Assembly: GCF_963921235.1 (NCBI RefSeq)
Contig: NC_086108.1
Coordinates: forward strand, 71,550,001 to 71,614,000
Direction: 5' to 3'
Source: Mobula hypostoma
Taxonomy: Eukaryota
DNA: 64,000 nt
Each line of letters opens with the position of its first letter. Position 1 is the stretch's first letter. The position numbers were made by a program, and so were the translations under genes. The notes beneath the pieces are model-generated. The model ran no database searches. It was not told the DNA's origin and was given only the letters and a program-made list of their open reading frames with translations. Below are positions 1 through 64,000 of the stretch, one piece after another.

Positions 1-849
1 TAAATTGCGGAATAGACTGGACATAAGGAACCCCCTTCGAGTGTCGCTGTCTCCCATCACCCCTCGATACGACTGTCTCGTTGAAGGGAAACAAGCCCAG
101 GGCTCCCACTGATTCAGCGATATTGGTGTGTTGCAATGATTTTATATGTTCATACGGGGAAAATATGTGCTGTGTGTTTAATATCCAAACGTTACTTAAA
201 ATGTTATGATGCTATTGACTAATAAGTGACTTATATAACCATATAACAATTACAGCATGGAAACAGGCCATCTCTGCCGTTCCAGTCCGTGCCGAACGCT
301 ACTCTCACCTCGTCCCACCGACCTGCACTCAGCCCATAACCCTCCATTCCTTTCCTGTCCATATATCAGTCCAATTTTTCGTTAAATGATAATATCGAAC
401 CTGCCTCTACCACTTCTACTGGAAGTTCGTTCAACACTTACTTATAGCTCCCCTGTCCTCCCTTGATAATTGACTTATCACTATACTCATGTGAGGAAAA
501 TATGCGCTGCGTGTTTAATATTAAATTCGTTGGATAAACCCCTTTAGAAAGGAAACTGAGTGCATTAGCCACTTATCACCTATATTCCAGTCGTGATTAA
601 CACTCCCCCCCCCGAACAGAATCGCCAAAAATGATTTGTAGGGCAAAAAAAATCGGCACGTACACGCATGCGCACTGGTGCCCGCGCAAGGCTTCATGGT
701 CATTGTAGTCTTTCTTGGGATAGACAATGTATTTGACTGCTACTCTCGTCCATTGGCAACCCTACCCTCCCACCCCCCGGTCGGCCGGTCCGCAAGAATA
801 TTGTCAATAATAAACCGGTCCGCATTGCAAAAAAGATTGTCGACCCCTG
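1..849 (+). mobile_element. 3' part of a hAT (Charlie/Buster-type) DNA transposon, truncated by the window edge
   Basis: 2-112 translates KLRNRLDIRNPLRVSLSPITPRYDCLVEGKQAQGSH*, the typical C-terminus of Charlie/Buster/ZBED5-like transposases. The element ends in a Charlie-type terminal inverted repeat (TIR), AAAAAGATTGTCGACCCCTG, at 849. Confidence 0.85.
236..437 (-). mobile_element. CR1 (HER1-type) 3' end fragment nested in the hAT 3' region
   Basis: Resembles the reverse complement of the HER1-like 3' UTR seen elsewhere in the window (acagcatggaaacaggcc...gcccataaccctc...cctgcctctaccac). Confidence 0.65.
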
Positions 850-889
850 CCATATATCTCCCTTACTACCTTATCTGCTTGCATAGACA

Positions 890-1489
890 TGTAATGCTGA
901 GCTATATCGGCTCGTATTTATCTAGGGGAAACCCCGTCCGCCAGCCAACCGTATCTCCCAGTTGCGTCAGTTGCTGTGCAATGCCACCTGATTCCACCTC
1001 AAACATCAATCGTCAGCCAGCACACAATGCACATTTTACTGATTACACTTTATAAATCTTACTAGGACTATGAGATTAATAGAGATACAATATAAAAGGA
1101 AAAGAAAAAGGCGCCAGACTTATCAAAGTTCAATTTCTTCGTGCACACAGTTGGAGCTCGGGACCTTCTTTCTTCCCCCTGCGATCCACTCTGACCTCCG
1201 CGACTCGCAGCTCGGGACCATCCAAGGTGATGGACCAGAGCGCTCCCAGCACGCCTGTCTTACTCCCGGTTTCTCCTCCAAAAGCCCACCAAAAACACTG
1301 TTTCCCAGGCATATGAGACAGAATATCACCCCAAAAAAGAATAACATGGACACCCATTGGTTCATCTTCTCTCTTATTAATAATATAACCCAAACAAGCT
1401 GCAGCGGGAGAACCTTCTCAGCATTTAACATAACAAAGAAGCCATTTTGATTAACATACACAGTAACATTAAAGAAGAAACCCCTTACA
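890..1489 (-). mobile_element. Solo LTR, 600 bp, probably Gypsy
   Basis: TGTAA...TTACA termini; flanks GACA/GACT (4-bp TSD, one mismatch); no coding sequence. Orientation is tentative. Confidence 0.65.
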
Positions 1490-2239
1490 GACTCTTTCTG
1501 TGAAATATGGACCTGGACTTATATCCCAAGATCCCAATGTACCGTAATGTTATTAAGTTGTATCATTTAGTAATACAATAATATTATATGCAAGTTCTCT
1601 CTGTATCTCAATACTGTCTTCTTTCTTCTTTCATTCGTCCTCCCAAAGTGCAACACCTCACAATTGCCCAGATTAAACTCCATCTATACTTCTCTGCCCA
1701 TCTGTAACTGTATTCTTTAATAATTCTTTACACTGTCCACAACTCCACTAATTCTGGTGTCATCCACCCATCTACATTTTTATCCATATCATTGATATAT
1801 ATCACAAACGGCGTAGGTCCCAGCAACGATGCTTGCAAAACACCGGTGGTCACAGCCAGAATAACAGCATTCCATCCCTACTGCCTGCTGTAGGCAAGCC
1901 AGTCCTGAATCCAGACTTACATTTCAGAATCAAGTTTATTATCACCGACATGAGTCTTGGAATTTGTTAACCTAGCAGCAGCAGTTAATTCTCTGCTTTA
2001 TCCTCGAGTAGACCCTCACATTAGTTATCCTCTTTTTTCTTAATACAAGTATAAAGTACCTTGTGATTCTTCTTGATCTTTCTCTCTAAGGATATTTTGT
2101 GGCTTCATTGGACCTTTCTAATTGTCTACTTGAGTACTTTCCTGTTATCTTTATATCTCACAATGGATTTTGGCTTTTTAATCCTTATGTATGCTCCTTT
2201 TTACTTGTTGACTAAATTTAGGATTTCCTGAGTCATCCT

Positions 2240-2556
2240 ATCAGATTTCCTCTTCTTCAGCCCTTTACCTCTTCCACCTATCACCTCCCAGCTTCTCACT
2301 TCATTCCCCCCATTCCCCACCCTCCCACCTTCCTCCCTCATCCGGTTTCACCTATCACCTGCCGGCTGATACTCTTTCTTCTCCCACCACCTTCTTATTC
2401 TGGCTTCTTACTCCTTCTTTTCCAGTCCTGATGAAGGATCTCAGCCTGAAACCTCGACTGCTTATTCCCCTCCATTGATGCTGCCTAATTCACTGAATTC
2501 CTCCAGCATTTTAGTGTTGCTCTGGTTTTGTAGCATTTTCAGAACCTCTTGTGTTT
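2240..2556 (+). mobile_element. Penelope-like element, pLTR/3' fragment
   Basis: Pyrimidine-rich tract, then CAGTCCTGATGA...GAAAC...GACTG and the gatgctgcc...ctgaattcctccagca tail shared with the GIY-YIG-bearing copies at 6.3-7.5, 12.3-13.0 and 63.4-64 kb. Confidence 0.8.
2423..2460 (+). ncRNA. Minimal type I hammerhead ribozyme motif (Penelope-associated)
   Basis: CAGTC-CTGATGA-AGG(ATCTCAG)CCT-GAAAC-CTC-GACTG: helix I CAGTC/GACTG, intact CUGAUGA and GAAA core, helix II AGG/CCT. Confidence 0.75.
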
Positions 2557-3269
2557 GTGGGTCACCTGAGATTCCCTTACTTTACCATCCTTATCCTGAC
2601 TGGTTTGGAACTTGCTAATGTGAACTCTGACCAGCTGGTCTTTAATCAACTCACACATGTCAGATGTGGACTTGCCCAACCTCAGCTGCTCCCAATGCCC
2701 CTTAACCCCTGTCTTATCCTGTCCTAATTTCCACTCCCCCTATTTAGTACCTTTCCACAAGATCCAGTTTTATTCTTACACATAAATACAGTATCTTAAA
2801 ACATGAGTTGTGGTCACTACTCCTAAAACGTTCACCTACTATCAGGTCTGTCACCTGGTCTGGGTCATTTCCCAAAAACGGGTCTGTATGTTTTCTCCTT
2901 CAAGTGGAGTCTCCACACACAGTTTCAAGAACCCTTCTTGGATGCACAGAAGAATTCCCTCCCCATCTAAGCCTCTTGTATTGTTTCTGGACCTTTCCAC
3001 AATCTGTCTACATATCTATCTCTCCACCTCTTGGTGATTAATTTGAAGGCCTATAGTATAACTCCCTCAGCATAATTGCACCTCTCCTGTTTCTGAGCTC
3101 GACCCAAATTGCCTTTTTTGGATGAAATCTCCAAGTGTGTCCTGTCTGACCACTGCTGTGACATTCTCCCTCATCAGTGGTGCAACCCTCCATTTCTTTT
3201 ACAACTCTCCCCCTTCCCTATCATGGCAAAAACAACAAACCTGAGGAAGATTGGCCTGCTTGGGGACAG

Positions 3270-5357
3270 TTAGCATGAGGATTGTGCTGGGCAGATCATG
3301 CCTCATAAACCTGATCGAGCTTTTTGAAGAGATAATAGAGGAGCTCGATGAGGGTGAGGAAATGAATGCTATCTAAGTGGATCAAGTTTACATTCTTTCA
3401 TTGCTGTGCAGGTGCAAGAGTTCCAAAGATTCATAACTTAATCAAAATTCACATTACAGCAAATCACATTAGAGAAATAAGGTTGTTTAGATTTATGAAA
3501 ATACTTTTCCTAGGCAAATACAAATAACATAGCAATAATTCATTCGAATATACAGAAAATCCCTCTCAGTTATCTTAATGAAGGGGAGCTTGTGTACATT
3601 ACAATATGTAAATATAAGGATTTCTTGTAGACCATTTGACACGGAAGCCTGTGACTAGTGGTGTGCCATAGGGATCGGTGCTGGGTCCGTTGTTGTTTGT
3701 TATGAATATCAATTCTCTGGATGATAATGTGGATAACAGGATCAGCAAATTTGTGGATGACACCGAGATTGGGGGTGTAGTGGACAGTGAAGAAGGCTAT
3801 CACAGCTTGCAGAGGGATCTACATCAGCTGGAAAAATGGGCCGAAAAATGGCAGATGGAGTTTAATGCAGACAAGTGTGAGGTTTTGCACTTTGGTAGGA
3901 CTAACCAGGGTAGGTCTTACACAGTGAATGGTGAGGCACTGAATAGTGTGGTAGAACAAAAGGATCTGGGAACACTGGAACATAATTCATTGAAAGTGGC
4001 GTCACAGGTAGATAGGGTTGTAAAGAAAGTTTTTGGCAGATTGGCCTTCATAAATCAATATATTGAGTTTAGAAGATGGGATGTTATGTCGAAGTTGTAT
4101 AAGACGTTAGTGAGGCTTAATTTGGAGTATTATGTGAAGTTTTGGTCACCAACCTACAGGAAATAAGTAAACAATATTGAAAGAATGCAAAGAAAATTTA
4201 CAAGGATGTGGCCGGGTCTGGAGGGCCTGAGTTATAAGGGAAGGTTGAATAGGTCAGAACTGTATTCTTTAGAGTGTAAAAGATTAAGGAGAGATTTGAT
4301 AGAGGTATACAAAATTATGATAGGTGTAGATAGGGTAAATGCAAGCAGGCTTTTTCCACTGAGGTTGGGTAGGGTTACAAGAGGTCATAGGTTTTAGATT
4401 TAGATTATGAGGACACTCAGTCCTCGTTTATTGTCATTTAGTAATGCATGCATTAAGAAATGATACAATGTTCCTCCAGTATGATATCATAGAAACACAA
4501 GACAGACCAAGACTAAAACTGACAAAAACCACATAATTATAACATATAGTTACAACAGTGCAAAGCAATACCGTAATTTGATGAAGAGCAGACCATGGGC
4601 ACGGTAAAAAAATGTCTCAAAGTCCCGATAGCCCCATCATCTCAAGCAGATGGTAGAAGGAAGAAAAACTCTCCCTGCCATGAACTTCCAGCACCGCAAA
4701 CTTGCCGCTGCAGCACCCTGGAAGCACCCGACCACAGCTGACTCTGAGTCCGTCCGAAAACTTTGAGTCTCCGACCAGCCCTCCGACGCTGAGTACCGAA
4801 CACCATCTCTGCTGAGCGCTTTGACCCCGGCCCCGGCTGCCAAGCAACAGGCAAAGCCGAGGATTCAGGGCCTTCCCCTCCAGAGATTCTGGATCGCACA
4901 TTAGCAGCGGCAGCGAACAGGGATTTCAGAAGTTTCACCAGATGTTCCTCTGTGCTCTCACGTCTGCCCCCATCAAATCAGGATTGTGCACGGCATCCTG
5001 CTTGACATATAACAGATATTCATTCTGGAGTGGCAGCTGCGCGCTGTGTCGTGCCGCCATCTTCTCTTCTTAAGGGTGGAAATTGAGGTTTAAGAGGAAC
5101 ATGAGGGGTAACTTCTCCACTCAGAGGGTGGTTAGAATGTGGAACGAGCTACCAGCACAAGTGGTGCATGCGAACTTGATTTCAACATTTAAATGAAGTT
5201 TGGACAGGTGCAAGGATAGTAAGGATATGGAGGGCTATGGTCCCGATGCAGGTCGATGGGAGTGGGCAGTTTAACTGATTTCAGCATGAACTAGATGTGT
5301 TGAAGGGCCTGTTTCTGTGCTGGACTTTTCTATGACTCTGTGACTCCATGACTCTAC
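3270..5357 (+). mobile_element. 5'-truncated CR1 (HER1-type) LINE: RT C-terminal half and 3' UTR, interrupted at 4396-5069
   Basis: ORF 3678-4166 has LGPLLF..ISKFVDDT..LQRDL..WAEKWQMEFNADKC (CR1 RT). ORF 4185-4397 has QRKFTRM..LIEVYKI..TRGH. Tail (ctatgact)n. Confidence 0.92.
4396..5069 (-). mobile_element. ~660-bp non-autonomous retroelement with Rex1/Babar-like termini, copy 1 of 4
   Basis: Sense strand starts GAAGATGGCGGC and ends GACAATAAA-GAGGAC..GTCCTC-(AATCT)n. Closely similar to 15881-16560, 55128-55774 and 58508-59155. Confidence 0.85.
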
Positions 5358-6348
5358 AACTTGAGATTAGAAACAGACTTCTAGAAGCCTGCTTCTTGTA
5401 GGAATGCTGTGCAACTTTTTCCTGAAAAAAAAAGGAATTAATATAATTTTGGCTGACCATTGTATCCATGTATCTTTGGAGTGCTGAGAAACCTGGTTAG
5501 AATGGTAAAAAAAACAGTTTTTGAATTTATACTTAATGAATACATTTTGTTGAGATTCAACACCTCACAAGCATATCTAAGGCTGGTCACTCTTTTTGGA
5601 TTGGGCTTGTACACAAGAAAGAAAAGGCAAGGGTGAATCATGCAATGATGTGTGTGGCTATTTCAGTTTATTACGTGTTTTGTACTTTTCTGTGAATGAG
5701 AGTTGTTACCTCCTTCCATTTGGTCAGGTTTTCTAACATAGTTATCCAGTAGCCTGTGTCCCCGAGCTTTAATTATTTGATTATTGCATATTGACTCTGA
5801 AAACATCGGAGGCTTCTTCCCTGTGCTGTTCTTTGGTCCTGCCTATGACAGCTGCCCTTGTGGCCTGAAGTAACCTGGCCCAAAAGCATTCATGGAATTA
5901 TCCAGTCAGATTAATTGACAATGCAGTAAGTGATCTGAGCTTTTGTCCTCACGTAACTGCTGTTCCTCAAACCTGTGCTGCCATCATTGCACTTGACTTT
6001 TGAAAGGCTGCACTCCAATAACCTTGCAAGGTTGCAGACAACTACTGCTGCATTGCACAGGCTCTATTGTCATTATTAAAATGAAAGTTTATCAAATCAG
6101 TCACTCTAGAAAACTCTTAGTTGAACATGAGGGGGCACAAATTATTTTCTTTTGTTGCACCACCTAGTTATTTGGAAAACTAATGTCTGTCAATACTTAA
6201 TGCTCTCTCCATGTTACCCCATTTAAAATCTTTGCCTTACCAAAGTCTGCAGTACACAATTGCCCTGAGTCTAGTGGGTTACTACCTCCTCCCCACCAAC
6301 CATCCAACAGACCAGGAAATAGGAAGAGCCAAACTGAGGTTCCTTCCT

Positions 6349-7494
6349 CAAACAAGAGAAAATCCAAGCAGCGCACACAAATGCTAGAAGAACTCAGCAG
6401 GCCTGGCAGCATCTATGGAAAAAAAAGTACAGTCGACATTTTGGGCTGAGACCCTTTGGCAGGACTGGAGGAAAAGAACTGAGGAGTAGATTTAAAAGGT
6501 GTGGGGAGGGGAGAGAAACACAAGGTGATAGGGGTGAAACCTGAAGGGGGAGGGATGAAGTAAAGAGTTGGGAAGTTGACTGGTGAAAGAGATAGAGGGC
6601 TGGAGAAGGGGGAGGCTGATAGAAGAGGACTGAAGGCCATGGAAGAAAGAAACAGGGGCGGGAAGGAGGAGCTCCAGAGGGAGGTGATGTGTGGGCAAGG
6701 AGCATAGGTACTTGATGAAGCGGTCTCCCAATCTACATTGGATCTCACCAATATACAAGAGGCCACACTGGGAGCACCGGACATGGTATATGACCCCAAC
6801 AGGCTCATTGGTGAAGTGTTGCCTCACCTTGAAGGACTGTTTGGGACCCTGACTGTTAGCGAGAGAGGAGGTGTAGGATCAGCTATGCTCCATCCAGCAG
6901 AAAAAGCGGGATCTCCCAGTGGCCATCCATTTTAATTCCACTTCCCATTCCCATTCAGATATGTCTATGCATGGCCTCGTTCACTGTCATGATGAAGCCC
7001 CAGTTAGATTGGAGGAGCAACACCTTATATTCTGTTTGGGTAGCCTCCAACCTGATGGCATGAACATCGACTTCTCGAACATCTGGTAAAGCCCTCCCCC
7101 ACTTCACCTTTCCCCATCCCCTTTTCCCTCTCTCACCTTATCTCCTTGCTCGCCCATCGCCCCATCGCCTCCCTCTAGTGCTCCTTCCCACCCCCCCATG
7201 AAAGACTTCTCTTTCTTCCATGGCCTTCAGTCCTCTTCTATCAGACTCTTCCTTCTCCAGCCCTCTATCTCTTTCATCAATCAACTTCCCAACTCTTTAC
7301 TTCATCCTTTCCCCTTCAGATTTCACCTGTCACCTTGTGTTTCTCTCTCCCTTCCCCCATCTTTAAAATCTGCTCCTCAGCTTTTTCCTCACCAGTCCTG
7401 TTGAAGGGTTTCAGCTGGATACATCAACTATACGGTTTTTCCATAGCTGCTGCCTAGCCTGCTGAGTTCCTCCAGCAATTTTGTGTATTTTGCT
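6349..7494. mobile_element. Penelope-like insertion made of two inverted arms within one TSD
   Basis: Minus arm has GIY-YIG (VIYHVRCSQCGLLYIGE, ORF 6492-6827) plus pLTR. Plus arm from ~6880 has the GIY-YIG C-terminus (LEEQHLIFCLGSLQPDGMNIDF) plus pLTR. Identical 14-bp TGAGGTTCCTTCCT at 6335-6348 and 7495-7508. Confidence 0.88.
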
Positions 7495-7939
7495 TGAGGT
7501 TCCTTCCTGTTGCTGGGGACTAAATCCTGTAAGTATTCACTGTCTTGAAGGATCAAGAATCAGAATTTGAAGAATAGAGGTTGCTGAAGTTTTAAAAACT
7601 TGATCATGAACATCTTGTCTGATGGTGAGACAGTATTTGGTCCTCTGTTTGTTGTTGACATTGATGTTCCCACATGAGGTATTTCTCCTTGCCAAACTAT
7701 GAACATTTCTTTCAGCTAGCTCTTCCCCATTACTGAAAGATGACTGAGTAAATAATCGGATGAGGTTTTCATTTGTTATTTAATCTGACTACTCACATAC
7801 CACAGATGACGTTCCCATGGTGTTGAGAAATCTGGACTGAAGTCCTCCACAATGTTTGATTATTCAGGCAGCTTATACCTTACATTGTTTTTTTTTGCTG
7901 TTTATGGATTTGCTTCATGAGCACGAAGAATAATAATTC

Positions 7940-9610
7940 CGATTCAGATTCAGATTTATTTGTTGCATTGAACTGTACGGTGAAATTCATCATTTCCATT
8001 AACGGGTCAACACAACCTAACGATGTACTGGGGGAAGTCTTCAGGTGTTGTCACACATTCCAATGCCAACGTACCATGGCCACCATGTTCAACAGAACAG
8101 CCCAAACAACAACAACAACAACAACACAATAACAAAACAAAACAATGGCAAAACAAGCCCCTTTTCCACCCTCCTGCCCACCCACGCACACGCAGAGCCA
8201 GGACTCCAACCACAAACCTGACTGCCTCTGGACCTTTGGCCCTGGACTGTCAGACTTGGAGATACTGAGTCTTCAACTTCCAGTCCATGGCCTGCACTTG
8301 CAGACCTGCAGCCTCAGGCACACAGACCCAGGAACTTCAAGCTTGGGGCCTCAGCCTCTGGAGTTGCTAATTTCAGTCTTGAACCTTCAGGCTTCGACAT
8401 TCAGAATCACCAGTCCATGGACATCAGCCACCCGCTTTGACCTTGGGAGTTTGCTGACCTATGGGTATTTACCCCTGGATGATGATCATAGGACTTTGAC
8501 AGCAGGCCTCAACCTCCAGACTTGCAAGTGTTACATACTTCAAGGAGATCTTGTGAGAATGATGTAATGGTCTTTTGGAGGTCACCTGATGTAATTTTCC
8601 CGCTGATGTGAGGTCACGTGATGACATGTGCACCATGGGTATATGAGGGAAGACCTCAGATGATGCAGTTAGTTTTTAGTTTTTAGTTTTCCAGCTAGAA
8701 CGTTAGTCTGTCTGCGTTTCTGTTGCATATTTATCTTATGACGCAGTTTCATTTTTAAAACGGAGTGTTAGGTTCTGTTGCAAGGTACAATAGTGCTGGA
8801 CTGGCAACTTTTGCTAGATGTGTTGATGTACCTTTTTCCAGCAGTATTGGAGAGTGAAGACTTTATCGAAGTACAGGATACGAAGGATTAAGAGAAGTTG
8901 GTATCGTTCGGCAGTTTAACAAAGGATGGACCTTATTGAGTCTTCACTGAAGAAGTAGCGACCTGCATCGAAGATAACTCTTGCCAAAAGAGCAAGGAAT
9001 TTCATGCAGGATTTGCTCTTTAGAAACTAAGGTCAGTTGTTTTAAGCCGTTTATTTCCTGCATCGTGAACCCTTTGGACAGAACCAGCAGGAAAGTCGCG
9101 TCTATGAAGAAATCCTTCTCCAGAGAAGTCTCTCCCAATTGAAAGTATAAATCTGTTGGACTTTCCAATTTACCATTTTAAGAACTGTATCTGACTTTAC
9201 TGCTTTAAGAACTGTTTTCGCATTTAACGCTTTAAGAACCATTGGCGAGTGATGGTTTGTTGAACGGCCGCATAGTGGTTAACTTCCGGTTAAGGTTTTT
9301 GTTTGTTTTTATTGTTTATCCGTGTTTAATAAATGTTTGGTTGTTTTTATATAACCTGTCTTGATTGATATTCATTGTTGCCGATTACGTAACACAAGGA
9401 ACCTCAACCCCAGGACTCAGCAACCTGGGAGCCATTGGCCCTTGTGTCTCTTGCCAGCATGGTCCTCCGATCATGGGACTAACTGACCTGGGGGGACTCA
9501 CTGCCCTGGGAGAGTCATCAGCCCTTATCCACGGGGCCCACCAACCTTGGTCATTGACCACAGGAATTGTTGGTCTTCATTCTCAGTGCCTGCTGATACA
9601 ACTCAGGTGC
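7940..9610 (-). mobile_element. Non-autonomous element with a Rex1-like tail, split by the solo LTR at 8529-9394
   Basis: (ATTCAG)n-tttatt tail at 7940. A related copy (tgaaatgcgtcatttgcatcaac...aacaacaacagc) lies at 28155-28530. Confidence 0.5.
8529..9394 (+). mobile_element. Solo LTR, 866 bp, Gypsy-like
   Basis: Perfect TGTTAC...GTAACA termini; perfect 4-bp TSD CAAG (8525-8528, 9395-9398); TATA-like motif ~8639; AATAAA at 9328; internal TTTAAGAAC repeated three times. Confidence 0.88.
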
Positions 9611-10490
9611 TTGGCCATGCAGTGTGTGAATAGGTTGTGCAGCCATTGGCCCAGCACATAGCCTTGAGGGTCATCCATGATTAGGATGATGGGAAGGGAA
9701 GAGTGGTTGGGCATCGTGACTATCTAAGGTCTGTTAGTTCGGAAGTCCAACGCCCAGTTATACAGTGATGTATTTAGACTGAGGAGTAAGGTCTGTGGGA
9801 CAATAATGTTGAATGCTGAAGTGAATCCAGAAATTTCACTCTGGCATAAGTGTTCTTGTTTTCTAGGTATGTCAGGACCAGGTGCATGACAGATGCAGTG
9901 GCATCTGTTGTAGAGCGGTTCTGTCAGTGAGCATATTGATGAGTGTCTAGTGTAGCAGGAATGAAGTATTGAAATGTGCTATTACAAGCACTTCATTGAC
10001 GATTGGCATCAGTACCTCTGGGTTGTAGACATCGTTTAGCTCTGCAGTGATGATGGTGGCTGACTTGAAGCCTGTGGGGACAGCAGCTTAGATGAGCAAA
10101 TTGTTGACAATGTCCTTGAAGATGTCAATGAGCTAGTGTGCACACTCCCTGAGTACTTGGCCTGCGATGTTATCTGGCCTGACTCCCTTACGGGGGCTGA
10201 ATCTCTGCTGTCCTTCTCATGTCCACTGGTGTTGCAGACAGTGGCTGCTCGCCTGAAAGTGGGATAGCTTTTGTGGTTGGTGTTGTGTTGTATGCCTCGA
10301 ACCAAGCATAAAAGTAGTTCAGAGGAGGGCTGTTGCCCAGGAAAAGAAAATCCAAAGATTCCTGTTGTGGGTGTACAGCCTCGCGTTTGTGAAAGTGGAA
10401 TCCCACTGTCTGGGCAATGCCGTGAAGCTGCAGTGTTTTCATGGTGAACACAGACTGAATTCACCACAGAAAGTGAAGGTTTATTCATTT
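9610..10490 (-). mobile_element. Old Rex1/Babar-like LINE RT fragment
   Basis: Degenerate PQG(C/Y)VL...LFTH motif on the minus strand near 9620-9670, with many frameshifts. Confidence 0.5.
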
Positions 10491-10989
10491 CAGTACGTTA
10501 GCTGGACATTATGGTTATGTTAACCTCTTCCGCTATGGAAGTTCATAGTAACATGAGTGAAAACTCATTTATTTACATTTTAATTGAGATTATTTAAAAA
10601 ATGTAAAATTTAAATATAACATTTTTTTCTTTTATCTCTTAATGCATTCTTTCTTCCCCTCTCATTCTGTATGTGATTGACCATTGAGAGTACCCAGTCC
10701 GGCAAAGCCCATTCTCAGTCCTTGCGGATTTTACTTCAGGATACTTCAATTTAACTGGGTGAGGAGACCCACAGATGTTTGTCTTAATCATCAGTTGGAC
10801 AGTTCCCCATGACATTATCTGCTCACAGCATTACAGTAAATATTTGAAAATCCAGGTGTGCCTGGACAAGTCTAATCTGCCAGAGGTCTTGTAGATGTTC
10901 TGCTGCAGCAATCTTCCGTTTTATTTTGTAGTTTGTGTTTTGTGATCTGGGCTCTGCTGCTAAGTTACTGCTAATATCTAGTTTCCCTT

Positions 10990-11312
10990 GAACTGAGTGA
11001 CTCGCCTATTAGGCCACTTAAGAGTTAACACAGAGGATGGGCTTGAAGTCATATATGGCACTTTCTACTACCCCACTCCCACCCAGAGGTCATTAAAGGG
11101 TTTATATCACATTCCCACAGAGTTTGAGGCTATTATTTCTAAACCTAGTTGATTTTTTCCATCAAATTTCAGGTCCTCCTCATCTATCCCACTAACCCCA
11201 GACAAAATTAAAATTTAATAACTGTCATAATGGAATTTGAACTTATTCTTTTGGATTGTTAGTCCAGTTTTCCAGATTATTATTCAGTTAATTTAGCTAC
11301 TGAGTCACCACC
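10990..11312 (-). mobile_element. Ancient tRNA-derived SINE, SacSINE1/DeuSINE-like
   Basis: Minus strand reads ggtggtgactcagtagc...ggactaacaatcc...gttcaaattccattatgacag (A/B-box-like head), then ...aactcttaagtggcctaataggcgagtcactcagtt, resembling shark DeuSINEs as I remember them. Confidence 0.55.
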
Positions 11313-11515
11313 ATTCCCTGTCATAATTGCCTGATGAAACTTAACAACAGATTAACGAATCTAAGCTAAAGGAGGAATCAAGTAACTGTCCACTCTTACA
11401 AATTGTGGGGAGGGGAAGGTGTGGAATTTCCAGTGGTGGAATCTCTTTGAAGGTGCTGGAAACTACAGAGAAGGATCTGTTGTTTGCAGTGTTTGATGGG
11501 GTGGAAGGTAAGGAC

Positions 11516-13062
11516 CAATCTTCCCCCTAGTTTGTAAAGCCCAGTGTGTGCAAAAATCTTAAGCTGTGCATTTTTTTTTTGCCCAGTGACAGGAACATAT
11601 GCACATTGAATTCTTAAGTGGAAGTAAGCCTGAAGCTATTCTACAGGTAATAAAATATCATCCAGTTTATTGTTCATTGTTCAAAAGGAATAAAATAGCT
11701 GTCAATAAAAACTGTGATCTCCTCTGGGTTTGATTGTTTTTGCTCTCATTCACTTGCATTTTCACAAACATATGTAGCAGGCCTGTAGTGAGCAATGAAG
11801 GATTTTCTTGGCAGAGCTTTTGCACACTGTCTATATGTGATTTACTTGCTAAATGATGCTTTAAAAAGTCAAGTTTTCAAATATCACCACTTCTTCCCAC
11901 TTGCAAATTTTCCAGCAACTTTTGCATCACGACAATACACGTAGATAACAGTAGTTTCCGTACTGTACATAAATATTTCTTGTGGCTGCATATTCCTGAC
12001 CTCATGGGCTTTCAGTGGAGCGGTTTCCACGGTTTCATTCAGCCATTCTGCTTTAAGTGAACTAACAGTTGTTTTGTGCTTCACTCCCTTTGCTTCTTTG
12101 GAATTTGACATAGTGAATCAAAAAATTCTTCAATAAAAACAGTATAAGTAAGCCAGTTCTAAGACCTGCAGACTAATCATCACAAAGTGCATGTTGTCAA
12201 CATCGTCTGCATCAGAAACCAGAAAAGGAAATGTGACTGTGTACAATTCTGAAGAGCCAATGAGGGTGACAACACACATCAAAGTTGCTGGTGAACGTAG
12301 CAGGCCAGGCAGCATCTCTAGGAAGAGGTACAGTTGATGTTTCGGGCCAAGCCCCTTCGTCGGGACTAACTGAAAGAAGAGCTAGTAAGAGATTTGAAAG
12401 TGGGAGGGGGAGGGGGAGATCCAAAATGATAGGAGAAGACAGGAGGGGGAGGGATGGAGCCAAGAGCTGGGAAGTTGATTGGCAAAAGGAATATGAGAGG
12501 ATCATGGGACAGGAAGCCTAGGGAGAAAGAAAAGGGGGGGGGGAACCCAGAGGATGGGCAAGGGGTATAGTGAGAGGGACAGAGGGAGAAAAAGGAGAGA
12601 AAGAAAAAGAATGTGTGTATATAAATAAATAACGGATGGGGTACAAGGAGGAGGTGGGGCATTAGCGGAAGTTTGAGAAGTCAATGTTTGTGCCATCAAG
12701 TTGGAGGCTACCCAGACGGAATATAAGGTGTTGTTCCTCCAACCTGAGTGTGGCTTCATCTTTACAGCAGAGGAGGCCGTGGATAGACATATCAGAATGG
12801 GAATGGGACGTGGAATTAAAATGTGTGGCCACTGGGAGATCCTGCCTTCTCTGGCGGACAGAGCGTAGGTGTTCAGCGAAACGGTCTCCCAGTCTGCGTC
12901 GGGTCTCGCCAATATATAGAAGGCCACATCGGAAGCACCGGACGCAGTATATCACCCCAGCCGACTCACAGTTGACAACATTTGTGCGGAGTTTATATTC
13001 CTTTGTGCTCTAGTAGCAAAGGATATGTGCACACACATGCACAGTCCTTGGAGGGAACAGTG
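11516..13062 (-). mobile_element. Internally deleted hAT (Tip100/Zaphod-like) DNA transposon
   Basis: TIR-like ends CAATCTTCCCCCTAG and GGAGGGAACAGTG (CAGTGTTCCCTCTAA type); 8-bp TSD GTAAGGAC/GCGAGGAC. ORF 11884-12111 and the following sequence (YVYC..GKKW..KLDFLKHHLASKSH) resemble a ZNF862-like transposase N-terminal zinc finger. Confidence 0.75.
12275..12970 (-). mobile_element. Young 5'-truncated Penelope-like element: GIY-YIG endonuclease plus pLTR
   Basis: ORF 12662-12955 IYCVRCFRCGLLYIGETRRRLGDRFAEH...LEEQHLIFRLGSL is an uninterrupted GIY-YIG domain. TSD TGACAACA at 12267-12274 and 12973-12980. Hammerhead-like motif at 12331-12367. Confidence 0.92.
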
Positions 13063-13909
13063 GCGAGGACCAGGGATTCTCTATCCTTGTTCTGTCCCAG
13101 AGGAGAGGGAATAAGAGCAGAGGAGTGGAATGGATGAGATCTGGCCAAGTGCTTTACTAATAATGGTAAAGTTCAGAAAGGATGGGGTCCTTGACCTGAA
13201 CCGTTCCTGTTTCTCCTCCTAAAGATGTTCTGTGACCTGCTGAATATTTCCAGCATTTTTGTTTTGCTTTACATTTCTAACATCTGCAGTTTTAAAAATT
13301 TTCATCATCTGCTTTTATTGGACAACCTTAAAAATAAAAAAAGGCTTAGTCTGCAGGCAAAATTGCTGCAGAGGATATCAGGTTAGAGAAAAGAACTTGG
13401 ACTTGTCTTCAAGCTGTTTGCTGCTTGACTTGGAGCCTCATCCTGGCATGAAACCAACGGGAGATAGTGGAAGTTAATGAGATCTGAGTGCACATTTCAC
13501 CAGGGCATATACCACTGAGTCATTGCTGCAGCACAAACCTGGCAGTGACATACAGAATAAAGCTCACTTGGGTTTACTCCAGCTGAAAACTTCATGTTAA
13601 ATAAATAAGTACATCTGCTTTAGTTAATGAATTATCTTTGTTGCATTGATACCAAATAGAAACGTTTCAAATGCTGCTTCTTAGCAATGTCTAATTTATT
13701 AAGTAAAAGAAAATTCTGGAAACATTCAGCGAGTCTGGAAGCATCACTGCAGAGGAAAGGGTAACATTTCAAGTCAGGGGTGGACAGGTAGTTGTGCTGG
13801 AGAGGCTGCAGAGTGTATTCACCCGGATCTCAACTGTAATGGAGCATTTCAATAAGGAGAGATTGGATAGCCTGGGAACAGATGGAGCTGACGGGTGACC
13901 TGACAGATA

Positions 13910-14386
13910 TCAGAATCAGGCTTATTATAACTGACATACAGTATGTCATGAAATTTGTTTATTAGCAGCAACAGTACAGTGCAATATATAAAATTTACAA
14001 CAATATAATATATATACAAAATAAATAATTAGTGCAAGAAGAAAGCAAAATAGAGAGAGGCTGTTCGTGGGTTCACTGACCATTCAGAAATCTGATGGCC
14101 GAGGGAAAGAATCTGATCCTAAAATATTGATTCTGGGTCTTCAGGCTCCTGTGCCTCCTCATTGGTGGCAGTAATGAGAAGAGGGCATGTGGTGGTTGGT
14201 GAGGCTCCTTCATGATGGACGCTGCCTTCCTGAGGTCGTCTTCAGTATTTGTCCGTGACTGTGGGGAGCCTCATGGCTGTGATGGAGCTGCCTGAGTTTA
14301 CATTCTGTGGATAGGAATTTTCATATCAGACGGTGATGCAACCAAGTCGGAATGCTCTCCATAGTCCAGTAGTAGAAATTTGCTAG
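13910..14386 (-). mobile_element. Rex1/Babar 3' fragment
   Basis: atcagaatcagg tail and decayed NFY..MESI(L)T..ITV*YEN-like C-terminal motif. Confidence 0.65.
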
Positions 14387-14921
14387 TGAAACCTTCCCCC
14401 ACCGGTTTCCTCGGCTGTGTAAGTCTCGGGAAGACACTCTCCGTTCCCACCAAACTCGTGAAACCGGGATGGCTTTCCCATCCCAAACCCTGGTGTGTGT
14501 GGATGCTGTGTAATTTGCTACCCTGTTACAAATTAATGTCACAAAATAACTGCATACGATTAAAGGAATTATATTTATGAATCTTAACTTAAGGGTTATT
14601 AAAGAATAAAAAGAAAAGGGCCCATTCTAATTAAACAGTCAAATGTGCACAAGTCGCAGCTTAACGTTTCACCATATTCACCGATCCTCAATCCAACATC
14701 GCCCCTGGCTTCACCGAGTCACGGTCCCACTCCAGGTCGAATCCTACAACCTGTTCTCTCCAGCATCTTCTCTCTTCATCTCCAGCCAAACATAAGCCCC
14801 AAGCCTAACCTCAGTGTCCCTCACCAGAGAAACCTCCCCTCAGTTCTACCTTCCTAATTGGATGGCACACAGCATAAAATACAGACAGCATAACAGTAAA
14901 AATATGAACCAGGGCCTTACT
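14387..14921 (-). mobile_element. Solo LTR, 535 bp
   Basis: Perfect 4-bp TSD CTAG (14383-14386, 14922-14925). Termini TGAAAC...CTTACT, slightly mutated from TG...CA. Interrupts a Rex1 fragment. Confidence 0.7.
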
Positions 14922-15366
14922 CTAGAGTTTAGAAAATTATTAAGGAAATAGTTAGGATAGACAATAAGAATGAACTGATGGCGAGCTCAGTGGGTTAGGT
15001 AGCAGTTCAGTTGAAGAAGCTTCGGCCATCCATGGTCCTGCACAGACCATCTGTCTGACCCTTTGAGTTCTTCCAGCTGCTCATTTTTTCCTGCATATTT
15101 CATCATCTGCAACCTCTTGTGTTTCAAGAAAATAAGAATCTTTTATTCCATAGTAAGAATCTCTAAAGGAGAGGGCATATATATAAGGTGAAGGGTGGGA
15201 GATTTAGAGGGGATCTCTGGGGATTTTTTTCCAAGAGGTTGGAGATGGTAGAGGCTGATACTGTCACAACATTCCAAAGGAATCCAGACAAGTTCTTTAA
15301 TCAGTAGCCCACAGAAGGCTATGAACCAAATGAGCATTAATGGGTTGGGTATAGTATAAGTAGACA

Positions 15367-15880
15367 ATGACTGCACTATCCAAACTCAAGTCAATATGGA
15401 GGAACAGCAGCATCATCATGAAGTACAAGATCAGACTCCTGCGTGCGTTGGTATTCTCCACTTTCCTGTACGCATGTGAGACATGGACCCTCACAGCAGA
15501 GCTACAGAGGAAGATACAGGCATTGGAAATGACATGCTATCACAACATCTTGGGCATCTCATACTTGGACCACATCACAAACCAGCAGGTCCACAAGACC
15601 ATCCAGCACCACATTGGCCACCATGAAGACCTTCTCACAACGGTGAAGCTGAGATGGTACGGCCACATAAGAAGATCCAGTGGTCTTGCAAAGACTGTTC
15701 TACAAGGAACTGTGGAGGGGGAAAGAAGAGGTAGACAGAGGAAAAGATGGATGGACAACATTAAAGAATGGACAGGGAAAACATTTGCGGTGACTCAGGC
15801 TCTGGGACACAACCGCGACAGATGGAACAGACTGGTGCAAAGCTTGTCATGATGGTGCCCTGACGACTCCAGCAGGAGTT
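15367..15880 (+). mobile_element. RTE-clade LINE 3' end
   Basis: ORF 15367-15852: KIRLLRALVFSTFLYACETWTL..LRWYGHI.RSSGLAKTVLQGTVEG.RRGRQRKRWMDNIKEWTG (RTE C-terminus). Inserted into a HER1 3' fragment that begins ~15140. Confidence 0.9.
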
Positions 15881-16560
15881 AGATTAGATTATGAGGACAC
15901 GCAGTCCTCTTTTATTGTCATTTAGTAATGCATGCATTAAGAAATGATACAATGTTCCTTCAGTATGATATCACAGAAACACAAGACAAACCAAGACTAA
16001 AAAAAACTGACAAAAACCACATAATTATAACATATAGTTACAACAGTGCAAAGCAATACTGTAATTTGATAAAGAGCAGACCATGGGCACGGTAAAAAAA
16101 AAGGTCTCAAAGTCTCTCGAAAGTCCTATCATCTCACGCAGACGGTAGAAGGAAGAAAAACTCTCCCTGCCATGAACCTCCAGCGCCGCAAGCTTGCCGA
16201 TGCAGCACCCTGGAAGCACCCGACCACAGCCGACTATTGAGTCCGTCTGAAAACTTTGAGCCTCCGATCAGCCCTCCGACACCGAGTACCGAGCACCATC
16301 TCTGCCGAGCGCTTCGACCCCGACCCCGGCAACAGGCAATAGGCAAAGCCGAGGATCTGGGGCCTTCCCGTCCGGAGATTCTCGATCGCACAGTAGCAGT
16401 GGCAGCAAAGCAGGCATTTCAGAAGTTTCTCCAGATGTTCCTCCGTGCTTCTCACATCTGTCTCCATCAAATCAGGATTGTGCACGGCCCCTATTTAACA
16501 AATACAATATCATTTCGGAGCGGCCGCGCGCGCTGCATCGTGCCGCCGTCTTCTCCTCCC
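15881..16560 (-). mobile_element. ~660-bp non-autonomous retroelement, copy 2 of 4
   Basis: High similarity to 4396-5069 over the full length. Confidence 0.88.
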
Positions 16561-16569
16561 TTCACAATG

Positions 16570-16712
16570 GTCTTTAATGTTGTCAATCCATATTTTCCTC
16601 TGCCTACCTCTCCTTCTTTTCTCCTCCACAGTTCCTTGTAGAACGGCCTTTGCAAGACCACTGGATCTTGTTACGTGGCCGTACCATCTCAGCTTTCTTA
16701 TCTTCACCGTTG
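16570..16712 (-). mobile_element. RTE fragment, inverted relative to 15367-15880
   Basis: TTVKIRKLRWYGHVTRSSGLAKAVLQGTVEEKRRRGRQRKIWIDNIKD in ORF 16510-16827. Confidence 0.85.
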
Positions 16713-17075
16713 TGAGTGAAGGGTGCAAGGAAGGATAAGTAGGTATAGTGGTCAGCATGTTCATGGTGTTTCTATGCTCTATGACTCTTACATCAAAACA
16801 GAAGATGCCACACCTTACAGTAAACATGTGTAGAGACGGTGAAAAATATGATAGGGGGAGAAAAAAATCAGGAGAGAAAGTAAAAGATGGGAAAATCGAG
16901 GAGATGAATTGTTAAAAAGACAATCACTTCAGACTCAAGGGGATGATAATAGAACATAGAACAACACAACACATGAACAGGTCCTTCAACCCATTACTTC
17001 AGCATCGACCATGCACAATGGAATGTAATCCTTTACTAGCAGATGGCATCTTTTTAATCTCTATATCTAATTGCT

Positions 17076-18218
17076 TATAGTCATAGTCATACTTTATTGA
17101 TCCGGGGGGAAAATTGATTTTCGTTACAGTTGCACCATAAATAATAAGTAGTAATAGAACCATAAATAGTTAAATAGTAATATGTAAATTATTCCAGTAA
17201 ATTATGAAATAAGTCCAGGACCAGCCTATTGGCTCGGGGTGTCTGACCCCCAAAGGGAGGAGTTGTAAAGTTTGACGGCCACAGGCAGGAATGACTTCCT
17301 ATGATGCTCTGTGCTGCATCTCGGTGGAATGAGTCTCTGGTTGAATGTACTCCTGTGCCCAACCAGTACGTTATGTAGTGGATGGGAGACATTGACCAAG
17401 ATGGCATGCAACTTAGACAGCATCCTCTTTTCAGACACCACCGTGAGAGAGTCCAGTTCCATCCCCACAACATTACTGGCCTTACGAATGAGTTTGTTGA
17501 TTCTGTTGGTGTCTGCTACCCTCAGCCTGCTGCTCCAGCACACAACAGCAAACATGATAGTACTGGCCACCACAGACTCGTAGAACATCCTCAGCATCGT
17601 CCGGCAGATGTTAAAGGACCTCAGTCTCCTCAGGAAATAGAGACGGCTCTGTCCCTTCTTGTAGACAACCTCAGTGTTCTTTGACCAGTCCAGTTTCTTC
17701 TCAATTCATATCCCCAGGTATTTGTAATCATCCACCACGTCCACACTGACCCCCTGGATGGAAACAGGGGTCACCGGTACCTTAGCTCTCCTCAGGTCTA
17801 CCACCAGCTCCTTAGTCTTTTTCACATTAAGCTGCAGATAATTCTGCTCACACCATGTGACAAAGTTTCCTACCGTAGCCCTGTACTCAGCCTCACCTCC
17901 CTTGCTGATGCATCCAACTATGGCAGTCATCCGAAAACTTCTGAAGATGACAAGACTCTGTGCAGTAGTTGAAGTCCGAGGTGTAAATGGTGAAGAGAAA
18001 GGGAGACAAGACAGTCCCCTGTGGAGCCCCAGTGCTGCTGACCACTCTGTCGGACACACAGTGTTGCAAGCACACGTACTGTGGTCTGCCAGTCAGGTAA
18101 TCAAGAATCCATGATACCAGGGAAGCATCCACCTGCATCGCTGTCAGCTTCTCCCCCAGCAGAGCAGGGCAGAGCAGAGATGGTGTTGAACACACTGGAG
18201 AAGTCAAAAAACATGACC
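17076..18218 (-). mobile_element. 5'-truncated Rex1/Babar LINE (RT and C-terminus)
   Basis: WILDYLTGRPQYV..STGAPQGTVLSPFLFTIYTSD..QKFSDD; LNVKKTKELVVD; FYESVVAS..; (CATAGT)n tail. Confidence 0.92.
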
Positions 18219-21200
18219 TTCCAATGTAGGCATTGGAAAAAATGGTTTGATTTAACCTTTAATGGTCATATAGACAGTCTACATCCTTATTCTACATCCA
18301 AATTATGGTTTTTATAATAAGCCAGAAACTAATGAAAAATTAATATCACATTTATTTTAAATCTCCTTGGTTAATGTCTCAACATAGTTAAAATACATAT
18401 AGTTGTCTATTGACTAAACAGTCACATTGCCCATTTGCAGCACCTTATTTACTCAAAACAAAACATGATGACACCAGATGCTTCATTGACTAATTAGCTT
18501 AAAAATATCTTGAGAACTAAAGCAAAGCACAAAATTCTTTTCGAATGGAGCTCCATGCAATCGTATTTCTTGAGTTTCCCAAACTGAATTGGTAGGCATC
18601 CCTTCAATGTAATTCCACCAGAAACCAGAAAATCCATTTGGTAGTTCTAGTGGAGTGACAGTGGGAGACTCCTTTGAAATTTTCAACCAGAGTTTTCAAC
18701 TTTGTGCTCCTAAAGCAGCTGTATTCACATAAAAATCCTGTGATGCTGCTCCATTCCTCCAAACAAAGGAAAGATGCCTTCCGGGAACAGATGTGTTTTT
18801 AAAGCAAAATCTGTGTGCAGTCCTCAACATTTTCAGAAGATCATCAAGGCTAAAGACATGAGTCAAGAGTAATGATTACCCTATACGAAATAGTTTTATA
18901 AATGCAAGTAGATAGTAGGTGGAAGTGAACACCAGCAGGTCAGGAAGGCAAAGGCATTGGTGGGAGAAAGGTGAGGTTGATCAGGAACTGAACGAAGGAG
19001 ATGCAGTGTCTCCACATTGCAAACAAATTTGCTTTTTTTTTTACCAAAAGTGGACAAAACATGGTGTAGTCTGGAGCTCTTGAGAAACAAAACAAGAAAG
19101 TTCAGAGGATCTTTAATTTTGGTAAAATTACCTCGATAATGACCAACATTGACAAAATGATTAAAAAAATTGTAGTAAGATCATACCTTACATGCCTTCC
19201 TAATCCCACTAAGCAGCATCACTGATTCTACTTTTGGACACCACAAATATAAACATAACATTAACGACTCAGTACTCCCATTAGAAAAGAACTATGGACT
19301 GTTGTAACAATACTCTATGTATTTTTTTTTAAGGATGAGAACAAAGGGCTGGTGAATTTATACTGTAGAATGCTGTAGTATTTGATCACACAAATACTCT
19401 GCTCCCTAAATTCTTGGACATCATTCACAGAAACTAGACATGCTTTATTCATGTTCTGACTGCTGAAGAATAGGAGGCAAACAGCACTCTGAGACAAGGG
19501 CTTTTTAAAACTAGCTCCAGGTCTTTGTATAGAAATAGTGAAAGCATTATTTAACCATCCATCTCAACTACATGTATGGATTAAAAACAACGTGCTGTTG
19601 GACTACTCATCCAGCTGATGAAATTATAACATAGTGCTAATGGGATAACTCTCTTTGTTTTGAAGTTCAATACTTCACTGGCTTCCAATTGAACTATGCT
19701 GATAATAATCTGAACTGCCATCTAATTCACCCATGAGTATCATTCATAGATAGAGCATTATCGATTGTGTAGAGCTTCTGGTGCTCAGTGATAACTTCAG
19801 CTGGTCCAATGGTTTTCCATTCAATCATTTACATAGGCTCACATCAAACCAGTTCAATACAAGACCTAAGGGTTCAATTGTGCTACAATAAGAGCACAGG
19901 GAATTGAGCACAATGTAATTACACTGAAATCACTGTACAAAGACACAGGGATAGTTTGACCATAAGAGCATAACACATAGGAGCAGAATTAAGTCATTTG
20001 GCCCAATGAGTCTGCTCCGCCATTCCATCATGGCTGATTTATTATCCCTCCAATGCCATTTTCTACCTTCTCCCCATAACCTTTGATGCCCTGATTAATC
20101 AAGAAACTATCAATCTTTGCCTTAAGTATGCTCAATGAACTGGCTTGCACAGCTCTCTGTGGCAATAAATTCCACAGATTCACCACCCTCTGGTTAAAGA
20201 AAACTTCCCTTATCTCTGTTCTAAATGGATGTCTCTCTATTCTGAGAGTGTACCTTCTGGTCCTAGACTCTCCACTGTAGGAGACATCCTTTCCACATCC
20301 ACTCTATCTAGGCCTTTCAATATTCAATAGGTTTCAATGAGAACCTTCTCTTATTTTTCTAAACTCTAGAGAGTACAGACCCAGAGTCATCAAACGCTCC
20401 TCATCTGTTAGCCCCTCCATTCCTAGAATAATTTTTGTGAATCCCCTCTGAACCCTCTCCATTATCTCCACATCTTTTCTTAGATAAGGGGCCCAAGACT
20501 GCTTACAATACTCCAAGTGCAGTCAGACATTGCCTTATAAAGCCTTAGCATTACATCCCTGCTTTTATATTCTAGTCCTCTTGAAATGAACGTTAACATT
20601 ACATTTGTTTTTCTTACCACCGACTAAATCTGCAAGTTAAGTGCTAGGGAATCCTGCATGAAGACATTCAAGACCCTTTGCACCTCTGTCTTTTCAATTT
20701 TCTCCCCATTTGGAAAATAGACCATGGCTTTATTCCTTCTGCAAGGAATACATGACCATGCCCTTCCCTGCACTAAATTCCATCTGCCATCTAATTGCCC
20801 ATTCCCCCAATCTGCCTAAGACCCTGCTTCCTCAACACTACCTATCTCTTCATCTAGCTTCATAACACCCACAAACCTGGCCACAAAGCTATCAATTCCT
20901 TCATCCAAATCATTGACCTATAACGTGAAAAAAGCACTCCCAATACTGACCCCTGCAGAGCATCACTAGTCACAGGCAGCCAACCAGAAAAGGCCTCCTT
21001 TACTCCTACTCTTTGTCTCCTGCTCGTCAGCCAAACTACTATCCACGCTAGTACATTTTCTGTAATACTATGGGCTCTTATCTTGTTGAGCAGGCTCATG
21101 TATGGCACCTTGCCAAAGGCCTTCAGAAAATGCCAATAAACAATATTGGCTGACTCTCCTATGTCTATCCTGCCTGTTAATTCCTCAAAGAATTCCAACA

Positions 21201-23132
21201 GATTTGTCAAGCAAGATTTCCCCTTGAGAAAACCATGCTGACTTTGACCTATATGATCATGTGCCTCCAAGTACCCCAAAAGCTCATACTTAATAATAGA
21301 CTCTAACACCTTTCCAACCACTGAAGTCAGGCTAACTGGCCTATAATTTCTTTTCTTCTGCCTCTCTCACTTCTTAAAGAGTGGTGTGACACTTGCAATT
21401 TTCCACTTCTCTGGAACCAATCTAGAATCTAGTGATTCTTGAATGATTATCACTAAAGCCTCCATAACCTCTTTAGCTACTCCTTTCAGACCCCTGGGGT
21501 GTAGTCCATCTGGTCCAGGTGACTCATCTCCCTTCAGACTTTTCATCTTCCAAGCACTCCCGCCTTAGTAATAGCAATGACAATCACTTCTGCCCCCAGT
21601 CACTCTTGCACTTCTGGCATTCTGCTAGTGTCTTCCGTACTGAAGTCTGATGGAAAATACTTATTAAGTTATTCCTCCATTTCTTTGTCCCCATTACTAC
21701 CTCTCCAGCATTTTTTTCTAGCTGTCCAATATCCACTTTTGTTTACTTTTTATATATCCGAAAAAAACTTTCTGAATAATCTTTTATTGTATGTTATTGG
21801 ATAGCTTACCCACATATTTCATTTTTTCTCTGTGGCTTTTTTAACTGCCTTCTGTTGGCTTTTCAATGCTTCCCAGTCCTCTATCTTCCCATTAATTTTT
21901 TGCTGTATTATATGCCCTCTCTTTTGCTTTTTATGTTGTCTTTGATCGCCCTTGTCAGCCACCATTGCCTCATTCTTCCTTTAGAATACTTCTTCATCTT
22001 TGGGATGTATCTTTCCTGTGCCTTCTAAATTTCCCGCAGAAATACCAGCCGTCACTATTCTGGCATCATCCCTTCTTGTGTCCTCTTCCAATCAACTTTG
22101 GCCAGCTCCTCTCTCATGCCTCTGTAATTCTCTTTAGTCCGCTGTAATACTAAAACATCCAACTTTAGCTTCTCCTTCTCAAACTGCAGGGTGAATTCTC
22201 TCATATAGAGATCACTGTCTCCTAAGGGTTCTTTTACCTTAAGCTCACTAATCAAATCTGGTCATTACATAACACCCAGTCCAGAACTGCCATTCTCCTT
22301 GTGGAGTTAACCATAAACTGCTCCAAAAAGCCATCTCATAGGCATTCTACAAATTCCCTCCCTTGGGATCCAGCCTCAAGCCGATTTTCCCAGACTACCT
22401 ACATATTGAAATCCCTTATGATTATCGCAACTTTACCCTTTTTACATGCCTTTTTTAAAAATCTCCCATTGTAATCTATAGCCTGGCTACTATTTGGAGG
22501 CCTGTATATAACTCCCATCAGGTTCTTTTTACACTTGTAGTTTCTTAAATCTACCTATAAGGATTCTACATCATCCAATCCTATGCCATCTCCTTCTAAG
22601 GATTTGATTTCATTTTTTACTAACAGAGTCACCCTACCATCTCTGCCTACCTGCCTGTCCTTTTGATACAATGTGTAACCTTGGATCTTAAACTCCCAAC
22701 TGTGATCTTCTTTCAGCCACCACTCAGAAATGCCCATGACATCATCCATGCCAATCTCTACCTGCCCCTGTTATAATTTAACTTAGCCCACTCACTGTAA
22801 TTTTGCCCTAATATCTGCCTGTCCTTCCTCACAGTTAATCTATTTGTTTACCAACTGCCCCACGCTCAGCTCTAACACTTCAGTTCCTATCCCCTTGCCA
22901 AATAGGTTCAAGCCCTCCACTACATCTCTATCAAACCTGCCCACAAAGATATTGGTTCCCCCTCAGGTTCAGGTGTAACCTGTCCTTTTTTGTACAGGTT
23001 ACACCTTCCCCAAAAGAGATCCCAATGATCCACAAATCTGAAACCCTGCCCCTGCTCTAATTCTTCAGCTTTACATTCATCTGCCAAATCATCCTATTCT
23101 TACCCTCACTGGTGCATGGGACAGGCAAAAAT

Positions 23133-23729
23133 TAGATTAGATTCAACTCTTACTGTCATTGTGCCGAGTACAGATACAAAGCCAATGAAATGCAGTTAGC
23201 ATCTGACCAGAAATGCAAAGAATAGTGTTATTTACAAAATAACTGCAAATAAAAAGTAAGTGCTACAGCACACAAATATAAAAGTACTGAGACAGTACAA
23301 TATGGGTGTAATGCTGCTTAGCGCTGTGATGTGAGGTTCAGCAGGGTCACAGCCTCAGGGAAGAAGCTCTTCCTGAGCCTGCTGGTGTGGGAGCGGAGGC
23401 TCCTGTAGCGCCTACTGGATGGGAGGAGAGTAAAAAGTCCATGGTTAGGGTGAGATGCATCCTTGATAATGCTTTTCGCCCTGCCCAGGCAGCGTTTATG
23501 GTAGATGTTCTCAATAGTGGGCAATTGGGTGCCGATAATCCGCTGGGCAGTTTTCACCACACGCTGGAGTGCTTTGCGGTCCGATACGGGACAATTGCCA
23601 TACCACACTGAGATACAGTTGGTGAGTATGCTCTCAATGGTACAGCGGTAAAAGTCCGTCAGTATCCTGGGACAGAGCTGAGCTTTCTTGATGCTATGCA
23701 GGAAATAAAGGCACTGTTGCGCCTTTTTG
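23133..23729 (-). mobile_element. Rex1/Babar 3' fragment inserted in CR1 ORF1
   Basis: ORF 23318-23608 WYGNC..DRKALQRVVKTAQRIIG..LLPSSRRYRSL..SFFPEAV; (AATCT)n tail. Confidence 0.9.
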
Positions 23730-24582
23730 ATCCAGAGATTACTACCCTAGAGGTCCTGTTTTTCAGCTTTCGACCTGACTCGCTATATTCTCTATTCAGG
23801 ACCTTCACCCTTTTCCTACCCATGCCATTGGTACCAGTATGTACCACGACTTCTGGGTGTTCACCCTCCCACTTAAGAATGCCGTGGACCCAATCCAAGA
23901 CAGCCCTGACCCTGGCATCTGGGAGGGAACGTACCAGCAGGATGTCTCATTTACACCCACAGAATCTGCTTTCCATTCCTCTAACTATGGAAACCCCTCT
24001 CACTACTGCACTCCTCTTCTTCCTCCTTCCCTCCTGAGCCACAGGGCCAGAGACCTGATTGCTAAGGTTTCCCTCTAGTAGATCTTCACCCACAGACCAC
24101 AGGGCTGCCTATTCCCCTTCCCTTTCATGACAGTCACCCTGAAACCTGCCTTCTGCAACTTAGAGGTGACAACCTCCCTGTAGCTCTTATCTATCACCTC
24201 CACATTTTTCCTCATGAGCCGAACGTCGCCCAGCTGCAGCTCCGTTTCCTTAACACGGTCTCTAAGGAGCTGTGGCTTGGTGCACTTCACACAGATGTTA
24301 TCAGGGAGACTGGAAGCCTCCTAGAGTTCCCACATCTCACACAAAGATCATACCACTGCTTCTAAACACATTCTCAGTGCACCAGCTTGGTATTAACAAA
24401 AAAAAACTTACTAGAAACTTACTTAATATACTTACTTACTTACAACCTCCACCTGTGCTTTCTCAAACCTGTTCTTGCCTGTTGAGCCAAAGCCTGACTA
24501 CTTTAACACCGGCCCACTCTCACAATGGCCATTCCCACAATGGCCACTCCGCTTACACCTCACTTCTTTTTACTGTCTTTGT

Positions 24583-24848
24583 GCTGATTGCAGCCCGCCA
24601 AAAAGAGCCAAAACCACCGGAATTCTTTTTAGACCTCGCACTGCGTCCCAATGAATAACTCCTCGTGCCGATGGCAGCCCACTGAAAAGAGCCGGAAGCA
24701 CAGGTGTTCTTTTTAAACCTCGTGGTGCGTCACCAGCAATCGACCTCTTGCACTGATTTCAGCCCATCAAAAAGAGCCGAAAGCAATGGATCTCTTTTTA
24801 AACCTCATGATGGATCACCAACGAATGACCTTTGGCGCTGATTGTAGC
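24583..24848. repeat. Tandem array of ~85-bp units (3 plus a partial) at the CR1 5' end
   Basis: Units start at 24583, 24667, 24752 and 24837 (gctgattgcagccc..aaaagagcc..cttttaaacctc..). Confidence 0.85.
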
Positions 24849-25519
24849 TTGCCAAGGTCAATAGATGCAAGGATAGCATTTGAAAATGGTGCTTGTGGAA
24901 GGGCGGTAAGGAAGGGATGGACTGCCTGACTGTGGTTAAAAATACTTTTTCATTCAACACAATTGCTTCTTCTCAATGGCAGATTTGATTTCTGATGTAG
25001 GCATTATCAACAGAGTAATGATGTCTGAGCATTCTGATAATGCTGTGAACCAGAAGAGCAATTGTTTCTTTTTCCAGTAAGACATGGGGCACAAAAAAAA
25101 ATAGGAGCAGGAGTAGCCACATGGTCCTTCAAGCCTGCTCTGCCATTAAATCAATTTATGCTGACTTCAGCTCCATGTTCCTTCCTGATCCCCACAACAT
25201 TGCTTCTCCTATAGGCCCCAAACCTATCTATCCACAGCATTCAAGGATTCACATGTCTCTGGGTGAGAGAACTGTGGTCTTCTGGCTGAGGTTCCAGGCA
25301 TTTCCTCTCATAGTACTCCGGTCAGCCTCTAATGCCACTCCTCATGGGGAGTCAAGACGTATTGCAGTCTTCAGGTGGAAAAAAACATCAGAAAGTGAAG
25401 ATAACTAATAAAACATAAAGTCTGCATTCATTTCAAAATCTCAGGAAAAGCCCAGGTACTTTACAGTTAAATACACTACATATATAATTCAATATGTGAT
25501 CAACATGCATGGTGTAATC

Positions 25520-26600
25520 ATTATTGAATGTACTGAGGTACAGTGAAAATCCTGTCTTGCATACTGTTTGTTGTGGTGTGAATGAAATCACCAGAGAGAG
25601 AAAGTTACTGGTAGATACAAAGCAGCTTCTTTATTCGACAAAACAAGGTTCAGCAGGCATCATACGGACGGAGAGGCTTTTGATGGAAAGGTCTGCTAGC
25701 CCAATGCGGGGTCGATATTTATTTGCTAAACACAAAGGACAATTCCATATCTACAAATTATAGACAATGCTTTCGTTTGAAGCTAAATACAAAACTTAAC
25801 ACCTGATTACACTCATCCGACAGACACCAGAAGGTCTGGGCTGGTATTCACAGTTTTTAGGAAATGCATTGTTACAAATGGACTCGGATTCTGATATTCA
25901 CAGCTTTTAGGAAATGCATTGTTGCAGAAGGATGGTGGCCAAAGCCATTTGCTAAGTGTGAATGACCTAAACCCAAAAATTACTCTAACACTGTTCATAC
26001 AGAATGTTGAGGTAATACAACGAAAAAAGTGTAGAATAACGTGTTTCAGTTACAGAGAGAGTGCAGTTCAAGTAGACAATAATGTACAAGGTTATAACGA
26101 GATAGACTGAGATCAAGAGTCCGTCTTGTCGTACCAGGGTATCGTTCTATAGTTCTACAACAGCGGAATAGAAGCTGTTTGTGAGCCTGGTGTGATGTGC
26201 TCCCCAATGGAAAAGGGGAGAAGAGAAAATGTCAAGGGTTGTTGGGCCTTTGATCATGTTGGCTTCTTTACTGAGATAGCAAAAACAGTAGATAAACTCG
26301 AAGGAAGGGAGACCTTTTTTGTGATGGATTGAGATGATTCCATGAACCTTTTCAATTTCTTGCAGTCTTGAGCAGGGCATTTGCCATACTAATCTGTGGT
26401 GCATCGGGATAGGATATTTTCTACAGCACATTGATAAAAATTGGTGAGATACAAAGGCAACATGCAAAATTTTTATAGCCGCCTGAGGAAGTAGAGGTGC
26501 TGGTGAGCTTTCTTGGCCGTGACATTAGCATGGTTGGACTGGGACAGACAACTGGTGATGTTTACTCCTGGAAACATGAAGCTCTCTATCATCATCTGTA
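25520..26600 (-). mobile_element. Decayed Rex1/Babar 3' fragment split by a solo LTR
   Basis: RLTNSFYSAV-type C-terminal motif; AKKAHQHLYFLRRL readable at ~26480-26520 on the minus strand. Confidence 0.65.
25569..25990 (-). mobile_element. Solo LTR, 422 bp
   Basis: TGTT...AACA termini; perfect 5-bp TSD CTGTT (25564-25568, 25991-25995); AATAAA on the minus strand ~25630; internal ~29-bp direct repeat. Confidence 0.85.
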
Positions 26601-27689
26601 CTCCGAGTCTTTGATGTTTGGAATACAGCCTACGATAGTGGTTTCATCTGGAAACGTGTAGATGGAGATAATGTAGAATCTGGCCATGCACTCCTGAGAG
26701 TACAGAGGTCTGATGATGCTGCATTATGGGGCATGAGTGTTATGCATGATCATGATGACAGTGTTGCTGTTTATCCTTACTGATGGCAGTGTGTTGGTCA
26801 AGGAGTCAAGTTGCAAGGGGAGGGTCTAGGAGTTTGGAGATGAACTTGCTTGATGTTATAGTACTGATTCTATAACTCCAGTATAATTCAGTATTCTAGT
26901 ATAATTCTTCAGTTTAGCTAACCCCCTGCTGGATGTTGAGAACCTGATTGCTTGCCAGCATCTGGCCTTGGTTTCATATGGCACTATGGAGCTAGTTGTA
27001 AGGAGGGACAGTTCAATTGTACTTAAAATTGAATGCCTCATATGAACGATGGGACTTGTGAGAGTGCAGCACACATATAGTACGGGGCTATAGTGAGGGT
27101 CCAGATATTATATTCCGGTCATTTCCTATCACTTAAGCAATGGTTAACAACCTTACTGAAGATCATAACTACATTATTCAAGTCATAATTCTTAAATTAA
27201 TAAATTCTAATGTCTACATTTATTATGGTAAACTTCTTTTATAAATTCAACAGGCTATAAATGCAGCTCCTCATTCCCCAGAAGCTAGTTTCTCATCCAC
27301 TTCTGGGGATAACAAACTACCATGAAATAATGGATCCATATTTCTTTTTAAACAAAACTTATGGCATTTTTAAGCTGCATCCAAGGAATGATGACCTAGT
27401 ATATTTAGACAGTCACTTATTTAGATTGATGGAATATAAAGAACAAAATCCACTCAGAACCGTATTATTATTCAATCAGCATGAATAAAATGTTGGAGAC
27501 AATGCTGGGATTCGGCCATAGACGGTTCTGCAGCCTGCTTGAAATTTGAGAAGTAATGCAAATGTCGGAGCCCTGAAGGCTGCAAACGAGGAGAGGCATC
27601 AGATTCTTCAGTAATTTTACTTACTGACAAACTCATCCCGGAGCCAGAGATAGTTCAGCATGATACTGGGATCAGGCTCAAGTTTTCCT

Positions 27690-28060
27690 GAGGGGAGATT
27701 TGACAGGGGCATACAAAATGATGAGGGGTATAGATAGGGTTAATGCAAACGAGCTATTTCCGTTGAGGTTGGGTGAGACCAGAACTAGAGGTCATGGGCT
27801 AAAGGTAAAAGGTGAAATGTTTATGGGGAACATGAGGGAGAACATCTTCACTCAGATGGTGGTAAGTCTGTGGAACAAGCTCTCAACAGAAGTGGTGGCA
27901 GGTACGATTACAATATGAAAGAGAAATTTGAATAAGTATATGGAGGGGTGGGGTATGGACAGCCTCTAGTCTGGGTCTGTGACTGGGCAGAATAATAGTT
28001 TAACATGGACTAGATGGGTCGAAGGGCGGGTTTCTCTACCATAGTATTCCATGACTCCAT
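27690..28060 (+). mobile_element. CR1/HER1 3' fragment
   Basis: ORF 27700-27918 YKMMRGIDRVNA..TRGHGLKVKGE..FTQMVVSLWNKL. Confidence 0.85.
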
Positions 28061-28599
28061 TGACCAGGGTTGTAATCAGGCATGTTGCGGACCTCGGACG
28101 TTAGCTCAGTTTTCCTTTTCACAGATGCTGCCTGACCTGTTGAATGTTTCCAAGATTCAAGATTCAAGTTTATTTATCAGCTGCACATCAAAGCATACAG
28201 TGAAATGCGTCATTTGCATCAACAACCAACACATCTGAGGGTGGGATGCGGTCAGCCTGCTTGTATTGCCAAGGCATTCCGGTGCCAGGATAATGTGCCC
28301 ACGATATCAGGCAGAACAAGGCAAAACAGAACAAGCAACAAAACAACAACAGCAAATCTCCCTCCCGTTCTTGCTTATACACCGTTCCCGAACATTAAAA
28401 CAGGCCATCATCTTTGGCTCCAACCTTGAGAGTACTCAGAGTCTGACCCAGACACTCAGACATTGGGCCTTCAACTATCCTAGTGCACTTGCAAAGATTC
28501 AGCCCTGGCAGGTTTGTTGGTCATTATATTGTTGTTGAAATCTCATCTTTAGATATTTCTGGTGTTCCTATATTTACGAATTAGAAGAATATGATACCA

Positions 28600-29160
28600 C
28601 CAAGCAGAATCAACTTGGTTTTATGAACGGGAAATCTTGTTTGATAGGTTTGAAGATTCTGATGAAGTTTGAGGATGTAACAAGTAAAGTGAATAAAGGT
28701 GAACAAATGGATGTATTGTTCAGTATCTGGATTTCTGGAAGACATTCAATCCAGAAGGCATTCAATGCACAAAAGATTCTGAAGTGAGGGAAACATATTG
28801 GCATGGATTTAGGATGGGCTGTGGGAAAATAGAGAGTTGTGATAAATGGTTCACTTCTGATTAGCAAACTGTAACTATCATTGCCAGTGTCTAAGATAAA
28901 GGAATCAAGTGGGTTTTGGCCAGATTTGCTGATAATACAAAGAAAAACGAGAAAGGAAATACCGACGAGGAATCTGTAAAGGGTTAATCGTAGGATAAGT
29001 GAAAGGGCAGATGCTTATCATGCGGTGGAGTGAGAGGTTATCATATTGGTAGAAAGAATATAAAAACAGAAAATGACTAATGCCGAGCAAGACTGCAGAA
29101 GGCAGCAGTACAGGGTGATCTGGATGTCCTTATCTGTAAAACTCAAGGAGATGCAGAAAC
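28600..29160 (+). mobile_element. Heavily decayed CR1 RT fragment
   Basis: Remnants of GF..GKSCL, FQKAF and FADNTK motifs. Confidence 0.6.
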
Positions 29161-30569
29161 ACAAGCAACAGAGCCTGGACTATACAACCCCAAAACTGCA
29201 TATCCACCAGTGTACAGCTAATACTGAGCGACCCAGGCTACACACCTAACATTGCCCATCTACTGTTGTATGTATGATACCATACAGCCAAAACTGAACG
29301 TCCAATACTTCACGTCAAAAAAGCAGGCTCTGCCGTCCAACCATTCTGTATTTCCCACGTTAAATATACAATACAAAGCAGCCTATTGCTAAACAGGCTA
29401 CACAGCACAGACTGCGCTGTTGTGCAATCCAGCAAAGAACGACATATACTGCACAGTCTACACTGCACAGATTACACTGTTGCACAAGCCATAGTTCAGA
29501 GATGACACTGAGCACCGAGAGCTGTGCACCCAACACCACACAGAACGTGCTGCAAATCCGGGATTCACAACCTACACTAAACATCCAGACATTATAAATC
29601 TGACACTGCACTGCCGACACCGCACGTGTGTTACTCCCGAGGCAATGTGACACAGCCAAACTTCAAAGCAATACCTTGGTCAAGCTCAAAACCTCTGAAA
29701 AAATAGCAAAAGGGAATTTGTTAATGGCAAAATAGAAGGAGATTTTTTGCAATCTTTGAAGGAGAGCCCAATAATGTTTGTTTAGCAATGTAACCTTCTC
29801 ACTCATCTTTTGAGAATAGGAGAACGTGATAGAAAATGTGACAGGGCACCGTCAGTGAGGGTGGCAGCCAGTTTAATTATCAAGCAGATAACAACCTGGA
29901 AGCTGTCTGACCTGCTGAGTTCCTCTATTTTTCTGTGTGTTACAAAAAACTTGGGGGGGGGGGGTTCCACCTGAATTGACAAGTTAAATACAAGGATTTT
30001 CTTTCCCTTTATTTTACTTAATGATAAATTCATTATAATTCTTGAAATGAATTTATCTCAGTTAAACATGGATCCTTCCACCTTGTAAGATGGTGTTGTT
30101 GGTGAGAACTGGCTGCTGATGTAAACTATGTAGTTGTAAAAGGTCAGTGCAGCTGTAGAGAGCAGGATGCAAGGGGTCGAAGCAATGGACCATTATTATC
30201 AGCATTCGGTGGTAATCACACAATGCTGTGTGATAGTGATACTCTCATTTTATTTTCAATCAAAGAATAATATGGTGAAGTCAACCTCAGTTCTGTAGAG
30301 AGTAATGTAAATCATTGCGACAGCACACTCTGAACCCCAGGCACTGTCAGGAGGAGTTGCCACGGTGAGATTCACTACCATGGAATGTGGCTGTCTTAAA
30401 TTGGGTGGAGGCCTCTAGGGAAGATACTGCTCATCTTAAGTTTACTTTTAAGAAAATTACATTGACTTGACATGTTAATAGTTCCAGAGAATGAAGGATG
30501 TCAAAGAAATTCAATAGCATGCAGTATATGGGAAATAAGAGAATGCTGAGCTGTTATTGTAATAGAAGA

Positions 30570-31331
30570 TTTTCAAAGGTACATTTAATGTCGGAGAAAT
30601 GTATACAATATACATCCTGAAATATCTTTTCCTCACAATCATCCACAAAAACAGAGGAGTGTCCCCAAAGAATGAATGACAGGTAAACGTAAATGTTAGA
30701 ACCCCAAAGCCCCCCCCCCACCACGTGTAAGCAGCAGCAAAACAACGATCCCCCCACCCCCCCACCAGCAAAAAAAGCGTTAGCGCCCCCCGCACCAAAC
30801 ACTCAAGCATGCAGCAAAGCAACAGCAAAGACACAGACCTGCAGTACCCCAAAAACTACTTGTTCACCCGGTATTTGACATATCACAGACTCTCTCTCTC
30901 CCTAAGATGGGAGAAAGAGATGTCTCCGTTTCACAGTGAGAGGAGAGACATAACAAACAACTCTGATTTACAATGTTAAAAGTCTGTTGTGTCGTTTTTT
31001 CCAAGCTCTGTGCCCGAAGATCTCGGGTCTCTGGGCACACAGCCAGAGATCTTCCGTCTCCAATGACACACTGACTTCCTGCTGGGATACCGACCTTCAG
31101 TCCGCTGTCTCCAGAGTCACGAGATCCTGGAACTCTGAAGGTGAGCTAATCTCTTAGACCACATCCTTGGCATGTCAAATAACGGCCAGTCATGAAACCC
31201 CACAAACTGGTCCCATTCCTGCAAAGAACTGAAGTCAGCATGTAACTCCAGATCAGAGTCTTCAAAAGAACCCTAAAAGGGAAAAACAGAGATATTAAAG
31301 ATGGAAATAGAGCTGTTTCCAAAGACGCAAG
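30570..31331 (-). mobile_element. Non-autonomous SINE-like element with a Rex1-type tail
   Basis: Minus strand ends ...gacattaaatgtacctttgaaa. Non-coding, with composition distinct from the flanks. Confidence 0.5.
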
Positions 31332-31939
31332 CTATTTTGTCACTATGTTTGTCTTATACACTTCTTTTTTAAGTGCACAATCTTCCATAATAGTTCTGAA
31401 GATCTCTGGTATCATTGGTGTGGCAGTGAAGAAAGCAGCAATTGTGTATATTATCTGTATTATTATATATGGTACAAGTACCAAATCATCGCATTTCTCT
31501 GATTTTGTGTGGTTGTGTTCATTGATTATTGGAAGAGGGATTTGCAACAGCGTTATAAGACTCATTGGTGTTTCACAGAATAGGCTGAGAGTGGGAAATC
31601 TGCTCCGTCATGTGGAGGCCTAGTGTGATATCCCATTGCTTTAATGAGGAAATTATGCCACAATATTTGCAATCATGGTTCTGATTCTCATCTAGTTGTA
31701 ACCTAAATGAAGACCGTGTTGAGTGAGTACACCTGCTGTGCCTCCCGCCTCAGATGGATGGAATCATTGATGGTTCTTGGCCTAATTAACGCGGTCTTTA
31801 TTTTCTTTTGTTGCTTTTTTACCTATTTATGGTCAATCTTTTATCCTCTGCATTACTTTCTTTAACTAAAAATGAGTCAAAAATTAGTATTCTTGGATGC
31901 TTTGAGGTCTTTAGATGAACCACATAGAGTGCTGAAGGG

Positions 31940-32800
31940 AGTCATCACAGAGGCCAACCACTCATCAAGTTCGCTGATGACACAACAGAGGTGGTAGAGT
32001 GGCTTGTAGAATGATGCGAGCACAACAAGTTGAGTCTCAATGTGGACAAGACTAAAGAGAAGATTGTGAATTTTAAGAAGGTGCAGGCTGAGCACTTCTT
32101 CCTGCACTTAAACGGCTCTTCCGTGGAGTTTCTGGGGGTACATATAATGGATGATTTCATCTGGTCCCTCAACACCACCTCTTGAGACAAGAAAGCACAG
32201 GAGTGTCTCCACTTCCTGAGAAGACTGAGGCAAGTGAGGCTTCCCCCCCCAACCATCTTCTACAGAAACACCATCAACTGTGTTCAGACCAATGCATCTC
32301 CATCTGATACGGTAATTGCAAGGCATCTGACTGCAAAGGATTGTGAGGTCTGCTGAGAGGATCATTGGGGTCTCTCTTCCACTTATCTGAGATATTTATC
32401 AGGAATGCTGCACATGCAGGGCCCTTAGCATTGTCAAGGATCTCTCCCATCCATCCCACAATCTCCTACTTTCAGGCAGGAGGAACTGTAGCATAGGACA
32501 AGGAAGTTAGTAGGGGAAGCAGCTCCTTCTCTCAAGCTAGTTGCACAAAGGCATGTTGTTTTGTTTAGCGGTATACATAGCAATGCTGGTGCCAAACTGT
32601 ATTGGTCTCTGCTGTTCCTTTGGGCTCATTGGATGTGTGGACAGGGGCAGTTTTCTAAATGGGCATCAACTTGCCCTCCATATTATACTGCCCTGGCTTG
32701 CATATCTAGACAGCTGGGATGCAACCTTCATGTTCGGCCCTGACTGACGGAGTTCTCACTTATACATGTATATGGCAGACTGATAGTAAATTCAAACTTG
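31940..32800 (+). mobile_element. Decayed Rex1/Babar 3' fragment
   Basis: LSLNVDKTKEKIVNF..KKAQECLHFLRRL motifs. Confidence 0.75.
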
Positions 32801-33523
32801 ATGGTGATGGTGAATAATACTGAGTGTACTATCACCATTTGGAATCTATGTTTATCAATCCATTTTACAGATAGTTAGACAAACTGGAACAGACCTGCCT
32901 CCAGTTCAGAAGGGTGATGCCAAGTAGTTGGAAATACAGTTAAAGGACTTCTGTTATATCAGATAGACTGCTATAGTGATATACGATTTCAAAATGGCAT
33001 CACCCTTCCTTTACCCTGAAACCTATCAGGGCTCTACAACCCTCTGAAAGGGTTGCTGTTTTAATTCTTGCAGTTTGCTTACGCCCTATTTTAAATGCCC
33101 TGTTCTCAGCTGAAGAAGTCGTAAATGCTGGAATTTAATCCTCTGTCATTCTTCATTTAAGACCCACCTTAAACTCACATCCTGACTAAAGTTTTGGTTA
33201 AGATTAAAGTATTACATGATGTGTCTCGGTATCCATTTCTGCTAGATGATATTTCTATGAAGCAAGTGTGAAGTGAAGTAAGGTGGAAGAGAGATCACAT
33301 GTAGCGCAAGCACACTCGTTAATTCAGACCAGTATCCCAGCCTTTACAATGCAGCTTCCTGTCTAGAAGCAGAAAATGGAACATTGTCCTTCTTATATAA
33401 CATCATACTGGCATTCCCTTTAACACAACTGAGTTTAAATCTTCAACCTCTAAAACGTGACTCAGAATCATAAAGGAAGAACAAGCAAGTAGTTCTGAAG
33501 TTGGAGAAAATTACTGAGAGAAA

Positions 33524-34066
33524 TTGAATTCAATTGACTTTATTTCCTAAATCCTTCACATACACGAGGAATAAAAATCTTTACATGATGTCTCCATCTA
33601 AATGTTCAATGTGCAATTTATATTAATTTGTAATAAATAGTATGTACAACAGGACAGTCAGTATTACATAGAAATACAATTGTATCAGCATGAATTAAGC
33701 AGTCTAATGGCCTGGTGGAAGAAGCTGTCCTGGAGTCTGTGGGTCCAGGCTTTTATGCTGCATTACCATTTCCAGGATGGTAGCAGATGGAACAGTTTGT
33801 GGTTGGGGTGACTTTGGTCCCCAATGATCCTTTGGGCCCTTTTTACGCATCTGTCTCCGTAAATGTCCTGAATAGTGGGAAATTCACATCTACAGAGGTA
33901 CTGGGCTGTCCGCACCACTCTCTGCAGAGTCCTGCAATTGAGGGAAGTACAGTTCCCATACCAGCCAGTGATGCATCCAGTCAGGATGCTCTCAATTGTG
34001 CCCCTGTAGAAAGTCCTTAGGATTTGGGGAAATATGCCAAACTTCTTCAACCTTCTGAGGTGAAAG
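33524..34066 (-). mobile_element. Rex1/Babar 3' fragment
   Basis: ORF 33763-34074 FHLRRLKKFG..FYRGTIESILTGCITGWYGNC..LQRVVRTAQ; aataaagtcaattgaattcaa tail. Confidence 0.9.
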
Positions 34067-36124
34067 AACCTCATAAAGCAAAGTTGTCAATTATATAAGC
34101 AATGTTTGAATGCTTGCTTGAAGCTGTAAGAATCTCAAGATTTGAGTGACTGTATACTCTACACTGGAAGTATCCTCTCCATCTTCACATATTCTTTTTA
34201 TTCATAATAATTGAGGTTGAATTTAAAAGCAAAACAATATTACTTAAACCTTGTTGCACTACTCATAGCAGGTAGATATTTGTATGTGGACATCATGCAA
34301 GCTGGTCCAGTTGTGATTACCTTTTCTGTTCTATTCTGGTGTTACGTTCAAATGCTAACCATTCATTTTTGGCACTGAAATGTTAGGAATGCATGCCAGA
34401 TCTGTCTTTAAGACATCTGGATCCTATCTAAGGAGCAATTACAATTATTAGTCTTTCAGGATATGAGCAACGAACGTCAATCATTTCATTATTAAATAAT
34501 AAACAAATGTGGACTGACTTCTCTGCATCATGATAGCCTTTTTGCTATTTTAAGCATGGTTGAAGAACAATATTTTAAATATTTTTCAGATACTGAGCTG
34601 ATGTGAGTGTCACCAACAATAAGACATTTCAAGAAGAGCTTTCACAAAACGTTATTCATAAGTTGCTCTAGATTTCAAAGCATATATGTAATTTATGACT
34701 TTTAATTTTTCATACTTGGAACTTTCTGTCAGGGTGATAATTTATCTAAAATTCTGCACAATGTTAAGGGCAAAAGAAAGTGGAATATGTCCATGACTGA
34801 TTTTGTATTTCACTTATCAGTCAGTAATGTTGCACTAGTAAGGGCTGAACATATTTTACCGAGGTAAGGAGGAGCCAGATACATTGACCCAGACGGGCTG
34901 AGCCGAAAGTTTAATGGATCAGTCTGAGCCCAAGGCATATGCAGCTTCCTTTAGCAGGCTGAGGTGTGTCAGCTGCAAACGATATAAAACATTCCTCTGC
35001 ACACATGCCTGTCCATGGTTAGCCTGCCACTATTATTTTTAAATAAACCGTTCTTGCCAGTTGTGATTACATGCTTTTTTGACACTACTCCTTGCCAAAC
35101 CTGCTGATCTGCCCTGTTCCTTCTCTCATCAAGAGAAAGCCATTCTCCTCTGTCCACTGCCAAAGTCCCATGACCTCCTCGGTCTCCTTTATTTTGATTT
35201 TCCCCTCAGCCCGCTCTGTTTCAGTGACTGTGATCTTGACCAGAGTCCACTTCTTACAGACATTGTATGTTAGAAATTACTGCTGGCAAACACAATGAGC
35301 AATGTTTCATCATAATATTATAATATCCCTGTCATATTATTGAAGCAATTATCCTATCTGAGGTTTAAAAACACACCTGCTACCAAAGCATTTGGTTTTC
35401 TCCCCATTATTGGAATTGTTGAAAAGTTTATATGCTACACACACTTCAAGAACTTGAGCAAAGGATGGTTTGGTGCCTCATGCAGGATTTCTGTTTACAT
35501 CCTTTACACTGGATCACTTTCATTCATCTGTGTTTCTCATCATCTTTGCACAGGTACCAAGTAAGCCCCACCCTCAAAGACAACTTCAATAACTCTCTCC
35601 AGCTTCAACACACTTTTGGACTAGGCACGTTGCATTAAATACAGGGAATAAATAAAAATCAGGTAATGATTTGATTAATGCTATTTGCCATTATCTGGAC
35701 TCACAGAGTGGGAATTGTGTTGAAGTGATTAAGTTATGGGCTAGTAATGTGAAGGCCTATAATGGTGATTTCAACTACAACTATGAATTGGGGATGGGCT
35801 TCATGTGATGGCCTTTCTGATAATGTCTAGTCATGAATATAAAACATTACAGCACAGTACATGCCCTCCAGCCTACAATATTCTGCTGATCATGCTGAAC
35901 TGAAAAATTTAGCTTGCATCTTAAGCTCTTTTGCCATTTCATGTCTCCCTCCAATTGTTCTGTCATTGATCACACATTGTGTTCACTCCTCCCCTCTGCA
36001 TGTTCTCTGCACATTATTGTCACAGAGTCATAAAGTACAGAAACAGGCCCTTCGGTCCATTTTGTCTGTGCTGAGCAAGTTACCTACTCCCATTTGCTTA
36101 CATTTGCCTCACATCCCTCTGAAC

Positions 36125-36203
36125 CAGGGGACCCAACATGAGGTCCACTGACTCCTTGCTTAATGGTGTTGGTCCATGGCATGAAAAAGGTTGGGAACCC
36201 CTG
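36125..36203. mobile_element. 79-bp hAT (Charlie-type) MITE
   Basis: TIRs CAGGGGACCCAAC / GTTGGGAACCCCTG; imperfect 8-bp TSD CTCTGAAC / CTCTAAC. Confidence 0.8.
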
Positions 36204-36249
36204 CTCTAACACTTTTCTATCCATGAGTAAATGTCTTTTAAACCTTGTG

Positions 36250-37872
36250 CAGGTTTCCCCCGCCATCCGAAGGTAGAGCATTCCTATGAAACGGTTCGTA
36301 AGCTGGAATGTCGTAAAGCAAAGAAGCAATTACCATATATTTATATGGGAAAATTTTGTGAGCGTTCGCAGACCCAAAAATAACCTACCAAATCATGCCA
36401 AATAACACATAAAACCTAAAGTAACAGTAATATATAGTAAAAGCAGGAATGATGTGATAAATACACAGCCTATATAAAGTAGAAATACTCCTCTTCAACG
36501 ACTGTCTGCACAGATCTCCGTAGCGAAAATCTCACACAAGCGCTTTCGGCAGAAAATCTCACGCAAGCACTGTTGGGATAAACGCGCTCTCCAGTAACCT
36601 TTAAACTATGAAGCTGCCAAATCTACCAAATAACACGTAAAAATACACAGCCTATATAAAGTAGAAATAATGTATGTACAGTGTAGTATCACTTACCCGG
36701 AATTGGGAAAACAGCGCCGAGCACACTGATGATGGTGTTTTAGACTGAGTCGTCGCAGGTTGGGGTGGTGCACTGGCCCCCACCCTCCGGGCCGCCGACC
36801 CGATACATTGCCGCGAAGAACGCAGCGGTAGCCGGGAGGCACACAGCACATCTTTAAGAAAAAAGCCGAAATAAACATGCTAATTAATTAGGTGCTGCCC
36901 GGCACGTAAATGTCGGCCCAGATCAGTGCCGATTGTCGATTGCATCGCCTCTGATCTGGGATGACATTTATGTGCTAGGCGGCACCTAATTAATTAGCAT
37001 GTTTATTTCGGCTTTTTTCTTAAAGATGTGCTGTGTGCCTCCCAGCTACCGTTGCATTCTCCGCGAATCAGTACAGTATCTGTCCGGGGCCCAGGTGTTG
37101 GGGTGGTGGGACACGGGGGTGTCATCTCATCATTGATCAGGGCAGCCAGCTCATCTTCTCCTATGACTGCCCGCCTCGATGTCAAAGGTCGAGGTTCATC
37201 ATCTGCTGTGGCTGATATGGAAGGCTTGCTTGACTGCTGAGCCTCGTGCATTTTTCTATCACACAGTTCTTTGTAAGCACTCAAACCATCCTGCAAATAT
37301 CCCCTAAACCTATGTACCTTTTCAAAATTAAAGTCGTACTTTATCATTGCAGTGAAAATCTCATACAGTTGCTTCACTTTCACTACTGCATTTGGTTTCG
37401 ATTGTTATCCTTTCCTCTTCCAATTGCACCAGCTCTTCATCTATCAGATCTTGGTCATGGGATGCCAAAACCTCTTCAACATCATCTTCGTCAGCTTCCA
37501 CAAGCCAAACTCACTTTTTCCTTGCTTCGTTCACCACGATCGAAATGCTTAATTATGTCTAGTTTTACGCTAAGTGTAACACCCTTACAAGCTCTTTCAG
37601 GCTTTTTCGACACCATAGAACTCATCTTGCAAACAGCTGCTCACACGCCGTGTTAAAGCAATGCCATTCCGAATCTGGGGGAGAGCGGCTGCTCGGGGCG
37701 CGCACTGCCTTTTATCGTGCGCTGCCTTTTATCGCGCGCTGCCTTTTATCGCGCACTGCCTTTCTTCGTAACAGTGAAAACACCTTCTGAAAGCAAAAAC
37801 AGGGTACTAATGTAGGTCTTTCGTAACAGTGAGATTTCGTAAAGCGAACGTTCAAAAAGTGGGGGACACCTG
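36250..37872 (-). mobile_element. Internally deleted Tigger/pogo DNA transposon
   Basis: TIRs CAGGTTTCCCCC / GGGGGACACCTG; TA at 37873-37874 (TG on the left). Minus strand from 37625 reads MSSMVSKKPERACKGVTLSVKLDIIKHFDRGERSK (HTH-psq-like), joined directly to a Tigger-like C-terminus (ORF 37003-37383). DDE domain absent. Confidence 0.85.
36808..37068. repeat. Long imperfect palindrome (~120-bp arms) inside the Tigger element
   Basis: gcacatctttaagaaaaaagccgaaataaacatgctaattaattaggtgc is mirrored by gcacctaattaattagcatgtttatttcggcttttttcttaaagatgtgc; spacer ~20 nt near 36930-36948. Confidence 0.95.
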
Positions 37873-38403
37873 TAATTGTATCTGCATCCACTACTTGTTC
37901 TGTCAGCTCATTCCATATACCCACCATCCTACATGTGGAAAGATTGCCCTTCAAGTTCCCTTTCAAAGTTTCTCCTCTCGTAATTAATGTATGGCTTCTG
38001 AGTTTTAGATTTTGCTTCCCTGGGGTAAAAGACTATGATAATTCACCTTACTTATGCTCCTCGTGATTTTATACACTTCTGTAAGGTCACCCCTCTTCCT
38101 TCTCAGCCTTCTATGCTTCAAGGAATAGATATTCTCTCCTTATAACTGAAATCCTCCAGTTCCAGAAGAGAAGAACAATTTCTATTTTCTCATAAGTAAC
38201 TTTCCAAAACTGTTAGGGAGCCAAGAACCTAATGAAGGTGAGGAAGGAAAGGTAATTATTATGAGTAAGAAAATAGTGCAGAGGAAATTATTTAGAAGGA
38301 AAGCTGATAAATCTTCAGGCACTGATAATTTGTATTCCAGACTATTAAAGGAAGTAGCTGTGGAAATTGTGGATATATTGGTTATTGTTTTCCAGAATTT
38401 TTT

Positions 38404-39750
38404 AAGGCAAGGCAAGGCAAGTTTATTTGTATAGCACTTTTCAAACTCAAGGCAGTTCAAAGTGCTTTACACAAAACAAGGTATAAAAGTCAAACATCAA
38501 ATTTCAGACAACATAAAGTGAATAAAATCATACATAAAAATAAAAAAAAATAGAAGTTACAGTGCGGGAGATTCTAATCAAAGGCTACAGCAAAAAGAAA
38601 AGTTTTAAGCCTCAATTTAAAAGAGCTAAAAGTTGAAGGGGACTTCAGATCTGTGGAGCGTAGTAACTAAAAGCTGCTTCACCACATTTAGTTTGGACCC
38701 TGAGGACGGTAAGCAGACCTGCCCCAGGTGACCTGAGAACTCAGGAAGATTCATATTGAAGCAAGAGATCGGAGATGTATTTTGGCCCCGGACCACTCAA
38801 TGCTTTATAAACCAGTAGTAATATTTTAAAGTCAGTCCTCTGATGGACAGGAAGCCAGTGTCGTGATCTGAGAACTGGAGTGATGTGTTCTACTTTCTTG
38901 ATCTCAGTGAGAACTTCAGCAACAGATTTCTGAATGAGCTGCAGCTGTCTGAGGGATATTTTACAGAGACCTGGGAAAACGCTATTACAGTCGTCAAGCC
39001 TACCAAAAATAAATACATGGACGAGTTTTTCCAGATCTCACTGAGACATAAACCCTTTAAAACCTCAATATATTTTTAAGATGGTGGTAGGCTGACTTTG
39101 TTGTCTTAATGTGGCAGTTAAAATTTAAGTCAAAGTCCATCACAACACCAAGGTCTGGCTTGGTTTGTGGTCTATAACGACAGGGATCCTAAGTGAGCAC
39201 TGACTTTTAATTGTTCTGTTTTGGCACCAAAATCAACTATTTCAGTTTTCTCTTTGTTTAACTAGAGGAAATTTTTGTCACATCCAATCAGTGATTAGTT
39301 CACACAGTTTGTTTAGTGATTGTATGGGACCATAGTCACTTGATGACACTGTTATATAAATCTGAATATCATCTGCATAATTAAGATATTTTGTTGCTTA
39401 CCATGATTTGAGTGAGAGGGAGCAGAAGAGGGCCTGGTATGGACTTTTGAAACACTCTGCATGTCATTTTTATTCGGTCAGATACACAGCTACCAATTGA
39501 TACACAATTGTCCCTGTCCTGTAAATATGATTTAAACCACTTTAGGACTGTACCGGAAAGTCCCCCCCAGTTTTCCATTCTGTGCAGTAATATGCTAAGA
39601 TCATCTGTATCAAAAGCAGCACTAAGAACCAGTAAAACCAAAACTGAAATTTTACCATCATCATGGTTTAAGCAGATGTCATTTAAAACCTTGACCAGAG
39701 CAGCCTCAGTGCTGTGGTGTTGTCGAAATCCGGACTGGGAAACATCCATT
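38404..39750 (-). mobile_element. 5'-truncated L2-clade LINE inserted in a CR1 remnant
   Basis: QSGFRQHHSTEAALVKVLND..VLLVLSAAFDT..LKWFKSYL (ORF 39381-39800); YADD at ~39370-39380; tail AATAAA-(CTTGC)n. Confidence 0.9.
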
Positions 39751-40189
39751 TCATTAAGTAATGAAATAGATACTTGAGAAGAGTAAATGTAAACACGCAA
39801 CTTGGCAGATTGAATATAATGTGGTTATTCACTTTGATAGGGAAAGAAGAAAAACAGATTATTATTCAAGATTCAAGACTGTTTATTGTCATGCTTCAGT
39901 GCACGCTGTAAAAGAGAATGAAATTATTGTTACTCGGAATATGATGCAGCACAAAAAACACTATAAGCATAAAAACCACAATAAATATAAATACGAAAGC
40001 ATTCAAATAATACCCGATGTACAAGTAACTGTTAAGTGTGGTCATGTATGCATAAGACTAGCTTATATACAGCACATAGACTGATTGAATGTACATAAGT
40101 TGACACTAGGTGGTGAAAGCATACTTCGTGTATTGTGTGCTCTTTAGGACTCCCTGTCCAAACTGATCAATTTGCTATGAAGGGAATGA

Positions 40190-41520
40190 TGTGGAGGTTT
40201 ATCAGGCAGATTCCAAGGATGATAAGACTGACATTTGAGGAGAGGTTAGGTTGAATAGGTTTGTGAACTTAGAAGGAGAGGACATCTAATTAAGCTTACA
40301 GAATTCTTTGAGGGCAAGACAGAATGGATGTTGGCAGGATATTTCCTGTGGCATGGATGTAGGGAAAGACACCTTGGGCTGAAATGAGGAGAAGTGCTTT
40401 CACTTAGAATGTAGTGAATCTGACGAATTGACTACCACAGAAGACGGTCGAGGCTAAGTCACTGAAAATATTTAAGAATATTTAAAGGGTATGGGAAGAG
40501 AATGGAAAATTACATTGAGACAGAGGATCAGTCGTGATCATATTGAACCAAGGAGCAGGCTGGATGGGCTAAATGGCCTTTTCTTGTTCTTGTTTCACTA
40601 TGAATTTATACTTTAATCTGTATTCTCCTTTCTCTATCTCTATCAAATGAGATAACATAAAGACAATAGGGGAATCCACTTGGATTTAATTGAAGGCATG
40701 AATCTTTTTGTACTTCCTACCCTGTATGGAAAGCATCACTTTCCTAAAGGCCAGAGCCATTCTCTTTCCAACTCCACAGAGCGTTGATAAAATGAGGTTG
40801 GTTCCAGAAAAGCTCGGAGTCACAAGCCACTCTTTCCCCTGAGGGTCCATGAATACCTCAATATAGATGCAGTGGAATCCTTTGTGATCTGCTTGTACCA
40901 CAGCAGTCGTACTTTCACAAGAGTAGCTGGCAAGGGATATGACAATGACTAAATCACAAGAGAACGTTGGGAAATAAGAGCGGGAGATGGCCACTAGGTC
41001 TCTCAAGCTTACCCTGCCATTTAATATGATCATGGCTGATCTACCCCAGGCCTCAGCTCCTCCTCTGTGCCAATCCCGATGACCCTCAAATCCTTGATCT
41101 TTCAATCATTTACTTACCTTTAAAAAGTTCTAATGACCAGGATTCTATAACCCTGCACACGGAGAATCACTACCCTTTGTGAGAAGAAAGTTCTATGTAC
41201 CTCGGTTTTAAGTTATTGCCACCTTATCTTGTAACCATACCCCCCCATGTGCTCTCATTTGAGGCCCCCTCTCATCCGAAGATCTGTGCTGTTATGTTCC
41301 CTTAGGATCTTAAACATTTCAAAAAGATCATCACCCATTCTTCTAATTTCTGAAGAATACAGATCCATCTTCTTTAGCCACCTGGTAACAGGACAGGACT
41401 GCCTCCAATATCCTTTCTCAGCTAAAGGGACTGAAACTGAGCACCAGGTGTGACCTCACCAACACCCTGTACAATTCCAACAAAACTGTCCTCTTTCTAA
41501 ATTCCAACTCCTTTGCAACA
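40190..41520. mobile_element. Two convergent CR1/HER1 3' fragments (40190-40600 plus strand, 40975-41520 minus strand)
   Basis: HER1-type 3' UTR motifs (aggatcagtcgtgatcatattgaa..gggctaaatggcct) on both strands. Confidence 0.7.
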
Positions 41521-42319
41521 AAATCCTAGTGGGACTCTCACTGTTACATTCTCTGCTGTGGTTTTGTCACGATTGTTGAGTTGAATTGGAAGTGTTAAAT
41601 TAGAACATTCCAGAACTAAGCACACTGTAGTAGCAATATTAAAAATAACTGATAGAATGCAATTGCAATATTAAGGTAACATGAACTAAAATGAATTCAA
41701 CTTAGAACTATTCAAAATTAAATTTTGTTTGAGAATTGGATGTCAATATAAGCATTTTGGTGTAATTTACAGAATCACGTGACCATTTAAAAGATGAACA
41801 TGGTTCAATGAACATATATTCCAAATATCATTTCAGATGTTTGTTGTCCTGAGTGATTTAAATAATTAGCCAGAAGCATTCTACATAGGAAAGGAAAAAT
41901 CAGTCAAGTTACCCAGACCTGGACTCTGTGTAGCAACCTGCATTTCAATGGAAATAATGGCATTGTAAAATATTTCAAGGATTTTTATTGGGGCGTTGTC
42001 AAACAAAATTTGACGTCAAGCCACAAGGAGATATTACAGCATGAAATATTATCAAATAGGGAGCCAGCATGAGTAAGCAAATATATGTCTCTTGTACCCT
42101 GTCATTAACATTTCCAATGAATTGAAACTAGATCTAAAAATACATTAACAGCAGGTGCACATATGGACACGCTCCATCTGCTGAGGTGCAGTGATCGTTC
42201 ACAAGTCCTCCCAACAGCTGTGGCACTGTTGATGCTGATAATTTCCACTTTCTATTAATCACATCCTATTTCCATTTCCTGACTCTCTTCACCCATGAAT
42301 AATATGGGGTGAAGAGAAC

Positions 42320-42905
42320 TAAGGCTTTATTCGACATTGATTAGACCACAATTTGAGTATTGTGAGCTGTTTTGGGCCCCTTATCTTAGAAAAGACATGT
42401 TGGCATTGAAGGGGGTCCACAGGAGGTTCATGAGAATAATTCCGTGAATGAAAGGGTTAACGTATGAGGAGCATTTGATGGCTCTGGGCCTGTACACACT
42501 GCAGTTTAGAAGACTGAAGGGGAATCTCATTGAAACATATTGAATGTTGAAAGACCTAGATAGAGTGGGTGTGGAGAGGGTATTTCCCATAGTGGAGAAA
42601 TCTAGGACCAGAGGGCACAGCCTCAGAATAGAGGGACGTCCATTTAGAGTGCAGATGAGAAGGAATTTCTTTATTGAGTGGGTGGTGAACCTATGGAATT
42701 CATTCCACAAATGGAGTGGAGGCCAAGTCATTGGGTATATATTTAAAGTGGAGTTGGATAGTCTTTTGGTAAGTAAGGGCATCAAAGGTTATGGGGCGAA
42801 GGCAGGAGAATGGGGTGAAGAGGGATAATAAATCAGCCATGATGGAATGGTGGAGCAGATTCAATGGACCAAATGGCCTAATTTTGTCCTATGTCTATGG
42901 TCTTA
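42320..42905 (+). mobile_element. CR1/HER1 3' fragment
   Basis: LYSTLIRPQFEYC..WAPYLRKD; ORF 42544-42828 SRTRGHSLRIEG..RNFF..VVNLWNS. Confidence 0.9.
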
Positions 42906-44299
42906 ATACCTAGAGAGCAGGATGCCTGACTACTGGTCTTCCCTTCACGAGTGCACTTCAAAAAGTGACTTGGAAGGGTACACATGATAAACCAGAGTAA
43001 TAATCTACCCAACTTTATTTCCACTCCTTTGGAGTGAATTCCATTCTCTTGATCCCTGTATCTCCTCAAACACTGAACCTGACATTGGTTTCATGTATAC
43101 CCATAAACTTTCATATAAAACAGTGCTGGAAGACATCATACAATCAGATATATAGTGATTAAAAGGATTATATAGAAAGAAGCAAACAATTTTCTTAACT
43201 TGCAGTACACATACAATACACAGTCACCTTGTTAGACTTTTCTCAATGATCATTACATTTTTAAAAGTATTGACGTTTTACTCCTAAAATCCCAAAGCTT
43301 CTGCTCCCAGTTGGATCAGCTAAAAAGATGGACAATGATTGATATGGCTTTTGGAATTAATTCATGTCTGAAGGTCAAACTCTTAATCAGGATAAGTAGG
43401 GTACTTCTCACAGACTGTCTATCCAATTATACATCATTTCACTTAATGCAAGTTGTCAGCAAAGCTGATTACTTAACTTCCATCCACCATGCTTTATTGA
43501 ATGTGGTAAAAGACTAAAAAGCAAGTGATTCATTATAAATACCTTTTAAAGAAAGATGGAGTGGATAGCAAATCGTTGAGTTAGTATTTCAAATCCTTAC
43601 GGGGTGTTAAAGCCTTTGTCTTTTGTTACTTTTGCCCTTGACCTTGTGACAAAACCACTTCTACTCTAGAAATCAAGTTGAATTAAGGTTTTTGTCAATG
43701 ATATTTGAAACGTTTAATAGGATTTGCACCATGAGAAATACAGTAACTTGTTCCATTGTGCTTCCTCTTTCTTGATGGGCAAGTGCTTAGTGTCTTAGAT
43801 CATGAATAGCTAAAGGCATAATTAATGCCTGGAATTTACCACAGAGATGTGTATAGGCTTAGAATCTGGTTCTGTTAATCCTGTGGCATACGTTGGTATG
43901 CCATGGGGAACATAGGGTCTTTGTCCTTGTCACACTCACTGTGAGCTCCAGCTAAGCAGATTCAGGCCTGGTTAAGACACAAACGGGAAATAGGGCATTT
44001 GACCAGCAGACTGAATTTGCATCCGAACAATCCTCACATATTAAAAATCTGCACCCATGTTGGCTTTTTATCTAGAATATTGCCACTTATATTGCGTTTA
44101 GCCATAGTTAATATGTTTATTGGTTGGTGAGTATGAACAGCTCACAGTTGGCAACAAATTATGTTTTGCACATGTTGATTATACTTCCGCTAATTCTGAG
44201 TTCATTAACCTGTTTCCAGAGCCCGTGGATTGTCTTTTACTAAAGTTATTTTCTTTTGGCATCAGTTTAGCACACACACCTTAACAGTGATTGGGTGGT

Positions 44300-45950
44300 G
44301 GGGAAGGCCACTTGGCCCACAATCCCCCTCTACCATATAATAAAATATGACTGCAGCCTGAACTCCGCATTCCTGTCTGTGCATGATAACCCTTGCCCTT
44401 TGTTTATCAAGTGTTCATCCACCCCTGCCCTGAACATATTCAGAGACTCAGTTCCTATGGCTCTTTGAGGAAAACAGTTTGAAACACTTACTGACAATCT
44501 GAGAGAAAGCATTTTGTATCAACTCTGTCTTAAACAACCAATCATATATTTTTAAACCATGACCCTTAATTATAGATTGTTTCACAAGAGTAAACATCCT
44601 TTCCACATTCTGTCAAAACCCCTTCGGATGTTATACAGTATGTTTCAGTCAAGCCCTTCTCATTCTTCTAAATTGCACTGGATATAAGCCTAGCCTGTCC
44701 AAATTTTCCGCATTCCAAACTTACAATTTCCTTGCATTCATTACTGATTTCCCACCCTCATTTTCTAGGGGAGCAAAACTCCATCTGTTTTCTTCTATAA
44801 CAAACACCATGAATCTTACTATATGTTTCATATTTCTGGCTATTTTTCTCTTGCATCTATACTTTTTCTTCTTTGCTAAACACGTTGTCATTCTTTACTG
44901 TCCTTAATATTCCATCCAATCATCTGGCCTGCTGTCTTGGCACAATTATATGCTTCTGCTGATATTATCTTTAACTATTTTAATTAATCACAGATGTAGG
45001 TCTCCTCCTTGGAATTTTTCATTCTTGCTGGAATTCTGTGTATTTGTAAAGTTCCTCTTGAATGTCTACAACTGTATATCACCAGACTTCTCCCTCAACT
45101 TAATTTGCCACTTCACATTAGCTTGTTCTACTCTTAAGTCTCAGAGTTGCCCATGGTTAGTTTTGGGCCTGTTGTTCTCCCTCTCAAACAGAATATAAAA
45201 TTCAATCAGGTTGATTGTTGTGACCTTTACAACATGAGCATAAATTAATTGTCTCAATGCATAGTACCAAGTCTAAAGTAGCCTGTGTTGTTGCTGGCAA
45301 CCGAACATCTACTCCAAGAAACTCTCCTTAGAAAGATTTACAAATTCTCATCTGAATTAACTTTGCCTGTTTTTCCATCCCAATGTGAATTTAAATCGCC
45401 ACAAGCACCCAAAGTTTCTTTCTTTATGTATGTATCCTACTGTGCAGTTACAGCAAGAATACTTGTAACTATTACCAAAAGTGACTTGCTGTCTTTATTA
45501 CATCTCATCTCTCCCCACAGTTTACTGAACTTCCATCAACATCAGGATAAAGGGAGGAACATTTGCTTGGAGCAGAGATTGTGCGTGAGGTCCTTGATGA
45601 GTACTCTACGGTATTTACCAAGGAGAAGTATGTAGAGGATAGGGAGATCAGTGCTGAGCATATTGATATTCTATGGCATTTTGAGGTAAAGGAGGAGGAA
45701 GTGTTGGTTCTCTTAAATAGCTTTAAGGTGAATAAGTCACCAGGACCTGATGGAATATACCCCAGGTTATTGAGGAATGCAAGAGAAGAGATTGCTGGGG
45801 CTTTAGCCATTACCTTTCTGTCCTCTCTAGCCACAGGAGAGTTGGGGAGGTCTGGCGAGTAGCTTATGTCATTCTATTATTCTAGAAGGGAACCAGGGAT
45901 AATTCTGGATTCTATAGACTGGTGAGTCTTATGTCAGTGGTAGGGACATT
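44300..45950. mobile_element. Decayed CR1 fragments (minus strand 44300-45520, plus strand 45560-45950)
   Basis: ORF 45563-45862 has NKSPGPDGIYPRLLRNAREEIAGAL; reverse HER1 3' UTR at ~44310-44700. Confidence 0.7.
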
Positions 45951-46120
45951 GTTTTCTCAGAGTGGTGCAGACACCGAGCAATCTGTGGATGTGAACTTTC
46001 CACTATTTAGGACACTTACAGCAGCAGGTGCGTAAAGTGGGCCTGGAGGATCATCAGGGACTCCAGCCACCAAATAGTACCGCAGCATTAAGGCCATGAC
46101 CAACAGGCTCCAGGACAGCT

Positions 46121-47956
46121 TCTTTAACACGTTATCTCCTGGCTCCCTTGTTTTCCTTTCAATTAGTTTTCATGCTTTAGATTTACAAAACATAATGGTG
46201 ATGATGAGGAAGTTTTAAACAAACCTGAGACGTCTACCTGTTGAAGCGCAGTAAGATGTTTGAGTTTTAAAAAAGCAGCGAGGAACAGTTGAGTTAAAAA
46301 AAAGCAGTGCAGCATGTATCTCTGGAGGGGAGAAAGGGAATGCGTTTGAGTTTAATAAAAGACAGGAAATGGACAAAATTCAAGGGTTCATAAATAGTGA
46401 GTACTAGGTGATAATAATTATAAAAAAGAGTAGAAATGGCTGGCTACATCGGAAATATTGACGTGTTTGATTACATAACAGAAAACTGGATATTGTATAT
46501 TGAGTGAATCAGGCAGTAATTTAAAGCAAATGCAATAACCAATGGGAAGTGAGTGCCTAGTTTGCTGGGTGTATCTGACTTAAAGGAATGAAGTTTTTCA
46601 GAAGTTTGTCTGCTCTAACCAATCCAGCTGGAATGAATTTTGCTGATTTTGTGAAAATAATGCAGGAACATTTAGAATCAAAGTCATTGTTGGACTGCAG
46701 AACACTTTAGGATTCATAGGATCCTAACCTGAGATTTATGGCTAACACAAGAAGGCACAGTTTTAAGGTGCCTGGAAGTAGGTATAGAGGAGATGTTTGG
46801 GGTAAGTTTTTTACGCAGAGAGTGGTGAGTGTGTGGAATGGGCTGCTGGAAACAGTGGTGGAGGTGGATACAATAGGGTCTTTTAAGACTTGCCTGGATA
46901 GGTACATGGAGCTTAGAAGATTAGAGGGCTATGGGTGACCCTAGGTGATTTCTAAAGTAAGCACATGTTCGGCACAGCTTTGTGGGCTGAAGGGCCTGTA
47001 TTGTGCAGTAGGCTTTCTATGTTCTATGCTCTAAGCAAAAGGAAGGAGAGTCCATTTCAGTATATGTGGCTGAATTGAAGAAATTGTCTGAGCATTGTCA
47101 GTTCAGTAATGGGCTTATTGATGCTCTGAGAGATTGTTTAGTTTGTGGAATCTTGCAAGAAAGCATTCAAAAACAGCTCCTAACTGAAGCACAGCTTGCA
47201 TTTAAAAGAGTAGCTAAAATTGCTATATCAGTGAAAGCAGCAGACAGGGGCGCAATTCATTTGCAGTCAGGAGTGAAGGAGAGAGTGAACAAGATTGCAA
47301 TGTCTAAACAGGAACCTGCCTGGCTGATAAATTGTGTTACCATCGTGGTAAGGGCCCACATACACCAGTCCAATGCAGACTTAAAGGTGAATCTTGCAAC
47401 AAAGTAAGGCATATACAAAGAGCATGTCAGGCAGACAATAATAAACGGATTACACAGGAAAGAGAAAAAGATAAAAAAAAACAAGTTGCAGTTTCAAAAT
47501 AAGCATTAAACTGCATGCTGCTGATGAAAAATCTGATAGCGAGAGTGACTGGGGACTGGGCAGCATTAGGATTTACAATGTGAAAATGAGCAACAGGCAA
47601 GCAATATGGCTTACACCAGAAGTGAAAGGCAAATTAATTAAAATTGAATTGGATATTGGCTCAGCAGTTTCAGTCATTCCACAAAACAAGTTTGAACCAC
47701 ATTTCAAAGAGCCTGCAGATATCCAATTAAGAACATGTTAGAGAAAAGATAATACTGTGCAAATAACATTTGTAACAGTAAATACAACAACCAACAAGCC
47801 ACATTGTATGTAATAAAAACAGGAAGTCCAGCATTGTGGGGCCATGCGTGGCAGAGACAACTACAACTTGGTTGAAAATCCATCCACCATGTGCATGCCA
47901 CATCCCCTGTAATAGAGTCAATTGACAGCGAATTAAGAAAGGTATTGGATAATGCC
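46121..47956 (+). mobile_element. Decayed Gypsy LTR retrotransposon 5' half (LTR remnant, PBS, gag, protease)
   Basis: LTR-like end ...AAAACA at 46192 followed by PBS-like TGGTGATGA at 46196. Gag from ATG 46436 (MAGYIGNIDVFD..NWILYIE); QKEGESISVYVAELKKLSEHCQF..LRDCLVCGI; decayed zinc knuckles ~47335-47425; protease IWLTPEVKGKLIKIELDIGSAVSVIP at 47604-47681. Confidence 0.88.
46738..47034 (+). mobile_element. Young CR1/HER1 3' fragment inserted in Gypsy gag
   Basis: ANTRRHSFKV..FFTQRVVSVWNGL; (ttctatg)n tail. Closely related to the minus-strand copy at 59608-59840. Confidence 0.88.
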
Positions 47957-49470
47957 AAAACTATCTCCACAATGTACAACATGAATCGTGACCCAACAGA
48001 GGGTAAACGGGTGCTGGTGCCAATCAACCCTTGTGCCTCTGGTTGGAAATCATATTGGTCTGAGGATGGACCATGCTACTCAGAAGGATCAAGAAAGTGG
48101 CAAAAGTAGTGTTGTGACTAAAACAGGTTTTGAAGGTAACATAACTGAGAAGGTTCCTAAGATTGTCATAGCCAGGAGTGGTAGCGGGAAGCTCCCACTA
48201 CCTATAAGGTGTTCCAAATGGTGTGCGTCTCTGACAACCAATTCCAACTCTTGGCCTTCACGTGTGGCCTAGCTACTAGGCCCGGCGGAACTGTCTCTAC
48301 TGAAAAGAGAAGGGGCAAAGGCGGACCACTGGCGCCTCAAAATCAGTTGCTTCGGCAGGTTGGGCTTGTCAGCCTTTGACAGCAGCCCGGCTAGGAAAAG
48401 GAAAACTCTGATTTTAAACCTCCACTGGCTTGCGGCCATACCCACCCACGGGAAAGGCTTTGGGAGTAAACCTTGAGGATGAAATCCAGAGCTGTGGTCC
48501 CTAAGGTGGTTTGATGTTGTTTACAACTTCACTCTGGCAACCCCTGTGACTGACACTGCTGCCAAGCTGTATCGGTGCTTTCCCTTCCCTTGGACTACAT
48601 CAGTGATGTGGAGAGGGGGAACAGCCAGTTCTTCAAATCTTCCTGCCCAGGCTTGCAACCTGGAGAGGACACAGTCCACCAGAGGCGCAAATTCATGATC
48701 CCCTGGGATCGATGCCTCCCTGCTACCATCTGAGAAAGCTTCTAATACGTTAATGAGGCAGTTTCTGTGAAATGTGGCTTGGTTTTAAGCTAGAAGTGAG
48801 TTTAAGGAGGTTCAGAAATGTTTCAAGAGTTTGGCTTCTGTGAGTATAAAGAACCAGAATCTACTCTGTATGCATTAAGGTTATTGCATGAACTTCAGGT
48901 GGGAGACAAAAAGCTGCTTGTAAAAGTGGATGCAAAGTCCAAAGCCCAGCTGGATGAATGGAAGGCCAAAAAAAAGGAGTCAACGAAAACAGAGGATTCG
49001 TCAGATGATGTGCGATGAAGAAATGAAGAGGAGAGATCAGATCGTAAGGAAGGATTAATAAGAGACTACTCCAGTGAACTAAATGCACTTTCCCAAGATC
49101 AGGGTGCACGTCCTAGAAAGAAGAAAAAGGAGAAGAAAGAGGAGGATGACATAAGTGCTGTGGAAATGAAAGAGGACAAGCAAAACTAATTTCTCAAGAA
49201 ATTAGCAAATTCAGAGATACTCACAAAAAACTAGAAAGAGAAAATGGAAGGAGAGAAAAAGAAATTCAAGAATTTAAAAAGGAGATAAGAGATAGAGAGA
49301 AAGAATGTGAATGAGAAGGCATGAAAGAAAAATAATGAGAGTGAGAACATGAGCTAGATTGAGGCCATGATAGGGATCGATGAGAGAACCATGGATAAGG
49401 AATGGGAGTGGGACTGAGAAAGGGGTCGAGATCAGGATAAAGAGAAAGAAAGAATCTGGGACCGGGAGAG
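47957..49470 (+). pseudogene. RBM25: Processed (intronless) RBM25 pseudogene fragment: RRM and start of the RE/RD-rich region, split by an insertion at 48161-48729
   Basis: VLVP..VGNHIGLRMDH..TGFEGNITEK | SEKAS..KCGLVLS*K*V*GGS..FGFCEYKEPESTLYALRLLHELQVGDKKLLVKVDAKSKAQLDEWKAKKK..RDYSSELNA..RKKKKEKKE..EISKFRDTHKKLE matches vertebrate RBM25. Stops at 48791, 48797 and 48803, plus several frameshifts; no introns. Confidence 0.93.
48161..48729 (+). mobile_element. Non-coding retroelement, probably a bipartite non-autonomous RTE derivative
   Basis: Flanked by a 16-bp duplication of RBM25 sequence (CTGAGAAGGTTCCTAA / CTGAGAAAGCTTCTAA, 13/16 identical). Contains RTE 5' UTR-like ggaaaactctgattttaaacctcc and an RTE-like 3' end ggcgcaaattcatgatc...gatgcct. 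Confidence 0.65.
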
Positions 49471-50224
49471 AAGCTCTTGAACTCAGTGCCCTGACTAATG
49501 AAGGCCAACACACTAAACACCTTCTTAACAACCTTATCAACTTGTGTGACAGCCTTGAAGGATCAATGGATTTGCACTCTAGCTAACTTATCTAAGTTTT
49601 TGATCTTTGTGATGCAACTCCTTATTTAGCACAGTTTTTTAAAAAAAAGTTCAATGTTATATGGCATTCTACATGCTCTAAGATGACTATTTTTCATACA
49701 TGGCTAAGTCAAACAAATAAGGGTTTTATATACAATTACTAAGGTAGAAATGAATCTTAAATATAGTTATCCACACATATATTTCTGACAAATGCTTGAA
49801 TTTTCCTAACTGGCTGTGGTATAAATCTTAAATGTAAAAGATGAGCAATAATGGCAATTATATCACCTTTAATATCTAGTCACATTATCCTAGTTTCACT
49901 ATTTTGGCGAACTGTCCATTTACCTTTTGTGGTGATCTGCCCAAATCATTTCAATTACAGGTACCTGTATTATAGAATCATATAGTTATGTACTGTTGAA
50001 ACTGACCCTTTGGCCCAACTTACCCACGATGAAGAAAATGTCCATCTGAGCTAGTCCCACTTGCCTGCATTTGGCCCATATGCATCTAATCCTCTTTTAC
50101 ACATGAACCTGTCCAAATATTCTAAATATGTTGAAAATGTACCTGCTTTTGCAGTTTCCTTGCACAGTTCATATCACCTTCTGTGTAAAAAAAAAGTTGT
50201 CCTTCAGATCCATTTTAAACCTTT

Positions 50225-51230
50225 CCCTCTCACCTTAATCCCATCAAGGTTCAAATTAAATTCATTATCAAAGCATGTATATGTCATCATATACAACCTT
50301 GGGATTCATTTTCTTGTAAGTATTTACAGGAAAAATGAAATATAATTGAATTTTATCAAAAGCTATGCATAGACAAAGACTGACACGTAACCATTGTGCA
50401 AAAGAAGGCACAACACAAATAAAAAATAATACCGACAACATGAGTTTGTAAAGAGAGTCAGTAGGTTGGAGAAGCAGTTCAGAGTGGTGGTGAATGAAAT
50501 CATCTGTGCTGATTCAGAAGCCTGATATTTGTAATGTAATAACTGTTCCTGAACTTGGTGGTGTGGGACTAAGGCTTCCGTACGTTGTGTCCAGTTGTAG
50601 TACCAAGAAGAGCGTATGGCCTGGATAGAGGAGGTCTTGGATGATGCATGCCACAGTGCTCCATTTTATTGCACTCAATGGTGGAGTGGGCTTTACCTGT
50701 GATGGACTGGGCTGCATCCACCACTTTCTGTATCCTGTTCCATTCCTGGGTGTTGGTGTTTCCATACCAGGCCATGATGCGGACAACCAGGATATTCTCT
50801 ACTATGTATCAATGGAAGTTTGTCAAAATTTTTGGTGAGGTAGGAGAAGAGAAGCCTGAAGGCACACACTCAGCAATTCAGGTGCAGCTTTGCCATCCAT
50901 TTCCTAAATGGACATTGAACCTGTGAACACTACCTCACTTTATTAATGTACATTATTTCTGATCTTTGCACAATTTTAATCTATTCAATATACGTAATAC
51001 TGTAAATTGGTTTATTTATTATTATTTATTATTTATTTATTATTATTTTTTTTTCTTCTTCTTCTATGTTATGTATTGCATTGAACTGCTGCTGCTAAGT
51101 TAACAAATTTCACGACACATGCAGTGATAATAAACCTGATTCTGACATGCCAAATCTAAGCAAACTTCTAAGAAAGTAGAAGTGTTGTTGTGCTTTCTTT
51201 GTGATGACTCTTAAGTGCTGATCCCAGAAT
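50225..51230. mobile_element. Rex1/Babar 3' fragment (minus) with a second Rex1 3' end (plus, ~50840-51145) nested inside
   Basis: AWYGN..RIQKVVDAAQSITG (ORF 50569-50775); aataaacctgattctga tail at ~51130-51145. Confidence 0.75.
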
Positions 51231-51611
51231 GGATTCTCTTACGCATTAATGCCAAGGAATGTCCTCCGTGTCTTCTAATTTTAGACTCCCCTACCTAGCA
51301 TCTCACACAACAAAACAGCCGAAAGCTCCTTCCAGGGAAATTATCAGATAGAGATTTGACCAGGCCACATAACAAAATGTTAGAGTATAAATTCCAAAGT
51401 GTGATCATGGGAGGGGGTTTTAATGAGGATCTTAAGGAAGGAAAGAGGAAAGCACGATGAAGATTTATAGAGGAAGTTCTAAACCCTGGAATCTTGGCAA
51501 CAGAAGGCCTGACCACAAATGTTGGAGTGATTGTAGTTGATATCGTTAAATAGTTGATTGGTTTTGTTGTCCTATCCTATCCAGGTGAATCTAAATAAAG
51601 AATGATAAACA

Positions 51612-51991
51612 CATAGTCATAGTCATAGTCATAGTCATACTTTATTGATCCCGGGGGAAATTGGTTTTCGTTACAGTTGCACCATAAATAATAAATAGTA
51701 ATAGAACCATAAATAATTAAATAGTAATTTGTAAATTATGCCAGGAAATGTCCAGGTCCAGCCTATTGGCTCAGGGTGTCTGACCCTCCAAGGGAGGAAT
51801 TGTAGAGTTTGATGGCGACAGGCAGGAATGACTTCCTATGACGCTCAGTGTTGCATCTCGGTGGAATGAGTCTCTGGCTGAATGTACTCCTGTGCCCACC
51901 CAGTACATTATGTAGTGGATGGGAGACATTGTCCAAGATGGCATGCAACTTAGACAGCATCCCCTTTTCGGACACCACCATGAGAGAGTCC
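51612..51991 (-). mobile_element. Short 3' copy of the Rex1/Babar subfamily at 17076-18218
   Basis: Nearly identical to 17076-17455; VVSEKGMLSKLHAIL..HRKSFLPVAIKLYN; (CATAGT)n tail. Confidence 0.92.
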
Positions 51992-53229
51992 TTTTATATC
52001 TTGCCTGTAAAGCAAGTTCTAACTTGTGTTACAGGTATGTGGTGGATTAGGTTCATTTAGATTTAACAAAAGAACATGCTGTGCAGCTAAATACTGCCCT
52101 TTCTATCATGTTTTACTGATCTGTTATAGGCACAGGATGAGGTAAATAACACATTTGCCATTATTTTGTAGGTCCATAAAGAAATATTCACAAAAAGGTT
52201 CATTGTTGGGTCTAGGTTGGGCAATGCATCAGATTAGGATGTTATATTATTTCATCGTTGGTCCCATGGTTTGTATGGTGACAGACAACTTCAGGCAAAT
52301 TCTCATTCAGTAAGAGAGTACAGTTTAATCATGAACAATATGAAAGATTTTGTCCTCAAAGAGCACTTTAAGGGAACTAGAACTGGAGCTGAAAAAAATT
52401 CTACCAAATAAATGTTACAGCATGTAATATTATAACTTTAAAACTCAGTTGACAGTTATAAAACTAAAAAAGAACATATTTTCTTTGCACTGTTGTTTAT
52501 CTTATTCAAATTACCTAACATTTTTTTGTGACTGTGCATTCAATATCTGTGTGGATAAGGGGAGGGTGATGCCTGACTGTAGATAATTCCCTCTCATGCT
52601 GTTTCTGAATATCTTTATACTTATCTCTCTGTAATTTATCTCCCTACATTTCATTTCTGGCACCTACATACACAACCTCTTTTGTGTCCCTGCATTATTT
52701 TTAAAGATCTTCTTACTCTGAAAATAATGGATTAAAATTTACCAAGATATATTGGGAAACCAACTGTTGCACAATGTAACAGGCTTTGTCATGTTCCAAC
52801 CTGTAAAAGCTGCAAGGTTATCAGTTCACGATTATGAGTACATCTATTTCATGAAAAGGTTTTAATGTAATGGATTAACTTGAACATTTAAATTGAGTAC
52901 ATGTGGTTTGTAAACATATCTCCAAAACAAGAATACCTTAGGAATTTGTACAGGAGAGTTCCTTTAAACACATTCAGATTAATACGCAGATTAAAACAAT
53001 CTCTGCTGCTATTGTTACTGTTCCATTAACAGCTATGGTTAAGTATACTCTTGCATGTTTCTCCATCAGCCTACCCAAACAAAATATTCCAGGTATTGAA
53101 TATTAATTATAAAAATAAATTCTTCAAAATCTCTCATTTTATTGGTTTTGTTCATGTGTAGAATTGCACAAACTTTAATAACATTGGCTTCCTAATACTG
53201 AAGAATCAGGCGGAATAGGATTGGCACCA

Positions 53230-53525
53230 AAAGTTAGCCACAGACAGAAATGCAGAGCTGAACCCCTCACATCTCTTTGCTTACCCATGTGGGTGGCCAC
53301 TGGGAGATCCATCTTAATTCCACTTACACCACTCTGAGATCAATCTAACCCTTCCCTCCCACATAGCCCTACATTTTCCTATCATCCACGTGCCTATCTC
53401 AGAGTCCCTTAAATGTCCCTAATGTATCTGCCTCTGCCACCACCAAGCACCCTCCACTGTATGAAAAATTTACCTCTGACATCTCCATATACTTTCCTCC
53501 AATCACCTTAAAATTATACCCCTCT
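53230..53525 (-). mobile_element. CR1/HER1 3' fragment
   Basis: GYNFKVIGGKY..VVAEADTLGTFK in ORF 53399-53632. Confidence 0.75.
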
Positions 53526-54689
53526 TTATTCTTTGACTGACTGTAGGTTTCTACTGTTAGTAGTCCTGAATGGGATTGTTTGACTATTTCCTTGGGAGCT
53601 GCATGCAAAGAGCCTCTAGTCTCCCGTGGCATCAGCCATTTCTGCCTTGAGAAAAAGTCTCTGGTTGTCCACTGGATCGCTGCCTCTTATCATCTTGTAC
53701 CTCTCTATCAAGTCATCTCTCAACCTTGTCTCTGTCAAAAATGGTGCACTCATTATGTGAAATACATTATGTTAATTTTTTTGCTGATAAAAATTTAGCG
53801 CTGCATATAAGAACCAATGTAGTAATCTTGAGACTAAGGCACACGCCAGCAAGATTACTGAATTGTAAGGGAACCAAAGGGATGATTGAAAGAGCTTTAT
53901 CAGCAAGTTGCAAAAAATTGAGCTAATAAAATGAATTTATTGGCGCAAAAACCATGAGAATGGGACATAGAGAAGTAAGTGATGGCAAGAAATTACAGTT
54001 TACTGTATTAGGAGTGCTTGAACTATTTTATATGTTGTTGAAAAACAATGAACCCAATGGTTTATGCTGCACAACAAGTCAAGAAATGATTTCACATCAG
54101 TCAGATAAAACTAAAAATCTGAGGAGGGCAGCACACAAAACGCTGAAGGAACTTGGCAGGTTCTCACATCTGCAGTCTCTCTTTTATCTCCAAACCTGAA
54201 AAGAAGAAATGAAAGCAAAAACGTCTGGTGGTATGATCACACGGTGGGCCTTAGCAGATGATGATTTGCCTTTGATAATATTGGCTTCTATATTATTTCA
54301 TGCCTGTCAAGGAGCAGGCAAGAGGTATGATTTCGGGAATCACACATGCCAAGAACTAATATGCAATTCTTGAAAGTACATAAATAGCCTATTGAAACAA
54401 CTGGCCTTGCGTAGCTCAAATCATACTGATGGAACATCCGGGAAGAACATTGTCAATGTGGTGAATTGTTGGCATTGAATTTTGTGTGCAGTTCTCAAAT
54501 ATTGTCATTTAGCACTACTACATCTGTAATCTACAGTCAATCACAGGTACTTCAGTAAACAATATTGTTTGGAGACATCTAAAAAATTCATTGATCTTTC
54601 AAATTGGCATACTCCGGACTGCAGCCCACTCATGTAGTGAGTGCAGTTTCCATTGCTTGAGGAAGTATGGCAGCCAGAGTGGGGTGCAG

Positions 54690-56170
54690 GTAAAACTGAG
54701 GCCCCCTCCTCCTTACCATCCTCCAGCCTAATGTACGTTCTGTAGAAAATAAAACTGAAGACCTCAGAGCGAAGATTGCAGTACCAGAGTTGACCAGAGT
54801 CACAAGGTATGCCCTTCCATTCGTTGTAGGGGACTTCAGTCAAGCCACCTTGAAGAAGTCTCTGACAAACTGCGACCAGCATGTCACCCGAAGCCCACAC
54901 TTTAGCAAGTCTGATCACTTAGCTGTACTTCTACTCTGGGCCTACAGGCAGATACTGAGGACCACAGCACCATCGGGAAGGATCATGAAGGAATGATCAA
55001 GGCAGGTGGAGGAGCACTTTGAATCAGTGAACTGGACAATACTTAGGGATTCATCTTCGGATTTAATAAATATACCGCAGTCATCACCGACTTCATCAAG
55101 GCCTGTGTTGGTGACTGTGTGCTTTTCAGTTCAGCTCTCTCTTATTGGCATTTAGAAATGCAGGCATTAAAAAATGATACAACGTTCCTCCAGAAAGATA
55201 TCACAAGAAAACACAGGACAAACCAAGACTAAAACTGACAAAACCACATAATTATAACATATAGTTACAACAGTGTAAAGCAATACCATAATTTGATAAA
55301 GAGCAGACCATGGGCATGGTAAAAAAAAGTCTCAAAGTCCCGATAGACTCATCATCCCACGCAGGCGGTAGAAAGGAGAAACTGTCCCCGCCATGAACCT
55401 CCAAGCGCCGCCAACTCGCTGATGCAGCACCATTGGAAGCACCCGACCACAATGGACTCTGAGTCCGTCCGAAAACTTCGAGCCTCCGACCAGCCCCTCC
55501 GACACAGCCTCTCCGAGCGCTTCGACCCCGCCCCGGCCGCCGAGCAACAAACAAAGCCAAGGACTCGGGGCCTTCTCCTCCGGAGATTCAGGACCACACA
55601 GTTGCAGCAGCAGTGAAGCAGGCATTTCAGAAGTATCACCAGATGTTCCTCCGTGCTTTCACGTCTGTCTCCATCAAATCAGGATTATGCACGGCACCCT
55701 ACTTGGCAAATAACAGATATCACCTCTGCAGTGGCCGCTGCGAGCTGCGTCGTGCCGCCATTTCCTGTCCTCCTTTTGAGAATATACTCGGCATTCCCAA
55801 ACCTGAGGTCATGGATGAACTAGAAGATTTGCAGTCTTCTGAGGGCTGGATCTATGACATTCAAGCCAGTGATCCAGCACACTGCAAGAAGTCCTGGTAC
55901 GACCCATAGAAGGCTATCATAAGAGCAAAAAGCAGCTCCAAGTGAAGATGGAGATATAATTGGATGCATGTCAACTGTGGTAGGGTTTGCCTGCTATTAC
56001 TTCCTACAAAGTGAAATCTAACGTCATAAATGTCTGTGATACTTCACTCCCAGATGGACTCAGTGCTTTTTATGCACACTTGGATTATACCTGTGTAAAT
56101 GCCTGCAGCATCTGGAAACTCTGTGATATCTGTCTCAGAGGCCAACAGCAGAACATCTTTCAAGAGACTG
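54690..56170 (+). mobile_element. Internally deleted Rex1/Babar 5' region (AP endonuclease), split by the 660-bp element
   Basis: NVRSVENK; VGDFSQATLK..QHVT..FSKSDHLAVLL (ORF 54790-54996); AITSYK..SLPDGLSAFYAH. Confidence 0.75.
55128..55774 (-). mobile_element. ~660-bp non-autonomous retroelement, copy 3 of 4 (variant 3' tail)
   Basis: Colinear with copies 1 and 2 but ends ...gccaataagagagagctgaactgaa instead of the GAGGAC hairpin and (AATCT)n. Confidence 0.85.
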
Positions 56171-57148
56171 CGAGGAGTCAGGCCAGAAACAACAATAATC
56201 CTTCTGGATTTTGAGCTTTGCTGTAATATATTCCAGTGGCTTTGCTGCATATGTGAAAGATTTGATATTACATTTTGCTGTAACCCAACCTCCTTTATCC
56301 TAATATTGACATTTGTGCTTGAAGAAGTCTGGGCTTTGAGCTCTAGAATTTCTTCCTGTGATCTCCATTTCTTCATTCTCCCCTTTCCTTTAAGACACTC
56401 TTTGAAGCTGATTTCTTTAACTAACTTTTGTCGAATTCCTTAATGTTGCCTTTGTTGCTCAGAGCAAACTTTCAGTTGAGACCATAAGAACATGAGTCAT
56501 AGGAGCAGAATTAGGCCATTCAGCCCATCATATCTAGTCCAACATTTCATCATGGCTGATTTGTTTTCCTTTCCATCCCATTCTCCAATGACAATGAACT
56601 CCACAGATTCACCATCCACGGGCTAAAGAAATTCCTCCTTGTCTCTGTTTTAAATGGACATCCCTCTATTCTGAGGCTGGTACTAGACTCCTCCACTATA
56701 GGAAACGTCCTCTCCACATCCACTCTATTTAGGACTTTCAACTTCCAATAGGTTTCAATGAGATTTCCTCCCCCCATCCATTCTTCTAAATTCTATTGGG
56801 TACAGGACTCAGAGCTATCAATTGCTCCTCATATGACAAACTTTTCATTCTGGGAATCGTTCTCATGAATGTCCTCTGAACCCTTTCCAATGTCAGCACA
56901 TCCTTTCTTATTTAAGGAGCCCAAAACTGCTCACAGTACTCCAAGTGAGGCTTCACCCGTGCCTTATAAAGCCTCAGTGTTACCTCCTTGCCTTTATATT
57001 CAAGTCCTCTCGAAATGAATGCGAGCGTTGTATCTGCCTTTATCACCACCGATCCCACTAGCAAGTTACCCTTTAGGGAATCTTGCAGAAGGACTTCCCA
57101 GGTCCCTTTGCACCTCAGATTTTTGAACTTTCTCCCTGCTTAGAAAAT

Positions 57149-57470
57149 GCTTACTTACTGCTCGTTGTGCCGCTGGTGCTTAGGGCAGCAATGAAGGTCC
57201 TCCACCGCTGTCTGTATAGAAGGATAGTTCATTGCTGTTTCCATCACAATTGTTCTTTGACCAGTCTAGGTTGTTAGTCCTGAGCTGAACCCCCAAACCT
57301 GGAGGACCAGTGGACCACTCTTAGTCTGGCCTCTATCCTTCGACCTGTTTTTCAGGGATGTCCACCAAGAGCCAAAGCACAAGGCCCTGTCTCCAGTCAA
57401 ATAGCTCTCCTGGTCATTGAGGCATCAAGACTCCAAAACCTACGACAAAGTTGTGGTCCCCTTGGAGGGT
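57149..57470 (-). mobile_element. 322-bp bipartite non-autonomous RTE derivative (5' UTR fused to 3' end)
   Basis: Perfect 9-bp TSD TTAGAAAAT (57140-57148, 57471-57479). Sense 5' end has the RTE/Rex3-like motif ACTTTGTCGTAGGTTTTGGAG..CCTCAATGA..GAGCTAT; 3' end tggaggaccttcattgctgccct..(GTAA)n. Confidence 0.8.
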
Positions 57471-58507
57471 TTAGAAAATAGTCAATGCTTTTACTCCTTC
57501 TACCAAAGTGTGTGATAATATATTTCCCGATACGGTGTCCATCTGCCACTTCTTTACCCATTCTCCTGATCTGTCTAAATCCTATTGAAGCCTCCCTGCT
57601 TCCTCAATACTACCTGCTCATTAACATATTTTCCTACCATCCGCAAACTTGGCCACAAAACCATCACTTCTGTCACCCATTGACACACAACATAAAAAGA
57701 AGCAGTCCCAACTCTGACCCTTCAGCACAGCACTAATCACAGGCAGTTAATCAGGAAAGGCTCCCTTTATTCATACTATTTGCCTTCTGCCAATCAGCTA
57801 ATGCTCTATCTATGTTAGTATCTTTCCTGTAATACCATGGACTCTTATCTTGTTAAACAGCCTCATATGTGGTATCTTGTGAAAGGCCTTCTGAGAATCC
57901 AAGTACACAACATCCACAGATTCTCCTTTGTCTATTCTGTTTGTTATTTCCGCAAAGAATTCCAGCAAATTAGTCAGGCAAGATTTTCCCTGATGGAAAC
58001 CATGCTGACTTTGGTGTGCCTTCAAGTACCCTGAAACCATATTCTTAACAATCAACTCCAACGTCTTCCCAAGCACTGAGGCCAGGCTAACCGGCCTATA
58101 ATTTCATTTCCTTCTCCCTCACCCCATGAAGAGTGGAGTGACATTTGCAATTTTCCAATCCTCTGGAATGATGCCGGAATCTATTGATTTTTGAAAGATC
58201 ATTACTAATATCTCCACATTTTTTCAGCTACCTTTTTCAGAACCCTGGGTTGGAGTCTATCTGGTCCAGGTGACCTATCTCTCTACTGACCTTTCAGTTT
58301 CCGAAGCACTTTCTCCCTATCTAATAGCAACTGCACTTCTGCTGCCTGGCACTCCCAAACTTTCAGCATAATGCTAATTTCTTCCACAGTTAATATTGAT
58401 GCAAAATACTTAATCAGTTCATCCGCCATTTCATTGTCCCCCATTACTACCCCTCTCTCCAGCGTCATTTCCAGTGGTCAAATATCTATACTCACCATTA
58501 TATATTT

Positions 58508-59155
58508 CCGCCGCTCCGAAATGATATCGTATTTGTGAAGTAGGATGCCGTGCACAATCCTGATCTGATGGAGACAGCCGTGAGAAGCACGGAGGAACAT
58601 CTGGAGAAACTTCTGAAATGCCTGCTTTGCTGCCGCTGCTATTGTGCAATCGAGAATCTCCGGAAGGGAAGGCCCCAAATCCTCGGCTTTGCCTGTTGCC
58701 GGAGCCGGGGCCGGGGTCGAAGCGCTCGGCAGAGGTGATGCTCGGTGCTCGGTGTTGGAGGGCTGGTCGGAGGCTCAAAGTTTTCGGACGGACTCAAGAG
58801 TTGGCTGTGGTCAGGTGCTTCCAGGGTGCTGCATCGGCAAGTTTGCAGCGCTGGAAGCTCATGGCAGGGAGAGTTTTTCTTCCTTCTACTGTCTGCGTGA
58901 GATGATGGGACTTTCGAGAGACTTTGAGACTTTTTTTTACCGTGCCCATGGTCTGTTCTTTATCAAATTATGGTATTGCTTTGCACTGTTGTAACTATAC
59001 GTTATAATTATGTGTTTTTTTTTCAGTTTTTCAGTCTTGGTTTGTCTCGTGTTTCTGTGATATCATTCTGGAGGAACATTGTATCATTTCTTAATGCATA
59101 CATTACTAAATGACAATAAAAGAGGACTGCGTGTCCTCATAATCTAATCTAATCT
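58508..59155 (+). mobile_element. ~660-bp non-autonomous retroelement, copy 4 of 4 (slightly 5'-truncated)
   Basis: Reverse complement of copies 1 and 2; ends gacaataaaagaggactgcgtgtcctcat(AATCT)3. Confidence 0.88.
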
Positions 59156-59607
59156 ATATCTGAGAAAAAAACTTTTGGTATCCTATTTGATATTAATGGC
59201 TAGCTTACCATCATATTTCATCTTTTTTTCCCCTATGGCTTTTTTAGTTTCCTTCTGTTGGGTTTAAAAAGTTCCTCAATCCTCTAACTTCCCACTAACT
59301 TTTGTTCTATGACATACTCGCGCTTTTGCTTCTATGTTGCTTTGAATTTCCCTGTCAGCAATGGTTGCATCATTCTGCTTTTAGAGTACTTCTTCTTCTT
59401 TGGGATGTATCTATCCTGCACCTTTTGAATTGCTCACAGAATCTCCAGCCATTGCTGCACTGCTGTCATCCCTGCTGGTGTTTCCTTCCAATCAACTTTG
59501 GCCAAGTCCTCTCTCATGGCTTTGTATTCCCTTTACTCCACAATAATACTGAAACATTTGACTTTAGCTTGTTCTTCTCAATTTGCAGAGTGAATTCTAT
59601 CATATTA

Positions 59608-59840
59608 TAGAAACATAGAAAACCTACAGCACAATACAGGCCCTTCGGCCCACAAAGCTGTGCCGAACATGTCCTTACCTTAGAACTACCTAGGCTTTAC
59701 CCATAGCCCTCTATTTTTCTAAGCTCCATGTATCCATCCAAGAGTCTCTTAAAAGACCCTATCATTTCCGCCTCCACCACTGCCGCCAGCAGCCTATTCC
59801 ATGCACTCACAAATCTCTGCGTTAAAAAACTTATCCCTGA
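59608..59840 (-). mobile_element. Young CR1/HER1 3' fragment nested in the CR1 endonuclease region
   Basis: tagaaacatagaaaacctacagcacaatacaggcccttcggcccac, the reverse complement of the 46738-47034 tail. Confidence 0.85.
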
Positions 59841-61457
59841 CGTCGATCACTGTCTCCTAAGGGTTCCTTTACCTTAAGCTCCCTAATCAAATCTGGTTCA
59901 TCATAAAACACACAATCCAGAATTGCCTTTCCCCTAATGGGTTCAACCACAAACTGGTCTAGAAAACATCTTGTGGGTATTCTAAAAATTCTCTCTCTTG
60001 GGATCCAGCACCAACCTAATTTTCCCAATCTACCTGTATATTGAAGCTCCCATGACTAACATAACATTGCCTTTTTGACATGCTTTTTCTATCTCCCATT
60101 GTAATTTGTGGCCCACATCCTGGCTGCTACATTTTCCGATCCCTTGTCTTGTCTTTCTACGGATTTGATTTCATTTTTTTACCAACAAAAATATTTCATT
60201 CCTCTGCCTGTCCTATTAATACAATTTGTAACCTTGTACATTAAGCTCCCAACTATAATCTTCTGTCAGCCACAACTCAACTCAATGTTGTCTACAACAT
60301 TATACCTGTCAATTTCTAACTACAAGATCATCTACCTTATTTTATATACTGTATGCATCCCATTATACCACATTCACTCCTGTATTCATCACCCTTTTTG
60401 ATTGTGTCCCCCTTTTATACTGCAACTCATCCCACTGACTGCAATTTGCCCTTTCATTTGCCTGTCCTTCCTGACCATCTCAGTATACACTGCCTCTACT
60501 TGTAAACCAACACCCCTATCCTCAGTGCTACCACTCCAGTTCCCAAATTAATTTAAACCCTCCCCAGTAGTTGTATCATACCTACCCACAAGAAGGTTGG
60601 TCCCCTTGGGTTCAGGTGTAACCTGTCCCTTTTGTACAGATCATACCTTCCCTAGAAGTGATCCTAATGGTCCAGAAATCTAAAGCCCTGCCCCCTGCAC
60701 CAGTACCTCGGCCATGCATTCATCTGACAAATCATCCTATTCTGGAGGTCCTGCATTTCAGCTTTCTACCTAACTCCCTATATTCTTCTATCAGGACCTC
60801 CTCGCTTTTCCTACCTATGTCACTGGTGCCAATATGAAGCAAGACTTTTGACTGCTCCCCCTCCCCCGTGAGAATGTTGTGGACCCAATCTGAGATGAAC
60901 ATGACCCTGGCACCTGGGAGGCAGCACTCTGTCCAGGTGTCACTATCACATCCACAGAATCTTGTGCCTGCTCCTCTGACTATGGAATCCCCTATCACTA
61001 CTGCAGTGCTCGCCTCACCCCTTCCTATCTGACCCACAGTGCCAGAGAGCTGGTTGCTGCAGTTCCCGCCTGCTAGGTCACTCCCCTCAACAGTATCCAA
61101 AATGGTACTGTATACTAATACTTGATATTAGGTGGAACGGGCACAGGGCTACTCTGTACTGGCTACCCATTTCCATTCCCTCTATTTATCTGCCTCCTGA
61201 AACCTAGGGGTGATCCTGTAGATCCTCTCTATCATCTCCTCAGTCTCCTATATGAGCTGAAGGTCATCGAGCTGTAGCTCCATTTCCTAAATATGTTCTC
61301 TGAGAAGCTGCAGCATGGCGCACCTTGGGCAGAGTGGGTATTCAGGAGGCTTGAGGTCTCCCACATTTCCCACATCTCACTGAAAGAACACAACATAACC
61401 CCTGGAGCCATTCTCACTGCTCTAACTATGCACTAACAGATAAAGAATGAAGAACAA

Positions 61458-61577
61458 AGAAGAAGAAGAAGAAGAAGAAGAAGAAGAAGAAGAAGAAAGA
61501 AGAAGAAGAAGAAGAAGAAGAAGAAGAAGAAGAAGAAGAAGAAGAAGAAGAAGAAGAAGAAGGAGAAGGAGAAGAAA
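61458..61577 (+). repeat. (GAA)n microsatellite, ~120 bp of pure purine
   Basis: AGA/GAA repeats with one extra A near 61497 and GGAGAA variants at the end. Confidence 0.98.
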
Positions 61578-61700
61578 CTTATCAGATGTACCTCACCCAA
61601 GCCTGTTCTTGCCAAACCTGATGAGCCAAAGCCTCCCCATTCCAACAGTGGCCACTCTTCTTGTCCCTGCCTTAATTTTATTTGCCCTTCTCAATGAATC

Positions 61701-61898
61701 ATGACTGCACTGTTGAAATCCTGCAAAAGCACTTTTTAAAATCTCTCTCTCTCCCCGCCCTGCGTGAGGCCTCCTCCACTAATTTGACCATGACTGTGCT
61801 GTTGAAAAAACTGAAATCCCTTGAAAGCTCCTTTTTTAAATCTCTCCCCACAATCTGTGTGAGGCCTCCTCTGCTGATTTGACGGCGACTGCTGTCGA
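61701..61898. repeat. Tandem ~90-95-bp units (2 plus a partial) at the 5' end of the second CR1
   Basis: atgactg..tgttgaaa..cttttt(t)aaatctctc..gtgaggcctcctc..atttgac units start at 61701, 61790 and 61885. Confidence 0.8.
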
Positions 61899-63359
61899 TG
61901 ATTTTGTTTCCTTGAGGAACTTTGGGACACTCCAAGTTTTTGTGTACATTCTATTTTTTCTAATGCTTTTGAAGGTTTGGGGCAAATTTCCAACTGTACC
62001 AGTTGATTTGCCATTGTCCTGTGCCTGGGGATTCATGACAATGCAGTGTTGAAAGTTACACTGAATTGGTCCCAGATGAGCTGCGTGAGGGGAGAGCTTT
62101 GAAATAGGGGAAGGGGAAGAGAGAAAAGACAAAAGACAATAGTGTGGGGAGATAGGATGGGATCAGTTAGTACACTGTCTGTTTACTTTATAGTTTAAAA
62201 CTATGCAGAATTTGAAACCCCACTTTGAGTTTTAACCTGGATTTTACTCCCTCAGTGAGTGGCCTACTCTTCTTATGGTCACCATTCTTTTTTCAATTAA
62301 CATCTCAAAACAAAAAGTTCCTGCTGTCATTTATTTGTTGCTTCTGAACATTATTTGGCTCTTAGATTTACCAACATAACAATGCCCTGGAGGAAGGATA
62401 AGCTTCAATTTAAAACTCATTTTCTGCCTTCCGCTAACTTACGGATTTTGCTATGATTGACAGCTACAGCTATGTATAGTGAGACAAAATTACACCCCTG
62501 AGTCCTTTTTTAGCATGTTACCATCTTGACTGAGAAAAACATTTGGCCAATTTTAATTCTAAGTGATTCAGTAGTACCTGTGATCTCACTTGGACTACAT
62601 ACTGTTTGTGTTTAAATTTGCCGTAATGGCCATTTTCAGAGAGACGAACTCTTGCTTGCTTAATGATGGGGAATGTACATTTAGAGAGTGATAGCCTCTC
62701 CTTTTGTTGCTTCTGGTGGTAGAATTGATCTGTTATGATTGAGAAGGGGTAGTTATGACCCCCACACATGTAACCTATGAATCCTTGGAGCTTGGGGAAT
62801 TCTGTCACTTTATAAAATTGCATACCTGCTTATGTTACCACATGCCCTTTGGAGTGGGGAAGATAAATTGCTAGCTCTGGAGAAAAATATGCTTTTGTGA
62901 CTTTCTTAATGCATCCGTGCACAGCTGCTTATCTAATGTTGCAGATGTTCCCAGTGAGAACCTGGACTGACCCCGTAAAGAGTAGTCATGTACTTAACAG
63001 GCCCAAGTGGTGGTGGGCTGTAAATCAAATTGCAGCATGTGTTATTACTTAGTGACAGTTTCCAGTGGAAATCATAGCCCTTCTAGACAGTGCTTTCAAT
63101 TTAATGCAAGGAGGAAAACCCCTGCCCGAATATTCTGGTTGGACAAATTGCATTCTCACCAGCTTGGCTTCTGTCTATACTATAACCCTTGTTTCATCTT
63201 GCAGGAGATATGGGAAGAACAGAATATGCAAAGAGAGAGGAATTCTAACCATATTAAAGATGGAAATACATGTGCTCATCAGATGATGTGTTGAAGTGAT
63301 GTCATTTGCAAAGTTAAACAGTAAAATGCAACGAGGAATCAGTTATGACTACGCTTGTA

Positions 63360-64000
63360 AATCACAAACATGAAAAAATCTGCAGATGCCAGAATTCCGA
63401 GGCAACACTCACAGAACGTTGGAGGAACTCAGCAGGCCAGGCAGCATCTATGGAAAGGAACAGTCGACACTTCAGGCCTAGAGACTTCATCAGGACTGGA
63501 AGAAAGATGATAAGTCAGAATAAGAAGGTGGTGGGAGTGAGGAAGAAGTACAAGGTGGTAGGTGAAACCAGAAGAGTGGGAGAGGGCATGAAGTAAAGAG
63601 CTGGGAAGTTGATTGGTGAAAAAGATAAAGGGCTGAAGAAGGGGAATCTGGAAGGAGAAGGTAAAAGACCAAAGGGAAGGGGGAGGAGCACCGGGGGGGG
63701 GCAGGTAAAGAGAAAGGTGAGAGAGGGAAACAGGAATGGGGAATGGTGAAGGTGCGGAGGTGGTAGAATTACCAGAAGTTTGAGAAATCGATATTCATGC
63801 CATCAGGTTGAATGATACCTGGACAGAATATAAGGTGTTTCTCCTCCAACCTGAGTGTGGCCTCATCGCAGCAGTAAAGGAGGCCATGGACTGACATGTC
63901 AGAATGGGAAGTAGAATTGAAATAGGTAGCTACTGGGAGATCCTGCTTTTTCTGGCTGACTGAGCGTAGGTGCTTGTTGAAGAGGTCTCCCAATCTATGC
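63360..64000 (-). mobile_element. Penelope-like element (GIY-YIG C-terminus plus pLTR), running off the window
   Basis: ORF 63769-63993 GDLFNKHLRSV..DLPVATYFNS..LEEKHLIF..PDGMNIDFSNF. Confidence 0.9.
63461..63498 (-). ncRNA. Hammerhead ribozyme motif, partly degenerate, in a Penelope pLTR
   Basis: Minus strand CAGTC-CTGATGA-AGTCTCTAGGCCT-GAAG-TGTC-GACTG. Confidence 0.65.

Follow-up and report, generated by a model that had tools for sequence, protein, structure and literature searches.

An old, truncated Gypsy-RBM25 chimera that is likely a member of a large LTR-retrotransposon family

How did a fragment of mRNA for a host splicing factor, RBM25, come to lie where a Gypsy retrotransposon would carry pol, and was the resulting unit ever mobile? 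The question is raised by a locus in the 64-kb stretch of DNA analyzed here (the window). The original prediction, made from the sequence alone, held that RBM25 cDNA without introns is joined in the same orientation to Gypsy gag-protease, and both homology searches and intron positions bore this out. It also held that no target site duplication (TSD) or poly(A) is visible; neither was found for the element, nor does the window contain its pol or a second LTR. The earlier description of the parts was right for gag, protease, and RBM25 and had missed a 576-nt insertion in RBM25 as well as a CR1 piece in gag. An assembly artifact was ruled out, as a contig of sequencing run X1 spans the junction and organisms B and C carry parts of the locus. 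We conclude that the Gypsy-RBM25 chimera at 46121-49470 is real, old, dead, and truncated and that it likely belongs to a large Gypsy-RBM25 family.

To define the Gypsy part, tblastn was performed with P0159 (KAL6460959.1), a teleost LTR-retrotransposon (Ty3/Gypsy) polyprotein from Metynnis hypsauchen, which matched 46436-47956 on the plus strand with E values of 4e-34 and 4e-29. As in P0159, where gag, knuckle, and protease form one polyprotein, the order from 46436 to ~47960 is gag, zinc knuckle, aspartic protease, and linker towards reverse transcriptase (RT), with stops and frameshifts; the window pieces are 40-64% identical to it. The Ty3/Gypsy arrangement of a gag with a CCHC knuckle followed by an aspartic protease was therefore recovered, in the form of decayed matches to P0159. 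Residues 292-384 of P0159 themselves gave sub-cutoff Pfam aspartyl-protease matches, the gag piece had 4,496 relatives at an E value of ≤0.001, and a protein search with the protease piece gave no match among 51 candidates, which is weak evidence. One gag relative, P0202, continues into pol in the order RT, RNase H, integrase. When 12 long gag relatives, some of which contain these domains, were used as queries, nothing beyond chance was found for RT, RNase H, or integrase in the 64 kb outside 46436-47965. No pol is present among the internal ORFs in the 64 kb, and the 3′ side of the element is missing. RBM25 sits where P0159 continues towards RT.

Upstream of gag, an LTR end and a primer binding site (PBS) had also been predicted. 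Gag and protease stand by the matches to P0159, while the LTR and PBS are putative and assigned by position, and the PBS-like site may represent a CpG-decayed Gypsy tRNA primer site. The LTR shrinks to a remnant of ≤~70 nt because 45959-46124, which was considered as LTR sequence and rejected, matches another repeat at 33719-33921. No second LTR was found in the 64-kb window.

Homology to RBM25 begins at 47954-47957 on the same strand as Gypsy and ends at ~49474, amounting to ~936 nt in total. The best protein match, at 83%, was to shark RBM25 from Heptranchias perlo and points to a cartilaginous-fish host, and the 3′ part matched Pfam RRM_1 with an E value of 0.007, below the cutoff. Six intron positions of the vertebrate RBM25 loci L001, L002, and L005 (before VLVP, KCG, and AFGF, after the NG downstream of the RRM, after KKED, and after DTHK) are crossed in the window without an intron, the fourth being blurred by a short deletion, and two exons that lie 2.5 kb apart in L005 adjoin at 49143. 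Thus, the RBM25 part is a copy of host mRNA without introns, as is found in LTR-mediated retrocopies. The copy is dead because it contains stops and frameshifts and is split by the 576-nt insertion. A search of metagenome, viral, and prokaryote collections with the RBM25 protein P0122 returned no chimeric locus and only intron-bearing RBM25 genes.

The 54 nt between the last Gypsy residues, LDNA, and the VLVP motif are also RBM25; the upstream exon contributes its final codons, which are followed by an in-frame segment of 16 codons (48 nt, 47963-48010). This segment occurs in P0001, P0121, and P0122, which are H. perlo models and a Logan protein, and was absent from the bony-vertebrate RBM25 proteins compared. 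It is likely a cartilaginous-fish alternative exon, and comparison of the proteins suggests that the captured mRNA was an alternatively spliced isoform. P0001 and P0122 carry four further residues ahead of the VLVP exon.

Comparison codon by codon located the switch between the two parents. The window can be matched to P0159 as far as 47956 and to P0122 starting at 47954, such that the Ala codon suits both, and a Val lies three codons past the Ala in both parents. Within the 12 nt after the Ala codon, up to 10 could match RBM25 and 6 could match P0159, as deduced from the proteins rather than from parental DNA. The switch point is consistent with short microhomology as compared at the protein level. 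The Gypsy frame enters the RBM25 frame without a shift, as would be expected in one-third of random joins. An X1 contig (47878-48258) crosses the junction with 0 differences, X1 possibly being the source sample, and an organism B contig (47927-48218) has 5 differences and 27 to 30 letters on the Gypsy side, which is less than the 31 letters required for bridging.

An ORF reading through the junction into the VLVP motif had been predicted, and it does join the two parts, but immediately past VLVP it departs from the frame of RBM25, and a stop closely precedes it. From stop to stop, the frame runs from 47876 to 48109, and the ORF at 47891-48109 was rejected as a gene on these grounds and regarded as a remnant. 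A protein search with the junction peptide gave no match among three candidates, which is weak evidence, the junction pattern was absent from the metagenome contigs searched, and the ESM Atlas returned only short, uninformative clusters.

Table 1. Parts of the chimeric locus and of later insertions, in window coordinates
Feature	Position	Strand	Basis
Probable 3′ remnant of 5′ LTR, ≤~70 nt	46125..46195	+	Position only, flanked by the PBS-like site and by an unrelated repeat whose end is at 46124
PBS-like site, TGG start, 240 nt before gag ATG	46196..46211	+	Sequence
Decayed gag with zinc-knuckle remnant, stops, and frameshifts	46436..47500	+	tblastn, P0159 residues 1-86 and 98-247, ≤64% identity
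Later CR1 LINE 3′-end insertion in gag	~46720..47030	+	85% identical to 59607-59837
Aspartic protease, decayed, with D-I-G at 47652-47660, followed by linker towards RT	47500..47956	+	tblastn, P0159 residues 237-416
In-frame switch from Gypsy to RBM25; both parents align at the Ala codon	47954..47956	+	Codon by codon versus P0159 and P0122
RBM25 cDNA, 5′ part: upstream-exon end, shark-type segment of 48 nt (47963-48010), and VLVP exon as far as the RRM start	47954..48153	+	tblastn, P0121/P0122, E values of 9e-12 and 6e-13; intron positions from L001
High-copy repeat insertion in RBM25, 576 nt	48154..48729		Flanked by 9-nt duplication (48145-48153, 48730-48738)
RBM25 cDNA, 3′ part: RRM and start of RE/RD-rich region, stops, and frameshifts	48730..49474	+	tblastn, 71-73% to P0001/P0122, E values of 1e-46 to 1e-48; spliced junctions
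Internal CR1 ORF2 fragment without its own 3′ end, likely deletion breakpoint	49473..49580 (right end approximate)	-	73% over 67 nt to copy at 4003-4069

Two insertions struck the element after it had formed. The 576-nt repeat within RBM25 is flanked by copies of the 9-nt duplication that are identical at 8 of 9 positions, has no Rfam match, and was found at very high depth in all three related organisms compared, with a summed depth of up to 114,254 in X1. The insertion in gag, which we take to be CR1 from its motifs, is 65% identical to the 3′ end of an RT-bearing copy at 3672-5340.

At the 3′ end, a CR1 fragment had been predicted to start at ~49474. The start was confirmed at 49472-49473, where loose contig ends were seen in X1, X5, and X9, and the fragment could be further described as an internal one on the minus strand. 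Insertion of a LINE starts from its 3′ end, and the other CR1 copy of the window runs ~550 nt past the matching point (4003-4069) to its tail. As the piece lacks a 3′ end on the side that faces RBM25, a deletion is implied, and the same deletion likely removed the 3′ tail and 3′ LTR of the element and cut the adjacent CR1. Downstream of RBM25, the locus shows no further Gypsy segment, no polypurine tract, and no 3′ LTR, and the CR1 fragment is followed by DNA that is single copy beyond 49600 in X1, X5, and X9. The features expected of a whole element are paired LTRs, a PBS, a polypurine tract, and a TSD, and the locus has only the probable LTR remnant and the PBS-like site. An LTR-mediated retrocopy would also return to element sequence and a 3′ LTR; the locus does not, and therefore, taken alone, it is regarded as the probable truncated remnant of such a retrocopy and not as a proven one.

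The marks of a processed pseudogene made by a LINE were likewise not seen. The RBM25 copy stops in the middle of the coding sequence at ~49474 rather than in a LINE-type 3′ end with poly(A), and no poly(A) was found at the RBM25 end, the original 3′ end having likely been deleted. The nearest run of A residues, A8 at 49641, lies beyond the CR1 piece and was rejected as a retrocopy tail. No convincing TSD was found around the retrocopy, the one 9-nt match, at 51247, being at chance level, and no pol resumes downstream. In organism C, the border between CR1 and flank is present in a contig that reaches only ~10 letters into RBM25 at the breakpoint, and a second contig (48628-48853) contains the right border of the 576-nt insertion. 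Because organism C has both borders, we conclude that the copy and its 576-nt insertion are older than the split of organisms A and C.

To determine whether the chimera is repeated elsewhere, 4 of 24 listed runs (X1, X5, X9, and X22) were compared with 47550-50000 at 80% likeness, with X10 to X20, which had small shares, left out. X1, X5, and X9 are DNA runs of three related organisms, X22 is guessed to be RNA, and findings on loose contig ends and joints are those among the matches listed, beside which there were 4,368 further loose-end and 504 further joint matches. Divergence from the window was 1.0% in organism B and 7.3% in organism C. Locus-specific contigs had depths of 16 to 23 in X1, 7 to 8.5 in X5, and ~7 in X9, and single-copy contigs had depths of ~19, 8, and 7, respectively. 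Summed depth was 49,305, 30,822, and 21,069 over an RRM bin (48862-48943) and 59,166, 35,087, and 27,055 over a Gypsy protease bin, giving RRM-to-protease ratios of 0.83, 0.88, and 0.78. Summed depth is not true copy number; divided by single-copy depth, it gives at most 2,600 to 3,900 copies, and further divided by 31, on the worst-case assumption that every contig is a single 31-letter word, at least roughly 84 to 124. Intronless paralogous contigs that differ by 10-15% were found at about single-copy depth in all three organisms.

Evidence that other loci share the 5′ junction came from contigs at the switch point. Position 47963 was G in 47, 46, and 47 contigs of the three organisms. Because depth in X1 falls from 1,103 at 47963 to 259 at 47979, most of these contigs have their anchor in Gypsy and extend from there into sequence of the RBM25 type; they have a mean depth of 18 each, which is single copy. 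Even so, G at 47963 would also be expected from intact Gypsy, P0159 having Val there. Moreover, a joint between 47969 and 48766 was seen in two X22 contigs, each side being supported by at least 37 letters. Parental RBM25 mRNA could match at most 24 of 37 letters at this joint (65%, below the 80% filter) and the present locus carries the insertion, and thus the two contigs likely derive from other chimeric loci. Splicing of the locus was rejected as the source of the joint, which has the ends CA..TC. A further joint, 48058 to 48766, also lacks the 576-nt insertion. No loose contig ends were found at the junction among the matches listed. Depth over 47960-48123 was only ~950 in X1, which may be due to local divergence, and the Gypsy sites 47740 and 47760 also dropped to 459 to 500. 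One X22 contig (depth of 29) runs from 49109, in RBM25, back to 47855, in the part of Gypsy protease that precedes the switch point, and is possibly a rearranged or tandem copy.

Depth, Gypsy-anchored contigs, a joint seen in two contigs of one run, and a single-copy right flank together indicate, indirectly, that many copies share one junction. The suggestion that the locus was once part of a mobile gag-protease-RBM25 unit is supported, as RBM25 is as deep as Gypsy in three organisms and the 5′ junction is apparently shared by other loci. By the same evidence, the earlier caveat that a LINE-mediated insertion and a deletion at this locus alone could have produced the join is now unlikely. We think it probable that the decayed Gypsy gag-protease and spliced RBM25 cDNA are one copy of a nonautonomous LTR family whose founder arose by template switching. 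The mRNA origin, the shared orientation, and the in-frame join just after protease are observed; template switching as the founding event is inferred, this copy having lost its 3′ LTR along with the 3′ switch point and microhomology having been read at the protein level. Reverse transcriptase would have switched between Gypsy RNA and a copackaged, alternatively spliced RBM25 mRNA at a short similar sequence, thereby replacing the RT-RNase H-integrase core with RBM25, and the chimeric copies would have spread in trans by the enzymes of intact Gypsy. Amplification before the split of organisms A and C is supported indirectly. Insertions into the gag and RBM25 parts followed, and a deletion would then have taken the 3′ tail and 3′ LTR along with the 3′ part of the neighboring antisense CR1.

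Other histories could account for parts of this evidence. Short microhomology is also found at the 5′ ends of LINE insertions, LINE fragments are abundant in the window (RT matches in 5 of 59 ORFs scanned), and deletions have struck this copy. Thus, the founder could have been made in DNA, by a LINE-made RBM25 retrocopy landing in a genomic Gypsy that then lost pol and poly(A) by deletion and spread as a nonautonomous LTR element. We consider such a founder unlikely, as it needs two extra events where a double template switch is one step and as replacement of internal ORFs is the pattern in all 15 fly cases in the available text of Tan et al. (PMC5131818). A smaller chance is given to RBM25 cDNA having been an independent high-copy repeat that was moved by LINE enzymes and became joined to Gypsy at this locus only. 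Coverage is indeed deepest at 48780-49107, far above the junction bins, and no 3′ Gypsy sequence is present at the locus, but the 46 to 47 Gypsy-anchored contigs per organism at 47963, the 47969-48766 joint, the in-frame join, and depths of RBM25 and Gypsy that covary in three organisms make this improbable. That the extra copies reflect segmental duplication of one chimeric locus is scarcely credible: no evidence for it was found, it is largely refuted on the right flank, where 49600-50000 has single-copy depth in X1, X5, and X9, and the joints from 47969 and 48058 to 48766 indicate that the 576-nt insertion is missing from other copies.

We compared the chimera with known systems. Capture of mRNA by an LTR element is an already known mechanism (Tan et al. 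2016, Genome Res, PMC5131818), and it is the scale here that looks unusual. As described in the available text of that work, animal LTR-mediated retrocopies were remobilized as nonautonomous elements at few sites, and some switch points lie near exon junctions. The RBM25 chimera resembles them in being a doubly truncated internal mRNA that is co-oriented with its element; it may likewise replace internal ORFs, no poly(A) or TSD was found around this copy, and its family was probably able to move again. It differs in number, with 18 sites for nine fly retrocopies there, whereas the estimate for the three organisms here is ~100 to several thousand copies; in host, since the species named in that text include no cartilaginous fish; and in that the copy here is without the 3′ LTR side. 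In crocodilian endogenous retroviruses (ERVs), the available text reports KIT-ligand in CrocERV29 (nine copies) and nectin3 in CrocERV31 (six copies) (PMC4299795). There too, a vertebrate LTR retroelement captured host mRNA that was copied along, and the capture predates species splits. Those are ERVs that kept pol and have intact captured ORFs under purifying selection, however, whereas the Gypsy element here apparently lost pol and has its cargo in frame behind protease in a decayed copy. Drosophila telomeric retrotransposons likewise carry host gene fragments, which are said in the available text to help suppress host silencing (PMC13534243). They set a precedent for cargo that benefits a retroelement, but they are non-LTR elements with silencing-pathway genes, and a benefit from RBM25 is only hypothetical. 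No description of a Gypsy-RBM25 family was found in the literature searched, which took in few subscription papers.

One way in which RBM25 could have served the element is if the in-frame fusion of Gag-protease to the RBM25 RRM was itself useful. The RRM, or RNA directed against the host splicing factor, might have aided packaging or escape from splicing or silencing, such that in a cartilaginous-fish lineage a chimera without pol became about as numerous as the Gypsy from which it arose. This proposal is doubtful; if correct, a host splicing-factor domain would have been domesticated by a transposon. What is new from the locus is the in-frame junction, the evidence that the captured isoform was an alternatively spliced one of shark type, and an age that exceeds a 7% sequence split at the least. 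The captured-mRNA cases compared reach few to ~10 copies in the texts available, and a captured piece of RBM25, a conserved splicing factor, whose amplification roughly equaled that of its carrier would lie at the large-scale end, in a vertebrate. With hundreds of dated replicates, the family would allow selection on cargo in retrotransposition to be examined, and it can mislead gene annotation by creating many false RBM25-like loci.

Across the window, no host exons were recognized, and 59 longer ORFs compared with Pfam gave only retroelement-type matches, a comparison that short exons would escape. A search of the whole 64 kb against Rfam gave no match at the gathering score and one chance match (E value of 0.97). 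A single RT-bearing LINE is represented by two long and decayed copies, ~75% alike, at 19958-24404 and 56480-61444, with a further inverted piece at 42318-42905. Four copies of a 650- to 690-nt repeat, 82-92% alike, are nested in older LINE fragments at 4394-5069, 15879-16558, 55131-55776, and 58510-59152. Finally, the window contains ~3 copies of an 85-nt tandem repeat at 24584-24848 and an (AAG)44 microsatellite at 61443-61576.
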